This document shows positions 1-64,000 of a stretch of 64,000 nucleotides of DNA, piece by piece. The position numbers and the translations under genes were made by a program. A model generated the notes under the pieces. That model saw only the letters and a list, made by a program, of their open reading frames with translations. It ran no database searches and was not told the DNA's origin. Position 1 is the stretch's first letter; each line of letters begins with the position of its first letter. Origin of the DNA: Thermoproteota archaeon. Its GTDB lineage: Archaea > Thermoproteota > Thermoprotei_A > Sulfolobales > Ignisphaeraceae. The stretch is from assembly GCA_030550585.1 (NCBI GenBank), contig JAUQPB010000001.1:416001-480000 (forward strand), in the 5' to 3' direction.

Positions 1-465
1 AGCAAAAGGAAAAGAGTATTTATATCAAATGTGCCAATAAATCCTAGACCAATAAACAAGGTTGTTGTAGTTGCTGAAGCATTGAAAGATCTTCCGCCAC
101 CCTATGAGTCAACTATTCCGAACCATGAGTTCGTACCAATTTCAGAGAAGAAATTGAGGAGAATATCGAGGGTAAGACATGGTAAAGCTGCATACTATTA
201 TTATGGTTCATCAAAACTTCTTCCAAACTTCGTTAAGCTAAAGCCATATGAAGTTGCACCAACAGTATTAGGATCATCGAGATTTATACACCCGTTTGAG
301 AATAGACTTTTGACAGTTCGTGAGCAGGCTAGGCTCATGGGATATCCCGATGATCATATATTTTTCGGTGGAAGGGATCAACAGTTTAATCAGGTTGGAG
401 AGTCGGTGCCACCGCCTTTGTCATATGCCATAGCAAAATTTTTAATGGAAAAAATATTAATGTAG
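1..465 (+). CDS. DNA (cytosine-5)-methyltransferase, C-terminal part (gene starts before the window)
   Basis: Frame open from base 1 (SKRKRVFISN, motif VIII-like). RLLTVREQARLMGYPD and QVGESVPP match C5-MTase motifs IX/X. Confidence 0.9.
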   Translation, partial: SKRKRVFISNVPINPRPINKVVVVAEALKDLPPPYESTIPNHEFVPISEKKLRRISRVRHGKAAYYYYGSSKLLPNFVKLKPYEVAPTVLGSSRFIHPFENRLLTVREQARLMGYPDDHIFFGGRDQQFNQVGESVPPPLSYAIAKFLMEKILM

Positions 466-480
466 TTTATGTGATCAACT

Positions 481-945
481 ATGAAGAAACTATATTTGGT
501 TGCATATGCGCCATCAAGTCCCTATAGATTGATTGATTTAGCAAAGGTTGCATATTCCTTCAATTTTGTAACAGGTTTTGTAGTTGTTAGACCAACTGGT
601 CTGGCTGCTCAAAGTGGTCTTCCAGAAGTATTTAAGTTAGCCTATAAATATGGAAAATCCCTTTTCGTATTATCGCAACTGAGAGAGCTAAAAGATCTTC
701 TATCTATTGATAAACTAATATTCATCATTCAAAACAATAAAGAGGCTCCAGACATAGAACAAGTAATAGACATGGCTTCAGATTCCGTGGCTATAATTAT
801 TCAAGCAGGAGAGTCCCCATTTAGCAAAGAGGATATTTCCATGGGATATGTTTCAAGAATCAATGAAATGAACGAATCTTTTTCACCCAATGCAGTAGCA
901 GAGGCAACCGCTGCCATTTTAAAGATCATGCGACTACTAAGGTAA
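481..945 (+). CDS. Crenarchaeal SPOUT-like protein (DUF2122 / 'RecB-family nuclease' annotation)
   Basis: 154 aa; SSPYRLIDLAK...GLAAQSGLPEVFKLAYK pattern; operonic with both neighbours. Confidence 0.6.
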   Translation: MKKLYLVAYAPSSPYRLIDLAKVAYSFNFVTGFVVVRPTGLAAQSGLPEVFKLAYKYGKSLFVLSQLRELKDLLSIDKLIFIIQNNKEAPDIEQVIDMASDSVAIIIQAGESPFSKEDISMGYVSRINEMNESFSPNAVAEATAAILKIMRLLR

Positions 946-951
946 AACTGC

Positions 952-2571
952 ATGGAGAGAGTGATAGTAGTTGATGCAAATGCTAGGCAAAAAGGTAGGA
1001 GAGTTTCAACAGTTGATGTAATAGGCGTTGGCCCTAGGTTGGTAACCTCAATTCTTAAAATGCATGGTTTTAAGGCGAGCCTATATGCTTATGAATCAAT
1101 TCTAAACAACAAAGAAATTCTAAAAGATTTTGATGCAATAGCAATATCATTTATGGTAAGCGATTTCAAGGCTGTTAAAAAGCTCATTGACATGTGGAGA
1201 AAAGTTAATAATGGCATTATTATCTTGGGAGGTCCTGGAACCTTAAGCCGGTCGATGCTATCCTCTCTAGACTTTTCACTTGCACTTATAGGAGAATCTG
1301 AAATCACATTACAAAAACTTTTCTCTATGTACAAGAGCCTTAGTGAAGCATACTATGATCTATCAAAATCGAAGACAACAATAAAGGGGTTGGCTATTAA
1401 GGTGGACAGGGAAATTATAGATGGTGGTATAGGTGAATGGACTCCCAAAAAATTTTTGAATGTGATTCCTGAGATAAACGATCTTAAGAACTTTCCTTTT
1501 TTCTGGGCATCGAGAATATATGTTGAGGTTGTAAGGGGCTGTAGCAATTTTAGAAGACCTATACAAACATTTGATGGCAGATATTGTACCAGATGTGATT
1601 TATGTTATAAAGGTTCGCTGAGCTCCAGAATAAGCTGTCCTGTAAACATCCCTCCAGGCTGTGGATACTGTAGTGTACCGGCAATCCATGGGCCTGCACG
1701 ATCACGTGATTTGTTTACCATTGTTGAGGAAGTTGAAAAGTTGACAAAAGCAGGTGTGAGTAGAATAGTATTGAGCGCTCCTGATTTTCTTGATTTTGGA
1801 AGAGACGAGCTTGTAGAAGAGCCTTTGACGGATCCTTGCAACCCACCACCAAATGTATATAAGATAGAGGAGCTCTTAAGTAGGCTATCTAAAATTAGGG
1901 CTGTGGCGGAAGAGAGGGCTACTGTGATGGTCGAAAATGTTAAACCGTGTCTAGTAAATGATGAGGTTGCGGATGTTTTAGGAAGATACTTGAAAGATAC
2001 CCCAATCTACATAGGATTGGAGAGCTGTAGTGATGATCTTTTGAAAAAAGTTGGAAGACCTTCAACATGTTCAGAGGGTATTAGTGCGATTGAGAAGCTA
2101 AAGAAAAGTGGTCTTAGACCATATGTTTATTTGATGCATGGTCTTCCATTTGAAAGAGATGAAGATGTTCTTAAAACAGTTAAAGCAATAGAAATTCTAA
2201 GGAATATTGGTGTAGAAAGAATAGTATTGTATAGGTTTTCACCATTACCCTACACAGCCTTCGAACTGGCACCAAAACCTGGGCCAGCTATAAGTGATCC
2301 TATGAGAAAGCTCTTGTATGACAAGGTTGAAGAGTTCAACAGGGAACAGAATAAAAAAATTATTGGCAGAGTAATCAAGGCCATTGTAGCTCTTAAGCAT
2401 CCGAAAAAACCAGGCTTTCTTATTGCATATCCAATGCGGCATGGACCTGTAATAATAGTAAGAGGAGGTGAAGCTTTGGTGGGACATAGAGTCACAGTTA
2501 AAATACATAGACTACTTAGTAACAGAATTGTGTTTGGAGAGATCGTCTATGTACATGAAAAGCATTTTTAG
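952..2571 (+). CDS. B12-binding radical SAM protein with C-terminal TRAM-like domain
   Basis: N-terminal cobalamin-binding-like domain (IILGGPG), EVVRGC followed by a Cys-rich insert and GCGYC, IGLES motif, beta-rich C-terminus. Confidence 0.85.
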   Translation: MERVIVVDANARQKGRRVSTVDVIGVGPRLVTSILKMHGFKASLYAYESILNNKEILKDFDAIAISFMVSDFKAVKKLIDMWRKVNNGIIILGGPGTLSRSMLSSLDFSLALIGESEITLQKLFSMYKSLSEAYYDLSKSKTTIKGLAIKVDREIIDGGIGEWTPKKFLNVIPEINDLKNFPFFWASRIYVEVVRGCSNFRRPIQTFDGRYCTRCDLCYKGSLSSRISCPVNIPPGCGYCSVPAIHGPARSRDLFTIVEEVEKLTKAGVSRIVLSAPDFLDFGRDELVEEPLTDPCNPPPNVYKIEELLSRLSKIRAVAEERATVMVENVKPCLVNDEVADVLGRYLKDTPIYIGLESCSDDLLKKVGRPSTCSEGISAIEKLKKSGLRPYVYLMHGLPFERDEDVLKTVKAIEILRNIGVERIVLYRFSPLPYTAFELAPKPGPAISDPMRKLLYDKVEEFNREQNKKIIGRVIKAIVALKHPKKPGFLIAYPMRHGPVIIVRGGEALVGHRVTVKIHRLLSNRIVFGEIVYVHEKHF

Positions 2572-2645
2572 ACTGCTATAGCTAATAAAGTTAATAAATG
2601 TTCTAAATAAAATTCTATTGTAAAAATTGCAGTGGTGCAAAGAAA

Positions 2646-2966
2646 TTGGTGAGAATATCAACAATAGAGCTTGAATCATTTGAAGATATGATACTAATGC
2701 TACATTCTAGAATGACCGCCGTAAGCATGACATCATCACTTATGTGTACAGATAAAAACTGTTTTACAATAATAAGTGCAGGCGATGAGCAAGTTTTCAT
2801 AATATCGTCTCCACCTCCTACAACAAAATGCCGATTTGCATTTGTAGACGATTTCGGAAAGGTCAGATGCAGTGAAACCCCACCTGCAGGAAGGCCAATA
2901 GTATTTGTGATATCTGTAAAGAATATCAAAGAAACTGATAGCATTATAAAGGCTTTATCAACATAA
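2646..2966 (+). CDS. Conserved crenarchaeal hypothetical protein
   Basis: 106-aa ORF with GGTG SD upstream and normal composition. Confidence 0.65.
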   Translation: MVRISTIELESFEDMILMLHSRMTAVSMTSSLMCTDKNCFTIISAGDEQVFIISSPPPTTKCRFAFVDDFGKVRCSETPPAGRPIVFVISVKNIKETDSIIKALST

Positions 2967-3049
2967 TTCAACTGCATTATAAAGAACGATAAAGAAAAAT
3001 ATTTTTAATGTCTGTACACAATATTATATTGTTAGCTATTGTCATTGGT

Positions 3050-3137
3050 GCGGGGGTGCCCGAGCCAGGTCAAAGGGGTCGGGCTGAGGACCCGATGGCG
3101 TAGGCCTGCGTGGGTTCAAATCCCACCCCCCGCACCA
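3050..3137 (+). tRNA. tRNA-Leu(GAG), long variable arm, CCA encoded
   Basis: Acceptor GCGGGGG/CCCCCGC, anticodon arm TCGGG-CTGAGGA-CCCGA, T-loop GGTTCAAATCC, ends ACCA. Confidence 0.97.
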
Positions 3138-3164
3138 ACACCCACCAAATATAGTGATTATGAT

Positions 3165-3467
3165 ATGAGCTATAGCTGGGAACCAAAATGGATAAGAAGA
3201 AAAATAAAGATATCAGAGGGAATTGAGGTTGAAACATGCTATGACGCTACCTCGTCAATGCTTCTATGCCCTCTATGCATAGATATTAATAGGGTGTGTC
3301 CAAGCCATACAGAGTACTCTAATATTGTGCCTGAGAGGTCTTTGTATTTCTTTTCCATAGAAGATTTGATATACCACATGAAAACCCATACTAGAGAGGG
3401 TGTTACAGGCAAACTGTATACCGAAGTTGAAGAGGAGGGAGAGGAAGAAGAGATAGAAGAAGAATAA
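3165..3467 (+). CDS. Small zinc-finger-like protein with acidic tail
   Basis: Start moved to ATG 3165 (MSYSWEPKW) because the longer ORF runs through the tRNA. CPLC...HMKTH ligands; poly-Glu C-terminus. Confidence 0.75.
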   Translation: MSYSWEPKWIRRKIKISEGIEVETCYDATSSMLLCPLCIDINRVCPSHTEYSNIVPERSLYFFSIEDLIYHMKTHTREGVTGKLYTEVEEEGEEEEIEEE

Positions 3468-3584
3468 GAAATTCATTTCATTTTTAACAGGCTGCCCCGC
3501 TTCTGTCTATATCTACACATAAATTAATTGATTTGGTTTTCTCCTCCTATTTTGTAAAGTTCTATCATTCACCACAGTCAATGA

Positions 3585-6023
3585 CTATGTGCATATGCTG
3601 TTACGAACGTTATCATTAAGTTTGAGCAACGCTATGAAGACCACTCTATATGCTTCGGCACTTCTGTTGGGCGCTGTAAATAGTTTGACAGGTTGCGAAA
3701 CACCTGTGTAAGCTATGCTATACAATGATTGATTCACTTTTTCAATTGTTGCATAGAGTCCATATGAATCAAAATACCCCGACTCTATAGCCGGTTCTAT
3801 AACAGGCACAAAACTTGTTCCCACTAACTCGTTTCCAAGAACCCATGGAACAACCTTTATACTGTATGATGGATATAGCTTTGAAAATGTTTGAAGAATA
3901 GCCCACATATAAAGTCTTGGCATTGTAGCGTTGAGAACAGTTGATGAATTCAAGTTGAGCCCATATTCTACAGTATATTCATTTCCATTAACATTTACCC
4001 TCTTTACAACAACCCATTCATTTGATGCTAGTTCATTATATCCTCCAACCGATGATGCTGAAGCAGGATAGCTAGTGATTGTATTGAGGGGTATACCCAT
4101 AGGCGATTTATATGTTGCCAGATATATTATCGCGCTTATGAATTTCGCCATATCACCAAAACCATATTGAGGCGGTGCGTTCAAGCCTATGTATACTCTC
4201 TTTGAGGAGTGATTGACATATATGTCAATGCCGCTAAAGATCAGTACATAAACATCGCTTTTTCTACATATGCCAAACTGATTTAGATACTGCAAGGCTT
4301 TGTCATATGGCATCGCAAAGAATTCTGCTAAGACGTGGATCCTTGTCGAGTTTATGGTAGCTCCATCAGCTACTGTAGATCTATTGCCTATCACCGATAT
4401 CCAGTATCCATAGTCCCACCAACTCAACACCAATGCATTGGACGATGTGTTGTCCCTTATAAATCTTAGCGTGTCTAGCCATACTGTTGTGGGTATAAAG
4501 CCCTCGGCTCTCGAAATCATTGTATAGGAGGAGTAGTAGGCTCTGAACTCAGCATAAGCTATCGGTATCGATGCTAGAATCACTATAATAGCAAGTATGA
4601 TTCCAACTACTTGCATAAACGTTATCTTAATTTTTGTTAAACGTCCAACAACCCTGATCTCAGGTTTAATGTATTGAAATAGTGCGCCAAGTGATAGTCC
4701 AACACACGTGGCAGTCACAACATTCATGTAATCTACAAAGTAACTAAGGTTGTATGTTACATACCAAGATAGTGCAATCCATATCAACATGGTCAATAGG
4801 AATATGTTTCTTGATTTGATAGTGCTATAGACGGATATGGGTAAGAGTATGAACACTGTCAACAACAGCGTTAGAACCATGTACTGGGGTAGAGATCCCA
4901 TTTCGTATAGTGGCTGATATTCTGCAACAGTCAGTGCAACACCTGGAGGTCTAATTCCCAATCCGAGTGCAATCTTCCCAGCAATTGGCAGAATCTTTGT
5001 GAACTGATCAAACAGCCCGGGAATACTATCAAATAGCACTATAAGGGTTATTGCAGAGATTATTGTAGCTGCAAAGAGTGTTGCATAGATTTTCATAGCT
5101 TTTCTTCTCCCAAATATGATGTGGAGAGCCCAGGCAAAAACAAATATTGCTAAAGCAATGTAATAGGCTAGTGCAAGTACAAGTCTTCCACCGTGATAAG
5201 ATGGCATTAGATACATTGCAACAAATGGTATTGTCGACTCCATAGCAAAACCCATTGCATATTGCTTGAATATGCTCTTTGAAGAGAGGTCCTTGACAAA
5301 TGGCAATAGAATCATTGAAGCATATACAGGAATTGCTGTAAGGCCCACTCCAGTCCACACACTAGCTGCATATGCCAGTGCTACACCTGCAAGAGCAAAA
5401 TCTAGTGGTTTTGATGATTTCAAAGCTCTTAGATGTAGCCATATAGCTAAAGGAGCTGTGAACAAGCCAAACGAGTATTTAACTGTGAAACCTGCTACTT
5501 CTCTACTCACAAAGAACATTGCATAGACTAGTGCTGCTACTATAGAACTAATTTTACTGCCTGTTGCCTCATTAACAGATAATGCTATGAATATTGCTGC
5601 AAGAGCTCCCATAATAGGTGGTAAAACCGCCATTAGGTCATACAATGAAACTCCAAGAGGTTTGAAGATTTCGTAGAGCATGTAAATGGTTATTATGTGA
5701 CCTTGCAAATCAGTTGTAAAGAGGTTTCTACAAGACGGGTACCAAAATATGCATGTAGCTGGGTTACTGCTTGTAAGGCTGGGCCATGATAACAGCCCAT
5801 GTTTATCGAGATAAGATACAACCCAGTAATTAAAAAATGTGTCTAGCTCATCTAGTTTAGCCTCTGGATAAACAGAAGCTATACCAGAATTTACAACATT
5901 GAAATACTGCTGCATTCTAAGCCAAAACGCTAAAAAAGCTATGACTGTTATAGCAATGGCAGCAACAATTTTTGAGTGTTTGCTCCAAAATCTATAAAGC
6001 GCAACCATTATATTTGCTCTCAT
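3585..6023 (-). CDS. aglB: Oligosaccharyltransferase AglB (STT3 family)
   Basis: Many TM helices, ELD motif, TVAEY, signature WWDYGYWI...NRSTVADG. Confidence 0.95.
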   Translation of the reverse strand: MRANIMVALYRFWSKHSKIVAAIAITVIAFLAFWLRMQQYFNVVNSGIASVYPEAKLDELDTFFNYWVVSYLDKHGLLSWPSLTSSNPATCIFWYPSCRNLFTTDLQGHIITIYMLYEIFKPLGVSLYDLMAVLPPIMGALAAIFIALSVNEATGSKISSIVAALVYAMFFVSREVAGFTVKYSFGLFTAPLAIWLHLRALKSSKPLDFALAGVALAYAASVWTGVGLTAIPVYASMILLPFVKDLSSKSIFKQYAMGFAMESTIPFVAMYLMPSYHGGRLVLALAYYIALAIFVFAWALHIIFGRRKAMKIYATLFAATIISAITLIVLFDSIPGLFDQFTKILPIAGKIALGLGIRPPGVALTVAEYQPLYEMGSLPQYMVLTLLLTVFILLPISVYSTIKSRNIFLLTMLIWIALSWYVTYNLSYFVDYMNVVTATCVGLSLGALFQYIKPEIRVVGRLTKIKITFMQVVGIILAIIVILASIPIAYAEFRAYYSSYTMISRAEGFIPTTVWLDTLRFIRDNTSSNALVLSWWDYGYWISVIGNRSTVADGATINSTRIHVLAEFFAMPYDKALQYLNQFGICRKSDVYVLIFSGIDIYVNHSSKRVYIGLNAPPQYGFGDMAKFISAIIYLATYKSPMGIPLNTITSYPASASSVGGYNELASNEWVVVKRVNVNGNEYTVEYGLNLNSSTVLNATMPRLYMWAILQTFSKLYPSYSIKVVPWVLGNELVGTSFVPVIEPAIESGYFDSYGLYATIEKVNQSLYSIAYTGVSQPVKLFTAPNRSAEAYRVVFIALLKLNDNVRNSICT

Positions 6024-6278
6024 GAGGCAACAACCGCCAAACTAGGCATCACAACTCTAAGGCTATCAGAAACCTATAAAAATTTAACTAAAATACTGAC
6101 CCCATTATCAGAAACTATATAGCTGTTGCTAATATAGTTTGTACAAGATCTAGAACAGTTTCATGCAATAATACAATTAACTTCACAATGTATCTTTGAT
6201 TATATTCCTGCAAAGCCCTTCATTATAACCATAGCTTAAAATCTGTGAAAGCTTGTGTGTAGCGTAGGCTGAATTTTC

Positions 6279-6824
6279 ATGATTTCGGAAAACAGTAGTA
6301 GCATAATTAGATCTTTTTTGATAGGCTCTGAGAAGTGCCCTGTCTGCGGTTCTATAGCATTAACCTATTTACATTTATACCAAGCTCCTCACAATGAAAC
6401 AGTAGCTATCGTGACAATAAAGTGTGATAAATGTGGATTCAAATACTCAACTGTTTTGTCTATAGCAACGTCTTTTTCTGATAATAAATGCATTGAAATT
6501 GAGGTGTCGGATCCCCAAGATCTAAGAACGCTCATATACCTATCTGACAACACCACAATAGAGATTCCTGATATTGGTATAAAAGTCGATTTATCCCAAT
6601 TACGATTGGGGAGCATAGTAACAGTAGACGCAATATTATCATATCTTGTAGAGTGGATAGAAAACGCGCAACATATTGAAAATAACGATGAGTTCGCTAA
6701 AACGTTGCTGCTGCTAAAATCCTTGCTTGATGAAAACATCGACAGAAAAATAAAAATTGTTATAAGAAGCGACAACGGTGTCGGCATAATAAACAGCTAT
6801 CGAAAAAACTACAGTAGATGCTAA
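6279..6824 (+). CDS. ZPR1-type zinc-finger protein
   Basis: CPVCG...KCDKCGFK, then IEIPDIGI...GSIVTVDAIL, typical of ZPR1. Confidence 0.85.
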   Translation: MISENSSSIIRSFLIGSEKCPVCGSIALTYLHLYQAPHNETVAIVTIKCDKCGFKYSTVLSIATSFSDNKCIEIEVSDPQDLRTLIYLSDNTTIEIPDIGIKVDLSQLRLGSIVTVDAILSYLVEWIENAQHIENNDEFAKTLLLLKSLLDENIDRKIKIVIRSDNGVGIINSYRKNYSRC

Positions 6825-6830
6825 ATCTCT

Positions 6831-7391
6831 TCACTGTTTTACAACTTTGATTAGCTTGCCTTTCCTACCTTCTTTTTTCTTCTTTAATCGTATCTCCAAA
6901 ACACCGTTCTTGTATACAGCCTCTGCAGAATCCACATCCACCTCTACTGGCAATTCTATCTCCTTCTTATATTTTCTCTCGTGGTCAGAGCCTTCAACAA
7001 CTATATGGCGTTCATCTAATGCCTCAACCTTAATCTTATTTTCGTCAACGCCAGGCATCTCTAAAACTACTCTGATTTTGTCATCTTCTTCATATATATC
7101 AACCAGTGGCTCCATCTCTTCACTAACAATAACTCTTGGCCTACCCCTTCCACTTCTTTTGACATTGCCAAACTCATATATTTTGGGGATTCCATCAGGT
7201 CCGATCTCAATTCTGAAACCATATATTATTGGCTTGCCTAACTCCTCTCCCTCTATAGGTATGGAACCAATTCTGAATGTCCTTTCCAACTCCTCTAACT
7301 CCTCTTCCAGTTCGCTAAAAAGCTCGTCAAATATGTCAAAGAATTTTCTTCTTTTCCTTCTAGGCTCATCAGATCCCGACACAGCAAACAC
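6831..7391 (-). CDS. hsp20: Small heat-shock protein Hsp20
   Basis: PIIYGFRIEIGPDGIP, EPLVDIYE, EMPGV, AVYKNGVLEI (alpha-crystallin domain). Confidence 0.95.
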   Translation of the reverse strand: MFAVSGSDEPRRKRRKFFDIFDELFSELEEELEELERTFRIGSIPIEGEELGKPIIYGFRIEIGPDGIPKIYEFGNVKRSGRGRPRVIVSEEMEPLVDIYEEDDKIRVVLEMPGVDENKIKVEALDERHIVVEGSDHERKYKKEIELPVEVDVDSAEAVYKNGVLEIRLKKKKEGRKGKLIKVVKQ

Positions 7392-7446
7392 CTTGTTACA
7401 TGCCTATGCCTAGCTAGACTTATAAGTGTATGCTTAAATCAACCCT

Positions 7447-7719
7447 CTATTCGCTGGACCATGATCCTACTAAGATATAACACTCTCTTTCCAAACATTT
7501 TTGTTGCTTAATTATATCCGTAATATCTGGATCCAATGATGCAAATCTATCTGTATTCTCTGGCTTCAGTTCAATAATGCTTAGTTTTGGTAGTAGAAAT
7601 TTGCTTAGACTGTTCATAACCTTTTTAGCCTCATCTATACTAGTGTAAACTCCTAAAATAACCTTCATACTCTCCTTGGCCACAATACCTAAAGGACTCT
7701 TCCTGTATATGAACCACAT
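7447..7719 (-). CDS. Hypothetical protein
   Basis: 90-aa ORF filling an intergenic gap. Confidence 0.6.
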   Translation of the reverse strand: MWFIYRKSPLGIVAKESMKVILGVYTSIDEAKKVMNSLSKFLLPKLSIIELKPENTDRFASLDPDITDIIKQQKCLERECYILVGSWSSE

Positions 7720-7924
7720 AATCTAACAGCCAGATAACCAAATTTTAAATATTTTTATGTTACACGTAGTTGTAGCTTTAATAATTTTACTGGAGTTGCA
7801 AAAGCTTCGGTGCTTTGTGCTAAGCATACTCTAAAGCACATATGCATTGCTTTGTTTGATTTGTGTCACAGCTTTTCTATAGCCCTCATATTACAGTACT
7901 TGTATTAAGAACAGTGTAACGGCT

Positions 7925-8275
7925 ATGAATGGCACAGTTTTAGAGGTTACAATATTAATGGGTCTTGATGATGTTAGCAACCAAGCATTGGATAATCTCA
8001 AAAAAGCTAGTGAAATTCTTTACCATAGATATAAAATAAAATTGATTCTAAATCCCATTAATCTGTGGCTAGATCCACTAAAAGCCTCTATAAATTCCCT
8101 CCCCATAATATTCATTGGGAGCAAAAAGATATTTTCAGGCTATCCTCCATCCATTAATGAAATCATACGAGAAGCAGTCAAGCTTGCTACATCTAATCAC
8201 CACACAAACTTTGAAGCATTATTACCAACGGCCATACTTAGAGAAGATTTTATTGATGCGGCTCTAATAGAATAA
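7925..8275 (+). CDS. Thioredoxin-fold-like hypothetical protein without CxxC
   Basis: SLPIIFIGSKKIFSGYPPSINEI resembles the cis-Pro/C-terminal part of the Trx fold; no Cys. Confidence 0.55.
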   Translation: MNGTVLEVTILMGLDDVSNQALDNLKKASEILYHRYKIKLILNPINLWLDPLKASINSLPIIFIGSKKIFSGYPPSINEIIREAVKLATSNHHTNFEALLPTAILREDFIDAALIE

Positions 8276-8470
8276 GAACTTCTAAAGCCTTTGTATTGGA
8301 TTATCCGCTAGGCTTATTATAAATAAGAGAAGAAATTAGACTAAGCTAGCATAAGAAAATATATCACTTCTGTGCAAATAAATCTCATTTATCAAATGAT
8401 AAAGGAAATGTAACCAGAATCTGATAATAAATCCTATTGTAAAAGTTCGATCGTCATAGGTTGTAGTTTA

Positions 8471-9493
8471 ATGATAGAAACTGATGTTGTGATAATAGGC
8501 TCTGGTATTGCAGCATTAAAGGCGTACAAAGATTTTTATGATCTTGGATATAGTGCTATAATTATTGATCCAGGTCCCCTTGGAGGAAGTGTCTCTTCTG
8601 TTGGCACTTCATATAAATTTCCAAAAATTCCTATACTAATAGATTATGGACTTAGGAATATGTTTGAGGGGTGTGAATTTTCTTGCTATCCTATAGAATT
8701 AAATACGATAAAGATGGGTGATATAGTTAGTAAGATGCTTGGTTTCGAGAGATTTGAGCCACAGCGTCTGTGGTTTTATGATCTATTCAATATGAAGAAG
8801 GCTTGTTTTACAAGAAATATAGTCGACTGTGTAATTAGAAACTTGGGAATATCTTATTATCTAATTAAAAGAATTGTAAGTGGTATAAGAAGGATATACC
8901 TTGACACAAAGATAATCACTCTATCAATTGGTCTTGCTATAAAATATAAAAAAGTTGTATATACATGGCCTTTGGACATATTAAGAGACTTCATTTTAAC
9001 TAGGAAAAATGAGTTGTATTTAGCGTTAGATGATGTTGCAAAGGCTTTGAAGTATGCATCCCTATTTATTCGTGCATATGTTACTAGAGAAGGTATAGAA
9101 GGATATGGATGTAAAGAAAAGAAGATGAACATATATCTACATTCAACAAAAGCTTCACGGTTTCATACAGCCATTAAAATACCATTACATGAAGATGTAC
9201 ATGTACTTTATGCTGTTACAAGTTATTCGCAAAGCTATCCTCTATTACCAGGAATAGGAGAGAAAATAGATTCTGAGCTTAAAAAACACGGGCTTCTACG
9301 AGATTTCACCAGAGCTCTAGAGATTCAAAATATTGACATGCGCTATGGCATTCTAAACAAAATTGATAGAAAAAGCATAGAAACTCTAAAGGAGCTACTT
9401 TCGCCATTTGATATTAAATTGTTTGGAAGACTTGCTGAGTGGACAGACTACGATATACCTACAATAATTTTTAAACAAACTGCCTTATCGTAA
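8471..9493 (+). CDS. FAD/NAD(P)-dependent oxidoreductase (UGM/PPOX-like superfamily)
   Basis: VVIIGSGIAAL Rossmann motif, LGG motif, C-terminal FGRLAEW. Confidence 0.8.
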   Translation: MIETDVVIIGSGIAALKAYKDFYDLGYSAIIIDPGPLGGSVSSVGTSYKFPKIPILIDYGLRNMFEGCEFSCYPIELNTIKMGDIVSKMLGFERFEPQRLWFYDLFNMKKACFTRNIVDCVIRNLGISYYLIKRIVSGIRRIYLDTKIITLSIGLAIKYKKVVYTWPLDILRDFILTRKNELYLALDDVAKALKYASLFIRAYVTREGIEGYGCKEKKMNIYLHSTKASRFHTAIKIPLHEDVHVLYAVTSYSQSYPLLPGIGEKIDSELKKHGLLRDFTRALEIQNIDMRYGILNKIDRKSIETLKELLSPFDIKLFGRLAEWTDYDIPTIIFKQTALS

Positions 9494-9513
9494 TAGTGAA
9501 GGTGGTGCATGAA

Positions 9514-9663
9514 TTGAAGATAGATGCTATTAGAAAATGTAATGATCTGTGTGAAGAGATTGTTAACTGTGATGAATGTGAAGATGACTTCTGTGAGGAT
9601 CTGTGTGAAGAAGTTGAAAGGTACTGTGTTACTACATGCGTTGAACAGCTTGGGAATCAATAA
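9514..9663 (+). CDS. Unannotated 49-aa Cys-rich acidic microprotein (MKIDAIRKCNDLCEEIVNCDECEDDFCEDLCEEVERYCVTTCVEQLGNQ)
   Basis: SD-like AAGGTGGTG then TTG; 8 regularly spaced Cys and 15 Asp/Glu; starts 20 nt after the oxidoreductase stop. Confidence 0.75.
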   Translation: MKIDAIRKCNDLCEEIVNCDECEDDFCEDLCEEVERYCVTTCVEQLGNQ

Positions 9664-10291
9664 CAATTTTATCGTTTAATTCAATATAATCAATTTTTTC
9701 GGCAATCAGCTGCGCAAGCTGAATAACCTCTTTCAGCATGTTGATCTCTGCAAATAGCTCATCTTCATATTCTTCAGCACGTTTAAGAACCTTCACAAGC
9801 TTTGGTAATACATTAAATGAAAACTGTTGAAACAATCTTATATCAGTTTTCGTTAGCCTCTCTTTGATGCTCATAGTCTTTAATTTGTTTAGCCAATATC
9901 TAGGCCTTAAGCTTTGCAACTGTATTCTTACTAAGGCTATATCTGGGTCATCTAATTCTTCAGATCCTTTGGAGATGCTATTTATTATAGACTCTATTAT
10001 CTCAACGTTGTATTTGAATTTGTACCAGTGCTGGTTCGATGTTTTATACGATGTTTCAATAATTTTATAGTCTCTCTCTAAAGTCTTTAAAAGAAGCGAT
10101 GGATTATAAGAAAATCCCATACTGTTGAGCCTCTCTACAACGCCTCTATAATCGAAATCCCCAAGCATGTTGTTACCATGTAACTTATTTTCTCTTGCAG
10201 CAGCTATCGCAGCTTTCACAACAAACAAGAATCTTTGACCATATCGATGATACGCATCTAGAATGGCAATTCTTAGAGCATCCATACTCAT
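9632..10291 (-). CDS. Conserved crenarchaeal hypothetical protein (winged-helix-like N-half, helical C-half)
   Basis: 219 aa; LGDFDYRGVVERL...YNPSLLLKTLERDYKIIETSYKTSNQHWY. Confidence 0.75.
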   Translation of the reverse strand: MSMDALRIAILDAYHRYGQRFLFVVKAAIAAARENKLHGNNMLGDFDYRGVVERLNSMGFSYNPSLLLKTLERDYKIIETSYKTSNQHWYKFKYNVEIIESIINSISKGSEELDDPDIALVRIQLQSLRPRYWLNKLKTMSIKERLTKTDIRLFQQFSFNVLPKLVKVLKRAEEYEDELFAEINMLKEVIQLAQLIAEKIDYIELNDKIVIDSQAVQRM

Positions 10292-10530
10292 TTTGTAACC
10301 TCGTTATTAATTTTTCTGTTGCAAACAAAAAAGTGTAGACTATATAAATCCTCACACGTTTACACAAATGCCGATGTAGTTGCTTTGATCATAAGTTTGT
10401 ATTACTTTATCTTCTTTAACATTTCTACGTCCTCAAATTACATTGTTACTTAGCTATACCATATGAAGTGATATTAGGACTAAAGAACATGTGTCGAAAG
10501 GGGGTTATATTGTGTTCGCACAAGGTAATG

Positions 10531-10584
10531 TCAGTTGGGTAAGTTCATATCATTGTGTTCATCAATACGGGGATAACTCATCAT
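10531..10584 (-). ncRNA. Box C/D guide sRNA, predicted 23S rRNA targets
   Basis: Minus strand ATGATGA-gttatccccgta-TTGA...ATGATAT-gaacttacccaa-CTGA. Guides are complementary to conserved 23S CGGGGAUAAC and GGGUAAGUUC. Confidence 0.9.
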
Positions 10585-10643
10585 CTAAATTCCATCAACA
10601 ATTAAAAAGGTCTTTAAATTTTTAGTTTAAGTGGTATCATTAA

Positions 10644-10901
10644 ATGGTTTTAGTAAAGATTGTTGTACAAGCTTACAAGATATTTGATAGAGTAACGATC
10701 ATTGATGTAGCTAATCAGTTATTGAAACTTGATGGTGTTAAGAGCGTTGATATAAAGGTTAATGATGTGGACGCCGAATCTATTCACTTAACAATATCTA
10801 TAGAGGGAATTGACTTAGATTTTGAGAAGATAAGAAGTACATTGGATAGTCTTAATACTGTGATAAGCAGTGTTGATGAGATTATAGCGACTAAGGATTG
10901 A
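10644..10901 (+). CDS. DUF211 family protein
   Basis: LDGVKSVDIKVNDVDAES...IEGIDLDFEKI...ISSVDEI pattern. Confidence 0.8.
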   Translation: MVLVKIVVQAYKIFDRVTIIDVANQLLKLDGVKSVDIKVNDVDAESIHLTISIEGIDLDFEKIRSTLDSLNTVISSVDEIIATKD

Positions 10902-11014
10902 AAATTTAAGTCAATTACTTGGTTTATTTATAATATTATTGTTTCTAGTCTACATGTCCATAACCACATATTAAGCTTTTTACACCGATAACAATCGGCA
11001 GCAGGTGAAGCACA

Positions 11015-11977
11015 TTAGTAAATGTTCTTTGCTCTAGATGCAAAAAGAACAATGCTATATTTTATCAAGTACATACTGGGTTAAGATTATGCAAAAACTG
11101 TTTTATTGAAGATGTTAAGCAAAGAGTTCTAGAACAGATGAACAGATATCAAATGATATTACCTGGAGATAATGTATTGATAGGGGTTTCAGGAGGGAAA
11201 GACAGCTATGTATTATTAAGAATACTAGCTGAAGTCCATAGTACTTCAAAGATTGTTGGTTTAATGATTGAAGAGGGTATCCATGAATATAACAGAGCAG
11301 ATGTGTTTGCTTTCTTGAAAAAGGTGTGCAATGAAATTGGTGTTGACTGTTTAATTACCAGCATCAAGAAAGAGCTTGGCTATAGTGTAGATGATTTCAT
11401 TTCTCTACAAATAGAGAAGTATGGTACACTCAAAATAAGTGCTTGTACATATTGTGGTATTGCAAGGAGAAGAATTTTAAATGCTTACGCCAGAATGCTA
11501 GGTGCAGATAAAGTTGCTACAGGGCATAACCTAGACGATGAGGTTCAAACCTATTTGATAAACATATTGAGAGGCGATATAATGAGACTTGTACAACTAC
11601 ACCCCCTAAGCATGACCCACAGCAAGTTACTTGTGAAAAGGGTTAAGCCACTTAGAACGATATATGAGTATGAAACATCGTTTTTAGCCTACATAGAAAA
11701 TTTCAGATTTCAAGAAACGGAATGCCCATACATTTTAGAGAGACCTACACTAAGATCAAGGATTCGGGAAATGATTAAAGAATTAGAAAGAAGTTATCCT
11801 GACATCCAAATTAGGTTTTTGAGATATATAGACAACATTTTAGAGCCTTTCGTTAAATCAAGCAATGAGAATTTTGTGAATCTACCCCTATGCTCCCAAT
11901 GTGGAGAGCCTACTGCACCAGGCAGAAGCATTTGCAAATTCTGTGAGTTGGTAAACAGCATTGTATTAAATAAGTAG
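11015..11977 (+). CDS. ttuA: tRNA 2-thiolation protein TtuA/Ncs6 (TIGR00269); N-terminal Zn finger lies upstream of the called ATG
   Basis: PP-loop GVSGGKDS, CTYC, TGHNLDDE, C-terminal CSQC..CKFC. In-frame CSRC...CKNC at about 11030-11101. Start codon uncertain. Confidence 0.85.
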   Translation, partial: LVNVLCSRCKKNNAIFYQVHTGLRLCKNCFIEDVKQRVLEQMNRYQMILPGDNVLIGVSGGKDSYVLLRILAEVHSTSKIVGLMIEEGIHEYNRADVFAFLKKVCNEIGVDCLITSIKKELGYSVDDFISLQIEKYGTLKISACTYCGIARRRILNAYARMLGADKVATGHNLDDEVQTYLINILRGDIMRLVQLHPLSMTHSKLLVKRVKPLRTIYEYETSFLAYIENFRFQETECPYILERPTLRSRIREMIKELERSYPDIQIRFLRYIDNILEPFVKSSNENFVNLPLCSQCGEPTAPGRSICKFCELVNSIVLNK

Positions 11978-12099
11978 TGAATTGCACAATACGGATATCG
12001 CACCTTCTGTCAAAAGCTATTTGAAGACTGTATTAAGAGATATAACATTATGAATTAAAGCATTTAAAGTGTTATTTTATAAAACTGTTATAGTAGTGG

Positions 12100-13098
12100 T
12101 TGCACATTATGAGGATTAAAATAGAGGAAGAAATGCCGAAAGCAACCTTCGCCATAAATAATTTGATTGAGGACTACTCATTTCAGGGGCGTGAAACCCA
12201 AGTTGTTTCCAAGATCGCATTTCCCCAATACAAACCATTAAAGGGGTATCTAATTATAGCAGTTTCAAGTAACGATAGAATTAATGACATTATAAAATGG
12301 AAAGTATCATTAAATAACATTGCACTCACACGAGAATTTAGACCACATATAGATGTAAAAATAGATGAAAAAACCTATCAAGCAGTATTTGCATATGAAA
12401 TCTCAAAAATACTATCATCAACGGATTTGACATTGAAGATAAGCTATGAGGGTAAAGACAAAATAAAAATAGATACCGCGTCACTTCTAACGTTTCATCA
12501 GTACGACGACGACAATGTCTACGTCTCATGTATAAGTGAAGTTGTTCAATTAAATGACTATGAAATGATATTACCAACAGTTAACAATAAAGACTATAAA
12601 GAATCAACTATTTACATGGGTGTCACAGCTCAAAAGCCATCGACTCTCCTCATAAATGCTAACAATAGTAATGACAGTAATACATTTATATTAAGAGAAG
12701 GTTTCAACTTAATTGAAGCTAGTCTAAGTAGATATAGAACAGCTGATAGGATCACGCTAAAATGTGATGATCAATCAGCAAGACATTTGTTTAGATGTGT
12801 AACATATTCATCCATAAGTTATCCCAATTTAGAGCTAGAACATCGCAGAATTGATAACAGCAATATAGATTTGGTAATAAAAAACATAGGTGTTGCAAAA
12901 GCTGATCATATTGAATTAATTATATTGAGAAGCGGATTACCAATACAAAAATTTGTTGTAGGACCTATGGAAGCAAATGAAGAGAGAAATGTAAGGTTGT
13001 CATTACCGATGTTCAACGACATCAACAAGAAAATGACTATAAGAGTTATATGGAGAAAAGCATTAAGAACGTTTGTAAAAGACTATCAAATTACCTAG
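12100..13098 (+). CDS. Hypothetical beta-rich protein with C-terminal Ig/CARDB-like domain
   Basis: 332 aa; LVIKNIGVAKA...GPMEANEERNV resembles CARDB. Confidence 0.7.
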   Translation: MHIMRIKIEEEMPKATFAINNLIEDYSFQGRETQVVSKIAFPQYKPLKGYLIIAVSSNDRINDIIKWKVSLNNIALTREFRPHIDVKIDEKTYQAVFAYEISKILSSTDLTLKISYEGKDKIKIDTASLLTFHQYDDDNVYVSCISEVVQLNDYEMILPTVNNKDYKESTIYMGVTAQKPSTLLINANNSNDSNTFILREGFNLIEASLSRYRTADRITLKCDDQSARHLFRCVTYSSISYPNLELEHRRIDNSNIDLVIKNIGVAKADHIELIILRSGLPIQKFVVGPMEANEERNVRLSLPMFNDINKKMTIRVIWRKALRTFVKDYQIT

Positions 13099-13146
13099 TT
13101 GTACCTTTGTTCATTAGCTACATTATTCTTTTCCGACTTGTTTGCA

Positions 13147-13458
13147 TCATTGCTGAGTAGCTGTAGCTATAAATATTCTTGCTGGTTTTGCCTTTTTTGC
13201 ATTGACGAGCTCCTTTACCTGTTCTAAAAACCTCTTTAGATTTTCAACATTCTCCTTGTAAACGCTTTTTCTTCTCGGATCTATAGGTATATTGAGTTGT
13301 TTAGCTATTTTGCAATTTACTCCAGCTTCTTTTAGTTCTCCTAGGCTATATCCTTTCCCAATTTTGAATCCAACTTCAATTCCTCTGTATTTCACCAACG
13401 ATACTCTTTTAACCTTTGGTGGCGGAATCTCAATCGTGATACAACATTCTGTTGCCAT
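13147..13458 (-). CDS. rpl13e: 50S ribosomal protein L13e
   Basis: GKGYSLGELKEAG...IPIDPRRKSVYKENVENL. Confidence 0.95.
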   Translation of the reverse strand: MATECCITIEIPPPKVKRVSLVKYRGIEVGFKIGKGYSLGELKEAGVNCKIAKQLNIPIDPRRKSVYKENVENLKRFLEQVKELVNAKKAKPARIFIATATQQ

Positions 13459-13505
13459 GTTATATAGACCCCTTTCTAAAACACCATCATTATATTACGT
13501 GGGAT

Positions 13506-13994
13506 TTATAAGCTATTCTCAGACACAGATTTTGAATTCATGAATTTGTCCAATCCTATTGAGAGCTTTCTTGAGAGATAGGTAAAAAGATCTTCAGCGC
13601 TTTCTATAACCTCCTTCCCAATTCTAATATTTTTATTCGATATAGTTTCACTTGCTATAATCTTGTTCAGTTCTATGACCCTCCATGTCTTTAATGAGTC
13701 TATCCTTATTGCAAGCAAAGGTTCTCCACCAGCTCTTCTCGCAAATTCAATAATTTTAAGAACCTGCTTAGACTCTACGTAGATAGTTTTCAATTCCTTT
13801 CTTCTTTTGACCTCAAAAACAAATATCTTAGAATCTTTTAACGCAACTAGATCTGGATATACCCCCCTCTTTATTTTAGCTCCACTAGCAGGTCCTCTGA
13901 TAACAGCAAAGCCCATTTTCCACAATTTCCTGACCAGCTCACGCTCTGCACTAGCCCCACTACTTTTAATTCTTTTCGTATTTGCATCAGACAT
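13506..13994 (-). CDS. hjc: Holliday junction resolvase Hjc
   Basis: GASAEREL...GFAVIRGPASG...PDLVA...FEVK (PD-(D/E)xK). Confidence 0.95.
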   Translation of the reverse strand: MSDANTKRIKSSGASAERELVRKLWKMGFAVIRGPASGAKIKRGVYPDLVALKDSKIFVFEVKRRKELKTIYVESKQVLKIIEFARRAGGEPLLAIRIDSLKTWRVIELNKIIASETISNKNIRIGKEVIESAEDLFTYLSRKLSIGLDKFMNSKSVSENSL

Positions 13995-14016
13995 GGCACT
14001 AACTCTGCGCCCTTGT

Positions 14017-15570
14017 TTACGAAATCTTCAAGTCTATTTCAAAGCCCATTTTATCTAATTTCTTCCTTATTTTTCTCAGTATTTTTAAGGTGTTGGAGTT
14101 GTAGAATGCTCTGGGGATAGACACCGTAACTGTTTTACCACTTACATCGACGTTGGCATAGGGCATGAGCCTTCTCACAACATTTAATGCTCTTTCAGCT
14201 ATCATTTCACCATGTATTTTCCTGACAGGAACCACAACTGTTTGTTCTCCAAAAACGTATATCTCGTATTCAAGCTCATTTGTCAGGAAATCTCTAACCT
14301 CAACGACAGGTCTAGCCAGATCTGCTTCCCTTAAGCCTGTTGGCAACCTCACTGTAAGCGATAGTTCGTACACCTTTGAAACTCGTCCTCTATCTATGAA
14401 TATTACAGTGTCTATTATACTTGGTATCATACCTATGTCAACACGTCTAATAAACCTCTGTATAGCGTCTATTGGCGATGTTGCATGAACAACTCCTATC
14501 ATACCTATTCCCGCCAATCTTAGATCTGTATATATAGCGAAGTCCTCATCATCTCTCATCTCATCAAAGACCGTATAGTCTGGTCTGCTTAGCAAGAGTA
14601 TATCGTGGAGATCTCTTGAAGAAGCATAGTGCTTTGAATATTGTGCTACAGTTGGTGGCAACCTCATATCTCTTGGAGACTCAATTGTTTTCACAATTTT
14701 TCCCATCCTAGCATAGTATTCTGCCAGAGCTTGCGCAAAGGTTGTTTTTCCCATACCAGGTGCTCCTGCAATCAGTATGCCCTCCGCCTTCTCATTTAGC
14801 CTCTTAACAAGTTTTTCAGGTAAATTATAGTCCTCTAGCCTCAGCTTTACAATAGGCCTAGTAATTGTTATTTCGTATGCCAATGATACAGGCGGTGCCA
14901 CAATCACTATCCTATAATCCTTTAACTGAATCAGCATAATTCCTTGTCGCTCGGTCTCAATGATCCCCTCCCCACTTCTAGCCCTCCTAACTATATCCTC
15001 AACAAGCATCTCAGCTTCAGCCTTAGTTACAGGAGCATCACTGACTGGAACAAGCCTCCAATCACCAGGTCTTCCTTTCTTAGCTGTAATAGGCGCTCCT
15101 TCTTTTATATGCAAACTCAGCGTTTCTTCATCTATATATTTTTCAAACCACAATCCCTCACCATCTTTATCCTCTATAATCAACACATCTATGCCCATTG
15201 CTTTGCAAACTAATTGCTGTAGAGAATCCTTAGTGATGACCTTGCCACCTAGCTTCTTCGCCAAATCTCTTACCACACCATTTACAATATCTACACCAAG
15301 TTCCTTTATCTCTCTAGACCCTCCCTCAACAATCTCTATGACTGTTCCTATCTCCTCCACATCATAATTCCTCACCTCAGCCAACTCCTGCAAACCAATA
15401 TACCCAATAGCACTACCGTTCCTGGCCATAGCTTCAAGATATGTTATAAGTTCTTTGGGTATAACAATCCTTCCTCTAACCAAACCTCTCCTCACTATTT
15501 TAGATAAACTCCTCGTGATAATAACTGATACATCAGGAATATACACATCCTCAAAAGCTATTTTGACCAT
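14017..15570 (-). CDS. PIN-domain ATPase PINA (PIN + ATPase + KH)
   Basis: N-terminal PIN, Walker A GAPGMGKTT, DEMR, GVVHATSPIDA; adjacent to hjc. Confidence 0.9.
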   Translation of the reverse strand: MVKIAFEDVYIPDVSVIITRSLSKIVRRGLVRGRIVIPKELITYLEAMARNGSAIGYIGLQELAEVRNYDVEEIGTVIEIVEGGSREIKELGVDIVNGVVRDLAKKLGGKVITKDSLQQLVCKAMGIDVLIIEDKDGEGLWFEKYIDEETLSLHIKEGAPITAKKGRPGDWRLVPVSDAPVTKAEAEMLVEDIVRRARSGEGIIETERQGIMLIQLKDYRIVIVAPPVSLAYEITITRPIVKLRLEDYNLPEKLVKRLNEKAEGILIAGAPGMGKTTFAQALAEYYARMGKIVKTIESPRDMRLPPTVAQYSKHYASSRDLHDILLLSRPDYTVFDEMRDDEDFAIYTDLRLAGIGMIGVVHATSPIDAIQRFIRRVDIGMIPSIIDTVIFIDRGRVSKVYELSLTVRLPTGLREADLARPVVEVRDFLTNELEYEIYVFGEQTVVVPVRKIHGEMIAERALNVVRRLMPYANVDVSGKTVTVSIPRAFYNSNTLKILRKIRKKLDKMGFEIDLKIS

Positions 15571-15760
15571 GTTCCGTAGACCATATACAATTCCATGACA
15601 ATTACTCTATTATCATCTATACAAGAGTCTTAGAAAGGCTTAAAAATTGATAGTATAAATTCGAATGGTTCTAACACATAACGTAAAATCTTAAGATGAT
15701 ATTCCTCGTAATCCCGATAGCTCGACAATTTATTGTATCCAACAGACCAGCATTACTATT

Positions 15761-16330
15761 TTAAATGCTAAAACCTAGGTTTCTCAGCCTTTCATATATA
15801 TGCTCTGCCTCATCCTCAAAAACCTCAATCGCGCTCTTCATCTTGTTTTTATCAATTTTTATCTCATTCCTTTTCATAAGATCGACTACCAGCGATAGCT
15901 TAGCAAGATCTTGATCCGAGCCTCTTCTTGCCTTCAGCACAATCCAACACTCTTTTGCTAAACATGTAATTTTTTCACCACCTATCTCGTATTCCTGTCT
16001 ACATAGATCTATTAATTCCTGCGGTATGTAGAAATCCATAACATTTTCAAAAAGCTCAACAACCACCTCCTCATCATTTACAGTCATTGATACTGATGGT
16101 GTTCCAAGCACCGTAACACCTGTGCTCCAGCCTCTGTTCTGAGCTATGTCATATATCCTATCAGCTTCTAGCAATGGACTCATAGAGGTTACAAATAGGT
16201 CTATGTCTCCCTCAAATGATTTGTTTCCAAGCTCAATGTTTAAACATGTATCCCCAATTACGATTCCTTCTATGCCCTCCTTGGCTAGCTCCCTAATAGC
16301 CTTTGCAATATGCTTTAATGTATATTGCGT
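15761..16330 (-). CDS. Nucleotidyltransferase-fold protein; catalytic N-terminus lies upstream of the called ATG
   Basis: Frame open upstream of 16183: QYTLKHIAKAIRELAKEGIEGIVIGDT...EGDIDLFV (NTase GD/DxD motif). No canonical in-frame start; ACG at 16330 is the candidate. Confidence 0.75.
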   Translation of the reverse strand, partial: TQYTLKHIAKAIRELAKEGIEGIVIGDTCLNIELGNKSFEGDIDLFVTSMSPLLEADRIYDIAQNRGWSTGVTVLGTPSVSMTVNDEEVVVELFENVMDFYIPQELIDLCRQEYEIGGEKITCLAKECWIVLKARRGSDQDLAKLSLVVDLMKRNEIKIDKNKMKSAIEVFEDEAEHIYERLRNLGFSI

Positions 16331-16345
16331 AAACCATCCCCAACA

Positions 16346-16513
16346 CTACTTCTTCATAGCAACCTGCTTTCTCTTGAACCTAAGGTTAGTACTTCTGCAT
16401 CTTCTGCATCTAGTTGCTGTCGGCGGATTTAAAGCACCACATCTTCGACACACTTTCTTGTTTAAAATCCTCGACTCGACAATCTTCATTAGCTCTGGAT
16501 CTGTAACAGGCAT
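16346..16513 (-). CDS. rpl40e: 50S ribosomal protein L40e (below the ORF-track cutoff)
   Basis: [55 protein letters not shown]. Confidence 0.97.
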
Positions 16514-16643
16514 TTTATATGCACTCTCTTACAATTATTCAGGATACTTCATATAAGCTCTAAAATGTTTTAAATTTATAAGCTAAACGTCCAACACATT
16601 ACATAGGAGTAAAACACCAAAACAACTATAGCATTTCAATTGA

Positions 16644-17165
16644 GTGAGTAAAACGATGAGAATACCCCTTGACACAATATGCGTTAAAAGTGGTGTTTTA
16701 TGTCCTAGATGCAGAAGACTAGTAGATAGTGGTACCTATTCACAAAGAGAAGTGGAAATAATGAAGCACCTGCTAGAATTAGAAGAACAGGATCCAAACT
16801 ATAGATTCCTCAAAGATACCACATATGTGAAAAGCTATGAGACAAACTCCATCGTAGTAACAATATTAGAAGCAGATGATTCGATACCACAATCAATGTT
16901 GATAAAGCTTGGGAAAGCACTAAGCGAAAGGATTGGAATGAAGGTACGGGTAATAAGAAAAGCCGATCCAAAAAACCTAATAGCTCAAATAATAGCTCCA
17001 GCAAGAATACATGGTGTCAATAGTGTTTGGACACCTGATGGAGATGTCCAGCACATAATTAGAATATCCAGATATGATGCACGGTTTTTGCCTTTGGAGA
17101 TAAAAGAGTTAGAGCAACTCCTTGCATCCATATTCCACGAAAACTATAGGATCAAAATATTTTAA
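16644..17165 (+). CDS. NusA-like KH-domain protein
   Basis: MRIPLDTICVKSGVLCPRC N-terminus, KVRVI, LIAQIIAPARIHGVN. Confidence 0.8.
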   Translation: MSKTMRIPLDTICVKSGVLCPRCRRLVDSGTYSQREVEIMKHLLELEEQDPNYRFLKDTTYVKSYETNSIVVTILEADDSIPQSMLIKLGKALSERIGMKVRVIRKADPKNLIAQIIAPARIHGVNSVWTPDGDVQHIIRISRYDARFLPLEIKELEQLLASIFHENYRIKIF

Positions 17166-17229
17166 ATTAATACATTGTTTACATCTTTCTAAGACCAACA
17201 ATAGAGACATTCCAATAACGTTATTTTGA

Positions 17230-17303
17230 AGCCGCGGCCGGGATTCGAACCCGGGACCTCCGCCTTACCAGGGCGGCGCTCTACCAGGCTGAGCTACCGC
17301 GGC
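17230..17303 (-). tRNA. tRNA-Thr(GGT)
   Basis: GCCGCGG acceptor, anticodon arm CCGCC-CTGGTAA-GGCGG, GGTTCGAATCC; CCA not encoded. Confidence 0.97.
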
Positions 17304-17471
17304 TTCACTTCAAATCGATATTTTCAGTTTCAGTTATAGTATTTAAATGTTTTTGAGTATAAACACCTCTTTGCTATGAAATAGAACTGCTGAATGCAAT
17401 ATATTGGGCTTACAGTGAGAATGCTAACCAATGAAATTCCTGAAGTAGGTAATGTCCTGTTTATTATTCTT

Positions 17472-17520
17472 TCAGATCAGGCCGACGTCATCATACTTCA
17501 GTATGGAGTGAATTCATCAC
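17472..17520 (-). ncRNA. Box C/D guide sRNA overlapping the 3' end of dph5
   Basis: Minus strand GTGATGA-attcactccata-CTGA-agt-ATGATGA-cgtcggcctgat-CTGA: four consensus boxes and two 12-nt guides. Confidence 0.9.
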
Positions 17521-18376
17521 TATTACAATTGGCTTTACCGAGTAGTGATTTACTTATATTGTCCAGATCTGTTTCGTTTAATGCTGGTTTGTACAACTCT
17601 TTATTGTGTAGTAGTTTTAGGCACTCTTCTTCAACTGGGTGAAGATTTTTTGCAGGTATTATAAGTGTATATAGAGTATTTTCGATAAACTCCTTCTTGA
17701 TTACTTCCTCTGTTTTTAGCACCAGTATTCTTTGCCTGTCACTTAGAGCATCCGCTATTACTACTACAATATCGTTGTTTGATAAAACATCTTCTCCTTG
17801 TCTCTTCTGAATATCTATAAGTGTTTTCACAGCCTCATTAGGCTTCATGTAATATCCGTGCTCTACATCAACCTCTAGTAAAAATAGTGTATGTAGGTTT
17901 TGACTGCGATTATTCTTTAAGACAATAAGTGGATACTCATATACAATACCGTTTTTGCTACTCACAATAGTAGCTATTTTACCAAATTTGTATGCCTGTA
18001 AACATGATATTGAAATCGCTGTATTGAATATTGATGTCGCTGGAGATATATCAATCTCGATGCCTTTTTTAAGTGCTTCAACAACTATAGTATGATGAGT
18101 TGTTGCAATCAGCGGATCTCCAATGACAGCTATACACACATCCTTTTTTGTGGACTCCCCCAAAATAGAGTCTATAGCCTTGCCTTCTAACATATCTCTC
18201 TTAGCAACAACAACCTCTTTTTTTATATTCGATAAAAGCCTTATTAAAATTCCTATGTGAGGAAACCATACACTTGTATAAGAATCCACAATTATTTTAT
18301 CGCACGTCAATAGCTTCTTTAGGTTGCCTAGTGGTATGAAGTCAACTGATAGACCCAAGCCTATGAGCCGAAGCAT
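17498..18376 (-). CDS. dph5: Diphthine synthase
   Basis: LIGLGL, DSYTS, GDPLIATTH, LQAYKFGKIATI, LHTLFLL. Confidence 0.93.
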   Translation of the reverse strand: MLRLIGLGLSVDFIPLGNLKKLLTCDKIIVDSYTSVWFPHIGILIRLLSNIKKEVVVAKRDMLEGKAIDSILGESTKKDVCIAVIGDPLIATTHHTIVVEALKKGIEIDISPATSIFNTAISISCLQAYKFGKIATIVSSKNGIVYEYPLIVLKNNRSQNLHTLFLLEVDVEHGYYMKPNEAVKTLIDIQKRQGEDVLSNNDIVVVIADALSDRQRILVLKTEEVIKKEFIENTLYTLIIPAKNLHPVEEECLKLLHNKELYKPALNETDLDNISKSLLGKANCNSDEFTPY

Positions 18377-19668
18377 TATGTAATCTTGTCCCTCATTATT
18401 TTTGTTGCTATATCCCAGCTACTGGATAGAACATATAAGCGCTTGACATGATATTTTTTTGGAAGCTTTGGAATTATGCTGTTCTCAATGTTAGATATGG
18501 CTACAGATTGTTTGTTGCCCAATATAATCCTTGGAGCAACGTGAGGATCCTCTTCAACAATTCTAATATCATCAACGAACATAGCTATTTCATATGGTTT
18601 AACGTACTTGCTTAACTCATTTATAATACTCTTAAGCTCTTTAACATCATCATCATTTTCTAAATCAAGTATATCATTACTAAACTTCGATTTTTCTACT
18701 ACGATTTTGTATCCTCGTCTGAATAGAAAAGCTTTGATAAGATCTCTGAGTTCTTGAGATGTTAAAGAGTCTTTGTACAGCTTTATTAAAACCCCCATCA
18801 ACCAGTCGTCGTGCCACAACGCTATGTCGCCGTTTTCTATGAGTTTCTTTAAATCATTTGCACTTTTTGGAAGAAGAGCGTCACCATAATTGTTGTAGAG
18901 CATTTCGTATATTCTTCTAAGCAGTGTTTCATATCCAACAACTGTTTTGTGATAGTACACAGTTTTGTACATATGCATTCTAGCGAGATAGAAGTTTTCG
19001 AGTGCATCTATACCCTTGTCTAATATAGCTATGTTCCCATCGCCATCCACAACAAGTGTAGATATTATTCTCTGTAGATCTATTATCCCATATGTTACGC
19101 CGGTGTGTATAGCATCTCTTATTAAATAGTCCATTCTATCAACATCTATGTCACTAGATAGAAGCTGGTTATATATAGGCTCCCTATATCTACCCTCTAT
19201 TATAGCCGTAATTGTTTTTGGATCATAGCCAAAATAGTTGAGAATATCCCTAATCTCGCTTCCAAGTATAATCATCCTAGTAATTTCTTCATGACCCAAT
19301 CCAAGCAAATCTTTATAGAAGGGCTCGATAGCATGACTAAACGGAGTGTGTCCTATGTCGTGGAGAAGCGCAGATAATCTAAGCATCTGAACATCATCAA
19401 ATGAATATATGTAGCCCAGCTCTGCAAGCTTTTCTGCTACCAGCCCCATCAAATGTGTGGCGCCAATGCTGTGACTAAACCTGGTATGGGTTGCACCGGG
19501 ATAGACATACCATGCCACTGCCAATTGTTTTATATATCTAAGCCTCTGAAAATAGGCTGTGTCAACGATTTTGAGCTCCACCTCCGTCAAATCTATATAG
19601 CCGTGAACCTCATCATAGATTTTCTTTGCGCCTACACTATTCATAACCCTGCTTCTATGCTTGTACAA
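18376..19668 (-). CDS. HD-domain phosphohydrolase (SAMHD1/YwfO-like dNTPase family)
   Basis: IYDEVHGYI, FQRLRYIKQL, VYPGATHTRFSHSIG, LLHDIGHTPFSH, DVDRMDYL, YYHKT. Confidence 0.93.
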   Translation of the reverse strand: MYKHRSRVMNSVGAKKIYDEVHGYIDLTEVELKIVDTAYFQRLRYIKQLAVAWYVYPGATHTRFSHSIGATHLMGLVAEKLAELGYIYSFDDVQMLRLSALLHDIGHTPFSHAIEPFYKDLLGLGHEEITRMIILGSEIRDILNYFGYDPKTITAIIEGRYREPIYNQLLSSDIDVDRMDYLIRDAIHTGVTYGIIDLQRIISTLVVDGDGNIAILDKGIDALENFYLARMHMYKTVYYHKTVVGYETLLRRIYEMLYNNYGDALLPKSANDLKKLIENGDIALWHDDWLMGVLIKLYKDSLTSQELRDLIKAFLFRRGYKIVVEKSKFSNDILDLENDDDVKELKSIINELSKYVKPYEIAMFVDDIRIVEEDPHVAPRIILGNKQSVAISNIENSIIPKLPKKYHVKRLYVLSSSWDIATKIMRDKIT

Positions 19669-19731
19669 AACATTGCACCAGCAACTGTAGTACTTAAGTA
19701 TTACTTGTTCTTGCTTAGCCGCTAAGTAAAT

Positions 19732-20229
19732 CTATATGCAAATACCATATTGCTTTACAACGCTTAATATCTGCTTAGCCATATCTGAAGACACGTTCTT
19801 TCTTCTTGTTAGCTCCTCAACAACGTCATCTGGAGTTGGATAAACATCAGAACATAACATAACTAAACTTGCAACAAGCTCCAACACATAGTAATTCATT
19901 GAACCTAAAACGTTTTTTACATCAATTAGTAGATTCTCAACTCTCTGAACTGCTGCAGCTTCCACCTCACTCAATGAATTGATGTATGCTGTATTCAGAT
20001 ATTGGGCTACATAATGATAATAATTTTGAAGACCTCTCGAATAGGGGCCTCTAGAAAGCCACCCAAATTTAAATCCATAGTCAATACCACCAATTCTTTG
20101 AATCAGATAGCCCAGCTTTTGAACAACAATCTTAAACTCCATAGAATCTGGCGACAGGTTCTTCACCAAATTAGTATCATTGATTATTTTAGCGATTAGT
20201 ATTGCAATCCTCTTTCTATCATCATTCAT
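19732..20229 (-). CDS. YwgA/SocA(Panacea)-like protein
   Basis: Start moved to ATG 20229 because the longer ORF crosses tRNA-Ala. VQKLGYL...F.F.W..RGPYS..L and LELVAS motifs. Confidence 0.7.
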   Translation of the reverse strand: MNDDRKRIAILIAKIINDTNLVKNLSPDSMEFKIVVQKLGYLIQRIGGIDYGFKFGWLSRGPYSRGLQNYYHYVAQYLNTAYINSLSEVEAAAVQRVENLLIDVKNVLGSMNYYVLELVASLVMLCSDVYPTPDDVVEELTRRKNVSSDMAKQILSVVKQYGICI

Positions 20230-20309
20230 ACAGCAGACCTTGTTTGCCGCAAAAGATAGTCTTTCTGTAAGATTATATATGCAGTGAGGGACAACCGAAA
20301 GAATTGTTT

Positions 20310-20385
20310 TGGTGGACCGGCCGGGATTCGAACCCGGGACCTCTCGGATGCCAACCGAGCGCTCTTCCAGCTGAGCTACCGGCCC
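20310..20385 (-). tRNA. tRNA-Ala(GGC), CCA encoded
   Basis: GGGCCGG/CCGGTCC acceptor with G3-U70; anticodon arm CTCGG-TTGGCAT-CCGAG. Confidence 0.97.
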
Positions 20386-20450
20386 ACCATACATTACTTA
20401 GTTTGTAGTGAAATGCTGGTTAAAAAGCGTAGATGTGAATACGATGTAGA

Positions 20451-20506
20451 TCAGCCAAAGGGGTCCCATCATCTTTATAATCTATTAGGCCTGCGTTTAT
20501 CATCAT
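20451..20506 (-). ncRNA. Box C/D guide sRNA, both guides complementary to tRNA-Leu
   Basis: Minus strand ATGATGA-taaacgcaggcctaa-TAGA...ATGATGG-gacccctttgg-CTGA. Guides match tRNA-Leu 3101-3111 and 3071-3080. Confidence 0.88.
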
Positions 20507-20593
20507 CTTTTATTTAGCAACATATTTAGCTGTTCGTGTATTCGTTTGGAGATTTTATAAAAATATTTTATTGGTGGTTATTCGTCTAATAGT

Positions 20594-21925
20594 ATGATGT
20601 ATATGGGTAGTCACACCATGGAGACTAAATATAAGAATGTTATGTGTGGCAATATTACAAAGGAGCTTAGCGGAAAAGATGTTGTGATAGCTGGATGGGT
20701 TCATCAGATAAGGGATCTTGGAGGAAAGAAATTCATAGTTGTTAGAGATTTTAGTGGTGTTGTGCAGGTTACTATATCAAAGGATAGTGCACCAAAAGAT
20801 TTGCTGGATATTGCCGAGGAACTCACTTTCGAATCTGTTGTTCAGGTAAGAGGTTTTGTTAAAGAAGATCCTAGAGCGCCGAGGGGTGTTGAGATAGTTC
20901 CATATGAAATTAAATTGTTAAACGTAGCAAAAAAGCCTCTACCACTCGATGTAAGTGGTAAGGTTCCTGCCGATATTGATACAAGACTTAGAGAAAGGGT
21001 TCTAGATCTGAGAAGAGCTGAGATGAGAGCAGTTGCTAGGATAAGTGATACAGCATTGAAGACCATAAGAGAGGTGTTGCGAGGATATGGATTTATAGAG
21101 GTTTTCACGCCAAAGATCATAGCCTCTGCTACAGAAGGTGGTGCAAGCTTATTTCCAGTAATATACTTTGGGAAAGAGGCGTTTCTTGCACAAAGCCCAC
21201 AGCTCTACAAGGAGCTTTTGGCAGCAGCATTTGAAAGGGTATTCGAAATAGCCCCTGCTTGGAGGGCTGAGGAAAGCGATACTCCATATCATCTAGCGGA
21301 GTTTATAAGCATAGACATTGAAGCAGCTTTCATGAACTATGAAGATGTTATGAAAATTCTCGAGAACGTTGTTTACGAGGTTATGAAAGCAGTTAAAGAG
21401 GAGAACGAGGATGATCTCAAAACATTAAACTATACATTGCCAGACATTTCTCTGCCTTTACCAAGAATAAAATACATTGATGCAATTAAAATGCTTAGAG
21501 ATAAGGGAGTTAGTGTAGAGCCTGGCGAAGACTTGTCGATAACCCATCTAAGAATTTTGAGCGAGTCTATAGAATCTCCCCTATACTTCATTGTCGAGTT
21601 CCCAACTAAAATAAGAGCCTTCTACACAAAACCGAAGGATGATGATCCCACGTACAGCGAAAGCTTTGATTTGGTATGGAAGCACCTAGAGCTGGCTTCT
21701 GGCAGTTCTAGAATACATAAAAAGGACCAGTTGGTAGAGGCACTAAAAGAGCGTGGATTAAATGTTGAAAGCTTTAGCTTCTTTGTGAAATGGTTTGACT
21801 ATGGAATGCCTCCCCATGCTGGATGGGGCATGGGCTACTCAAGACTACTACTTATGCTCACTGGCAGAAGCAACGTTAAAGAGGTTACACTGTTTCCAAG
21901 AGATAAAAAGAGGTTGACACCCTAA
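20594..21925 (+). CDS. aspS: Aspartate--tRNA ligase
   Basis: OB-fold (AGWVHQIRDLG), ATEGGA, LAQSPQLYK, GMPPHAGWGMG, LFPRD. Confidence 0.97.
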   Translation: MMYMGSHTMETKYKNVMCGNITKELSGKDVVIAGWVHQIRDLGGKKFIVVRDFSGVVQVTISKDSAPKDLLDIAEELTFESVVQVRGFVKEDPRAPRGVEIVPYEIKLLNVAKKPLPLDVSGKVPADIDTRLRERVLDLRRAEMRAVARISDTALKTIREVLRGYGFIEVFTPKIIASATEGGASLFPVIYFGKEAFLAQSPQLYKELLAAAFERVFEIAPAWRAEESDTPYHLAEFISIDIEAAFMNYEDVMKILENVVYEVMKAVKEENEDDLKTLNYTLPDISLPLPRIKYIDAIKMLRDKGVSVEPGEDLSITHLRILSESIESPLYFIVEFPTKIRAFYTKPKDDDPTYSESFDLVWKHLELASGSSRIHKKDQLVEALKERGLNVESFSFFVKWFDYGMPPHAGWGMGYSRLLLMLTGRSNVKEVTLFPRDKKRLTP

Positions 21926-23148
21926 GTATATGACAGGGGGTTGCATCTGATTATCTCTCTCAGCAAAACTGTGGCGTAAGATCCTGGAGGAAGACCAAAG
22001 CTAAGTAGAATTGCGTTGCCTTCTGTTTTGTAGTTAAATCCGAAAGCCTTTGAAATAGACTCTCTGTAGTCACCATAGAAACACAGCCTCTCTAGCCTAT
22101 TTTTGCAAAACATTTTCATATCTATACCCTCTGTTTCTACAATTTCATCAAAAAACCTCTTGATATTTTCACTAAGATTAATTTTGTAGCCTGGCAAGGG
22201 AATGTATCTATATTTTTCCCTTAGCGCATGCAGCCCATCTCTAACATTATGTGTCTCTACAACACTAAGCCATATTTTTGAAAGCAATCTGTTAAACAAA
22301 TAGGCTTGATAGGCATTTACAAAAAGCTTTATAATTCTGCTGTACATGGAATTTTTTAACAAATGTTTCAATTCTTCATCGATACGAACATTATCTGCTC
22401 GACACAGTCTATCCTCTAAACTCTTATGCAATACACCTAGCTTTTTTGGAGCATCTCTACACAAAACTTTGAGAAACAAATCAAAATCTTCTTTAATAAG
22501 TGCTTTACCTAAAATGTGTGTAATTGGTCTTCGAGACCCAAATCTTTGATAACCAAAAAAGTTTAGAAACTGGTAATCATGATCCTTAAGCATATTGATT
22601 GCTCTTAATAAATTGTCTAGAGCATCATGCCTGTCTACAATTATCCTTATATCAAATTCATTTGAGTTGTGCACCAAGACCGGCTTTGATTGGCTACAAA
22701 ACCATAGATACGCCTCTACAACTGTAGAATCAGAAACTATTTTAATGCTGCCTTCAAGTTTTCTGCAACCGAATAGTATAACAACCTGATAAGCTATGGC
22801 ATGAGCATCTTTTAGACCCAGTAGCTCAAAATCCTTACAGCTAAGATTAGACTTCAAGAATTGTCCTAGAGACATTGAGTCTATGTTTTGCTTTTTAGTT
22901 ATATAAACACAGTATTCTTTGTGTACATCTCTATCAATTTGTATGAAGCTTTTAGATAACTTGTCAAAAAGCTCCTTAAGATTGACTGCATTCACATTCT
23001 CCATGACTACAAAGCCATCCGGTCTTTCTATCCAAACAGATCTACACCCAAACGATTCACACTGAGAATACGTGCTTGGATATGTATAGACTTGTAGTCC
23101 GAGCACCAGATCTAGTAATGATGTTGTTAGAAAGCTTGATAGAAACAT
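21922..23148 (-). CDS. truD: tRNA pseudouridine(13) synthase TruD
   Basis: GLKDAHAIAYQ, NFFGYQRFGSRR, AYQAYLFNRLLS, LPPGSYATVLLRE. Start set to the ATG after the AGGTG SD. Confidence 0.93.
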   Translation of the reverse strand: MFLSSFLTTSLLDLVLGLQVYTYPSTYSQCESFGCRSVWIERPDGFVVMENVNAVNLKELFDKLSKSFIQIDRDVHKEYCVYITKKQNIDSMSLGQFLKSNLSCKDFELLGLKDAHAIAYQVVILFGCRKLEGSIKIVSDSTVVEAYLWFCSQSKPVLVHNSNEFDIRIIVDRHDALDNLLRAINMLKDHDYQFLNFFGYQRFGSRRPITHILGKALIKEDFDLFLKVLCRDAPKKLGVLHKSLEDRLCRADNVRIDEELKHLLKNSMYSRIIKLFVNAYQAYLFNRLLSKIWLSVVETHNVRDGLHALREKYRYIPLPGYKINLSENIKRFFDEIVETEGIDMKMFCKNRLERLCFYGDYRESISKAFGFNYKTEGNAILLSFGLPPGSYATVLLREIIRCNPLSYT

Positions 23149-23161
23149 TCGAACACCTATA

Positions 23162-23536
23162 CTATAACAATGGCAGGTCTCCAGTAACCTTATCAATTAT
23201 TTCAGCTGGTGCTGGTCCCAGGCCCAATGCTGTTATGGTTCCTGGTGGTAGCTGGGTCAAGCCCGCATCAGCTATTAGAACTGTGTTTATCCCAAGTTCA
23301 TCTGCAATCCTCTTCAAATTCAGCAACTCTTCTAAGCTTTTAACCTTAACAACTATCTTCTTCTGGCCCTGTCTCCTCCACTCAGCAATTATCTCACTAC
23401 AAGACTTTTTCTCAAGACACTGTAAAACAGCTTCGACAGCAGCATGAGCTACTTGTGTAGCCAATTTCCCTTTTCCCATCTTTATATCAGTTCTAACAAC
23501 AATTACTTGTTTCAGCTCACCCATCTTAGCACTCAC
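23162..23536 (-). CDS. pth2: Peptidyl-tRNA hydrolase Pth2
   Basis: KQVIVVRTDIKMGKGKLATQVAHA, DAGLTQ, GLGP. Confidence 0.97.
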   Translation of the reverse strand: MSAKMGELKQVIVVRTDIKMGKGKLATQVAHAAVEAVLQCLEKKSCSEIIAEWRRQGQKKIVVKVKSLEELLNLKRIADELGINTVLIADAGLTQLPPGTITALGLGPAPAEIIDKVTGDLPLL

Positions 23537-23632
23537 ACATGGTTCGCTATCACCACGAAAGAATTAATAGGCTTTTAAATCTGCGCTGAACAAATCCAGT
23601 TGATAGCAAATTTTCATTAATTAAGGTGAATA

Positions 23633-23839
23633 ATGCTGGCATTAACCACAAAGATTGTGCTCCACGAAACAGCAAGTATAAGAATATGCTCAAGCTGTAA
23701 AAAACTCATAGCACCTGATGAAAAAGCTGTTAGCTTCAGATGTCCAAACTGTGGAAGCGTTGTCATATGGAGATGCCAAAAATGTAGAACAATGACCGTT
23801 CCCTACAAATGTCCTAACTGTGGTTTTGAGGGGCCATAG
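23633..23839 (+). CDS. Zn-ribbon RNA-binding protein (DUF1610 / HVO_2753 family)
   Basis: CSSC, FRCPNCG, RCQKCR, YKCPNCGFEGP; upstream of EF-1beta. Confidence 0.92.
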   Translation: MLALTTKIVLHETASIRICSSCKKLIAPDEKAVSFRCPNCGSVVIWRCQKCRTMTVPYKCPNCGFEGP

Positions 23840-23852
23840 CGGTGAATAAACT

Positions 23853-24134
23853 ATGCCGGGTAATGTTATAGTCGTTTTAAGAGCTTATCCAAAAGAAGTT
23901 ATGGAGGATTTCACAAAGCTCATCGAGAAAATTCAGCTGAAAGTTAAAGAGACTGTGTATAGTTTAATGAAGTGGGAGCCTGTTGAAATAGCTTTTGGAT
24001 ACAAAGCCCTTGATCTATACTTTATAATGCCTGAGGACATCGAGGGTGGTACAGAAAATCTTGAGGAAATAATAAAAAGTGTTGATGATATAGACAATGT
24101 GGAGGTTGTGTATATTACGAGGGTAGGTATATAA
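23853..24134 (+). CDS. ef1b: Elongation factor 1-beta
   Basis: IAFGYKAL...EGGTENLEE. Confidence 0.93.
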   Translation: MPGNVIVVLRAYPKEVMEDFTKLIEKIQLKVKETVYSLMKWEPVEIAFGYKALDLYFIMPEDIEGGTENLEEIIKSVDDIDNVEVVYITRVGI

Positions 24135-24150
24135 TAGGGAGTACACATAA

Positions 24151-24384
24151 ATGTCGACAAAGAGAAGAATACAACAGAGAATACTAGACATTGTAAGAGA
24201 GAATGGAAAGGCCGAGGACAAGGAGTTGCTAGAACTGTTAAAGAAAGAGATTGAGATCTCTTATAGTGAGCTACTAAATCTGATAATGTATTTAGAGATT
24301 GAGGGTTTTGTAGATGTTAAAAAACAGAAGGATAACTTGATAGTCACACCTAAGTCAACCACAAAAAAGATTGTGTCACAATAG
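24151..24384 (+). CDS. Small winged-helix protein
   Basis: ILDIVRENG...ISYSELLNLIMYLEIEGFVDV. Confidence 0.7.
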   Translation: MSTKRRIQQRILDIVRENGKAEDKELLELLKKEIEISYSELLNLIMYLEIEGFVDVKKQKDNLIVTPKSTTKKIVSQ

Positions 24385-24425
24385 GTTTTAAATCTCTTAC
24401 GTAAAAAAGTCTTTGGAAAGGCGAC

Positions 24426-25481
24426 ATGGGTGTTAATCTAAGGGATTTGATACCACCTAGCTGTAGAATTGAAATTGCAGATCTAAGACAACTTGCAAGA
24501 AGGGTTATTGCATTAGATGCTTACAATGCTCTATACCAGTTCTTGGCTGCCATAAGACAGCCTGATGGGACGCCATTAATGGATTCGAAATCTAGAGTAA
24601 CAAGCCATTTAAGTGGTCTTTTCTACAGAACTATAAACCTGGTTGAAAATGGCATAAAACCTGTTTATGTATTTGATGGCAAACCCCCTGAGCTTAAGAG
24701 AGCTGAATTAGAGAGAAGGAGGTTGAGGAAGGAGAAGGCTCAGAGATTAGCAGAGAAAGCATATGAAGAAGGTGCTATTGAAGAAGCTGCAAAATATGTT
24801 GTCCAATCTGTGAGTCTCGAAAGTGATATGGTTAGGGATGCAAAGGAGCTTTTAGAGGCTATGGGCATACCATATGTCCAAGCATTAGAGGAGGGAGAGG
24901 CGCAAGCAGCATACCTAGCTAAGAAGGGTTTGTGCTGGGCAGCAGCAAGCCAAGACTATGATTCTCTTCTTTTTGGAAGCCCAAGACTTGTGAGAAACCT
25001 CACGATATCAGGTAAGAGAAAACTCCCAGGCAAAGACGTATACGTTGAGATAAAGCCGGAGGTTATAGAGTTAGACACGTTGCTCAAAGCTCTAGGGATA
25101 ACCAGAGAGCAATTGGTGGATGTGGCCATACTGATAGGAACTGACTATAATCCAGATGGGGTTGAGGGAGTAGGCCCTAAGACAGCCCTACAACTAATTA
25201 AAATGTATGGGTCTCTTGAAAAAGCATTGAAACATATTCCCCAGGCAAAGTTTCCTGAGGATCCCCTGAAAATAAAGTCCTACTTCCTTAATCCTCCAGT
25301 AAACGAAAAAGTTAATATTGAGTGGAGAGAGCCTGATAGAAACAAAATCATTCAGATCTTAGTTCAGGAACATGACTTTTCGCTGGATAGAGTTGAAACT
25401 GCTATTAAAAGACTTGAGAAAGGATACAAAGAATTTATAAAATCGACTACAGCAAGTCTAGATATGTGGTTTAGAAAATGA
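24426..25481 (+). CDS. fen: Flap endonuclease 1
   Basis: MGVNL, DAYNALYQFL, EGEAQAAY, SQDYDSLLFG, GTDYNPDG, PIP-like SLDMWF. Confidence 0.97.
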   Translation: MGVNLRDLIPPSCRIEIADLRQLARRVIALDAYNALYQFLAAIRQPDGTPLMDSKSRVTSHLSGLFYRTINLVENGIKPVYVFDGKPPELKRAELERRRLRKEKAQRLAEKAYEEGAIEEAAKYVVQSVSLESDMVRDAKELLEAMGIPYVQALEEGEAQAAYLAKKGLCWAAASQDYDSLLFGSPRLVRNLTISGKRKLPGKDVYVEIKPEVIELDTLLKALGITREQLVDVAILIGTDYNPDGVEGVGPKTALQLIKMYGSLEKALKHIPQAKFPEDPLKIKSYFLNPPVNEKVNIEWREPDRNKIIQILVQEHDFSLDRVETAIKRLEKGYKEFIKSTTASLDMWFRK

Positions 25482-25509
25482 AATCTACTGATATTGTTGG
25501 GTATGTACA

Positions 25510-26454
25510 ATGTTTGTGAACAGCCTGCGCAACAGAGACTTGCTATCTATAGCAGATCTTTCTGTAGAGGAGCTAAGATCGCTAATAGATTTGAGCTTCA
25601 AGCTCAAAGAGCTTTACTATAATGGGCTGAAATATCTGAATATATTGAATGGAAAGATTGTGGCACTAATATTCGAGAAGCATAGCACAAGAACCAGAAT
25701 AAGTCTACAGGTTGCTATAGAGCAGATTGGAGGGCGATCCCTCTATCTATCATCTCAGGAACTGCAACTTGCAAGAGGTGAACCGATAAAGGATACAGCA
25801 AGGGTGTTAGATAGATATGTTGATGGCGTTGCAGCTAGGGTTTATAGCCATAAGTCGCTCTTGGAACTAGCAGAATACGCCAAAATACCTGTAATAAATG
25901 CTTTAAGCGACTTTGAACACCCGCTTCAAGCTCTAGCTGATGTGATGACAATTCTAGAGTTTAAAAAAGATATGAAGAAGGTTAAGGTGGCTTTTGTAGG
26001 CGATGGTAGAGACAATGTTGCTCATAGCCTAATGCTAGCAGTTACAATGCTTGGAGGCTCTATATACATAGCCACTCCAGTAGGGTATGAGCCAGATGCC
26101 AGGCTATACAGCATAGCTAAGGACTATGCTGAGAAAAGCGGTGGCTATATTGCAATAGTTAGAAACCCTGTAGAAGCTGTTAAAGACGCTGACGTGATAT
26201 ATACCGACGTATGGGTTAGCATGGGCCAGGAGGCTGAGAGGGATAAGAGAATTAGAGACTTAAAGGAGTACCAGGTAAACAAAGAGCTTGTGGCTTATGC
26301 CAAAAAGGATTACATATTCATGCATTGTCTTCCTGCACACAGAGGTGAAGAGGTGACTGAGGATGTTATAGAGTCTCCAAACTCTGTTGTATGGCAACAA
26401 GCAGAAAACAGATTGCATACAGCAAAAGCTGTTATTGCGTCTATTCTAAGATAG
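25510..26454 (+). CDS. argF: Ornithine carbamoyltransferase
   Basis: STRTR, HPLQALAD, DVWVSMG, MHCLPAHRG, QAENRLH. Confidence 0.97.
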   Translation: MFVNSLRNRDLLSIADLSVEELRSLIDLSFKLKELYYNGLKYLNILNGKIVALIFEKHSTRTRISLQVAIEQIGGRSLYLSSQELQLARGEPIKDTARVLDRYVDGVAARVYSHKSLLELAEYAKIPVINALSDFEHPLQALADVMTILEFKKDMKKVKVAFVGDGRDNVAHSLMLAVTMLGGSIYIATPVGYEPDARLYSIAKDYAEKSGGYIAIVRNPVEAVKDADVIYTDVWVSMGQEAERDKRIRDLKEYQVNKELVAYAKKDYIFMHCLPAHRGEEVTEDVIESPNSVVWQQAENRLHTAKAVIASILR

Positions 26455-26760
26455 CTCTTTTATCTTGTCCAGTGCTGTTCTAAGCCTTTCCTCTCTACAG
26501 GCATAAACACACTCTGTAAAACACTCATTGTCTCTATAGCCATTGTAGTTGTGGCACTGTGCGTTGCACTCATGATCACAAGGTAAAACATTGAGTTCTA
26601 GCACAATAAAACCATTAGTTTTGTTTACCCTAAACAGTTGTATCATGTTGAATTTTCTTAGGTACTCCACTATCCTATTCCCACTTTCTATAGGTACTAT
26701 GAGGAAGCCGTATTGCTTAACAGTTTTTTCAATTGCTCTAACAATTTCAATTGCACTCAC
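26446..26760 (-). CDS. Hypothetical protein with twin Cx3Cx3C C-terminus
   Basis: CDHECNAQC...CFTECVYAC; last gene of a three-gene overlapping operon. Confidence 0.7.
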   Translation of the reverse strand: MSAIEIVRAIEKTVKQYGFLIVPIESGNRIVEYLRKFNMIQLFRVNKTNGFIVLELNVLPCDHECNAQCHNYNGYRDNECFTECVYACREERLRTALDKIKELS

Positions 26761-27143
26761 TTCAGCTCAGCCTCAACATTTTTCAACGCATTTCTAACCA
26801 AATAGGCCATATCTTTTTTTCCAGAGACATATCTTAGCTTTCCATCCACATATTTCATTCTAAGCAATTCCAAACCATCTTGGTTCACTACGGAAATATA
26901 GCCCTTCACTTTCTTCCGCCAGTTTATAGTTAATTCAAGTAATACAGCAAAAAAGCCATTTTCTAAATCAATGTTAACACATCTGCTCTCACCTTTTTTG
27001 TATACACCTCTGCATCTCCGAATTTCGGAGATCTTTGGTGACGTTATATCCCCTTTGTCATCAACAATAAATATTCTTGCAATTCTTCTATGCTTTCCAG
27101 TATCGCTTCGAGTATCCTCAATTCTGAATTGTATTTTACCCAA
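26757..27143 (-). CDS. Basic crenarchaeal hypothetical protein
   Basis: 128 aa, RSDTGKH motif; overlaps both neighbours (translational coupling). Confidence 0.7.
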   Translation of the reverse strand: MGKIQFRIEDTRSDTGKHRRIARIFIVDDKGDITSPKISEIRRCRGVYKKGESRCVNIDLENGFFAVLLELTINWRKKVKGYISVVNQDGLELLRMKYVDGKLRYVSGKKDMAYLVRNALKNVEAELK

Positions 27144-27417
27144 TCTTTAAAACACCTTCAGTAAAATTCCATTTCTTCACATTCTCAGCAAACATACAGA
27201 TAACATTTTTTCCCATACCTATAGAGCTCACATCAATTCTCACAGTACCACTTATCTCAATAAACTTTACATTATTGTATGTACCACCATCTACATAAGC
27301 TCCATCATCGTTGTATAGTTCAACAGTTGCATGTGAACCGACTATATCAAAGCATATCTTTGCATATCTCAAAGTCTTTGCACCAATTGCACAGCTAAAA
27401 TTGCTACTATTATTCAT
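27136..27417 (-). CDS. Hypothetical protein
   Basis: 93-aa ORF, first gene of the operon. Confidence 0.65.
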   Translation of the reverse strand: MNNSSNFSCAIGAKTLRYAKICFDIVGSHATVELYNDDGAYVDGGTYNNVKFIEISGTVRIDVSSIGMGKNVICMFAENVKKWNFTEGVLKIG

Positions 27418-27598
27418 ATTTTAACCACGCCTTTAATAGTTCTTTTGCATATAGACACCGATTATAGCATCTTTAACTACTTCCATGTTGGAGATTCAAA
27501 CGCATGATACATATGCTTAGCATAACGTTAGAGTTAAAGAATTATGAACGTAAACTTTTTCAGTGTACTCTATCCATAGTATCTGTGGTAAGATTGCT

Positions 27599-28096
27599 AT
27601 GTCCTCTTCCATTAAAAAAATCGAGGTTATAAACGTTCCAATACCACAGGGGGCAAACGTTATTGTGGGTCAGAGCCACTTTATTAAAACCGTGGAGGAT
27701 TTGTACGAGACTTTGGTGACTTCTGTTCCTAATATAAGATTTGGAATAGCATTCAATGAGGCTAGTGGAAAGAGGCTTGTTAGATATGATGGAAACGATG
27801 AGGAGCTTGTTAAACTTGCTATAGATGTTGCCTTGAAGATTGGGGCTGGACATGTGTTTGTACTATATATCAGAAATGCATGGCCCATTAATGTATTGAA
27901 TGCCATAAAGAATGTGCAAGAAGTTGTTAGAATATATGCTGCTACGGCAAATCCTCTACAAGTAATTGTTGCAGAGACAGATCAGGGTAGAGGAGTTATT
28001 GGTGTAGTCGATGGATTTACGCCACTAGGTGTTGAAGACGCTAATGAGAAACGTGAAAGATATGAGTTTCTTAGGAAAATAGGTTATAAGAAATGA
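27599..28096 (+). CDS. Adenosine-specific kinase family (DUF355)
   Basis: [42 protein letters not shown]. Confidence 0.92.
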
Positions 28097-28707
28097 GCAA
28101 AACGAAATTTATTGATATAGCTATAGAGAAGTACTGCTTTCAACCATATGAAACCTCGCTTTTTGCCTTATATGTTCTAAGAAAATGTGGAGAGGCTCTA
28201 GAGACTCTAGAAGAAGAAGTAGCCTACAAGTTTGTGGAAAATGACGAAATATTCGAGTCTTGGATCAGCTCAAAATTTGAGAAAGAGCTTCAAGAAGGTG
28301 TTGTTAGAGCTACGATCGATTATTATGACAAGAAATATTCAACGATATTTTTCAAAGAGCCTAAAGCAGATTCTGGTTTCTTTGCCATACCTATTCCATA
28401 TCTGGCAAAACTTCTTAAGATTGTTGTTTTAAAGGATGTTAGCGATGGTGAGATAAGTGTTAAGGAAGAGGGTAATGGATTTGCAATTGATTTTTCTCAT
28501 GGCGATTTTTACGTCTTTTTCAATCCGATAAAAATGTTAGATAGTTTTGCAGGGTTGATTGTAGTAACTAATGTAGGTATAGAGCATATAAGACCAAGTG
28601 ACTTGGTCAAGATATCTGAAGGTGTAGCAAAGCGTAAGAAGAAGAGCAAGTCTAGGAAGAGAAAGAGAAGAGCTAAGAAGAGAAAATCCAAAAAAGGTAA
28701 AGGTTGA
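28093..28707 (+). CDS. Hypothetical protein with Lys/Arg-rich tail
   Basis: 204 aa ending [25 protein letters not shown]. Confidence 0.7.
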
Positions 28708-28765
28708 GTGGCGCTGCTTTGGGTTTGTGCATAAACAAAGAATGTCAATAAATAATTGCTTCAAA

Positions 28766-29065
28766 TTATTCCTTACTTGAAGCTATAATGGAGTAGAGAA
28801 CATCTCTAAGTGTTTTCGATAAAGAGTAGCAACCATATCCCTGCTCAACTAATCCCTTCTCAATCAATTTCCTAATCACAGCCTTTGGATCATTGATTCT
28901 ATGCAAGAACTTCAATTCTCTTATAGCAACTAATGTACCCACAGAAATATTCTGAATAAAGTACTCTAGAACCTTAACCTCCTCTGTAGACAGCGACAAT
29001 ATTTTTTTCTTTAGATCCTCATCTTTAATGTGGTTTATGATATTAGACAAAATCTTGCTGTCCAT
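28766..29065 (-). CDS. Conserved crenarchaeal winged-helix protein
   Basis: VLEYFIQNISVG..AIREL...DPKAVIRKLIEKGLVEQGYGCYSL. Confidence 0.75.
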   Translation of the reverse strand: MDSKILSNIINHIKDEDLKKKILSLSTEEVKVLEYFIQNISVGTLVAIRELKFLHRINDPKAVIRKLIEKGLVEQGYGCYSLSKTLRDVLYSIIASSKE

Positions 29066-29268
29066 AGCACCTGCTTACCCACAACTAAATTCTCAAAGGC
29101 CATTAAATACTTTTAACATAGCCTAGCATAGACCATATTTTTATAGGGGGCCTCGTAAAAATTAAGTGAGTTATTAACTAGTTTAAATAGGGTTTTTAAG
29201 GGTCTTCAATTAATTTTCGATAGAAAAGCTTATAAATACTTCAGATACATAGCTCCCGGTGAACAGAA

Positions 29269-29637
29269 ATGAGCGCCACAAAGAGGTTAACGGTGATACA
29301 TGGCAGACATGTGGCAGGAAATCTCTACAACTGCAATTCTGAAAAGCTAGCCAATATAACATACCTAATAAATTTAGTGAAAAACGCTGCAAAAATTGGA
29401 AACATGACTCTTCTTGACATCAAATCCTGGAAAATAGGCAATGGAATTAGTGTTGTGGGAATCGTATTAGAGAGCCACATATCGATTCACACATGGCCTG
29501 AACACAGCTTTGCAACAGTAGATGTATACAGCTGTGGCGCACATACAGATCCGGAAAAAGCATTCGATTACATAGCATCATCACTAGAAGCACAAAAAAT
29601 TGAGAAAAAAGTTCTCGACAGAAGCTATGAAATATAG
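29269..29637 (+). CDS. speH: S-adenosylmethionine decarboxylase proenzyme
   Basis: Pyruvoyl cleavage site LESHISIHTWPE, ATVDVYSCG; DIKSWKIG resembles the crenarchaeal SAMDC paralogue. Confidence 0.88.
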   Translation: MSATKRLTVIHGRHVAGNLYNCNSEKLANITYLINLVKNAAKIGNMTLLDIKSWKIGNGISVVGIVLESHISIHTWPEHSFATVDVYSCGAHTDPEKAFDYIASSLEAQKIEKKVLDRSYEI

Positions 29638-29842
29638 CTCAATGCACCGAAAAACATACTAAGTTGTGAGCACATTTATAACCAATTTTGTGCAAAAGCT
29701 TAGACCCGATGCATAAAACCTATAGTGTTTCTAAAATCCGTAGCCATTCACATAACAATTATATTAATTTCTTTCAAGATACTCTACAGCCACATTAATA
29801 AATGCTATTGCAGACAGCAAGAAAAAGTAACACTCTTTAATT

Positions 29843-30121
29843 TTGAGAAAATGCTGCTGTGCCCAAGCCCTGCCTATCTATGTTATCAATGTGAAGAGTT
29901 TTGGTAGCAGGGATCTGGGTATAAGCCCAGAGTATCTAAACATGATTAAGAACAGAAAGAGGAGAATAAGCGACGAGCTTCTTGAAAAGCTGCTCGAAAA
30001 GCTGACAGCCAAAGACCTCCTAGAATTTGCCACAGCAACAAACATGATTAGAGGTTGGTGGGCCCGCGGGGATTTGAACCCCGGACCTCCGCCTCGTCAG
30101 GGCGGCGTCCTACCAGACTAG
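29843..30121 (+). pseudogene. SSV-type integrase N-terminal fragment (intN) running antisense into tRNA-Val
   Basis: HTH-like RDLGISPEYLNMIKNRKRRISDELLEKLL, in frame with WWARGDLNPGP read from the tRNA 3' half; degraded 5' end. Confidence 0.65.
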
Positions 30122-30132
30122 ACGACGGGCCC
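30056..30132 (-). tRNA. tRNA-Val(GAC), CCA encoded
   Basis: GGGCCCG acceptor, CCGCC-CTGACGA-GGCGG anticodon arm. Confidence 0.97.
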
Positions 30133-30214
30133 CTAAACCACAGTAGTTTAGATCTTTATGCGAGTATTATAAGCTTTAATTCAAGATAGGCAAAAAGCCT
30201 ATGTTATGATTTGG

Positions 30215-30319
30215 TGGAGCCGGGGCCGGGATTCGAACCCGGGGGATATCGGGTCTCGACGGGCGGTTGCCGGAAAGGCCGCTGCAGCCCGACGCCTTAG
30301 ACCGCTCGGCCACCCCGGC
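30215..30319 (-). tRNA. tRNA-Cys(GCA) with 27-nt intron (30255-30281, probably at 37/38)
   Basis: GCCGGGG acceptor, U73, TCGGG-CTGCAG[intron]A-CCCGA; relaxed BHB. Confidence 0.92.
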
Positions 30320-30416
30320 CCACATTAGGCTTGGCTGTAGAATACTTCTGTTTATTAGGAGTAATAAGGTTATCGCTATATTGCATTGTTGTCTTATGCT
30401 TTGAAGATGTTAGAAG

Positions 30417-30543
30417 TGCCGCCGGGGGGACTTGAACCCCCGACTTCCCGGTCTTCAGCCTCGCCGAGCACCCGCCCCTAATACTTATTTTTATTTTATG
30501 TGCGGGGTGCTCACGGGCGCTCTCCCAGCTGAGCTACGGCGGC
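30417..30543 (-). tRNA. tRNA-Phe(GAA) with 54-nt non-canonical intron at 30/31 (30460-30513)
   Basis: Spliced arm CCCGG-CTGAAGA-CCGGG. BHB has central helix CGCC/GGCG, bulges CGT and AGG, outer helix GAGCACCC/GGGTGCTC. Confidence 0.93.
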
Positions 30544-30603
30544 GTTCTGCTGTTTATTAGTATCATTTGCTTTTCTGGTTAAAAGTTTTATTGTACCAAC
30601 CCT

Positions 30604-31779
30604 CTATTCTATGAAGTCTTGTGTTTGAATTTTTGTTGGGATGTATGTGTCCATTAGGAAGTGCAGTCCCTTTCCTGTTAGAGCCTCTATTTCTAGTTTG
30701 CTTTGTTTTTGTAGGAATATGTTTATCTCTTTTGTCCATTTTTCTGTTTTGAACCATTCATAGTTCAAGAGCTCTTGCGCTCTTTTAATATCTGTTTTCT
30801 TGGCTTTTATTATGAAGTTCCTTCTCTCAGCTTCGGAGAGATATGGCTTCTTGTTTTTATCCCCAAATATATCTGTCATGCTGACCCCCAGGAACTTCGC
30901 CTTTGGTGTTGCAAGCCTTTCGCTTTCATATGAAAGTGTTATCGAGCCTATTCTGAACACGCTGTATATGTACCATCCATATGGATCTGCATCTGTTAGT
31001 ATGTAGATGGGTAGCTTAAGCTCTTCGTTCAATCTTCTCACAAATCTTCTTGTTGCTCTATCTGGCTGCCCAGCGCTTGTGACGAGTATTGCCTTGTATT
31101 TTCTCCAGAAGCCCGCTCTATGCAGCTGCTGAAACACAGCATCTTTCTCTACAACTAGCACAAACTCTGCATTAACGTCGATAAACTCTATCAGATCTGG
31201 TGTTGGCTCTATCGCATAGGCTCCGTGACCCATTTTACTAAGGTCTATAACATCATCTCCGGATCTAATCCTCATATCGCCGACAACCTTGCCCTTCTCC
31301 TTGCTTAGAATCAGCATCTCCTCTCTAAGCAGATTAACCAAAACCTCTATATCCCTTAGAACTGCATCGCTTTCTTTTTGCTCATCCCATGTATTCTCCT
31401 CTTCAATCCTCCCTTTATGATCTCTATACCTAATGCTGTGCTTACCCCTGTAGAACAGATCTCTTATAGTTGGATACTCATTGTTTATAAGAGCATCGTA
31501 TATTATCTTAGCCATTAGAAGTGTTTGCATAAACTTTCTCGCTTCTTTAACATCTAGAAAGCTTCTCTCAAATGTTGCCGGGCCAAGTAGGAGCAGCCCC
31601 CTCTCCTTATCATATATAGTGTTTGACAAAGTTCTCTTTGGTATTATAAGCTTTGGCTCTTCACCATTTAGAACTGCTTTAACCACATTATTGAAAACCT
31701 CGCTGAATTTCTCAGCCGCTCTTATTCTGGCCTTGATGTCTACAGAAGACATGAATTTCTTTACATGTTCTTCAGACAT
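30604..31779 (-). CDS. top6A: DNA topoisomerase VI subunit A
   Basis: TIRDLFYRGKH (catalytic Tyr), VVEKDAVF, TDADPYG. Confidence 0.97.
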   Translation of the reverse strand: MSEEHVKKFMSSVDIKARIRAAEKFSEVFNNVVKAVLNGEEPKLIIPKRTLSNTIYDKERGLLLLGPATFERSFLDVKEARKFMQTLLMAKIIYDALINNEYPTIRDLFYRGKHSIRYRDHKGRIEEENTWDEQKESDAVLRDIEVLVNLLREEMLILSKEKGKVVGDMRIRSGDDVIDLSKMGHGAYAIEPTPDLIEFIDVNAEFVLVVEKDAVFQQLHRAGFWRKYKAILVTSAGQPDRATRRFVRRLNEELKLPIYILTDADPYGWYIYSVFRIGSITLSYESERLATPKAKFLGVSMTDIFGDKNKKPYLSEAERRNFIIKAKKTDIKRAQELLNYEWFKTEKWTKEINIFLQKQSKLEIEALTGKGLHFLMDTYIPTKIQTQDFIE

Positions 31780-31790
31780 CTACCTCCACC

Positions 31791-33374
31791 CTACTCAAGT
31801 GACAGCACTACATCTCTAGGCGATGAAATATTCTTTAGAGAGTCTCCAAACCTGTTTTTAACCAAGTCGAAAAGCTTTGACTCTAGCACCTCAGCTTGGA
31901 TAGGCTCTGGATTTGCTTTTGCAAATACTGTTAGAGCTCGTGCAATTTCTGGTATATACTTTATCAATGTTATTGCCTTTCTAGCCATCTCCTCCTCTTT
32001 CTGTTTCTTGGCTAGATACAGTTTCAGGGATCTAGCAACATGTCTGACCCCCTCCTCTATCTCGTGCTCCAACACTGGAACCTCCGCTATACTCTCCTTA
32101 CCAACACCTTTGTAAGGTATTTTGGTTCCACAGACATGGACTAGAATGGCTATTGGAGCTGGGAACACTATGTCATAGTAGCTCCAATCAATGTTTTCTG
32201 ACACCACCTTCCAGGCAACATCGCTCTTCTCATCGTATAGAAGCGGTATTTTATTTGCGAACCTCAGCAACATGGGCTCTTCAAGAGGCTCTATAGCACC
32301 TCCATATGCTATCCCAACCTCAACTACCATAGAGTGCCCCTCGTATACAACAGGCTTTCTGGTGATGGCATCGGTGAACTCGGGCTTTAGGATGGTGTTT
32401 AGACCGATTTTGATGAGCTCGGATCCTATGGGTGAAAGATGGTCTGCTCTAGGCTTTCTAAACTCGCTGAACTCCTTCAACGCTCTAACAAGTTTTTCTA
32501 GATCATCTTTAGAAAGATTCTTCGGATTTATATTAGGATCGAATCCATATGTAGAAATAAATCTCTCTGCAAGTACTCTGCCAACACCTTGGAACTCATC
32601 TGAAAGGAACTCGATAAGCGTCTGAGCCTTTGTTTCGCTTATCATCGCCTTCAGCATTTCTAGGTCTACTCCATGTGGATGGGGCTTTGCCTCTCTTGGT
32701 GGCGGAGGCAATATGTTGGCAACTCTTTGATATATCTTTATCTCTCCATCGGGGCTTCTAAAAACTATGTTGGCATACGGTGATACGATAGCTGTTCTTT
32801 TAATATACTCCAAAATCTTTTGCCTTGCCTTGCTCCAATCCCCTTCAACGGCTACCTTCACCATTGTTCCATGCCAGCCGGTTTTGTTTTGCCACCAGCT
32901 TCTCTCTAGTACGATTGGCTTGTTCTCCTTAATGTCTATCATTATTTTGTATTTATAGATCTTTTTAGAATTGATTGTTGCTGACACAATCTCTGCAGGT
33001 TCGCCAACAGTTATCTGACCATATAGAACAACCATCTTGGCACCAAGGCCGAAAAGCCCTCTTGTCTGTCTCAAAACATATTTTGAGCTGAACAAGACTC
33101 TGCCAAAGGCGTCGGGTATATAGTTCTCTGGTATGCCAATCCCATTATCTTTAACAGTTATCCTATATACATAGGCTTTATTCTGATCCCTCTCAATAGA
33201 TATTGCGATGTCTGGGAAAATGCCGTGGGCATCTGTAGCATCTAAAGCATTTTCAACAAGCTCTCTAACAGATTGATACAATGCTCTAGCGGGATTTGCA
33301 AAACCAGCTATCTCTTTGTTTCGATAGAAAAATTCTGCAGGGCTTATACTCCTAAACTTCTCTGCAACACTCAT
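31791..33374 (-). CDS. top6B: DNA topoisomerase VI subunit B
   Basis: ELVENALDA, DNGIGI, QTRGLFGLG GHKL motifs; start at MSVAEKF. Confidence 0.97.
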   Translation of the reverse strand: MSVAEKFRSISPAEFFYRNKEIAGFANPARALYQSVRELVENALDATDAHGIFPDIAISIERDQNKAYVYRITVKDNGIGIPENYIPDAFGRVLFSSKYVLRQTRGLFGLGAKMVVLYGQITVGEPAEIVSATINSKKIYKYKIMIDIKENKPIVLERSWWQNKTGWHGTMVKVAVEGDWSKARQKILEYIKRTAIVSPYANIVFRSPDGEIKIYQRVANILPPPPREAKPHPHGVDLEMLKAMISETKAQTLIEFLSDEFQGVGRVLAERFISTYGFDPNINPKNLSKDDLEKLVRALKEFSEFRKPRADHLSPIGSELIKIGLNTILKPEFTDAITRKPVVYEGHSMVVEVGIAYGGAIEPLEEPMLLRFANKIPLLYDEKSDVAWKVVSENIDWSYYDIVFPAPIAILVHVCGTKIPYKGVGKESIAEVPVLEHEIEEGVRHVARSLKLYLAKKQKEEEMARKAITLIKYIPEIARALTVFAKANPEPIQAEVLESKLFDLVKNRFGDSLKNISSPRDVVLSLE

Positions 33375-33474
33375 TCTAGTTCTGCGCCTCAGCACCTGCC
33401 TGAATTACTGTATTTATCTATAAGAGAAATTATAAGCAATAATATCAAAAATGCTTAGAAAAAGAATTGAAAGA

Positions 33475-34407
33475 TTATCTCATATAGAGGGCTGCATAAG
33501 CTATTATAGGTAGTACCAGTGTGGCATCAGCATATACAATAACGTTTCTAGCATTCTCCTTTAGCTTCCCCCACGTAATCGCCTCTCTAGGTCTTGCACC
33601 ACTTAAAGAGCCATCCCACTCAGTAGCTGTTGTCACATAAACCACATAGTCTAGGCCTCCATGAAACTGAGCCCACCAGAGGGTGTGGTGCTTGCTTATC
33701 CCACCACCAATTATTAGAGCTCCCATACACTTTGCATGGAATACTATATCTGCTAGCTCTTTCTCATCCTTAAACACATCCAGGTTAAGCTTGTTGAACT
33801 GAGAATATGTTAGCAACGCTGTTCCAAAGGCTCCATCCAGAAAACCTGGAACATATATGGGCACATTTGAAATTGCTGCACTTCTCAGTATAGACCTCTC
33901 ATCATTTATTCTCTTCCCAATCTCGTAGAGAAGCTCTCTAACACCAAACACCTTTGATTTCTCCTGCGATGTTATCTCTTGCAAGAATTTGTGGGTAACT
34001 CTTTCAATGAGTGGGCCGTAGCTATCTACAGGTATGAAGATGTTGCCCAGCCTATGAACCCCCCTTCTATGAAGCTCAGAGTCGTCTGCATCGAAAAAGC
34101 CCTTTAGATATCTGCCGCCAAAACTCTTCGCAATATCGTGGTCTATAGTGCCACAAGTTGTTATTACAACATTGAAGATCTTTTCCTTGATTAGCTGAGC
34201 TATAATGCTTCTAACACCTGTAGCAACAATGTTGCCTGTAAATGATATTACCCTGACATCGCATTTGTCCCTAATCTCCCTCACAATGTTTATCGCATCA
34301 AATAGGTGAGAAGCCATGAAGCCGTGTATCTTTGCGTATAGATTAATCAGATCCTCTATCTTCATATCCTTTGAAAGAAACGGCTCCTCTACCTCACCTA
34401 GCTCCAT
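33475..34407 (-). CDS. dys: Deoxyhypusine synthase
   Basis: FTGNIVATG, HRLGN, IGGGISKHH, DGSLSGARPREAITWGK. Confidence 0.97.
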   Translation of the reverse strand: MELGEVEEPFLSKDMKIEDLINLYAKIHGFMASHLFDAINIVREIRDKCDVRVISFTGNIVATGVRSIIAQLIKEKIFNVVITTCGTIDHDIAKSFGGRYLKGFFDADDSELHRRGVHRLGNIFIPVDSYGPLIERVTHKFLQEITSQEKSKVFGVRELLYEIGKRINDERSILRSAAISNVPIYVPGFLDGAFGTALLTYSQFNKLNLDVFKDEKELADIVFHAKCMGALIIGGGISKHHTLWWAQFHGGLDYVVYVTTATEWDGSLSGARPREAITWGKLKENARNVIVYADATLVLPIIAYAALYMR

Positions 34408-35701
34408 GTCCGAGCACCTCTACCAGATTATTCAACTCAACTTCGGTCTGGCTCCACCTCTTCAGATCTCTCACAACTGCCATGCCTTTCTCAGCCTCTT
34501 TCCTACCTATTATAACAACATAGTCGAAGCCCGTTTTAGACGCGTATTCAAGCCATCTACTCATTTTTGCTGGTGGCGAAACCTCTAGCTGAATCACAAC
34601 ACCTCTACCCCTCAACTGCTTCAATAAGACATTCAAATTGCTGTTTCTCCTAATCGACTCATCTAATAGCAGAAGTAATGCGGATTGTCTATGCAGAAGC
34701 TTCTCCAAGTCTATCCCAAGGTTTTGCAGTGCTAGCAAAGTTCTTTCAACACCTATTGCAAAGCCTGTTGAAGAGAGCTCCTCACCTCCGTAAACTGTTG
34801 TTAGATTGTCGTATCTGCCACCACCAGCTATGCTGATTGTCATACCAGGTACCTGCACCTCGAATATGATGCTAGTATAGTATGCTATGCCTCTTGCAAA
34901 ACCAGGATCTACAACAACATTGGCGCCAATCCCCTTAACCATATCTATGTATTTAGCTAGAAGCTCTATATCTTCTCTAAGCTCGTTATAAACCCCCAGC
35001 TCTGACAGCTTCGCTATAACACCATCTATGTTGTAGCCCTCTTTGTATGCATTTGCTAGAAACATTACAAGTTCGCTGTATTTGGGAAACCCCTTCGATT
35101 CAAACATCTCTGTAACATTTTGAAACATCCCCTTGTCAAGCAGATGCAGCATTCTCTCAGTTTCCTCATCTGTAAACCTAGCCATTTTTGCAATCTTTTT
35201 GAATATTGCTACATTGTTTACTTTGTAGACTCTTCTGGTGAGGCCTATCCTATGGTAGAATTCCTCTAGAAGCTCTATTAGCTCAGAATCATAGTAAATG
35301 CTGTCTCCACCCAAAATCTCTACACCAGCTTGTGTAAACTCTCTGTATCTGCCATACTGGGGCTCGTCATATCTAAACACATTAGCTACGTAGAACAGTC
35401 TTATGGGTTTTGGCCACGATCTCAGCTCTTTAAGATAAACTCTTATAACGCTTGGTGTAACCTCTGGCCTTAGAGCGACCTCTCTATCTCCCTTATCCTT
35501 GAAAACATACATAGAGTTTCTTATCTCCTCACCCGATTTCAGTGCAAACAACTTGAAATTCTCTACCGTCGGCGTCCTCACCTCTCTGTAGCCAAACAGC
35601 CTAGCAACCTCTTTGAAGTTGTCGCAAATCCATGTTATTGCATCGCTTTCAGGTGGGACATAGTCTCTAAAGCCGCGTATAGGCTCTAGCAACTCCTTCA
35701 A
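34394..35701 (-). CDS. hisS: Histidine--tRNA ligase
   Basis: LRPEVT, FRYDEPQYGRYREFTQ, ARGIAYYT, AGGGRYD. Confidence 0.97.
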   Translation of the reverse strand: MKELLEPIRGFRDYVPPESDAITWICDNFKEVARLFGYREVRTPTVENFKLFALKSGEEIRNSMYVFKDKGDREVALRPEVTPSVIRVYLKELRSWPKPIRLFYVANVFRYDEPQYGRYREFTQAGVEILGGDSIYYDSELIELLEEFYHRIGLTRRVYKVNNVAIFKKIAKMARFTDEETERMLHLLDKGMFQNVTEMFESKGFPKYSELVMFLANAYKEGYNIDGVIAKLSELGVYNELREDIELLAKYIDMVKGIGANVVVDPGFARGIAYYTSIIFEVQVPGMTISIAGGGRYDNLTTVYGGEELSSTGFAIGVERTLLALQNLGIDLEKLLHRQSALLLLLDESIRRNSNLNVLLKQLRGRGVVIQLEVSPPAKMSRWLEYASKTGFDYVVIIGRKEAEKGMAVVRDLKRWSQTEVELNNLVEVLGHGAR

Positions 35702-36243
35702 ATGAATTCACCACCTCTTTCAATCTTTGGAAAAGACATTTTTGAAACCTCATAGTACGTTACATCACCATACATATCAACAACAGCTATAATTAGCTTG
35801 TATCCCTGCTTAATAGCTCTATCAACATAGTTATAGAGATCATCTACCCTGACAACAGCGTCTTCGTCAAGTACAAGAATATTTGCCTTTTCATCCACTA
35901 AAATCAGCTCGTTTTCAGAAGGCCCGGACACAACCTTTTTACCTCTCTTCAGCAGATCCATCAAGACCAGGAAAACAGAGCCTTTGAGTCTGCCTTGAAT
36001 TTTCTCTACAAACCCCTCAAAACCAATCCTATTATTGTTTTCATCTACTACATCAGCCATGCCGCTATAAACAAGGTAAAAAGCTAGAGCCGGGTCAACA
36101 AACCCCTTCTCACCAGACACAAACCTCTCTATCTTCAGATCACCAGAAGCTATCATAATCTCACCACTTCTCAGAACCTTCAACACAATTTTCTTTTTTG
36201 CAGACATTGCTCTGCTAGCCCTTGGAAAATGGTTTGACAGCAT
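35698..36243 (-). CDS. tRNA-splicing endonuclease structural subunit
   Basis: C-terminal IIAVVDMYGDVTYYEV (EndA beta9/L10) without the catalytic triad. Real start may be MSAKKK. Confidence 0.75.
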   Translation of the reverse strand: MLSNHFPRASRAMSAKKKIVLKVLRSGEIMIASGDLKIERFVSGEKGFVDPALAFYLVYSGMADVVDENNNRIGFEGFVEKIQGRLKGSVFLVLMDLLKRGKKVVSGPSENELILVDEKANILVLDEDAVVRVDDLYNYVDRAIKQGYKLIIAVVDMYGDVTYYEVSKMSFPKIERGGEFI

Positions 36244-36309
36244 TTAGATTGTTGTGCTTTGCAAATAAGGTTTAAATATGTTTTTTCATAGTGCTCACTT
36301 GGTGCATAT

Positions 36310-37353
36310 ATGTATCCAATAAAAATCAGAGCAATTGAGTGGACTGGAAAAAGCGTTAGATGGCTCAACACAAACCTTTTGCCCCATCAAGAGGTATACG
36401 AAGAGAGTAGCGATTATGAGAGAATAGCAAGGGCTATAGAGACCATGGAGATCAGGGGGGCTCCAGCCATAGGCGTGGCAGCGGCGTTTGCTGTTGCAGC
36501 AGCTGTTGCAAATGCCAATACAAGTAGTGTTGAGGAGCTGAGGCTTCTAGGCCTTAGAGCTGTTGAGAGACTTGGCAAAACAAGGCCTACAGCATACAAT
36601 CTCTTCTGGGCCTTAGATAGAATTAAGAGAGTGCTTCAACGAGAGTATATAGGTGTAGATGATTTGAAAAAAGCTGTTGTTGAAGAGGCTCTGAAGATAT
36701 ATAACGAGGATGTCGAAACAAATATCAGAATTGGTGAAATTGGCGAGAAGCTCATAGAAGATGGAGATACTATTCTAACACACTGCAACGCTGGCGCATT
36801 AGCAACATCAGCTTTTGGAACAGCGCTAGCAGTTATCAGGGTCGCCTGGTATAAGGGAAAGAAGATCAAGGTTATAGCGACAGAGACTAGACCTGTGCTC
36901 CAAGGTGCTCGACTCACAGTATGGGAGCTGAAAAAAGAGGGGATTCCAGTTACACTAATAACAGATAACATGGTTGGATATGTTATGTATAAGAAAATGG
37001 TGAACAAAGTTATTGTTGGAGCGGATAGAGTGCTTGGCGATGGTCATGTAATAAACAAGATTGGTACATATACCATAGCAATAGCTGCAAAAAGACATGG
37101 CATACCGTTTTACGTCGCCGCACCAACATCGACATTCGACCTAAGATCTAGGGTAGAGGATGTAAAAATCGAGGAGAGAAACCCAGATGAAGTTAGAAAG
37201 GTTCTGAACAAGGTCTACATCACGTTAGAAGATGTTGATGTGTTCAATCCCTCGTTCGACATAACACCACCTGACTTGGTTACAGGTATAATAACAGAAA
37301 AAGGTGTTGTTACACAGCCTTATGAGGAGAATATAAGGAAACTGTTCCTATAA
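36310..37353 (+). CDS. mtnA: S-methyl-5-thioribose-1-phosphate isomerase (eIF2B-alpha family)
   Basis: IRGAPAIG, TRPTAYNL, LTHCNAGALAT, ETRPVLQGARLT, NKIGTY. Confidence 0.93.
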   Translation: MYPIKIRAIEWTGKSVRWLNTNLLPHQEVYEESSDYERIARAIETMEIRGAPAIGVAAAFAVAAAVANANTSSVEELRLLGLRAVERLGKTRPTAYNLFWALDRIKRVLQREYIGVDDLKKAVVEEALKIYNEDVETNIRIGEIGEKLIEDGDTILTHCNAGALATSAFGTALAVIRVAWYKGKKIKVIATETRPVLQGARLTVWELKKEGIPVTLITDNMVGYVMYKKMVNKVIVGADRVLGDGHVINKIGTYTIAIAAKRHGIPFYVAAPTSTFDLRSRVEDVKIEERNPDEVRKVLNKVYITLEDVDVFNPSFDITPPDLVTGIITEKGVVTQPYEENIRKLFL

Positions 37354-37378
37354 CCGATTGCTCCATTAACTAAATCAG

Positions 37379-38131
37379 CTACCTCTTTTTAATTGCACTA
37401 ATGATTTTTATTGCCTCATCCAATTTTTCTTCAACTACAGTACCTGTAACAATTATGTCTGCCCCAGCATTTATGATGGCAAGCGCTTTTTCAGCATCTC
37501 TTATACCGCCACCAACAATAAGTATAGTGTCATCGATAGCCTTTTTGACCTTCTCAACAAAGTTTTGCGGTACAGGTTGCGGTGCTCCAGAACCAGCCTC
37601 TAAATAAACAAACTTCATTCCGAGGAACTTGGCTGCCAGAGCATAGGCTACACCTATCCCAGGTTTGTCATGTGGTATTGGACGCGCCTTTCCAACCACA
37701 CTCACAGATGCGCTCCAATTACCGACGATTATATAGCCTGTAGGTAGAACCTCTAAGCCAAGTCTTTTTATAATTGGTGCTGCTACAACATGAGCACCTA
37801 TTATATAGTAGGGGTCGTCGGAGTTAAGCAAGGATATAAACAGAATGGCATCGGCATTTCTTGCAAGACCTGCTGGACTCCCAGGGAAAAGTATGGACGG
37901 CACACCAAGCTCCTCGATAATCTCCACAACTTTTTCAACATCATCCATGTATACTTGGAGACTACCCCCAACAAGAATGGCGTCTGTACCTGCATCAACA
38001 ACTTTCTTCAACGTATTCGAAAGTTCTTTAAGATCTGTCACCTTCTCTGGGTCTATCAATGTAAAGTGGAGTTTCTGTCCTTTATCAACACTTCTCTTTA
38101 TTGTTTCGTATACTCTGCCCCTCCACTTCAC
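37379..38131 (-). CDS. Geranylgeranylglyceryl phosphate synthase
   Basis: HFTLIDPEK, ILVGGS, YLEAGSGA, VGGGIR. Confidence 0.95.
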   Translation of the reverse strand: MKWRGRVYETIKRSVDKGQKLHFTLIDPEKVTDLKELSNTLKKVVDAGTDAILVGGSLQVYMDDVEKVVEIIEELGVPSILFPGSPAGLARNADAILFISLLNSDDPYYIIGAHVVAAPIIKRLGLEVLPTGYIIVGNWSASVSVVGKARPIPHDKPGIGVAYALAAKFLGMKFVYLEAGSGAPQPVPQNFVEKVKKAIDDTILIVGGGIRDAEKALAIINAGADIIVTGTVVEEKLDEAIKIISAIKKR

Positions 38132-38191
38132 AAATAGCCACCCAATTCATATTAGAAGCTGGATATTAAATAACTTTATTGATCTTGTACA

Positions 38192-38506
38192 TCATCCAAG
38201 TATCTTCCTCAGAGTTCTAGAAAAGCCTTGCAAAGCTATCTCCAACACAATGTCTTTTATCAAACCTCTGTCAAGTTCCAATACAACCACCTTCTGCTCT
38301 TTGTATGCTATATAGAAGCCGATAACATGGTAACACGGATACCTTCTATTGCCTTGAACAAAATGAATCAAAAAGTCGGTACAGGTGCACAGTCTGCAAG
38401 GCGATACCAGATAATCATTTTTAAGCCCTTTAAAAACGTTGATTACAACACCAGATTCTTTGTCAATTAGTGAAACAAATCTTTTGTTTCTCAACCCCTC
38501 CAACAA
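38192..38506 (-). CDS. SWIM zinc-finger protein
   Basis: CTCTDF...PCYH. Frame is open upstream to about 38566. Confidence 0.8.
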   Translation of the reverse strand: MLEGLRNKRFVSLIDKESGVVINVFKGLKNDYLVSPCRLCTCTDFLIHFVQGNRRYPCYHVIGFYIAYKEQKVVVLELDRGLIKDIVLEIALQGFSRTLRKILG

Positions 38507-38652
38507 TTTATCATAGTTCTTATACCTACTTATATTATCCTCTGTACACAGATCATCTACATTTCCTCACCTAGGACATACTAACTCTACCACTCTATAA
38601 GTTTTTAAACAGAGCACAACAATAGGGTACTGTGATAAAGAGGTTATAAACT

Positions 38653-38826
38653 GTGTCATCGAGAAGAAGAACAGGCCCTGGACTAGCAAGCTACGTAGGA
38701 TTGATTAGATTCTACGAGGAGGTCGAAGAACAAGTTAAATTGAATCCTTATCTCATTCTATTCCTGTCAATAGCAACACCAATAATTGTTATAGTTCTCA
38801 CAAAGTTTTTCCCACCGCCAATATAG
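38653..38826 (+). CDS. secG: Preprotein translocase subunit Sec61beta/SecG (below the ORF-track cutoff)
   Basis: MSSRRRTGPGLASYVGLIRFYEEVEEQVKLNPYLILFLSIATPIIVIVLTKFFPPPI. Confidence 0.92.
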   Translation: MSSRRRTGPGLASYVGLIRFYEEVEEQVKLNPYLILFLSIATPIIVIVLTKFFPPPI

Positions 38827-38889
38827 CAAACATCAAATACATTGTTATCACAATAAAAGTATAATAGCCATATAAAAACATTTTTCTTT

Positions 38890-39211
38890 GGTTCCTGGCC
38901 CGCAGACTGCCACGGGGTCAAACCCCCGAGGAAACACCATCCTCCGCACAGCACCAGAGCCCCGCAAGGGGCTAGGGTAACACCCTAGGCTCTGGCACAG
39001 AAACGATACAGCTGCAAACCGATGAACATGAGGCGGCGAGGCTCCCTAGGTAACTAGGGGGCAGAAACCCGCTGAAGAGATTTGCAGCAGTGGTGAAACG
39101 GCCAGCCTCTGGGGAGTAAGGAAAACCCCGATGAACTGCTGTGTGAAGGGGTTGGAGCCGCTTAGCCAAATGCAGTCGAAACAGAAGATGGGTTACTGCG
39201 GGCCAGGAACC
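38890..39211 (+). ncRNA. rnpB: RNase P RNA
   Basis: Terminal P1 GGTTCCTGGCCCGCAG/CTGCGGGCCAGGAACC; GAGGAAAC, ACAGAAA, TGAAACGG and ACAGAAG..GGGTTA conserved regions. Confidence 0.95.
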
Positions 39212-39238
39212 ACAACATTCTTTTACAGATGTGGAGTC

Positions 39239-39567
39239 TGTTCTCCACAGGAACTCAAGGGGTCGGTAATACCATATCTCAACTTAAAAACCTTGATTAT
39301 ATTGCAATGTGTTGAGAGAAGGCCCCCTATACTTCATATGCAAGGTTCCTAATTACTGCTACTTTATCTCTGTGTTTATATTCTATTAAAATATAGTTTG
39401 TATAATGAATGCTTCTCAAAATATAGATTATACAAAATATTCATGTTCTTCAAATACTTGTAGCAGTAGAGTGCGTCTTGATTTAACTCATTTTTACTTG
39501 CTGCAAAAGAAGTTTAGGGGTCTCTGGCAAGTGGGAAAACAGTGTTCTCTACAGGAACTGCAGGGGT
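39239..39567. repeat. Imperfect 25-bp direct repeat (39239-39263 and 39543-39567)
   Basis: tgttctccacaggaactcaaggggt vs tgttctctacaggaactgcaggggt, 22/25 identical. Confidence 0.6.
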
Positions 39568-40964
39568 TCAATAATTTTCGCGACGTCTTTGATTTGAATT
39601 GGCGAAGCTTGTTCAAAATAGAGCTTACGCTCCTTGCCATATCTTTCAATTGGTTTAATCAAGTGTTTTTGGGCGTGTGGTGGCGGCAGATAGATCTTCT
39701 CCTCTATTTGTCTTGGAGTATCTAAGCATATGAGCTTTGGGTTTAGCTGTATAAAGCCACATTTCTCGCATTCGTATCCTTTTCCAAACCCCTTTTTCGT
39801 CATTTTGGAGCCGCATATAGGGCATCTAGGGGCTTTGCATAAGTAGGATTTTGTCTGTTTTAGTATAGAGATTTTTTCTACATGCAAAACTGTTTCATTT
39901 CCCCACTTCTTCACATGTCCCTGTATCTCCACATAGTCTCCAATATTCAAATGCCTGGCAACTCTATTCAAATGCGAGGGCTTGAAAAAAGCTAGTAAAA
40001 CCTCACCTGTAGCATCAAAAGCTTTCAGAACTATTACACCGCCTTTCATTGAATGTGGCTCAGAGGCTATAACAACTCTTGCTCTACCTGTTCTAAATGG
40101 TTTTAATTCAGAAACGTTTCTATGGACGGCATGTGCATCTGTTGCCTGATTGCTTCTAAATATTGTCCAAGCTACTACAGGTTCGCATGTCTTTATAATA
40201 TTTAAAGCCTTCTTCAGGACATCGGGGCTCTCCCCTCTAACTCCATATAGGATAGGGTCGAACCCCCTTGGTATTATCAAAGCCCTTTCCTCTTCATAGT
40301 CATAGTTGTTAAATGTTATCCCCTTTGTCATAGAATCAAACAGCTTTACACTATTCTCATCAACGCATCTTGGCGTTGCATACAGTCTCTTAGATCTATA
40401 CGTCAATAGCTCGTATGTGTAGTCGCTTTCGTTGGCACCCCACGCTACTGCTGCTAAAGCACCTACAATGCCTCGCCCGCTAAACCTCTGAGAAAATACT
40501 ATACCCAACTTCTCAAGTTTCTTTCTCAAATAGTCGTCGAGTATAACAACATCTGTAAGGGCCTTCTCATAAAACCACCTCAAACCATGTATCAAGCCGT
40601 GTGGCACTATTGCAAGTCCTGGTTCAAAATCTGGTGTAACAGAGTCGAATTCTTTAATGATCCTATCAACATATTTGTCAACGATGTTCTCTACAGTTTC
40701 TAAGACTGTGTAGCTATTCTCAAGCGTTTTCTGGTTGTCGCAAGGAATGCAGAACCTTATTGCTACTGCTCCATTGCCCCTAGTTTTCCATGGTATCGAA
40801 GGGTTTAGTCTAACTAGATTAGGGTAGTCGAGTAGGGCTATACCATCAAACTTTTCTTGCAGTTTGTTTAGAATATATGTTGCCAGATGGGTTGTGCAAC
40901 CATATTTAAGCAAGTCAAAATCGTCTAGACCTAGGTGCCAGCAACAAATATTCTCATGGTACAT
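39549..40964 (-). CDS. tiaS: tRNA(Ile2) agmatinylcytidine synthase TiaS
   Basis: GLDDFD..GCTT, LVRLNPSIPWKTRGNG, DPILYGVRG, NQATDAH, C-terminal Zn ribbon. Confidence 0.95.
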   Translation of the reverse strand: MYHENICCWHLGLDDFDLLKYGCTTHLATYILNKLQEKFDGIALLDYPNLVRLNPSIPWKTRGNGAVAIRFCIPCDNQKTLENSYTVLETVENIVDKYVDRIIKEFDSVTPDFEPGLAIVPHGLIHGLRWFYEKALTDVVILDDYLRKKLEKLGIVFSQRFSGRGIVGALAAVAWGANESDYTYELLTYRSKRLYATPRCVDENSVKLFDSMTKGITFNNYDYEEERALIIPRGFDPILYGVRGESPDVLKKALNIIKTCEPVVAWTIFRSNQATDAHAVHRNVSELKPFRTGRARVVIASEPHSMKGGVIVLKAFDATGEVLLAFFKPSHLNRVARHLNIGDYVEIQGHVKKWGNETVLHVEKISILKQTKSYLCKAPRCPICGSKMTKKGFGKGYECEKCGFIQLNPKLICLDTPRQIEEKIYLPPPHAQKHLIKPIERYGKERKLYFEQASPIQIKDVAKIIEPLQFL

Positions 40965-40982
40965 TCAATCATCGTTACACAA

Positions 40983-41252
40983 TCATCTTTCGCTACTCGA
41001 ATTGGCTTTTGTAGACACTACAATCATTGTTATAGTTGACCTCACTTTTGGAAGCTTTCTAATCTTTGATGAGACTATATCCTTTAGCTTCTCAATGCTT
41101 TCTGCTTCTATCTTTGCATAGAGATCATATATCCCATAGACTATATAAGCCTCTTTCACACCGTCTATGCTTTTTACCTGTGCCAAAACTTCATCCTCTG
41201 CGCCAACATCGGTATTTATCAGCACTAGCGCTTCTGGCATAACGCAAATCAC
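40983..41252 (-). CDS. Stand-alone Lrp/AsnC ligand-binding (RAM) domain protein
   Basis: ALVLINTDVG...EAYIVYGIYDLYAKIEA...VRSTITMIV. Confidence 0.9.
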   Translation of the reverse strand: MICVMPEALVLINTDVGAEDEVLAQVKSIDGVKEAYIVYGIYDLYAKIEAESIEKLKDIVSSKIRKLPKVRSTITMIVVSTKANSSSER

Positions 41253-41369
41253 AGTAGTATAAGGGTTTCATGTGTTAGGTATATAAGTTTTATGAGTATT
41301 ATGTAATACTGTGGCTTAGAAATTATTGAGAATTGGATCATGTACAGCAGATAATAATGGGTCGCATAA

Positions 41370-41948
41370 ATGGGTCAGACAATAAGGATATTCATATACT
41401 CAAAGCATGAGGATGACCCGAATCTGTGTACAGCGGAGAGGCTTGTGAGGCGCGGGCTGGCCAAAAGGATTAGAAGACTTATCGAAATACCTGAGTGCTC
41501 TATTGTGCTAAACCCTTTTGCAAACACATATATCAAGTCATCTGATAGGGTATATGTGCAAACGTGTGGCATTGTTGCAGTAGATGTTTCTTGGAAAAGA
41601 GGTGTAGACATTCTGAAAAAGATTAGAAGGGGTAACCAAAGAGCTTTGCCAATCCTGATAGCCGCTAACAGCATCAACTATGGAAAGCCCTTTAAACTAA
41701 GCACGGCAGAGGCTTTGATAGCCGCTTTAATCATAACAGGATTCGATGAGGAAGCTCTGGAAATAGCCTCGCTATTCAAATGGGGACAACACTTTATATC
41801 GCTAAACAGAGAGCGGATAGAGAAGTATTTGCAGGCTCAGTCAGATGAAGAGCTAGAACAGATGCAGCGCACGCTATTCAAAATAGATGCACCTCCAAAT
41901 ACTAGGATTCTAGATCTTCTGCACAGGTACGTGTTAGAGGTATCCTAA
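41370..41948 (+). CDS. tsr3: 16S rRNA aminocarboxypropyltransferase Tsr3
   Basis: DDPNLCTA, DVSW, RALPILIAANSINYGKPFKLSTAEA, FKWG..F..LN. Confidence 0.93.
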   Translation: MGQTIRIFIYSKHEDDPNLCTAERLVRRGLAKRIRRLIEIPECSIVLNPFANTYIKSSDRVYVQTCGIVAVDVSWKRGVDILKKIRRGNQRALPILIAANSINYGKPFKLSTAEALIAALIITGFDEEALEIASLFKWGQHFISLNRERIEKYLQAQSDEELEQMQRTLFKIDAPPNTRILDLLHRYVLEVS

Positions 41949-42038
41949 ACCGCATTAAGCAACACAGCTTTCTCTCCTCAGTTGCAAACCAGGAAAAACG
42001 CTTAATACTGCACTCTAAAAGAAAGTAAGAAAGTGTAG

Positions 42039-42112
42039 GGGCCCGTCGTCTAGTCTGGTAGGACGCCGCCCTCACAAGGCGGAGGTCCGGGGTTCAAATC
42101 CCCGCGGGCCCA
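42039..42112 (+). tRNA. tRNA-Val(CAC)
   Basis: GGGCCCG acceptor, CCGCC-CTCACAA-GGCGG arm. Confidence 0.97.
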
Positions 42113-42202
42113 CTAAAAGCCGTGTTGACTTCTAAAATCATCTCTAATGTTATTGTGGCCTGTTCTTATATTTTTGCTATGGTATGAGTAGTATTATTAG
42201 CG

Positions 42203-42898
42203 GTGTTTGCTGTGGATATATGTGACAGGCTACATAGATACATTGCAAACTTTAAAGAAAGTTTGAAGACTCTTAAAGTAATTGGCTCTGGTGCTGAAAA
42301 GTTGTTGGATAATGCTATGAGGTATTATAACGATGCTAGATACTATTTTGAGAAAGGCGATTGTGTAACAGGTCTTGTGGCAATATCTTATGCTGAGGGT
42401 ATTCTAGATGCCTTGAGAGAGCTCGGGTTTATTGAATGGCTGTGGACTAAGGCTAAGGAGACGAAGGTTTTGGCTGCAGGCTCTTTCGATATTATTCATC
42501 CTGGCCATATAGAGTTTCTCAAATGGGCTTCTACACTTGGCGATAAGCTCTATGTTGTTATCTCAAGAGACTCTAACTACAAAAGGGCTAGGGGATATGA
42601 TCCAATATTTGCTGATGTTGATAGGGCTTTCATTGTCAATTCTATTCGCTATGTCTACAAAGCTTTTATCGGTTCTGAAGACGATTTCCTAAAGCCTGTT
42701 GAGGATGTCAAACCTGATTTAATTGCCTTGGGACCAGACCAAATAGATGTTAACTATCTGGAGAGGCTATTGAAAGACAGGGGGCTGAACCCTAAAATCG
42801 TTAAACTTGATGGTAGAGTGAGAGGATTCTCTTCTTCCAATGTGAAGGATAAGGTATGTAGAGTGTGGTGCAAAGAGGTGTCCAAAAATAGTGTTTAG
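42203..42898 (+). CDS. DUF357 domain fused to FAD synthase RibL-like cytidyltransferase
   Basis: N-terminal YYNDARYYFEKGD..TGL..ISYAEGILDAL; C-terminal AGSFDIIHPGH, KPDLIALGPDQ. Confidence 0.85.
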   Translation: MFAVDICDRLHRYIANFKESLKTLKVIGSGAEKLLDNAMRYYNDARYYFEKGDCVTGLVAISYAEGILDALRELGFIEWLWTKAKETKVLAAGSFDIIHPGHIEFLKWASTLGDKLYVVISRDSNYKRARGYDPIFADVDRAFIVNSIRYVYKAFIGSEDDFLKPVEDVKPDLIALGPDQIDVNYLERLLKDRGLNPKIVKLDGRVRGFSSSNVKDKVCRVWCKEVSKNSV

Positions 42899-42902
42899 CT
42901 TT

Positions 42903-44834
42903 CTACATGTTGTAGGCAAGTGTGTATGAGTCTAGGATGTTTGGTGTGACAACTGCTATATCTCCTAGTCCAAGGAACTTTCTTCTCTTTTCAATCTCGT
43001 TAGCAAGACTTGCCACAGCATTTTTCTCTCCATGCACTAAAACAATTTTTGTTGGCTTTGGCTGCACATGCCTGAGGTAGTCGAGGAGCTGGTGCCTATC
43101 TGAGTGTCCTGAGAAGCCATCTATAGTATATACCTGCATCTTCACCCTCAGTATCTCTACCTTTCCCTTCTCATTCACAAACGCTATTTCTCTAGCACCA
43201 TCTCTTATTCTCCTGCCGAGAGTGCCCTCAACCTGGTAGTTAACAAAGATCATGCTGTTATTTGGATTTGGGGCCATGAGCTTGAAATACTCTACAGCAG
43301 GCCCACCTGTAAGCATTCCAGAAGACGCTATTATTATTGCTGGCTGTGGAGACTCTACAATCTCTGTTCTAGGCTCTCTACCCTCTAGCCTAACAAACGT
43401 CTCGTAATCGAATGGGTTTTCACCGTTTCTAAGCCTTCTTCCAAGATCTTTTGATAAGAGGTCTGGGTAGGCAGTATGTATTGCTGTGACCTCGTGTATC
43501 ATACCCTCTATGTAAACAGGTATCTTCGGTATCCTCCCCTGTTTCATGGCATCTGCCAGAATAACCATTATCTCTTGTGCTCTGCCAACGCTTAGAGTTG
43601 GTATTAGGACTTTGCCACCCTTGTTATAGGTTTCAAGAACTATTTTCAGCAGCTCGTTTTCAGCCTCTTCTCTCTTCGGCTGGTCAGTTGCTCCATAGGT
43701 GCTCTCCATTATTATTGTGTCAACACGTGGAAATTCATAGTCTGCTCTGTCTAGGAGCCTTGTCCTACCAAATTTCAGGTCTCCTGTGTAGACAATGTTG
43801 TGGAATCCGTTGCCTATGTGCAGATGCACTATCGCCGAGCCTAGTATGTGTCCCGCGTTATAGAGTGTGAGTCTTATGTCTGGAGCTATATCTGTTACAA
43901 CATTGTATTTGAGGGTTACTGTATGTAGAAGCATTTTCTCCACATCTCTCAGGCTAAATGGTGGTTCCACACCCTCTCTCTCTGTTATCTCTAGAAAGTC
44001 TTTGAGTAGAAGTGTTGTCAGATCCCTTGTCGCTTCCGTCATGTACACAGCTCCTTTGAATCCATATTTGAATAGATATGGTACAAGGCCAGCGTGGTCT
44101 AGGTGAGCGTGGGTCACTATAACGGCGTCTATATCGCTTGGGTCAATTCCTATGAGATCTATTCTTGGGAATGCATTTGGTGAGAGCCCTCTCCCAGGGT
44201 TTAGCCCAAAATCTAGCAGGATCTTGCTTTCAGCAGTCTCTACAAGTATGGCAGATCTTCCAACCTCTTGTGCTGCTCCAAGAAATGTTAGCCTCACATA
44301 GTTGTTCCCATTTTTTGCCAGTAGAACATCTCTGTGTATAGCCTCTCCCAGTTCTCTCAAAAACTTTAGCCTATAGCCACTCTCGGCTAGGTAACCCCTC
44401 ATAATCTCCTCGTAGATTCTAGACCTCATTGGAGGGGATCTAATTATCTTTGGTCTCCAGCCTGTGTGGACAAGAATTTGATTTGCTTTTTCCTCAACAA
44501 CCTGTGGGTTTCTAGCCTTTATAACAACCTCCCCGAGAACATCATCAAGCTCAACGCTCTCTATACCGGCTTCTGCTGGGACAACACTCTTTATATATTC
44601 TATAACATCTTTCTGAGGCTTTCTAATAGACGGGTCTGTTCTAATAACAATTCTCTTCTTTATTAGCTTAGCAATCTGCGAAACAATCTCTCCTTGCTCC
44701 AACAGAAACTGAGGATTCTTAACATAGACAGCTATTTCAGGCCCTTCAAACTCTAGCCTTGTCAGCTGTGCTGTTGGTGGCATCATCTTAAATATTACTG
44801 ATCTTATGTAGGAAAGGTCTATGTTAAAGCTCAT
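42903..44834 (-). CDS. fttA: Beta-CASP ribonuclease aCPSF1 / transcription termination factor FttA
   Basis: N-terminal KH domains, THAHLDH, AGHILGS, GFSGHSD. Confidence 0.96.
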   Translation of the reverse strand: MSFNIDLSYIRSVIFKMMPPTAQLTRLEFEGPEIAVYVKNPQFLLEQGEIVSQIAKLIKKRIVIRTDPSIRKPQKDVIEYIKSVVPAEAGIESVELDDVLGEVVIKARNPQVVEEKANQILVHTGWRPKIIRSPPMRSRIYEEIMRGYLAESGYRLKFLRELGEAIHRDVLLAKNGNNYVRLTFLGAAQEVGRSAILVETAESKILLDFGLNPGRGLSPNAFPRIDLIGIDPSDIDAVIVTHAHLDHAGLVPYLFKYGFKGAVYMTEATRDLTTLLLKDFLEITEREGVEPPFSLRDVEKMLLHTVTLKYNVVTDIAPDIRLTLYNAGHILGSAIVHLHIGNGFHNIVYTGDLKFGRTRLLDRADYEFPRVDTIIMESTYGATDQPKREEAENELLKIVLETYNKGGKVLIPTLSVGRAQEIMVILADAMKQGRIPKIPVYIEGMIHEVTAIHTAYPDLLSKDLGRRLRNGENPFDYETFVRLEGREPRTEIVESPQPAIIIASSGMLTGGPAVEYFKLMAPNPNNSMIFVNYQVEGTLGRRIRDGAREIAFVNEKGKVEILRVKMQVYTIDGFSGHSDRHQLLDYLRHVQPKPTKIVLVHGEKNAVASLANEIEKRRKFLGLGDIAVVTPNILDSYTLAYNM

Positions 44835-45544
44835 GACATTGATCTACCGAGTAACTTTCTAATATCATCTACAGTATATGTTATCTCCCTGTAGAAGTCC
44901 CTGCCTATGACAACAACATCAACGCCAATACCACCTGTAAAAACATCTCTTGCAATAGCTGTTGCAACAGCTTTGACAGCTAGCTTTATTGAGTTCTCCA
45001 AATCTAAATCAGGGCTGTACTCAGCCTCTATAATCCCAATAGCCGTTGGGGATCCTGATCCCGTGGCTGTGAACTTCTCTTCTGTAACATCTCCATAGGG
45101 TTCTATGCCAAATATTTTAGGTCCTTCGTAGTAGTCGTATCCCCCTAGAATGAGCTGTACAATAAATGGAAAGTACTTGTACTCATTTAGTATTAAGCCT
45201 AGTAGAGACGCCATGCTCTTGAGGGGCATCGGCCTATTATTAAGTATTTGGTAGTATGTCGCCTCAGCCCTTATATAATCTGCTAGAGCTTGGGCATCTG
45301 CAACAAGCCCTGCGACAGTCATGGCAACCCTGTCATTGATTCTAACAATCTTCCTAACATTCTTGTGTGCAACATATATCCCTGCAGTAGCCTTCTTATC
45401 AGATGCAAGCACAACATAATCTTTGAACGCTATGCCAACAGTTGTTGTGCCTTTGTACACCTTCTCTATAATCTCCTCCAGCATTTTACTGTTTCGATAT
45501 TGGCTTCTCAGATCATTATAATACATTTTCAAAACCCTTTCCAC
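44831..45544 (-). CDS. psmB: Proteasome subunit beta
   Basis: KG-TTTVG autocleavage site, GLVADAQ, ATGSGS. Confidence 0.96.
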   Translation of the reverse strand: MERVLKMYYNDLRSQYRNSKMLEEIIEKVYKGTTTVGIAFKDYVVLASDKKATAGIYVAHKNVRKIVRINDRVAMTVAGLVADAQALADYIRAEATYYQILNNRPMPLKSMASLLGLILNEYKYFPFIVQLILGGYDYYEGPKIFGIEPYGDVTEEKFTATGSGSPTAIGIIEAEYSPDLDLENSIKLAVKAVATAIARDVFTGGIGVDVVVIGRDFYREITYTVDDIRKLLGRSMS

Positions 45545-45624
45545 TTAGAAAGGTTTTTAGCAAACAGTTGTACAGCATTTTTCTTATTGAAAAGCTTAAT
45601 AAGTTTCTATGCGCTCAAAAGATC

Positions 45625-46695
45625 TTGGTGTTTCCTCTGTCGAATCTGCATGAGATATCACTGCCCAAGAAGTTTGTCATTGGCGTCGATGTTATTGAGA
45701 AAGCCTCTGAGTATATACTGGCCGTAATCCCCTGTTCAAAGGCTTTGATTGTTACCGGCTCTGGAGACACCCTCAAATATGCTCGCATTGTTTCTGATGA
45801 TCTTAGAGAGGCTGGTGTAGAGACGTGGATAATATCTGTAAAGTCGTCTACTATGGAGGAGGTTGATAGGGTGGTTAAAGTGGCTCAGGAAACTGGGGCA
45901 GAGGCTTTCATTGGCGTGGGTGGTGGAAAGGCTATTGACGTGGCTAAATACGCTTCGCATATGGTTGAAAAACCTTTTGTCAGCGTTCCAACAGCTCCCT
46001 CGCACGATGGGATAGCATCTCCATTTGCATCTATAAAAAACTCTGGCAGGGTCACCTCTGTAAAGGCGTCTACACCAGTTCTTGTAATAGCCGATGTCTC
46101 AGTAATGGCGAAGGCCCCTAGAAGAAACATTATTGCTGGCTGTGGAGACCTTATCGGAAAGTTTTCAGCTGTTTTGGATTGGAGGCTTGCCCACAGGCTG
46201 AAGGGGGAGTACTACGGCGATTACGCAGCATCTCTATCCCTTCTATCAGCAAAACACATCGTGAAATACAGCGAGATGTTTAGCGCTAGGCAGATACCGT
46301 TAGAGGCTGTGAGGGTTCTTGTAGAGGCTCTGATAAGCAGCGGCATTGCAATGGCTATAGCAGGCTCCACCAGACCTGCTAGCGGTTCTGAGCATCTCAT
46401 AGCCCATGCCATAGATGTTGTAGCCAATTTCCCAGCCCTTCACGGTGAGGAAGTGGGTATTGGGAGTCTGATAGCATTATATCTCCATGGAAAGAACTGG
46501 AGAAGTATTAGGAGGATACTAAGCGAGATGGGGGCGCCAACGAAAATATCGCAGATAAATGTCTCTAGAGAACAGATGGTGAAGGCACTCACAATAGCCC
46601 ATACAATTAGGCCTGAGAGGTATACTATATTAGGTGAAAAAGGGTTTAGCGAAGAGGCTGCAGAGAGAATAATAGATGTGTTAGAGCTTGACTAG
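45625..46695 (+). CDS. egsA: sn-Glycerol-1-phosphate dehydrogenase
   Basis: GVGGGKAIDVAK, PTAPSHDGIASP, RPASGSEH, LHGEEVG; start approximate. Confidence 0.95.
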   Translation: MVFPLSNLHEISLPKKFVIGVDVIEKASEYILAVIPCSKALIVTGSGDTLKYARIVSDDLREAGVETWIISVKSSTMEEVDRVVKVAQETGAEAFIGVGGGKAIDVAKYASHMVEKPFVSVPTAPSHDGIASPFASIKNSGRVTSVKASTPVLVIADVSVMAKAPRRNIIAGCGDLIGKFSAVLDWRLAHRLKGEYYGDYAASLSLLSAKHIVKYSEMFSARQIPLEAVRVLVEALISSGIAMAIAGSTRPASGSEHLIAHAIDVVANFPALHGEEVGIGSLIALYLHGKNWRSIRRILSEMGAPTKISQINVSREQMVKALTIAHTIRPERYTILGEKGFSEEAAERIIDVLELD

Positions 46696-46714
46696 CACAA
46701 AAGGTTTTTGAACA

Positions 46715-47455
46715 TTATTCAGCTTTTTGGCTCTGGGCTACTGCTTCAGCGGACCTCTCAAATCTCTCCACATAGACAACAGTATTATATTTCCCTATGA
46801 ATCTATATATCTCCTCAGCAACAATAGCTTTAACCAGTTGCAGGTCCCTGTCAAGCAGTATCTCCTTTGGAATTTCTATAGTAACACTATTGCTGTTCTG
46901 GTCTATAGACACATTGAATCTTTCTACTGGCACCCTCCTATACCTTCTATGAAGCAAATGCTTTATCTTCTCAGCATCGTCTTCTACAACCTTAACTATC
47001 TTGTATGTGCACAAAAGGGTTTTCCCCGCCAGCGGATGGTTAAAGTCTATGAGTACCCTACCACCTGTAACAGCCTTTACAATCCCTATCTGTCCATTCA
47101 ACTCAACTGTTTTTCCAACCTCTGGAACGATGTTGTTCTTTAGCAGCTCTCTCATACCAACAATCTTAACTTTTGAGGGGTCTCTAACACCATAAGCCTT
47201 CTCGGGTGGAACCTCCACTTGTAGCTCTTTCCCAACCTCTCCAAAGTTTTCTATGTGCTCCTCAAGCCCTTGTATAATCCTGTTCTCACCAACTATAACA
47301 AGCAGAGGTTCATAGATTCTATCAGCCTCATACCTATTCTCCTTCTTAGCAATTTCCTCAATTGTTGTCTCAATAAGCTCTCCTGTCTCCTTAGCCCTTA
47401 TCACATAGTCTACCAAAATGAAGCTGTTTTTGGGTATAGCCATGTGGTTTAGCAC
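46715..47455 (-). CDS. FKBP-type peptidyl-prolyl isomerase (long archaeal type)
   Basis: VPPEKAYG, DFNHPLAGKTL. Confidence 0.95.
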   Translation of the reverse strand: MLNHMAIPKNSFILVDYVIRAKETGELIETTIEEIAKKENRYEADRIYEPLLVIVGENRIIQGLEEHIENFGEVGKELQVEVPPEKAYGVRDPSKVKIVGMRELLKNNIVPEVGKTVELNGQIGIVKAVTGGRVLIDFNHPLAGKTLLCTYKIVKVVEDDAEKIKHLLHRRYRRVPVERFNVSIDQNSNSVTIEIPKEILLDRDLQLVKAIVAEEIYRFIGKYNTVVYVERFERSAEAVAQSQKAE

Positions 47456-47513
47456 CCTCGGCTAGTCTAAGCCTTTTTAACGAAAAGGTAAAAAAGCTGT
47501 TATCAAACACGCT

Positions 47514-48107
47514 ATGCGAAGGTGTTCACCATTGCTGGAGGTAGAGGTAAAGCTTAGGGTGGGTAACCTAGAAGAGATAGAGAAGAGGCTACTCGATCTC
47601 GGGGCAAAGCTTATCGATATAGTCAACGAAACTGACTACTATGTTGATCTGAGGCCATGCATAGATTTGAGGTCTAAGGACATGGCCTTGAGAATCAGAG
47701 AGTCGATGAGTCTTCTAAGCAATTCTAGAAGATGTGAGCTCACCTTCAAGGGCAGCAGGATAGGTGGCTATCCAAAGGCTAGAAAAGAGATTGTTGTTGA
47801 GGTAGATAGTGCTGAAAAGCTTCTAGAGATATTCAAGGACCTCGGATTCTCAAAGACTTACACAGTCTCTAAAAGCAGAAGGATATACAGACTCGGGAGC
47901 TTCAAGATATTTCTAGACAATGTGAAGGAGCTTGGAAGCTTCATCGAGATAGAGGCCGACAACCCAGAGCCTCAAAGCCTAGATACTCTAGCCAGTGAAA
48001 TGAAGAGGCTTTTATCAGCTATAGGAGTTTTTGGAGAGCCTGAAGAGAAAACCTATTTGGAGATGTTATTAGAGAAAAAGGGTTTGGATCAAAAATATTT
48101 TGATTAA
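47514..48107 (+). CDS. CYTH-domain protein (class IV adenylate cyclase CyaB-like)
   Basis: EVEVK, LRIR, LTFKG, LGSFIEIE, TYLEML. Confidence 0.92.
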   Translation: MRRCSPLLEVEVKLRVGNLEEIEKRLLDLGAKLIDIVNETDYYVDLRPCIDLRSKDMALRIRESMSLLSNSRRCELTFKGSRIGGYPKARKEIVVEVDSAEKLLEIFKDLGFSKTYTVSKSRRIYRLGSFKIFLDNVKELGSFIEIEADNPEPQSLDTLASEMKRLLSAIGVFGEPEEKTYLEMLLEKKGLDQKYFD

Positions 48108-48127
48108 AAATTGTTTTTGCCGTTGGT

Positions 48128-51100
48128 TTACGCAGCTAGCTTTCTACCAAGCTGTATAGCTGCGTAGATAGATGTCGCAGCTGCTATTAGTGCCAGCACA
48201 AGTGTTATTATGATGTATGTCTGCAGAGTTGATGTTGCAGAGTCTACCTTTTTAGATAAGTCGCCGGAGGCAGAGTCAATCTTACTTGATACAGCATCGA
48301 CCTTGCCTGAGACTGTGTCAACCTTTGAACCAACACCGTTTATAGCATTTGCCAAGTTGCTTGCAACGCTATCGACTTTAGAGGCCACGTTGTCAACCTT
48401 TGAAGAGACGCTGTTCACAGCACCTGTCAGTGAGTCTACCTTGCTGTTGAGCGTTGATACAGCAGAGCTTATAGAGTCTACCTTACTGCTCAAACCAGTT
48501 AGCTGCTGTACAGCTGAGTTCACACCATTTATAGCATCTTGTAGTAGTTTTGATATTGCAGAGTCGAGTGTTGATACCTTGGATGATATGTCGCTTACAG
48601 CACTTGAAATGCTGTCAACCTTGCTAGATAGCGAATCGACCTTGGATGAAACAGCACCAACAGCATTGCTAACAGCGTCTACTTTGTTGCCAACAGATGT
48701 TACAGCACTTGTTATAGCTGACTGGGCAGAGTCTATCTTCTTGCTAATACTGTCAAACCCAGATGAAACAGCCGAGTTCAGTTGCTGTAGCGTTGATGAG
48801 ATGGCAGTTAGAGTTGCCTTGGCATCGCTAACAGCTGATGAAACAGCCGACAACTGGTTGCTCAAGCTATTCACCGCATTGTTGAAGTAGTCCTTATCGA
48901 CAAGTCTGCTAACATTGTTTATCACATATACGTAGCCTGGCATTGTAGAGCTCGGTTGAGTAGCACCTGGCAACACATATAGCAAGCTAAATGCATATGC
49001 ACCAGGCTCTAGCACTGGTACGTAGATTCCCGGTGTTATTTGAGGTGATAATGTGTTTATCAAGACACCTCTGTTGTCTGAGCCCCATCTCTGCACTTGT
49101 AGATTCAGCGAGTATCCAGCATCTGTATTGTTTATGAGCATTGCTAGCACTGATGCACCCGGTGGGAACCCTGTTCCAATCACCCTCACAATGCCTTGTC
49201 CAACCAGAATAGGCACAATGTCCTTATTCAGATCTAGTAGCAGTAGCTTCGGGACTACTTGTGGATATACAGGTGATGTATCGCTTCCAAGGAATGTTGT
49301 TCCGTTGTAGAACATTGTAACATAGATTGTTCCGCTAACACTGCCAACAGCAAAGAGCTGGTACGTGCCTTGCGGAACTGTTGGCACAACAAAGTCTATT
49401 GTAGCTGTTGATCCATTTGCTATAAAGCTCTTTACCGTGATATTGCCGAAGTATATGGTAACAAGCTCTCCATTCGATAAACCAGATAGTGTAACTCTTA
49501 TGATATCTCCTAGATAGTCGCATCTACCTCCATATGTAACACACTTGTCACAGTAGCTTAGCCCAACAACAGTCTCTGGACATGGGCATGCCACAATTCT
49601 CTGGTTGTTGTAGCCTGCACTAACCTTTGGCTCCACCTTTGCTGGTGGTGTGAATGGCGGTGGATAGACTATCGACCAATAGGCCTTAGCACCTATTATT
49701 ACAGCTAGTGAGTATTCATAGCCCCATGCATCTACACCCCATATGTAGTGTACGCCAAAGGATGCATCGCTTGGTATGACCACTTGGAATGTTGCGTTAC
49801 CATCTTTGCCTAAGGACACTGTTGTCAGTTTTAGTATTTTCTCCCAGTAAACATTCAAAGTATTGTATCCTGGGTAGCCCCATGCAGAGCCGGGTCCATA
49901 GCCATAAGCAGCAATTGTTACGGTATCGCCAGGCTTTATAATGCCTGTTGGCCATACAAGCACTAGCAAGGGCCTTACAATGTAGTATGTGTTCCTAAAT
50001 GTGAACGAAGGTCCTGTTGTTGGCTGTCCAGTTACTGTCAGGCTAGCAGTTTGTGTACTTGCATTGTAGCTCCAAGACACAGTCCAGCTAATGCTAGCAT
50101 CACTAAAAGTCAAAGCTGCAATGCTAACTACTGTACCTGAAACACTCATGTTAGTTGGATACACATAGAAACTCTTGATGGTTTTGCCTGTATCGGCATT
50201 TGTATACGTTATTGTTAGGTTGGCTGCCGATATGCTAAGACCCCATTGCTTTAGTTCTAGGAATATGTAGTTACTGTAGTTGTAGAATGTTGCCCAATAC
50301 ATGTATTGGCCGGGTGTTGTGGGTGCGGCAAGGGTATAGTTTGTGGGATATATGTTGAATGATATGTTTGCGGTGTATGCATTGTAGTAGCTGTTGTAGG
50401 ATGTATTTGCTAGAGCGGTGAACATCTGTACTGGTGTGGCAGGTGTTATATTGTATAGTGAGAATCTTGTATGATTACCTTCTAGGTTGGCTGCAAGCAT
50501 GTACTTCTTTCCAGCATATGTTATGTTGATTCTCAGAACATCGCTCTTTGTGTATGACATTGCCGTTGTCTGCCTTATATAATCTAGTGTTCCACTTACA
50601 TAGGATGTTGCTGTTATAGATGCTCTTGTCCCAAGAGCGTTATATATAGCGCTCTGGCTTATTACAACAGTTCCTTGCGAACCCAAGGCAAATGATGATG
50701 TGTTAGATAGTGTTTGTGGCTTAGGAGTCTCGAAGACTATTGGTACGTATAGACCAGCCGTCATATTGGTTCTCAAATACTGTGCTAGGTTGGATAAGGT
50801 GAAGTGTCCGTAGCTATCCGTTGTTGTAAGACCTCCAGATGCTGTGAAGTTGTATTTAACATTTGTGAAGTTGATGTTCCAAAGAGTAATCTTTAGTATA
50901 GTTACATTGGGGTCGAAGCCATATCCCGTAATGTTTATGTTTTGCAACTCGCATACGCTACCATCGCATCTGCCATTACCTTCTTTTGGCGATATAATGA
51001 CTTGTGGAATTATTGATAGGGTTCCGTTCCTTGCCATAGCTACGTTGGTTGCGGAGGCTATGCCAGCAACTGTGTAGGTTCCTTTTGGAAGACCATATCC

Positions 51101-51739
51101 TGTTAATGTGACTAGGTCAACCTTCGTTGATGCTGTTCCATTGTTTGCAACAGGTAGAGATGTGGTATAGGTTGCTGTTATTGGTCCTTTGAATAGTATC
51201 TGTGTTATTGTATCATTTGGTATATAGCCATAGAATGAGATAGTTACATTAATGTGTTTTCCAAAGGCATCGACGTTGGCAGTTTCTATTGGTGATACAA
51301 CGACTTTTGGTACTATTGAAACCATTTGTGTCCTTAGTATTCCAAGAGCTTCTACACCTACCCATAGATCTAGCATGCCATCTCCATTGCTGTCTATAGC
51401 ACCTGTTAGATTGAGTGGGAGTGTTAGGCTAACTGTGTATTGGCCTGGTGATGGGGGTACGAACCATGTTGATACCCATTTGGTGCTGCAATTACTATCG
51501 GCACAGAGGTATACATTGACTGTTGTGGACATATCAACCTTTATTGTTATTGTTACTGGCTCTCCGGGAACCGCTATCCCAGTTCCTGCTGATGATGATA
51601 CGCTGACTATTGTTGCTACAACAAGTTGTTGTGCTTGTATTGGTGCTATCGATAATATTAGTGGTATTAGGAATAGTATTGCTATTGTTGTTGAGGCTAT
51701 TGTTCTGAGATTTGGTTTCATGGATGGGTTCACCCACAT
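48128..51739 (-). CDS. S-layer-type surface glycoprotein with C-terminal coiled-coil stalk and membrane anchor
   Basis: Signal peptide, Thr/Ser/Asn-rich beta domains with many N-x-S/T sequons, long stretch of SKVDS-type repeats, terminal TM helix followed by RK. Confidence 0.85.
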   Translation of the reverse strand: MWVNPSMKPNLRTIASTTIAILFLIPLILSIAPIQAQQLVVATIVSVSSSAGTGIAVPGEPVTITIKVDMSTTVNVYLCADSNCSTKWVSTWFVPPSPGQYTVSLTLPLNLTGAIDSNGDGMLDLWVGVEALGILRTQMVSIVPKVVVSPIETANVDAFGKHINVTISFYGYIPNDTITQILFKGPITATYTTSLPVANNGTASTKVDLVTLTGYGLPKGTYTVAGIASATNVAMARNGTLSIIPQVIISPKEGNGRCDGSVCELQNINITGYGFDPNVTILKITLWNINFTNVKYNFTASGGLTTTDSYGHFTLSNLAQYLRTNMTAGLYVPIVFETPKPQTLSNTSSFALGSQGTVVISQSAIYNALGTRASITATSYVSGTLDYIRQTTAMSYTKSDVLRINITYAGKKYMLAANLEGNHTRFSLYNITPATPVQMFTALANTSYNSYYNAYTANISFNIYPTNYTLAAPTTPGQYMYWATFYNYSNYIFLELKQWGLSISAANLTITYTNADTGKTIKSFYVYPTNMSVSGTVVSIAALTFSDASISWTVSWSYNASTQTASLTVTGQPTTGPSFTFRNTYYIVRPLLVLVWPTGIIKPGDTVTIAAYGYGPGSAWGYPGYNTLNVYWEKILKLTTVSLGKDGNATFQVVIPSDASFGVHYIWGVDAWGYEYSLAVIIGAKAYWSIVYPPPFTPPAKVEPKVSAGYNNQRIVACPCPETVVGLSYCDKCVTYGGRCDYLGDIIRVTLSGLSNGELVTIYFGNITVKSFIANGSTATIDFVVPTVPQGTYQLFAVGSVSGTIYVTMFYNGTTFLGSDTSPVYPQVVPKLLLLDLNKDIVPILVGQGIVRVIGTGFPPGASVLAMLINNTDAGYSLNLQVQRWGSDNRGVLINTLSPQITPGIYVPVLEPGAYAFSLLYVLPGATQPSSTMPGYVYVINNVSRLVDKDYFNNAVNSLSNQLSAVSSAVSDAKATLTAISSTLQQLNSAVSSGFDSISKKIDSAQSAITSAVTSVGNKVDAVSNAVGAVSSKVDSLSSKVDSISSAVSDISSKVSTLDSAISKLLQDAINGVNSAVQQLTGLSSKVDSISSAVSTLNSKVDSLTGAVNSVSSKVDNVASKVDSVASNLANAINGVGSKVDTVSGKVDAVSSKIDSASGDLSKKVDSATSTLQTYIIITLVLALIAAATSIYAAIQLGRKLAA

Positions 51740-51765
51740 TCGGTAGAATACTTGCGATGGGCTGG

Positions 51766-51843
51766 TTTTAAAAGGGTTTTGTCTGCACTGTTTTTGTGGT
51801 GTTGTTGTTTCTGTATATAGCTGTCTTGTTTCTGTATACAGCT
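51766..51843 (-). promoter_or_regulatory. S-layer gene promoter: TATA box plus tandem 18-bp operator-like repeats
   Basis: TTTTAAAA at 51766-51773, about 27 nt before the ATG (leaderless spacing). ttgtttctgtatatagct (51805-51822) and ttgtttctgtatacagct (51826-51843). Confidence 0.6.
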
Positions 51844-51847
51844 TTTT

Positions 51848-52462
51848 CTACTGTTTTTGCTGGGCTCTAACAGCGTATATGTCTAGAATTCCTTTGAATA
51901 TGCTTCTCCTCTCGACTCTGTATCCAAATGGCTCTAGCAGGCCCTCTATAAACGTTGATATTAGTTTCATTAGCTCTGCTGGTATTTGTGGAGAGACGCA
52001 TCTAACTCTTATCCCATCCCCCTCGTTCTGTATTACAAGGTCTACGAACTCCCATCTAATCTCCTTTAGTATCTTCTCGAGGTGCTGTATGGTTGATTTG
52101 CTGTCTTTGAAGTTTTCTCTAAATCTAATTGTTATGTATTCTCCGTACCACCTTCCAGCCTCTCTCCACAGCCTTTCAACCTCTTCTAGATCTTTTGGGC
52201 TGAGCTTTGAGGTCATGGCTATCAGAACATCTATTGGTATGAGTGTTTGCCCAGCGCTTCTATTGGCCTTTAGAATCTCGTAGGAGTCTAGAACATCTCT
52301 TAGGGTTACACCCATCGACTCTGCTCTGATGGTCTGCTCAATTATCTCGTTTGTTAGAGAATATAGGGTTGAACCTCTCTTCCTGGCTATGAGGCTGAGA
52401 GAGTTTACAAGGTCTTCTCTTGCAACAAGAACCTTTCTCTTCTGGGATGCCTCAGAGCTCAA
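51848..52462 (-). CDS. Putative regulator: ribbon-helix-helix-like N-terminus plus V4R-like domain
   Basis: KRKVLVAREDLVNSLSLIARKRGSTLYSLTNEIIE (beta-alpha-alpha); REAGRWYG...FIEGLLE. Confidence 0.6.
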   Translation of the reverse strand: MSSEASQKRKVLVAREDLVNSLSLIARKRGSTLYSLTNEIIEQTIRAESMGVTLRDVLDSYEILKANRSAGQTLIPIDVLIAMTSKLSPKDLEEVERLWREAGRWYGEYITIRFRENFKDSKSTIQHLEKILKEIRWEFVDLVIQNEGDGIRVRCVSPQIPAELMKLISTFIEGLLEPFGYRVERRSIFKGILDIYAVRAQQKQ

Positions 52463-52542
52463 AACTTTTCACTGACAAAAGCTGTTGTTGTGAGGGATAT
52501 AAAGGCTTCTGCAGGTAATACTAGGCGGGCACGCTCATGGCC

Positions 52543-53070
52543 TTAGTCTCTCCCAGCTATCTCCCTAATCCTCTCAACACCTCTGATCTCATCTATGAAC
52601 CTGGCCACAGCTTTTGGCACAAGCTCTCTCCACCTATCATCGCCTAGAAGCATCATTGTTCTTATCTTTGTCGAGCTATACACATCTCTGTTGTATGCTG
52701 GCGGCACAAGAACTTCGTAGCCAGCCTCCTTGAAGAGCCTCACAACAAGCGGGTTTCTGGCAATGCCGTATCTGAATGGGGGTACATACATAGCTACATA
52801 CTTCACCCAAACAACATTCATTAGAATGTCTGGCACAGGTATTATGAAGATTCTCGAGAGGTCTACACCAGCCTCTCTAAGAGCCTCTCTAACCATTACA
52901 ACTCTTTCGCCAGCTGTGAAGGGGTTTGATAGCGTGTGGCTTTCCTGGGCAGTCCCAATCACTATTATAAGCTCGTCAACTTTCTCAAGAGCCCATTTAA
53001 CGACGTTTACATGGCCCCAGTGAATTGGCTGGAACCTGCCTGGGTAAACACCTCTCTCAACCATTTTCAA
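52543..53070 (-). CDS. nadM: Nicotinamide-nucleotide adenylyltransferase
   Basis: PGRFQPIHWGH, NPFTAGER, SSTKIR. Confidence 0.95.
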   Translation of the reverse strand: MKMVERGVYPGRFQPIHWGHVNVVKWALEKVDELIIVIGTAQESHTLSNPFTAGERVVMVREALREAGVDLSRIFIIPVPDILMNVVWVKYVAMYVPPFRYGIARNPLVVRLFKEAGYEVLVPPAYNRDVYSSTKIRTMMLLGDDRWRELVPKAVARFIDEIRGVERIREIAGRD

Positions 53071-53142
53071 AATCGCCTAAGAGCCTTTTTCCCAGGTTTT
53101 TTGTGTGGAAAAGAAAAAAGTGTTTTGCTTTGGTGAAAAAGA

Positions 53143-54189
53143 TTGATTGTTGTTGACGGCAGTTTTGGGGAGGGTGGTGGACAGATACTTAGAACAGCAA
53201 TAGGTTTGTCAGCCGCTCTTGGTAAGTCAGTTAAAATAATTAATATAAGGGCTAGGAGAAGCAACCCAGGTTTGCAGCACCAGCATCTAACAGCTGTTAA
53301 GGCTCTTGCCCAAATCTCTGGTGCGAGGGTTGAGGGGGCTTATATAGGCTCTACACAGCTTGTCTTCGAGCCAAGGGGCTTGAGAGGAGGTGAATATGTG
53401 TTCGATGTTGGGACAGCCGGTAGTGTAACACTTGTTCTACAAGCACTCACACCTGTGCTACCGTTTCTAGATAGGGAGAGTGTTATAGAGATTAGAGGGG
53501 GTACAGACGTGCCCTGGAGCCCACCAATAGACTACATAAAATATGTATTCATACCGATTGCAAAGAGGCTTGGGCTAGACATGGAGGTAGAGCTCATTAG
53601 AAGGGGCCACTACCCAAGGGGTGGCGGAATCATAAAGGTATATGTTCGTCCATCCAAAAAGCTAAGCGCTGTAGAGCTCATAGAGAGGGGATCTATAAAG
53701 AGGGTTGGCGGTAGGTCACACTGTGTCAAGCTCCCAAAGCATGTTGCTGAGAGACAGGCTAAAGCTGCTAGAGACAGTCTATCGCATCTCTCTATACCAA
53801 TAGACATTGAGCTAGAGTTTTATGAGCCTGGCAGAGACCCTCATCTAGGCCCTGGCAGTGGTATTGTGCTGTATGCAGAGGCAGACAAAAGTGTTTTGGG
53901 GGCTGATGCAATTGGTGAAAAGGGGAAGCCCGCTGAGGCTGTTGGTAGAGAAGCTGCTGCAAAACTGTTAGAGGAGATTGAAAGTGGGGCTGCGCTAGAC
54001 AGTCACATGGGGGATATGATAGTCTCTCTAGCTTGTCTAGCAAATGGTGTCACAAGGTATACAACATCTAAGCTAACGCTGCACACGGAAACTGTTCTGA
54101 AGATAGCCAAGGACATTGCTGGATGTGATTACATGGTTCTAGACTATGGCAAGGCAAAACTCGTTGAGGTGAGGGGTGCGAGAGCTTGA
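53143..54189 (+). CDS. rtcA: RNA 3'-terminal phosphate cyclase
   Basis: DGSFGEGGGQILR, GGTDVPWSP, GHYPRGGG, DSHMGD, TLHTET. Confidence 0.96.
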   Translation: MIVVDGSFGEGGGQILRTAIGLSAALGKSVKIINIRARRSNPGLQHQHLTAVKALAQISGARVEGAYIGSTQLVFEPRGLRGGEYVFDVGTAGSVTLVLQALTPVLPFLDRESVIEIRGGTDVPWSPPIDYIKYVFIPIAKRLGLDMEVELIRRGHYPRGGGIIKVYVRPSKKLSAVELIERGSIKRVGGRSHCVKLPKHVAERQAKAARDSLSHLSIPIDIELEFYEPGRDPHLGPGSGIVLYAEADKSVLGADAIGEKGKPAEAVGREAAAKLLEEIESGAALDSHMGDMIVSLACLANGVTRYTTSKLTLHTETVLKIAKDIAGCDYMVLDYGKAKLVEVRGARA

Positions 54190-54306
54190 ATACAGATTAC
54201 CACGTTTTTGTAGAGCCTCTAACCAGTTGCAGCTAGCGCTAAATCGACGGCTTTAGCCCTTGGTTTCTTTGCAGAATTTAGATGCGTTGTACGAGTCTAC
54301 AGCTTC

Positions 54307-54492
54307 CTATCTAACCCTAACCCTGTTATACTTCTTGTTTTGCCAGCTGTACCTCCTCATCCTACTCGATCTGCCAAAGCCACAAGCCGCGCAATAGCCT
54401 TTAGAAACATTGTATGCCACTCTTCCACATCTTCTACACTTTATGTGTGTAACTTTCTTGCTTCTCTTGCCCATTGAAGGCGTTCCTTTCAC
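54307..54492 (-). CDS. rpl37e: 50S ribosomal protein L37e
   Basis: [19 protein letters not shown]...CAACGFG. Confidence 0.97.
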
Positions 54493-54504
54493 CGTTTACC
54501 ACCT

Positions 54505-54738
54505 CTACATAGGCGATATAACAACTATGTTCTCTCCCCTTATGAGTACAGTCCCAAGTCTCCTCCAATTGCCATCGCTAAGCTCTTCCTCAGCATCGTC
54601 CAACACAATGTTTAGATGTAGGTCGTAGCTTCTCAGCCTACCCCTTATAGACTTGCCACCTCTAAGCTTTATCAAAACGAGTTGCCCTAGAGACTCAGCC
54701 AATATCTTATGCGATGTATCGATTTGCTGGCTACTCAT
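54505..54738 (-). CDS. Sm-like protein SmAP1/Lsm
   Basis: GRLRSYDLHLNIVL, LIRGENIV; conserved linkage to rpl37e. Confidence 0.95.
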   Translation of the reverse strand: MSSQQIDTSHKILAESLGQLVLIKLRGGKSIRGRLRSYDLHLNIVLDDAEEELSDGNWRRLGTVLIRGENIVVISPM

Positions 54739-54825
54739 AGCTATTTCCTCTTATCGCTAGCTTAGTCGAGGTAGAGTTATAAGCTTTATTCGCCTTAATA
54801 GCTATGACATCACACATCATGTTTT

Positions 54826-55350
54826 ATGTGGGCAGAGACCATGATAATAGGAGTTATGAGCGATTCTCATGACAATCTAGATGCTGTTGCAAAAGCCCTT
54901 GAAATACTCAGAAAAAGCGGTGTTGAGGCCATAATACACCTTGGCGATGTGATATCCCCCTTCACACTATTGAAAATACTGGAGTATCCGGGGAAGATAG
55001 TGGTTGTTCTAGGAAACAACGACGGAGATACAATTACACTTAAAGAGCTTGCCTTAAAAGCTGGAGCAACACTGAAGAGGGAGATTCACCAGATAGAGGT
55101 CTCCGGAAAAAGGTTCTTCTTGATGCATGGATTTGGAGATGCTGAGCAGACAAAGGCTGTTGCAGAGGCGATGGCCCTAACAGGAAAATACGACGTTGTT
55201 TTATATGGACATACACATAAAGTTGATGTGAGGCAAATTGGAAAGGCACTTGTTTTGAATCCTGGGGAGGTTTGCGGCTATCTAACAAATAGAAGAACTG
55301 TTGCAATATTGAATACAGAGACATTAGAATATAGCATAATAGAATTTTGA
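54826..55350 (+). CDS. Metallophosphoesterase (YfcE/MJ0936 family)
   Basis: SDSHDN, HLGD, GNND, YGHTH, LNPGE. Confidence 0.93.
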   Translation: MWAETMIIGVMSDSHDNLDAVAKALEILRKSGVEAIIHLGDVISPFTLLKILEYPGKIVVVLGNNDGDTITLKELALKAGATLKREIHQIEVSGKRFFLMHGFGDAEQTKAVAEAMALTGKYDVVLYGHTHKVDVRQIGKALVLNPGEVCGYLTNRRTVAILNTETLEYSIIEF

Positions 55351-55398
55351 TATAGAGTTTTTTAACCGCAAAACAAGTAACACAACAATGTAATGGGT

Positions 55399-55491
55399 GG
55401 CCGCGGTAGCTCAGCCTGGTTAGAGCGCGGGACTGTGGGGCTAAAATGCGCAGAGATCCCGAGGTCCCGGGTTCAAATCCCGGCCGCGGCC
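55399..55491 (+). tRNA. tRNA-His(GTG) with 17-nt intron at 37/38 (55439-55455) and encoded G-1
   Basis: G-GCCGCGG acceptor, C73, CGGGA-CTGTGG[intron]A-TCCCG; BHB helix CTGT/GCAG. Confidence 0.95.
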
Positions 55492-55547
55492 CTCTAAAAA
55501 TGGTTCACTTTCAATGCAAAAATGTTACGTGTAGGTGGTGAATAGAC

Positions 55548-55757
55548 ATGGCAAGCTATAAAAAGTATAAAGAGGCTCTAGAAAAGCTTGGATTAAGACA
55601 GCTAGATATCTATAGATACAAGGATAAAGATGTTCTAAGAGTTCAAAGGATACAAGATGGCAAGGTGTTGCTGATAGAGCTTCCAAGACGCAGAGATGAG
55701 ATGAGCTTAGATGAGTATATAAACTATGTGAAGTCGAAGGCTATTCAAACCAAATAG
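55548..55757 (+). CDS. Small conserved hypothetical protein
   Basis: 69 aa with strong GGTGGTGA SD. Confidence 0.75.
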   Translation: MASYKKYKEALEKLGLRQLDIYRYKDKDVLRVQRIQDGKVLLIELPRRRDEMSLDEYINYVKSKAIQTK

Positions 55758-55761
55758 TTTT

Positions 55762-55838
55762 TGTGCCCCGCCTAACCGATCTCTCCACATCTCCATCCCC
55801 ATCAACGGGTCTTTAAGAGAGACGTGAGGTAGCGGGGC
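55762..55838 (-). ncRNA. Probable box H/ACA pseudouridylation guide RNA
   Basis: Minus strand: lower stem GCCCCGC/GCGGGGC followed by ACA; internal pocket UACCUCAC / CGGUUAG; upper stem GUCUCUC/GAGAGAU; apical GA-rich possible K-turn; 14 nt from pocket top to ACA. Confidence 0.7.
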
Positions 55839-55940
55839 CAAGCACAAAACTCTTCTCATAGCTAATAAAACTTAATCAAAGTTGTTCCACTTTAATTTCA
55901 TTGAATAAAAAACTGTTTAAGAATTTTGGTGGGGCCGTTT

Positions 55941-56017
55941 TGGTAGCGGGGGGTGGATTTGAACCACCGACCTCGGGGTTATGAGCCCCGCGGGCTGCCA
56001 GGCTGCCCTACCCCGCT
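55941..56017 (-). tRNA. Initiator tRNA-Met(CAT), CCA encoded
   Basis: A1-U72, consecutive G-C pairs in the anticodon stem (CGGGG-CTCATAA-CCCCG). Confidence 0.96.
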
Positions 56018-56083
56018 ATTTCACGGCCCCATTTCTCACATATTCTGTTTTTGTGCCTAAAAAGTGTTTTGTTTCGTTGAGTT

Positions 56084-56731
56084 TCAAGCTATTGATATGA
56101 GGCGGTTTAAGCTTGTTGATTGTTTTAGCTCTAGCAGCTTTGGCTTTATATACTTTATCCTATTCTTTAGCGTTGCAACAAGTCTGTGCATGTGTATTCT
56201 ACTTATAGACGCCTCTTTAGCTATCTTATTGATGTCTGCTTCTCCGTATAGTATAATATTCTTTAGAATGAGTGCGATGGCTACTTTGCTTCTAAAGGTT
56301 CTAGATGATAGTATGGGATCCTCATCTATTATCTCGAGAATTCTTTTCAGCAAATGATCTCCCTCAACAATTTTTTCAAGGTTTTGGTCAGAAATATGTC
56401 TGTATACCCTAGCCTTGCCCCCAGCTAAAACAGTTCTTAATGCGTGTAGATCAACTCTAATATCATTGTTTCGGGCTCTGCTCAGATATTTTTCATACAA
56501 TCTAATCTCTTTGTTGAGTCGTCTAAGCTTTGATGCATATTGAGAGCTTCTCTTAAGGTTCAGAGCTTCTCTGGTAGTAGGCTTGGAATACTCCCATTCA
56601 TCGCTACTTGCAACACCTATGAACTGCTCTATGAATATGGATTCTATAACTGTTCCACAGTTTCTGCAAACTGTGTAACCCTTCTCGAAATCAAATGCAA
56701 CATCTTGGGAGTTGCAATATGGGCAAATCAT
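56084..56731 (-). CDS. TFB-type zinc-ribbon protein (truncated TFB / TFB3-like)
   Basis: MICPYCNS...GYTVCRNCGTVIE TFIIB ribbon; lacks the full cyclin repeats; start moved to ATG 56731. Confidence 0.75.
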   Translation of the reverse strand: MICPYCNSQDVAFDFEKGYTVCRNCGTVIESIFIEQFIGVASSDEWEYSKPTTREALNLKRSSQYASKLRRLNKEIRLYEKYLSRARNNDIRVDLHALRTVLAGGKARVYRHISDQNLEKIVEGDHLLKRILEIIDEDPILSSRTFRSKVAIALILKNIILYGEADINKIAKEASISRIHMHRLVATLKNRIKYIKPKLLELKQSTSLNRLISIA

Positions 56732-56839
56732 TTTCTTATACCAATTTTTGGAGAAGCTGTACAAGTTTATAAAATGGTATGTAAAGGTCAATTCATACAC
56801 AGTGTCTGCAGACCGAAACTATTCATATACGATTAAAAA

Positions 56840-56888
56840 TCAGTATTCATATGCATCATCACAAATACAGTAGGAGATCCCTCATCAT
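56840..56888 (-). ncRNA. Box C/D guide sRNA, targets unassigned
   Basis: Minus strand ATGATGA-gggatctccta-CTGT-attt-GTGATGA-tgcatatgaata-CTGA. Confidence 0.8.
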
Positions 56889-56951
56889 CTAGTTGAAATC
56901 CTATGAATAAAACCACTTAAAAGTTTTGGTAGCAACATATCCAGAACCTGG

Positions 56952-57722
56952 GTGAAGAGTGTGAGCTTGTCTTTTACAATACAGCCAGCAGTAGTCTTTT
57001 CGTATCCTAGCGCAAAAGATTTTACAAATATCCTGAAAACGCTTTCGGAAATAGTTGACGAGGTTCTCTTCAAAGTCAGCGAAAAGGGTGTAAATGTGAA
57101 GGCTCTTGACCCAAGCAGAGTGGCCATGATATCCATCACACTTCCTGCAGAGTCTTTCCAAGAATTTAGAGCTGAAAAAGAGTTGAGCATAGGTTTGGCA
57201 GTCGGAAATCTAACAAAGATTTTGAAGCAGTTGAAGAAAGGCGACAAGCTTACTATAGGGGCTAATGAAGAGAGCGTCGAAATATTGGTTGAGGGGGCTT
57301 CGATGAGGAGATACAAGTTTAGAAATATTGAGGTTGTGGAAGAGGAGATACCTGAGCTCTCACCCCAGTATGATGTAGAGGCATCGGTACTATCATCACC
57401 ATTTAGAACAGCTTTATCGGAACTAGCATCAGTTACAAGCACAATAGGAATCACAGCAACGCAAGATGCTTTGACATTGCTGGACTTCGACTCAAAGAGA
57501 AGCACATACAAGCTAACCACAGCCTCGGGAAACGTTATATCGTTGAATGTGAAAAAAGAGAATGTTGTGGGTGCTTACGATAGTGAGTATGTAGCAAAAA
57601 TCGAGGATATTCTAAGACTCAGCAACATTATTGATGTAAAGTTTGGTTCTGAAGCACCTCTCTACATATCAGCAGAGTTTTCTGGTGGAAAAGCAGAGTA
57701 CTATCTAGCTGCAAAGATCTAG
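56952..57722 (+). CDS. pcn: DNA polymerase sliding clamp PCNA subunit
   Basis: KALDPSRVAMI, YDSEY, FGSEAPL, YYLAAK. Confidence 0.93.
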   Translation: MKSVSLSFTIQPAVVFSYPSAKDFTNILKTLSEIVDEVLFKVSEKGVNVKALDPSRVAMISITLPAESFQEFRAEKELSIGLAVGNLTKILKQLKKGDKLTIGANEESVEILVEGASMRRYKFRNIEVVEEEIPELSPQYDVEASVLSSPFRTALSELASVTSTIGITATQDALTLLDFDSKRSTYKLTTASGNVISLNVKKENVVGAYDSEYVAKIEDILRLSNIIDVKFGSEAPLYISAEFSGGKAEYYLAAKI

Positions 57723-57755
57723 CGCAAAGCAGGATATATTTGTATTGCACCCCTC

Positions 57756-58955
57756 CTACTGCTGTGTGTTTGAATCCATGTTTTCCCCAGTTGCCAAATC
57801 CTTATCGATTGTAGCGACCTTTTTGCCAATGCCCATAGCAACTCTATAAGGATACTGAACAGGGTTTCTAATACCGCATTCCCATTTGCACATACCCAAA
57901 GTTTTCATAGTGCTGCAACTATAGGTTAGATACTTCTTTTTCGAACCCCTTAAACCAGCTAAATGCTCTATCTGATACTTTGTTATCCTTTCGTTGAAGT
58001 CTGGACTACGTCTAAAGAGATCGATTAAAATTTCTTGAGGAACACCAATATTTATTAAGAATGTTGCTAAAGCAAATCGTTGATGATGTGACAGATTCTC
58101 TCCTCTGCTCAAATATTCCATAATATCTCTTATACATGGTGGGAATAACTTCTGTGCAACTCTATACAAATCTTCAACGCTATTAATATTCTCAAAATGG
58201 TATCTAGTTGAAGATGCCATCAAATTAGATTGGCTATCAACAGTCTTTTCCTCAGCACCAAACCCACCTGCTTTTACTGCGTCTCTAATTTTTTCACTAC
58301 TTTGTGTTGAGTCGAGTAAACTCTTTACTTGTTGACAAGAGTCTGAAAGCAGACGCAGTTTAGTTGTTAGGGAGCTCCTCAAATACTCTATTATTAGGCG
58401 TATAACCCTGTCTCTTCTATCAATATACACATAACCTTTTGAAATGGGGTAGGATATTATTCTCCAGCTCTCCTCCGTTAGAAGGTTTCTAGCCATTCTA
58501 ATATAGTCAACAAAATGGATTCTATATCTATAGCAAAGCTTTGTAATAACATATTTACCTCTCCTCATGGTCACATACGTAGAACTGGCGAAGCACTTAT
58601 CATTAAAATCTGCGTTAATTCCAAGTGATTTGACAAAGTCTATAAGTGCATCGTCGCTATAGCTACTCAACTCGTTAGCGACAGTATCAAGAACCTTGTG
58701 AACAGCCTTGCTAATGTGAACACCACTACCATATAGCGAGATGGCTATTAGCGAGGCAGTCAAATGGTATTCCTTCACATTTTCAGAAAGACTGTGGTTC
58801 TCATTGTCTTCCACAAGTCCATTGAGAAGACCATTCCCTAAAGCCTCTTCAATACTGTCCATGAAAATCTTTGTATCGTCTAAGAACAGATTCTTCAAGA
58901 TCTCTTTACATGAGTTGGCGTTTATCAGCATTAAAATAAGTTTAGCTATGCTCAT
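57756..58955 (-). CDS. priL: DNA primase large subunit
   Basis: FPPCI, NLSHHQRF, PDFNERITKYQIEH, YSCSTMKTLGMC..C..RNP (Fe-S domain). Confidence 0.93.
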   Translation of the reverse strand: MSIAKLILMLINANSCKEILKNLFLDDTKIFMDSIEEALGNGLLNGLVEDNENHSLSENVKEYHLTASLIAISLYGSGVHISKAVHKVLDTVANELSSYSDDALIDFVKSLGINADFNDKCFASSTYVTMRRGKYVITKLCYRYRIHFVDYIRMARNLLTEESWRIISYPISKGYVYIDRRDRVIRLIIEYLRSSLTTKLRLLSDSCQQVKSLLDSTQSSEKIRDAVKAGGFGAEEKTVDSQSNLMASSTRYHFENINSVEDLYRVAQKLFPPCIRDIMEYLSRGENLSHHQRFALATFLINIGVPQEILIDLFRRSPDFNERITKYQIEHLAGLRGSKKKYLTYSCSTMKTLGMCKWECGIRNPVQYPYRVAMGIGKKVATIDKDLATGENMDSNTQQ

Positions 58956-59457
58956 TATATTCCTCAAACCTCTTTGACACACATGCTATTATCTCTTCTT
59001 CAGAAGCTCTATCTAAATTCTTGCAACACACAGAAAAGGCTCTGACTATTCGGCTGATCTGTTCAGAGAGCTCAGCAAAACTTTCGTTGTGTATGCAAAC
59101 TGTTTTAGAGTTGGCATCGCTTTTTTCAATACTAATTAAGAGTATGGGATTTATGGGGGGATCTGGAATATTCTCAAACGGTTTTCTACTGCCTAAATAG
59201 ATCCATTTCACTCTCGAGTTCACAGTCTCTATCCTATACCAATATCTACCAAAATAGTAGTATGTCTTCAAACCAGTGGCACTCTTCTTCACAACGATGT
59301 GCATAGGCTTTAGATAAACCCCATAGCTTTTAATCATCCTATTATACTCATACAGCTGGATTCTATATAGATCAAGAAGATAGTTTACCATTAAAGACAT
59401 GCAGTCTCTATCGAGGCACAGCCTAGGCGAAGAAATTGAGGCCAAGATTAACCACAC
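58942..59457 (-). CDS. Conserved crenarchaeal hypothetical protein coupled to priL
   Basis: YLKPMHIV...YYYFGRYWYR...KWIYLG aromatic/basic motif, probably nucleic-acid binding. Confidence 0.7.
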   Translation of the reverse strand: MWLILASISSPRLCLDRDCMSLMVNYLLDLYRIQLYEYNRMIKSYGVYLKPMHIVVKKSATGLKTYYYFGRYWYRIETVNSRVKWIYLGSRKPFENIPDPPINPILLISIEKSDANSKTVCIHNESFAELSEQISRIVRAFSVCCKNLDRASEEEIIACVSKRFEEYNEHS

Positions 59458-59583
59458 AATCAGAGTGCTTATATTTCAGAAAAATAATAAGGTGTGCCTC
59501 GGATTGCCTAACAATTCTCAAACATGTTAAACTTTATACAAATCAAAGGCCTGAGCAGAATCAAAATCCGCGCAATATTCGTT

Positions 59584-60744
59584 TTATTTAGAGATCTCCA
59601 ACATCTTTTTGCTGAGCTCATTTATTATCGTACCAGCTCTCTTTATCTTCTCTTCTCCAACAAATAGGTGAAGACCATTATCAAGAACTATCTCACCTCC
59701 TACAATAACGGTTTTCACTGTGTAGAAAGCATTACTTATAGCGTGAACAACCGTCTTACTAGATATTGGTAGAGGGCCGTAGGGAGGCTCTCTAAAACTC
59801 AGCACTATAATGTCTGCTTGTTCGGATTCTCTTATGGATGAAGTGCCAATTTTATTGTTTAGAGAATTGGTATGAGACAGCGCACTCACTGTTGTATACG
59901 CATCTTTGCACACTGAGTATAGAATTGATAGAGATCTCTTTGGATTGAGAAACCCGGTTTCATAGCTCATTATCCCGCAACCAGCCCTCCAGCTGTCTAT
60001 TGATGTGTAGATACATGGTGATGCAACATAGCTCTTCGGATTCAGCAGAATCACATTATTTATTTCTCTTACTATGGGCAAGGCTTTTTCAAACACTTCG
60101 CTATCTACATAAACATAGGTTCTATCCTCGTTTACAACATCTATGAACTCCTTCGACAGCTTAGCTAAATCACCTTCGCTTTCAAGTAGAAGAGCCATTG
60201 AAATCATTTTCTTAGCCATTGCATCCTGATCCTTAACACCCTTTAACAAGGTCTTTTTGAGATGCTCATAATCATCTACTGTAGATATCAGAGAAGCCGG
60301 CAAAACAAATCTAGCTCTAGTCCAGCTATTTGAAGAAGCCTCTGCAAGAGCTTGTACAATCTTTTCATTAGCCTCTCTAATCAAGGTAACAACAGATGTT
60401 ACGCCATGAAACGCCAGGGAAGCAAATGAAACCTCTAAAAGCGTTTCAAGCTCTAATCTAGTAAGTGTTGAGATTGCATTTGACAGGTCGTCGCTGTTGT
60501 CGTTGAATTGAAATAGGTAATGGAGGATATTCCCCATCCCAACAACGAAGCCTGGCAACACAACAGCGAAACTATCATTGATGACATAATCAGCGAACTC
60601 GAGTTCTATTGGCGGAGCACCCTCGCCATAGGTTACTATGACCCCTTTGTCTATAAACAGATATCCGTTTTGTACGAAAGGTTTTTGGCTATTCATTGTC
60701 AATATGGTTGCATTCTCGATTAAGATTTTCATGGATTTGACCAC
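59584..60744 (-). CDS. Amidohydrolase-fold protein, apparently lacking metal ligands
   Basis: ILIENATILTM, VLPGFV, ADIIV, VKTVIVGGEIV framework; HxH replaced by GMG. Confidence 0.8.
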   Translation of the reverse strand: MVKSMKILIENATILTMNSQKPFVQNGYLFIDKGVIVTYGEGAPPIELEFADYVINDSFAVVLPGFVVGMGNILHYLFQFNDNSDDLSNAISTLTRLELETLLEVSFASLAFHGVTSVVTLIREANEKIVQALAEASSNSWTRARFVLPASLISTVDDYEHLKKTLLKGVKDQDAMAKKMISMALLLESEGDLAKLSKEFIDVVNEDRTYVYVDSEVFEKALPIVREINNVILLNPKSYVASPCIYTSIDSWRAGCGIMSYETGFLNPKRSLSILYSVCKDAYTTVSALSHTNSLNNKIGTSSIRESEQADIIVLSFREPPYGPLPISSKTVVHAISNAFYTVKTVIVGGEIVLDNGLHLFVGEEKIKRAGTIINELSKKMLEISK

Positions 60745-60809
60745 AAGAAAGCGCTACTCTGATACACAATATTGTATTGGATAACAAGGTTTTTAATTTT
60801 TAGTTTATG

Positions 60810-62006
60810 CTATCCTTTCTTCTCTCTTTTTGTCTTTGGCCTTTCAATAGCTATTATTCTGACCCCAACGCCTATAAGTCTTCTCATTACAGCATCTAAG
60901 AATCTTACGTAGGAGCCTCTCTGACCCACAGCAGCGCCAATAACATCCTCATATATTTTTATCTGCAGATTGGGGCCAGCAAAATCAACTTCTTCTATGT
61001 GTTTCCAAATCCATGCTGTAGGATGAAGAGCTCTAACAAAGTCTTTGAAGTCTAGGTTGAGCTCTACTGCTCTTAGCCTCTTGTTCAACTCTTTCTCAGC
61101 AGAATTTATCCTCTCGCCACCTCTTCCAACAACTCTTCCAAGATGCCCCTGCTTAGCAATTATCAAAGCATCTGGAACATGTTCTGGGGATATTTCATAC
61201 CTTTGCTTATCTTGAGCAACATCAACAACAGATATTATATCGGCATCAGGTGCCTTGGCTTTAATAACGTCAAAAATCCTTTTCTCCTCTTCTGTCATTG
61301 TCCTAGACCTTAACTTGTACTCCAATAAAAATCTCAGCCCTCTTTTAGCCCCCTCTCTAACAATGTCTTTTACTCCAAGATCTACAACACGCGATTTCTC
61401 CTCGCTCAACAGAACCTCTCTAATCAATGCAGCTGGATCGCTCTGAACTTCTCTCAAAGCTTGGAAAACCGGATCCCCTGCAACGATTAGTCTGCTGTTT
61501 TGCCCTACCCTAATGATGGCCTCTATAATTGTCTCAGACTTCATTAGCTGGATATCGTCTATAAATATGATAGAATTGTCGAATGTTCTACCCCTAAGAT
61601 AATGAGGATCTGCAATAATAATTTTGCTTCCTATCAATGGCTCTATCTGGCTCCACTCAACAATTTCCCCAATAACATCTTGCATATAGCTCTTGACTAT
61701 TCCCATGAAAGCTTCTGGCGCTTTTGCAAGAGTTATCTCCTCACCTGTAGTCACATCGACAACGGGCTTTATAATAACAAACCTCTTATAGTTGCCTGTA
61801 AGAACACTGTTTATTCCATAGGCTATGCTAAACAGCGACTTGCCTGTGCCCGTGGGCCCAAAAAATCCTAGCACCTCATAGCTTTTATCGTTGAGAGCAT
61901 TGTACATCTCCTCCTGTCCTGGTGTTAGAGGTTTTATTTTGTCCCAGATACCAGCGCTCACAGCCATCACCGCAAGACTCATACTGATTCTCTTAGATAT
62001 CAGCAT
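60810..62006 (-). CDS. PhoH-family ATPase with C-terminal KH domains
   Basis: PLTPGQ, GPTGTGKS, YLRGRTFD, GRVVGRGGERI, AVGQRG. Confidence 0.9.
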   Translation of the reverse strand: MLISKRISMSLAVMAVSAGIWDKIKPLTPGQEEMYNALNDKSYEVLGFFGPTGTGKSLFSIAYGINSVLTGNYKRFVIIKPVVDVTTGEEITLAKAPEAFMGIVKSYMQDVIGEIVEWSQIEPLIGSKIIIADPHYLRGRTFDNSIIFIDDIQLMKSETIIEAIIRVGQNSRLIVAGDPVFQALREVQSDPAALIREVLLSEEKSRVVDLGVKDIVREGAKRGLRFLLEYKLRSRTMTEEEKRIFDVIKAKAPDADIISVVDVAQDKQRYEISPEHVPDALIIAKQGHLGRVVGRGGERINSAEKELNKRLRAVELNLDFKDFVRALHPTAWIWKHIEEVDFAGPNLQIKIYEDVIGAAVGQRGSYVRFLDAVMRRLIGVGVRIIAIERPKTKREKKG

Positions 62007-62658
62007 CCCTTAAAAATTTAAATAGCTTTTCAAGCTTTTGCTTCCCCTCTCTAAGCATCTCATTAGCAATGCTTACTATACGCGGCAAATCACTTGCAAC
62101 ATAGCCATCCCTATCTTTAAGGAGAAACGGCACCCATATACCACTCACAACCTCTACAACAATGCCCCCACTGCCAATGGATAAAATACCGCTATGTTTA
62201 AATCCTGCAGATCTTGCTATAATCAATAGCTTGTTTGCTGTTGTCAGATCAACTGCATTAAAATGTATTATAGGCCCGCTTACAATAAGCCATAATCTAT
62301 GCATATGCCTTTGTTCGATAATGCTAGTCAATTCGTTGAGCTGTATTGGCTCATGTTTTTTGAATATTACAAACGCTTCGTCTCTTTGCCACGGGTATGT
62401 AGAATCCACTACAGTTATTCTACCACTACACGAGCTTGTCGTAAATACATTCTTTTTGCTAAAGACCAATAAAATAAGATCCTTTATATCTCTATCAACA
62501 TAGCCTATCTCAACATCTTCCAAAAACCTCTTATATGCTTCCTCCCGCCTAATTCTCCAAAACTTTTCATCTACTTGCTCTTCCAATTCTATCACGATTT
62601 GATAAATGAGGTGTTGTTTGCTATTTGGAGAAAAACTTCTCAAGCTCTTCTCTAACAA
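61993..62658 (-). CDS. taw3: tRNA wyosine methyltransferase Taw3/Tyw3
   Basis: VDRDI, FTTSSCSGRI, KKHEP, GPIIH, AGFKHSGI. True start is probably downstream of 62621. Confidence 0.92.
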   Translation of the reverse strand: MLEKSLRSFSPNSKQHLIYQIVIELEEQVDEKFWRIRREEAYKRFLEDVEIGYVDRDIKDLILLVFSKKNVFTTSSCSGRITVVDSTYPWQRDEAFVIFKKHEPIQLNELTSIIEQRHMHRLWLIVSGPIIHFNAVDLTTANKLLIIARSAGFKHSGILSIGSGGIVVEVVSGIWVPFLLKDRDGYVASDLPRIVSIANEMLREGKQKLEKLFKFLRDADI

Positions 62659-64000
62659 TCATGGCAACGGTTTTACCGTCGGCGCGACCTCTAACCTCTG
62701 CCATTACCTTTCCCATTAGGTACTGAAAGGCTTTGTCCCCTCTCTTCCTAATTTCATCGGCTAGCTCGTTTATCTTTGTTCTGACAAGGTTTCTCAGCTC
62801 ATCATAGCCTATTCTCCGCAAGCTCAAACTCTTTACTATCTCATCAACAGATGCATCAGGCTTTTGGTATAGTGCTGTGGCTATGGTTATCAAATCCTCT
62901 TTACTAACATCACCTAGGTGTGCTATGGCTATAGCAATTTTGTGGAAGAAGATATCATCAACAACGTCTAAATCAATGCCGTCCTTCTTTAACTCTCCAT
63001 AAACAGTTGTAAAAAGCGTTGCCAAAGTTTTTGGATTTACACCATAAGCTTTAACAAGTTCTTCATATAGCGTCAGATAATCGCTATAGACAAGTTGTTT
63101 TGCAAGCTCAAAGCTGAGGTTGTATTGATAAATAAACTGCTTTATCTTATCATCAACTGTTGGCGGCACAAGCTTCTTAGCTTCTTCAAGTAACTCAACA
63201 GTTATTCTTATTGGTGGTATATCTGTCTCTGGATACATTCTAGCAGCACCTGGCTGGGGTCTCATATACCTTGTGGTACCATCTTCGTTGGCAGCCCTAG
63301 TCTCCTTCGGTATCCCCTCAATAGCCTCAGCACACCTATCTTTAACAACTTCCAATGCTCTTACAGCTTTTTCAGGTTTGTCAACAACAATAACAAATGC
63401 GTCCATGGAATCTATTTGCAATGCATATCGAAGCTCTTTTAAAATATCTTCATCTATTCCATAGCCTGGAAGCTCATCGCTGTGAATAACCCCCTTTACA
63501 CCTGCCCATTGCTTTGCATAGTCGGCAAGTTCTGTACCAAACCTTCTTCCATGTTGTAGCTCAACACCAAGAATTCCATCGAATTTAGGCAATTTCACTG
63601 CATATACCCTACCACCACCCTTTATCCCTTCTAGCACTAGCCTGCTTGAACTGCGACGCAGTATATCGGTTACATCAACAGGCTTCTGAGCCTCCACCTC
63701 AGCTCGGGTCACCCCCCTCTTTCTAAGCTCATCTCTAATCATTTTCAAGCCTATTAGACGCCTAACCTCCTCTTCTATAACCTTTGGGATGAGCTCGAGT
63801 TTCTGAACCCCCTTGATTTCTATCTTTGGACTTCCACTAATAGAGAGATTTAGATCCTGTCTAATGGTTCCAAGACCTCTTCTCGCTTTTCCTGTAAATC
63901 TTAGCATTAAGCCTATCTTCTCAGCAACTCGCCTTGCCTGTATAGGCGATGTTATGTCCGGTGCTGTTGATATCTCTATCAATGGTATTCCTAACCTGTC
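62621..64000 (-). CDS. gatE: Glu-tRNA(Gln) amidotransferase subunit E, C-terminal part (starts beyond the window)
   Basis: RRGLGTIRQDLNLSI, EIKGVQ, HSDELPGYG, RPQPGAARMYPETDIPP, LMGKVMAEVRGRADG. Confidence 0.96.
   Translation of the reverse strand, partial: DRLGIPLIEISTAPDITSPIQARRVAEKIGLMLRFTGKARRGLGTIRQDLNLSISGSPKIEIKGVQKLELIPKVIEEEVRRLIGLKMIRDELRKRGVTRAEVEAQKPVDVTDILRRSSSRLVLEGIKGGGRVYAVKLPKFDGILGVELQHGRRFGTELADYAKQWAGVKGVIHSDELPGYGIDEDILKELRYALQIDSMDAFVIVVDKPEKAVRALEVVKDRCAEAIEGIPKETRAANEDGTTRYMRPQPGAARMYPETDIPPIRITVELLEEAKKLVPPTVDDKIKQFIYQYNLSFELAKQLVYSDYLTLYEELVKAYGVNPKTLATLFTTVYGELKKDGIDLDVVDDIFFHKIAIAIAHLGDVSKEDLITIATALYQKPDASVDEIVKSLSLRRIGYDELRNLVRTKINELADEIRKRGDKAFQYLMGKVMAEVRGRADGKTVAMIVREELEKFFSK

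Follow-up and report, generated by a model that had tools for sequence, protein, structure and literature searches.

A tRNA-end-shaped outer helix encloses the initiator tRNA gene in the archaeal class Thermoprotei

The window, a stretch of 64,000 nucleotides from the genome of a hot-spring Thermoproteota archaeon (G000), carries on its minus strand an intronless initiator tRNA-Met gene (55941-56017) with an A1-U72 pair, a CAU anticodon and a templated A73-CCA. ARAGORN calls it as tRNA-Met(CAT) at 55941-56017, and Rfam RF00005 (tRNA) matches over its full model at 55944-56017 with 65.8 bits. Archaeal initiator tRNAs are marked by an A1-U72 pair and by consecutive G-C pairs at the base of the anticodon stem. 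These initiator features are present here, as read from the inner stem AGCGGGG...CCCCGCU (A1-U72) and from GGGGCUCAUAACCCC. A second CAU tRNA in the same genome, at C4:180878, has a G1-C72 stem. The initiator gene is colinear and complete, being neither split nor permuted.

The gene is enclosed by a second pair of complementary strands, also on the minus strand. Upstream, positions -13 to -7 relative to tRNA position 1 are occupied by the 5′ strand of this outer helix, GGGGCCG (56024-56030; hereafter O5), which is followed by a single-stranded spacer of 6 nt, UGAAAU (56018-56023), ending at the RNase P site. Downstream, the tRNA closes with its own ACCA (55944-55941), followed by the spacer AAA (55938-55940), by the 3′ strand of the outer helix, CGGCCCC (55931-55937; hereafter O3), recognized from its sequence, the fold and its covariation with O5, and by a discriminator-like A with a templated CCA (55927-55930). 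Read along the minus strand, the order is GGGGCCGT (56030-56023), GAAAT (56022-56018), the tRNA (56017-55941), AA (55940-55939), ACGGCCCC (55938-55931) and ACCA (55930-55927), with GGGGCCG(U) at 56030-56023 pairing with (A)CGGCCCC at 55938-55931 and an eighth pair possible between the first U of the spacer and A55938. A preliminary description of the locus had given the same layout of leader, tRNA, trailer, both ACCA ends and an upstream TATA-like box, and it matches the sequence exactly. The minimum free energy fold of the 113-nt stretch consists of the cloverleaf plus the outer helix, at -59.2 kcal/mol (z = -4.53), and none of 200 shuffles was as stable.

The candidate TATA-like box, TTTTTAGG (56056-56063, minus strand), lies 25 nt from the first G of the outer helix, and comparable boxes in relatives, measured by eye, are found 21-27 nt upstream of it. 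In the window genome, boxes of this kind also precede other tRNA genes, 34-38 nt from their mature 5′ ends. Among 70 distinct loci that bear the outer helix, 60 have a pyrimidine just before its first G. If the box acts as a promoter, this spacing is consistent with transcription starting at about the first G of O5, as the preliminary description had proposed. Among the 15 sequencing runs listed for the locus, none is recorded as RNA. At the other end, a T6 run (55907-55912, minus strand) is a candidate terminator read from the sequence, and a weak one because only 23 of the 70 loci have a T-rich pentamer no farther than 10 nt from the outer NCCA. A shorter T-rich run, TTCTT, is located at 55919-55923.

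Within the window genome, such flanks occur on the initiator only. The duplex between its leader and trailer reaches -21.3 kcal/mol, versus -12.7 or weaker for the other 45 ARAGORN tRNAs shorter than 200 nt, and it alone passes the first percentile (-15.4) of mismatched leader/trailer pairs assembled from the genome's own tRNAs (n = 2,070). Among 20,000 random genomic leader/trailer pairs, 33 reach -21.3 kcal/mol and 130 contain a perfect helix of at least 8 bp. In genome G308 the initiator is again the only tRNA past the first percentile of mismatched controls, and in the GC-rich genome G025 its duplex, at -26.3, is not exceptional against a control first percentile of -32.8. Given the random and mismatched controls, a single genome is therefore suggestive only, and from the window genome alone the outer helix is to be judged as such. 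Pairing between leader and trailer is not a general trait of tRNAs in these genomes, true pairs being indistinguishable from mismatched ones (Mann-Whitney p = 0.64 in G000, 0.24 in G308 and 0.48 in G025). One other tRNA of G025 (L278) was seen to have a 12-bp leader/trailer helix.

It is conservation with covariation in relatives that settles the element as real. A GG-initial, G/C-rich 7-mer at positions -13 to -7, that is, 6 nt upstream of A1, is present in 176 of the 351 genomes of the class, and the reversed control pattern gave no match in the same scan; the scan was fixed on a 6-nt spacer, leaving loci L005 and L138 (5 or 7 nt) out of register. A perfect Watson-Crick partner for this 7-mer lies in the locus's own 45-nt trailer in 61 of the 82 loci that carry it, in 46 of 4,094 combinations after swaps between O5 types, and in 3 of 94 of the remaining parsed loci, which are mostly initiator loci outside the class. 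With G·U pairs allowed the swap test was too lenient (495 of 4,094 passed), and Watson-Crick pairing on fixed 45-nt trailers was used instead. At least six O5/O3 types occur, namely GGGGCCG/CGGCCCC, GGCGGGG/CCCCGCC, GGTGGGG/CCCCACC, GGTAGGG/CCCTACC, GGCGGGA/TCCCGCC and GGCTGGA/TCCAGCC, together with G·U forms of O3 (CCTCGCC, CCTTGCC, CTTTGCC, CCCTGCC and TGGCCCC). All seven outer pairs vary on both sides in an alignment of 67 loci (16 without a clear partner). In the same alignment, which was model-fitted to the structure and leans towards it, 94.2% of cells pair and the structure is better than 500 of 500 shuffles and all slid controls. MAFFT misregistered the outer 3′ strand in three groups, and counts were taken from the covariance model instead, searched with a cut-off of E <= 1e-21.

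These comparisons establish that the helix exists, where it lies, that it belongs specifically to the initiator, that its strands covary and that its outer CCA is under selection. The preliminary description had staked its proposal on conserved, complementary flanks in relatives, and O5 and O3 do covary there across the six or more types. Its perfect 8-bp helix holds at the window locus; in relatives the core is 7 bp, and only 27 of 68 loci could form the eighth U-A pair. All but one of the 70 loci have a pyrimidine at position -1 (69 of 70), and the stretch from the inner N73 to O3 spans 1 to 32 nt; in the window's family, the spacer past the inner CCA measures 0-9 nt in intron-less genes. 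The helix has been lost in G015 (L017), which belongs to the same genus as the window genome, and is absent from one genus of family f13 (L200, L203, L204, L213), and O5 is kept without O3 in genus g11 and a few others (L028, L029, L100, L170-L175, L097, L114, L201, L205). Because it is lost or reduced in several lineages, the element is not essential everywhere. Records named for the genera Pyrodictium and Thermosphaera are among those that carry it complete.

NCCA directly follows O3 in 61 of the 70 distinct loci; the inner gene has no templated CCA in 21 of the loci, and 16 of these still carry the outer one. Next to a constant CCA, the discriminator-like base is A in 37 loci, T in 14, G in 13 and C in 6. 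In genome G308, CCA is templated in only 5 of 46 tRNA genes, and in genus f8 g23 the outer CCA is missing from 5 of 5 distinct loci counted. The window locus thus has the parts of a tRNA-like or minihelix terminus, a helix of 7 (8) bp and ACCA, bearing out the earlier reading of a discriminator-like base and CCA behind a helix of acceptor-stem length. The outer helix carries no T-arm-like hairpin in the window or its family; a hairpin of 4-6 bp that abuts O3 and resembles a T arm is present in some other families (L016, L088, L094, L122, L066). The RNase P RNA encoded in the window lacks a terminal NCCA, and stable RNAs here thus do not have a tRNA-like end as a rule. Besides this RNA, the window genome has a match to the CCA-adding enzyme above the cut-off, and an RNase Z-like ORF that scores below the family cut-off.

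The outer stem of the window is identical to the acceptor stem of both tRNA-Pro genes of the same genome in its 7 bp, U8 and A73; it differs in lacking a tRNA body, and neither tRNA-Pro gene templates CCA. Outer 5′ strands in other families are GGCGGGG, GGTAGGG, GGCGGGA, GGCTGGA or GGTGGGG, and the pattern GGCGGGG-N58-88-CCCCGCC gave no tRNA-looking match in G025, G032, G037, G034 and G015, judged by eye in a search that intron-bearing tRNAs would escape. The mimicry of a tRNA-Pro/Trp acceptor stem suggested in the preliminary description therefore does not generalize, and the resemblance to tRNA-Pro, limited to the window's family, looks coincidental. A missing tRNA-Pro(CGG) was considered as the source of the outer stem and rejected, as a probable Pro(CGG) with a GGGCCCG stem lies at C4:315456-315570, mis-called as Leu. 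Most lineages have outer strands equal to the acceptor strands of the tRNA itself, apart from a change of A1-U72 to G1-C72. [quoted passage not shown] Since the outer strands resemble diverged copies of the acceptor strands, the gene most likely acquired them through duplication of its termini, a likelier origin than the insertion of one tRNA gene into another that had been suggested earlier. Attachment-site duplication by an integrated element was also rejected: the copies lie 3-30 nt apart, the 6 neighbouring ORFs scanned (housekeeping types, namely a TFIIB-type zinc ribbon, the primase large subunit, a phosphoesterase and RtcA, and two without a family) include no integrase, and integration would not be expected to leave a 5′ partner at a constant distance.

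Split tRNAs in Desulfurococcales and a permuted initiator tRNA in Thermofilum feature in one account (PMC3218864). As in the helices of split and permuted tRNAs and in archaeal rRNA processing stems, G/C-rich pairing of leader and trailer here joins the ends of a stable-RNA precursor, and going by the same account it does so in the same lineages as the split and permuted genes. Unlike rRNA and split-tRNA stems, the outer helix measures only 7 bp, borders the mature ends of a colinear tRNA and closes in N-CCA. Its junction with the inner helix is not a bulge-helix-bulge, in which two 3-nt bulges on opposite strands are separated by a 4-bp helix; here a 6-nt strand lies opposite AAA and the unpaired ACCA with no central 4-bp helix, and across loci the 6-nt loop faces 1-32 nt. 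A kink-turn reading of the internal loop did not fit by inspection. tRNA minihelices and tRNA-like elements, such as the Haloferax t-elements and the MALAT1 mascRNA, combine an acceptor stem, a T arm and CCA. The outer helix resembles them in its 7-bp acceptor-like helix, discriminator-like base and CCA and, in some families, in the T-arm-like hairpin that the window's family lacks, and by analogy its likely readers would be RNase P, tRNase Z and the CCA-adding enzyme. It differs from them in that the mimic encloses a complete functional tRNA and that its 5′ strand would consist of the first nucleotides of the transcript. Pairing between leader and RCCA inhibits formation of the catalytic complex, according to PMC9433436. 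Like such ordinary pre-tRNA pairings, the outer helix joins a 5′ leader to a 3′ flank and could affect RNase P; ordinary pairings are direct extensions of the acceptor stem and not conserved elements, whereas the outer helix is set apart by a fixed 6-nt loop, occurs on one tRNA only, is class-wide and has its own CCA.

The best explanation, to which we give an even chance, predicts that the outer helix is a precursor clamp, closing both ends of the transcript in a tRNA-like, nuclease-resistant terminus with the RNase P site exposed. Transcription would begin at or within about 2 nt of the first G of O5, and O3, a 7-nt trailer element after the complete tRNA, would pair with O5, giving the transcript ends the form of a G/C-only helix of acceptor length with a 3′ N-CCA overhang, a copy of the mature tRNA terminus. 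The fixed 6-nt leader, with its pyrimidine at -1, and the inner A73(CCA) would lie in an internal loop between the two helices, and the RNase P site would therefore be accessible. While intact, the clamp would hold the 5′ and 3′ ends paired at 80-95 °C, shield them from 5′-3′ and 3′-5′ exonucleases and from tRNase Z, with CCA as the anti-determinant, and keep the exons of intron-bearing versions together. RNase P cleavage at A1 would leave a two-piece duplex of 7-8 bp that separates at growth temperature, and the freed single-stranded trailer would be removed to give the mature 3′ end. Since the trailer would be freed only after this cut, the 5′ end would thus be processed before the 3′ end. 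In this scheme the start site, the order of cleavages and the protection of the ends are what we infer.

A thermodynamic model places the outer helix in cis at p = 0.94 at 85 °C and 0.89 at 95 °C, and predicts for the leader:trailer duplex after the A1 cut a Kd of ~26 µM at 85 °C and ~1 mM at 95 °C. As a stabilizer of the A1-U72 pair the clamp was rejected, the modelled gain being small (pairing 0.87 with the clamp versus 0.81 without, at 85 °C). It speaks against a clamp that other tRNAs of the same genomes, including an A1-U72 tRNA-Gln, do without one, and that in O5-only lineages O5 matches the tRNA's own 3′ strand, a situation that a decoy model fits at least as well.

In our estimate, the outer stem is unlikely to function as a second acceptor end for a protein that reads tRNA termini, or to be active alone as a freed minihelix. 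The CCA-adding enzyme, a synthetase or aIF2 would be the candidate readers, each an unlikely one, and initiator tRNA production would be coupled to the reader. Such an end would account for a helix of exactly 7 bp, G/C-only and always starting with GG, for the frequency of NCCA, above all where the inner CCA is lacking, and for the T-arm-like hairpin abutting O3 in several families. It would also suit the dual binding by aIF2 presented in PMC3936769, where the gamma subunit from Saccharolobus binds 5′-triphosphate RNA ends as well as initiator tRNA. The varying discriminator-like base argues otherwise, so that no single synthetase identity is implied, as do the missing hairpin in the window's family, the missing outer CCA in genus f8 g23 and a model in which a two-piece 7-bp duplex is not expected to survive 85-95 °C.

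We are also doubtful that the clamp's main task is to keep the exons of an intron-invaded gene together at high temperature, after the endonuclease has cut and before ligation. By analogy with the long G/C helices of split tRNAs, the extra 7 bp might keep a short 3′ exon attached, a detail of which we are just as doubtful; in the same lineages, the split tRNAs covered in PMC3218864 have G/C-rich helices of 14 bp. Across the class, the initiator gene repeatedly harbours introns, some of which bear an endonuclease. Introns are present in 25 of the 70 clamp-bearing loci, 9 of these genes measure more than 300 nt between A1 and position 72, two long inserts contain ORFs that match LAGLIDADG_3 (E = 2.5e-9 in L025; 1.8e-4, just under the cut-off, in L161), and the ~20 loci of the class without O3 contain no long insert. 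However, the association with introns is small and phylogenetically confounded, and 45 of the 70 clamp-bearing genes, the window's included, are intronless and still keep the helix with covariation.

Quite improbable is a role for O5 as a decoy, a near-copy of the 5′ acceptor strand that competes for the 3′ acceptor strand. The resulting inactive fold would delay or tune maturation, for example by temperature, with O3 as an anti-decoy that parks O5, and this elaboration is quite improbable too. O5 GGCGGGG differs from the inner strand AGCGGGG at position 1 only in most lineages, a likeness that descent by duplication explains equally well. Lineages without O3 retain O5, the minimum free energy folds of such precursors use the leader instead of the true 5′ strand, and in L201 and L205 an O5 of GGCGAGG tracks the changed inner strand AGCGAGG. 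In family f13, conversely, O5 tracks O3 rather than the inner strand AGCGGCG, and the window family's GGGGCCG is unable to pair with the inner 3′ strand.

Still less probable is a primary transcript that would be a two-ended tRNA, its outer helix with a 5′-triphosphate G1 and an N-CCA forming a ligand for a reader of the aIF2-gamma type. That its outer end would be the initiator's own acceptor stem turned into the elongator type (G1-C72) we hold to be no likelier. We largely dismiss a non-functional relic, in which tandem duplication, a homing-endonuclease cassette stranding an old 3′ end, or an integrating element duplicated the ends: the outer strands do resemble the tRNA's own, a third copy of the 5′ strand stands in many trailers and the clamp is lost in some lineages, but compensatory change at all seven pairs, G·U-only transitions on the RNA-sense strand, and a fixed position and retained outer CCA across at least two orders argue for selection, and the neighbouring ORFs scanned include no integrase.

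A literature search whose coverage lay outside subscription journals found no description of the outer helix element, and its class-wide conservation with compensating changes points to an undescribed step in the making of initiator tRNA. In these genomes the initiator tRNA is single-copy and essential, and its maturation in archaea is largely unstudied. Annotation pipelines that report the 77-nt tRNA alone miss the outer helix, and the locus keeps a record of gene termini that were probably duplicated and then recruited as structure. If the two-ended tRNA were true, initiator tRNA synthesis would be coupled to, or buffered by, the pool of initiation factor, and the transcript would be a living minihelix with a body inserted into it, as has been proposed for how tRNA arose. 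The element allows one to test in which order RNase P and 3′ processing act, what part CCA plays in archaea as a protective or recognition signal, and how precursors endure 80-100 °C. Being initiator-specific, conserved in a class with cultured genera (Pyrodictium and Thermosphaera among them), and shaped like the end of a tRNA, it implies a dedicated maturation or protection step for the initiator tRNA in hyperthermophilic Thermoprotei.

In the window, the initiator tRNA-Met gene lies on the minus strand, enclosed by a second helix that ends in an ACCA of its own. Read from the sequence of this strand, the unit comprises the 5′ strand of the outer helix (O5, GGGGCCG, 56030-56024), a UGAAAU spacer (56023-56018), the 77-nt tRNA (56017-55941; ARAGORN Met(CAT); Rfam tRNA, 65.8 bits, full model), an AAA spacer (55940-55938), the 3′ strand (O3, CGGCCCC, 55937-55931), and the outer ACCA (55930-55927). 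Sequence, ARAGORN and Rfam confirm the coordinates and the nested arrangement given in the preliminary description. Among the initiator features of the inner tRNA are A1-U72, GGGGCUCAUAACCCC, and a templated ACCA. A 113-nt unit is predicted to fold into the cloverleaf plus the outer helix (−59.2 kcal/mol, z = −4.53; equalled by 0 of 200 shuffles), and no Rfam family matches the outer flanks.

Other RNA-related features occur in the same window. The archaeal RNase P RNA (38894-39207, plus strand; Rfam, 176.8 bits) has a P1 terminal helix followed by ACAA, not NCCA. An intron-bearing tRNA-His (55400-55491, plus strand) lies ~1.2 kb from a gene for RtcA (RNA 3′-phosphate cyclase; 53143-54189, plus strand), which is separated from the initiator tRNA by 1.8 kb. 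Just 5′ of the initiator promoter sits an ORF with a TFIIB-type zinc ribbon (56084-56800, minus strand). The initiator unit is followed after about 100 nt by a conserved hairpin of ~77 nt ending in ACA (55762-55838, minus strand; −37.2 kcal/mol, z = −4.3), also present after the initiator tRNA in four other loci (L003, L009, L010, L027); Rfam has no match for this candidate H/ACA guide RNA.

Compensatory conservation of the outer helix, raised as a check in the preliminary description, is found in relatives. Counting both Watson-Crick and G·U pairs, the 7-mer at −13 to −7 has a partner at 7 of 7 positions in 77 of 176 distinct parsed loci. In a swap test that allowed only Watson-Crick pairs and used trailers fixed at 45 nt, 61 of the 82 loci with a GG-initial, G/C-rich 7-mer contain the exact complement of O5 in their own trailer, compared to 46 of 4,094 combinations of O5 with trailers from loci of a different O5 type. 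The remaining parsed loci do so in 3 of 94 cases, two of them being L005 and L138, real elements whose 5- or 7-nt spacers place them out of register. Since MAFFT put the 3′ strand out of register, a covariance model was built and used for alignment of 67 intron-less loci, 16 of them without a clear partner. In this alignment, which is structure-fitted and biased towards structure, each of the 7 outer pairs has varied on both strands, and pairing is kept in 94.2% of cells; every helix of the tRNA itself has 1-3 pairs that varied in this way. Scored as a whole in the same structure-fitted alignment, the structure outperforms 500 of 500 shuffles by all five measures, as well as every slid control. 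The swap test is independent of it. C-to-U variants of O3 (CCTCGCC, CCTTGCC, CTTTGCC, CCCTGCC, TGGCCCC) retain pairing only as G·U, indicating that the constraint acts on the RNA of the tRNA-sense strand.

The window's own genome (G000; 1.76 Mb, 41% G+C) is, by itself, only suggestive that the helix is not a product of chance. Its initiator leader/trailer duplex reaches −21.3 kcal/mol, all 45 other ARAGORN tRNAs below 200 nt being at −12.7 or weaker, and is the only one below the 1st percentile of 2,070 mismatched leader/trailer pairs of its tRNAs. Among 20,000 random leader/trailer pairs from this genome, 33 reach −21.3 and 130 hold a perfect helix of at least 8 bp. The tRNA-Gln of G000, likewise A1-U72, is without such flanks. 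In genome G308, too, no tRNA but the initiator passes the 1st percentile set by mismatched controls; the initiator duplex of the GC-rich G025 (−26.3) does not pass the control 1st percentile (−32.8). The only tRNA past that percentile in G025 is another one (L278, G025:C1:412402-412596; GGGCCCG stem, G73), with a 12-bp G/C leader/trailer helix. As a set, true leader/trailer pairs are no different from mismatched pairs in these three genomes.

All 41 related genomes gave a match to a 181-nt query, many of the matches spanning both flanks. In the window's family, GGGGCCG is retained at −13 to −7, and CGGCCCC-ACCA follows the tRNA behind a 3′ spacer variable in sequence and length; other families of its order have GGCGGGG and CCCCGCC-(G/A)CCA instead. 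Even where an insert of 0.7-1.1 kb interrupts the gene (L025, L026, L030, L158-L162), the O3 partner stays at the tRNA's end. A public-genome scan with a 20-letter pattern from the tRNA 5′ end returned at least 120 stretches, parsed as L031-L150. Among the matches listed, the flanks occur only in records named Desulfurococcales, Desulfurococcaceae, Acidilobaceae, Pyrodictium/Pyrodictiaceae, Thermosphaera, Sulfolobales, Thermoprotei or Thermoproteota, and are absent from methanogens, Thermoplasmata, DPANN groups, Nitrososphaeria and Bathyarchaeota with the same tRNA start.

Of 351 genomes in the class of the window's genome, 176 contain a pattern of GG-N-G-NN-G, six N and the tRNA start, and none contains its reversed control. 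By family, matches were found in 21/25 genomes (f1), 25/29 (f2), 13/14 (f6), 7/8 (f7), 43/67 (f8), 5/6 (f9), 45/63 (f10) and 7/8 (f11), in 1/2 and 5/7 genomes of f14 and f15 from another order, and in 0/52 (f3), 0/9 (f17) and 0/7 (f18). The low count in f13 (1/47) is an artefact of the pattern, because a direct search of this family (39/47 genomes matched) shows the element with other sequences (O5/O3 GGTAGGG/CCCTACC, GGCGGGA/TCCCGCC, GGCTGGA/TCCAGCC, GGCGGGG/CCCCGCC, GGCGGGG/CCCTGCC). One f17 locus, L187, has A/T-rich flanks and no helix. The element is absent from G015, of the same genus as the window's genome (L017), from one f13 genus (L200, L203, L204, L213), and from L211 and L217. O5 occurs without O3 in genus g11 (L028, L029, L170-L175), in L100 (unplaced, named Sulfolobales), and in L097, L114, L201 and L205. 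One complete genome holds two copies of the initiator region with equal match scores (G037:C1:1360352-1360438 and 786548-786634), the first of which (L020) is nested on reading.

Anatomy was compared in 70 loci, the 77 above minus L005, L138, four A/T-rich cases outside the class, and L201, whose pairing is mostly G·U (4/7 pairs). The spacer from O5 to A1 is 6 nt, as fixed by the scan (L005 and L138 being the exceptions); its first base is U in 55/70 loci and position −1 is a pyrimidine in 69/70. The 3′ side measures 1-32 nt from the inner N73, so that O3 may directly adjoin the inner A76 (L004) or, closer still, the inner A73 (L218). NCCA follows O3 in 61/70 loci (N being A in 37, T in 14, G in 13 and C in 6); 45 loci have both inner and outer CCA, 16 the outer only, 4 the inner only, and 5 neither. 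CCA is templated in 5/46 tRNA genes of G308, 42/43 of G025 and ~39/46 of G000, contrasts in agreement with published values (3.8% in Sulfolobales, 84.8% in Desulfurococcales; PMC5143459). In G308 the outer helix ends in TCCA even though the inner initiator gene has no CCA; the outer CCA is thus under selection of its own.

Most lineages have outer strands that match those of the tRNA itself apart from one base each: O5 equals the 5′ strand with G in place of A1, and O3 the 3′ strand with C in place of U72. In one genus the leader repeats the tRNA's initial 13 nt in tandem (GGCGGGGTAGGGC ahead of AGCGGGGTAGGGC), and a G-rich five-base stretch, often AGCGGGG or GCGGG as a third copy of the 5′ strand, precedes O3 in 18/40 longer-spacer loci. 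These copies fit tandem gene duplication followed by internal loss, a route also proposed for permuted tRNA genes (PMC3978253). The pattern is less easily explained by a tRNA gene having entered a different tRNA gene, as suggested earlier. The proposed likeness to tRNA-Pro stands for G000, where both tRNA-Pro genes share the outer stem in their acceptor stems, along with U8 and A73, but fails elsewhere: other families use other stems, and GGCGGGG...CCCCGCC at tRNA spacing matched in two of five genomes, none tRNA-like by eye in a scan that intron-bearing tRNAs escape. We read the likeness as a coincidence among G/C-only 7-mers. Outside the window, an intron-containing ARAGORN Leu(CAG) call (G000 C4:315456-315570) has tRNA-Pro-like D and T arms and a CUCGGGA stretch, and probably represents a tRNA-Pro(CGG) carrying two insertions.

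Introns are frequent in the initiator gene of this class (25/70 loci). Sites in relatives include T loop 59/60 (L018, L022, L023), which is also the permutation site of the Thermofilum initiator tRNA gene, and the anticodon loop (L019, L027). Inserts of 0.3-1.1 kb occur in L025, L026, L030, L158-L162 and L186; long-insert ORFs match LAGLIDADG_3 in L025 (E = 2.5e-9) and, under the cut-off, L161 (1.8e-4).

The TATA-like box (56063-56056, minus strand) ends 25 nt upstream of O5, the corresponding distance for comparable boxes in relatives of several families is 21-27 nt when measured by eye, and the base preceding O5 is a pyrimidine in 60/70 loci; transcription would start at about O5, as the preliminary description had placed it. 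Other tRNA genes of G000 have 34-38 nt from box to mature 5′ end against ~39 nt for the initiator, so its leader is ordinary in length and special only in sequence and pairing. A T-rich stretch within 10 nt of the outer CCA in 23/70 loci hints weakly at a transcript end shortly thereafter.

The full-text literature searched, mostly from outside subscription journals, covers archaeal split, permuted and intron-bearing tRNAs, CCA templating and RNase P substrates; it yielded no description of a conserved helix between leader and trailer of the initiator tRNA that resembles an acceptor stem, and an earlier mention in print may exist. The element is akin to leader/trailer processing helices and to tRNA-end mimics. 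Most likely, it acts as a clamp on the initiator precursor. Alternatively, the outer stem could be a real second acceptor end recognised by a protein, or the leader could be a decoy, for which the best evidence is that O5 (GGCGAGG) tracks an altered inner strand (AGCGAGG) in L201 and L205. It could also hold the exons together in intron-bearing genes. Only a neutral relic is clearly disfavoured.

As a clamp, the helix would close the precursor ends in a form resembling a mature tRNA terminus, and the 6-nt loop with its pyrimidine at −1 would keep the RNase P site open. The gain in A1-U72 stability is predicted to be small (0.87 vs 0.81 at 85 °C). CCA is an anti-determinant for tRNase Z, and on this basis the outer CCA may render the precursor 3′ end resistant to tRNase Z and exonucleases. 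A CCA-adding enzyme (401.7 bits) is encoded in G000, as is an ORF resembling RNase Z that scores under its family cut-off. Nearest-neighbour modelling predicts that the helix forms in cis with a probability of 0.94 at 85 °C and 0.89 at 95 °C; for the two-piece duplex left by a cut at A1 it predicts a Kd of ~26 µM at 85 °C and 1 mM at 95 °C, a binding weak enough that RNase P cleavage would free the trailer for 3′ processing. Through this release, the clamp would enforce a 5′-before-3′ order in the processing of the initiator tRNA.
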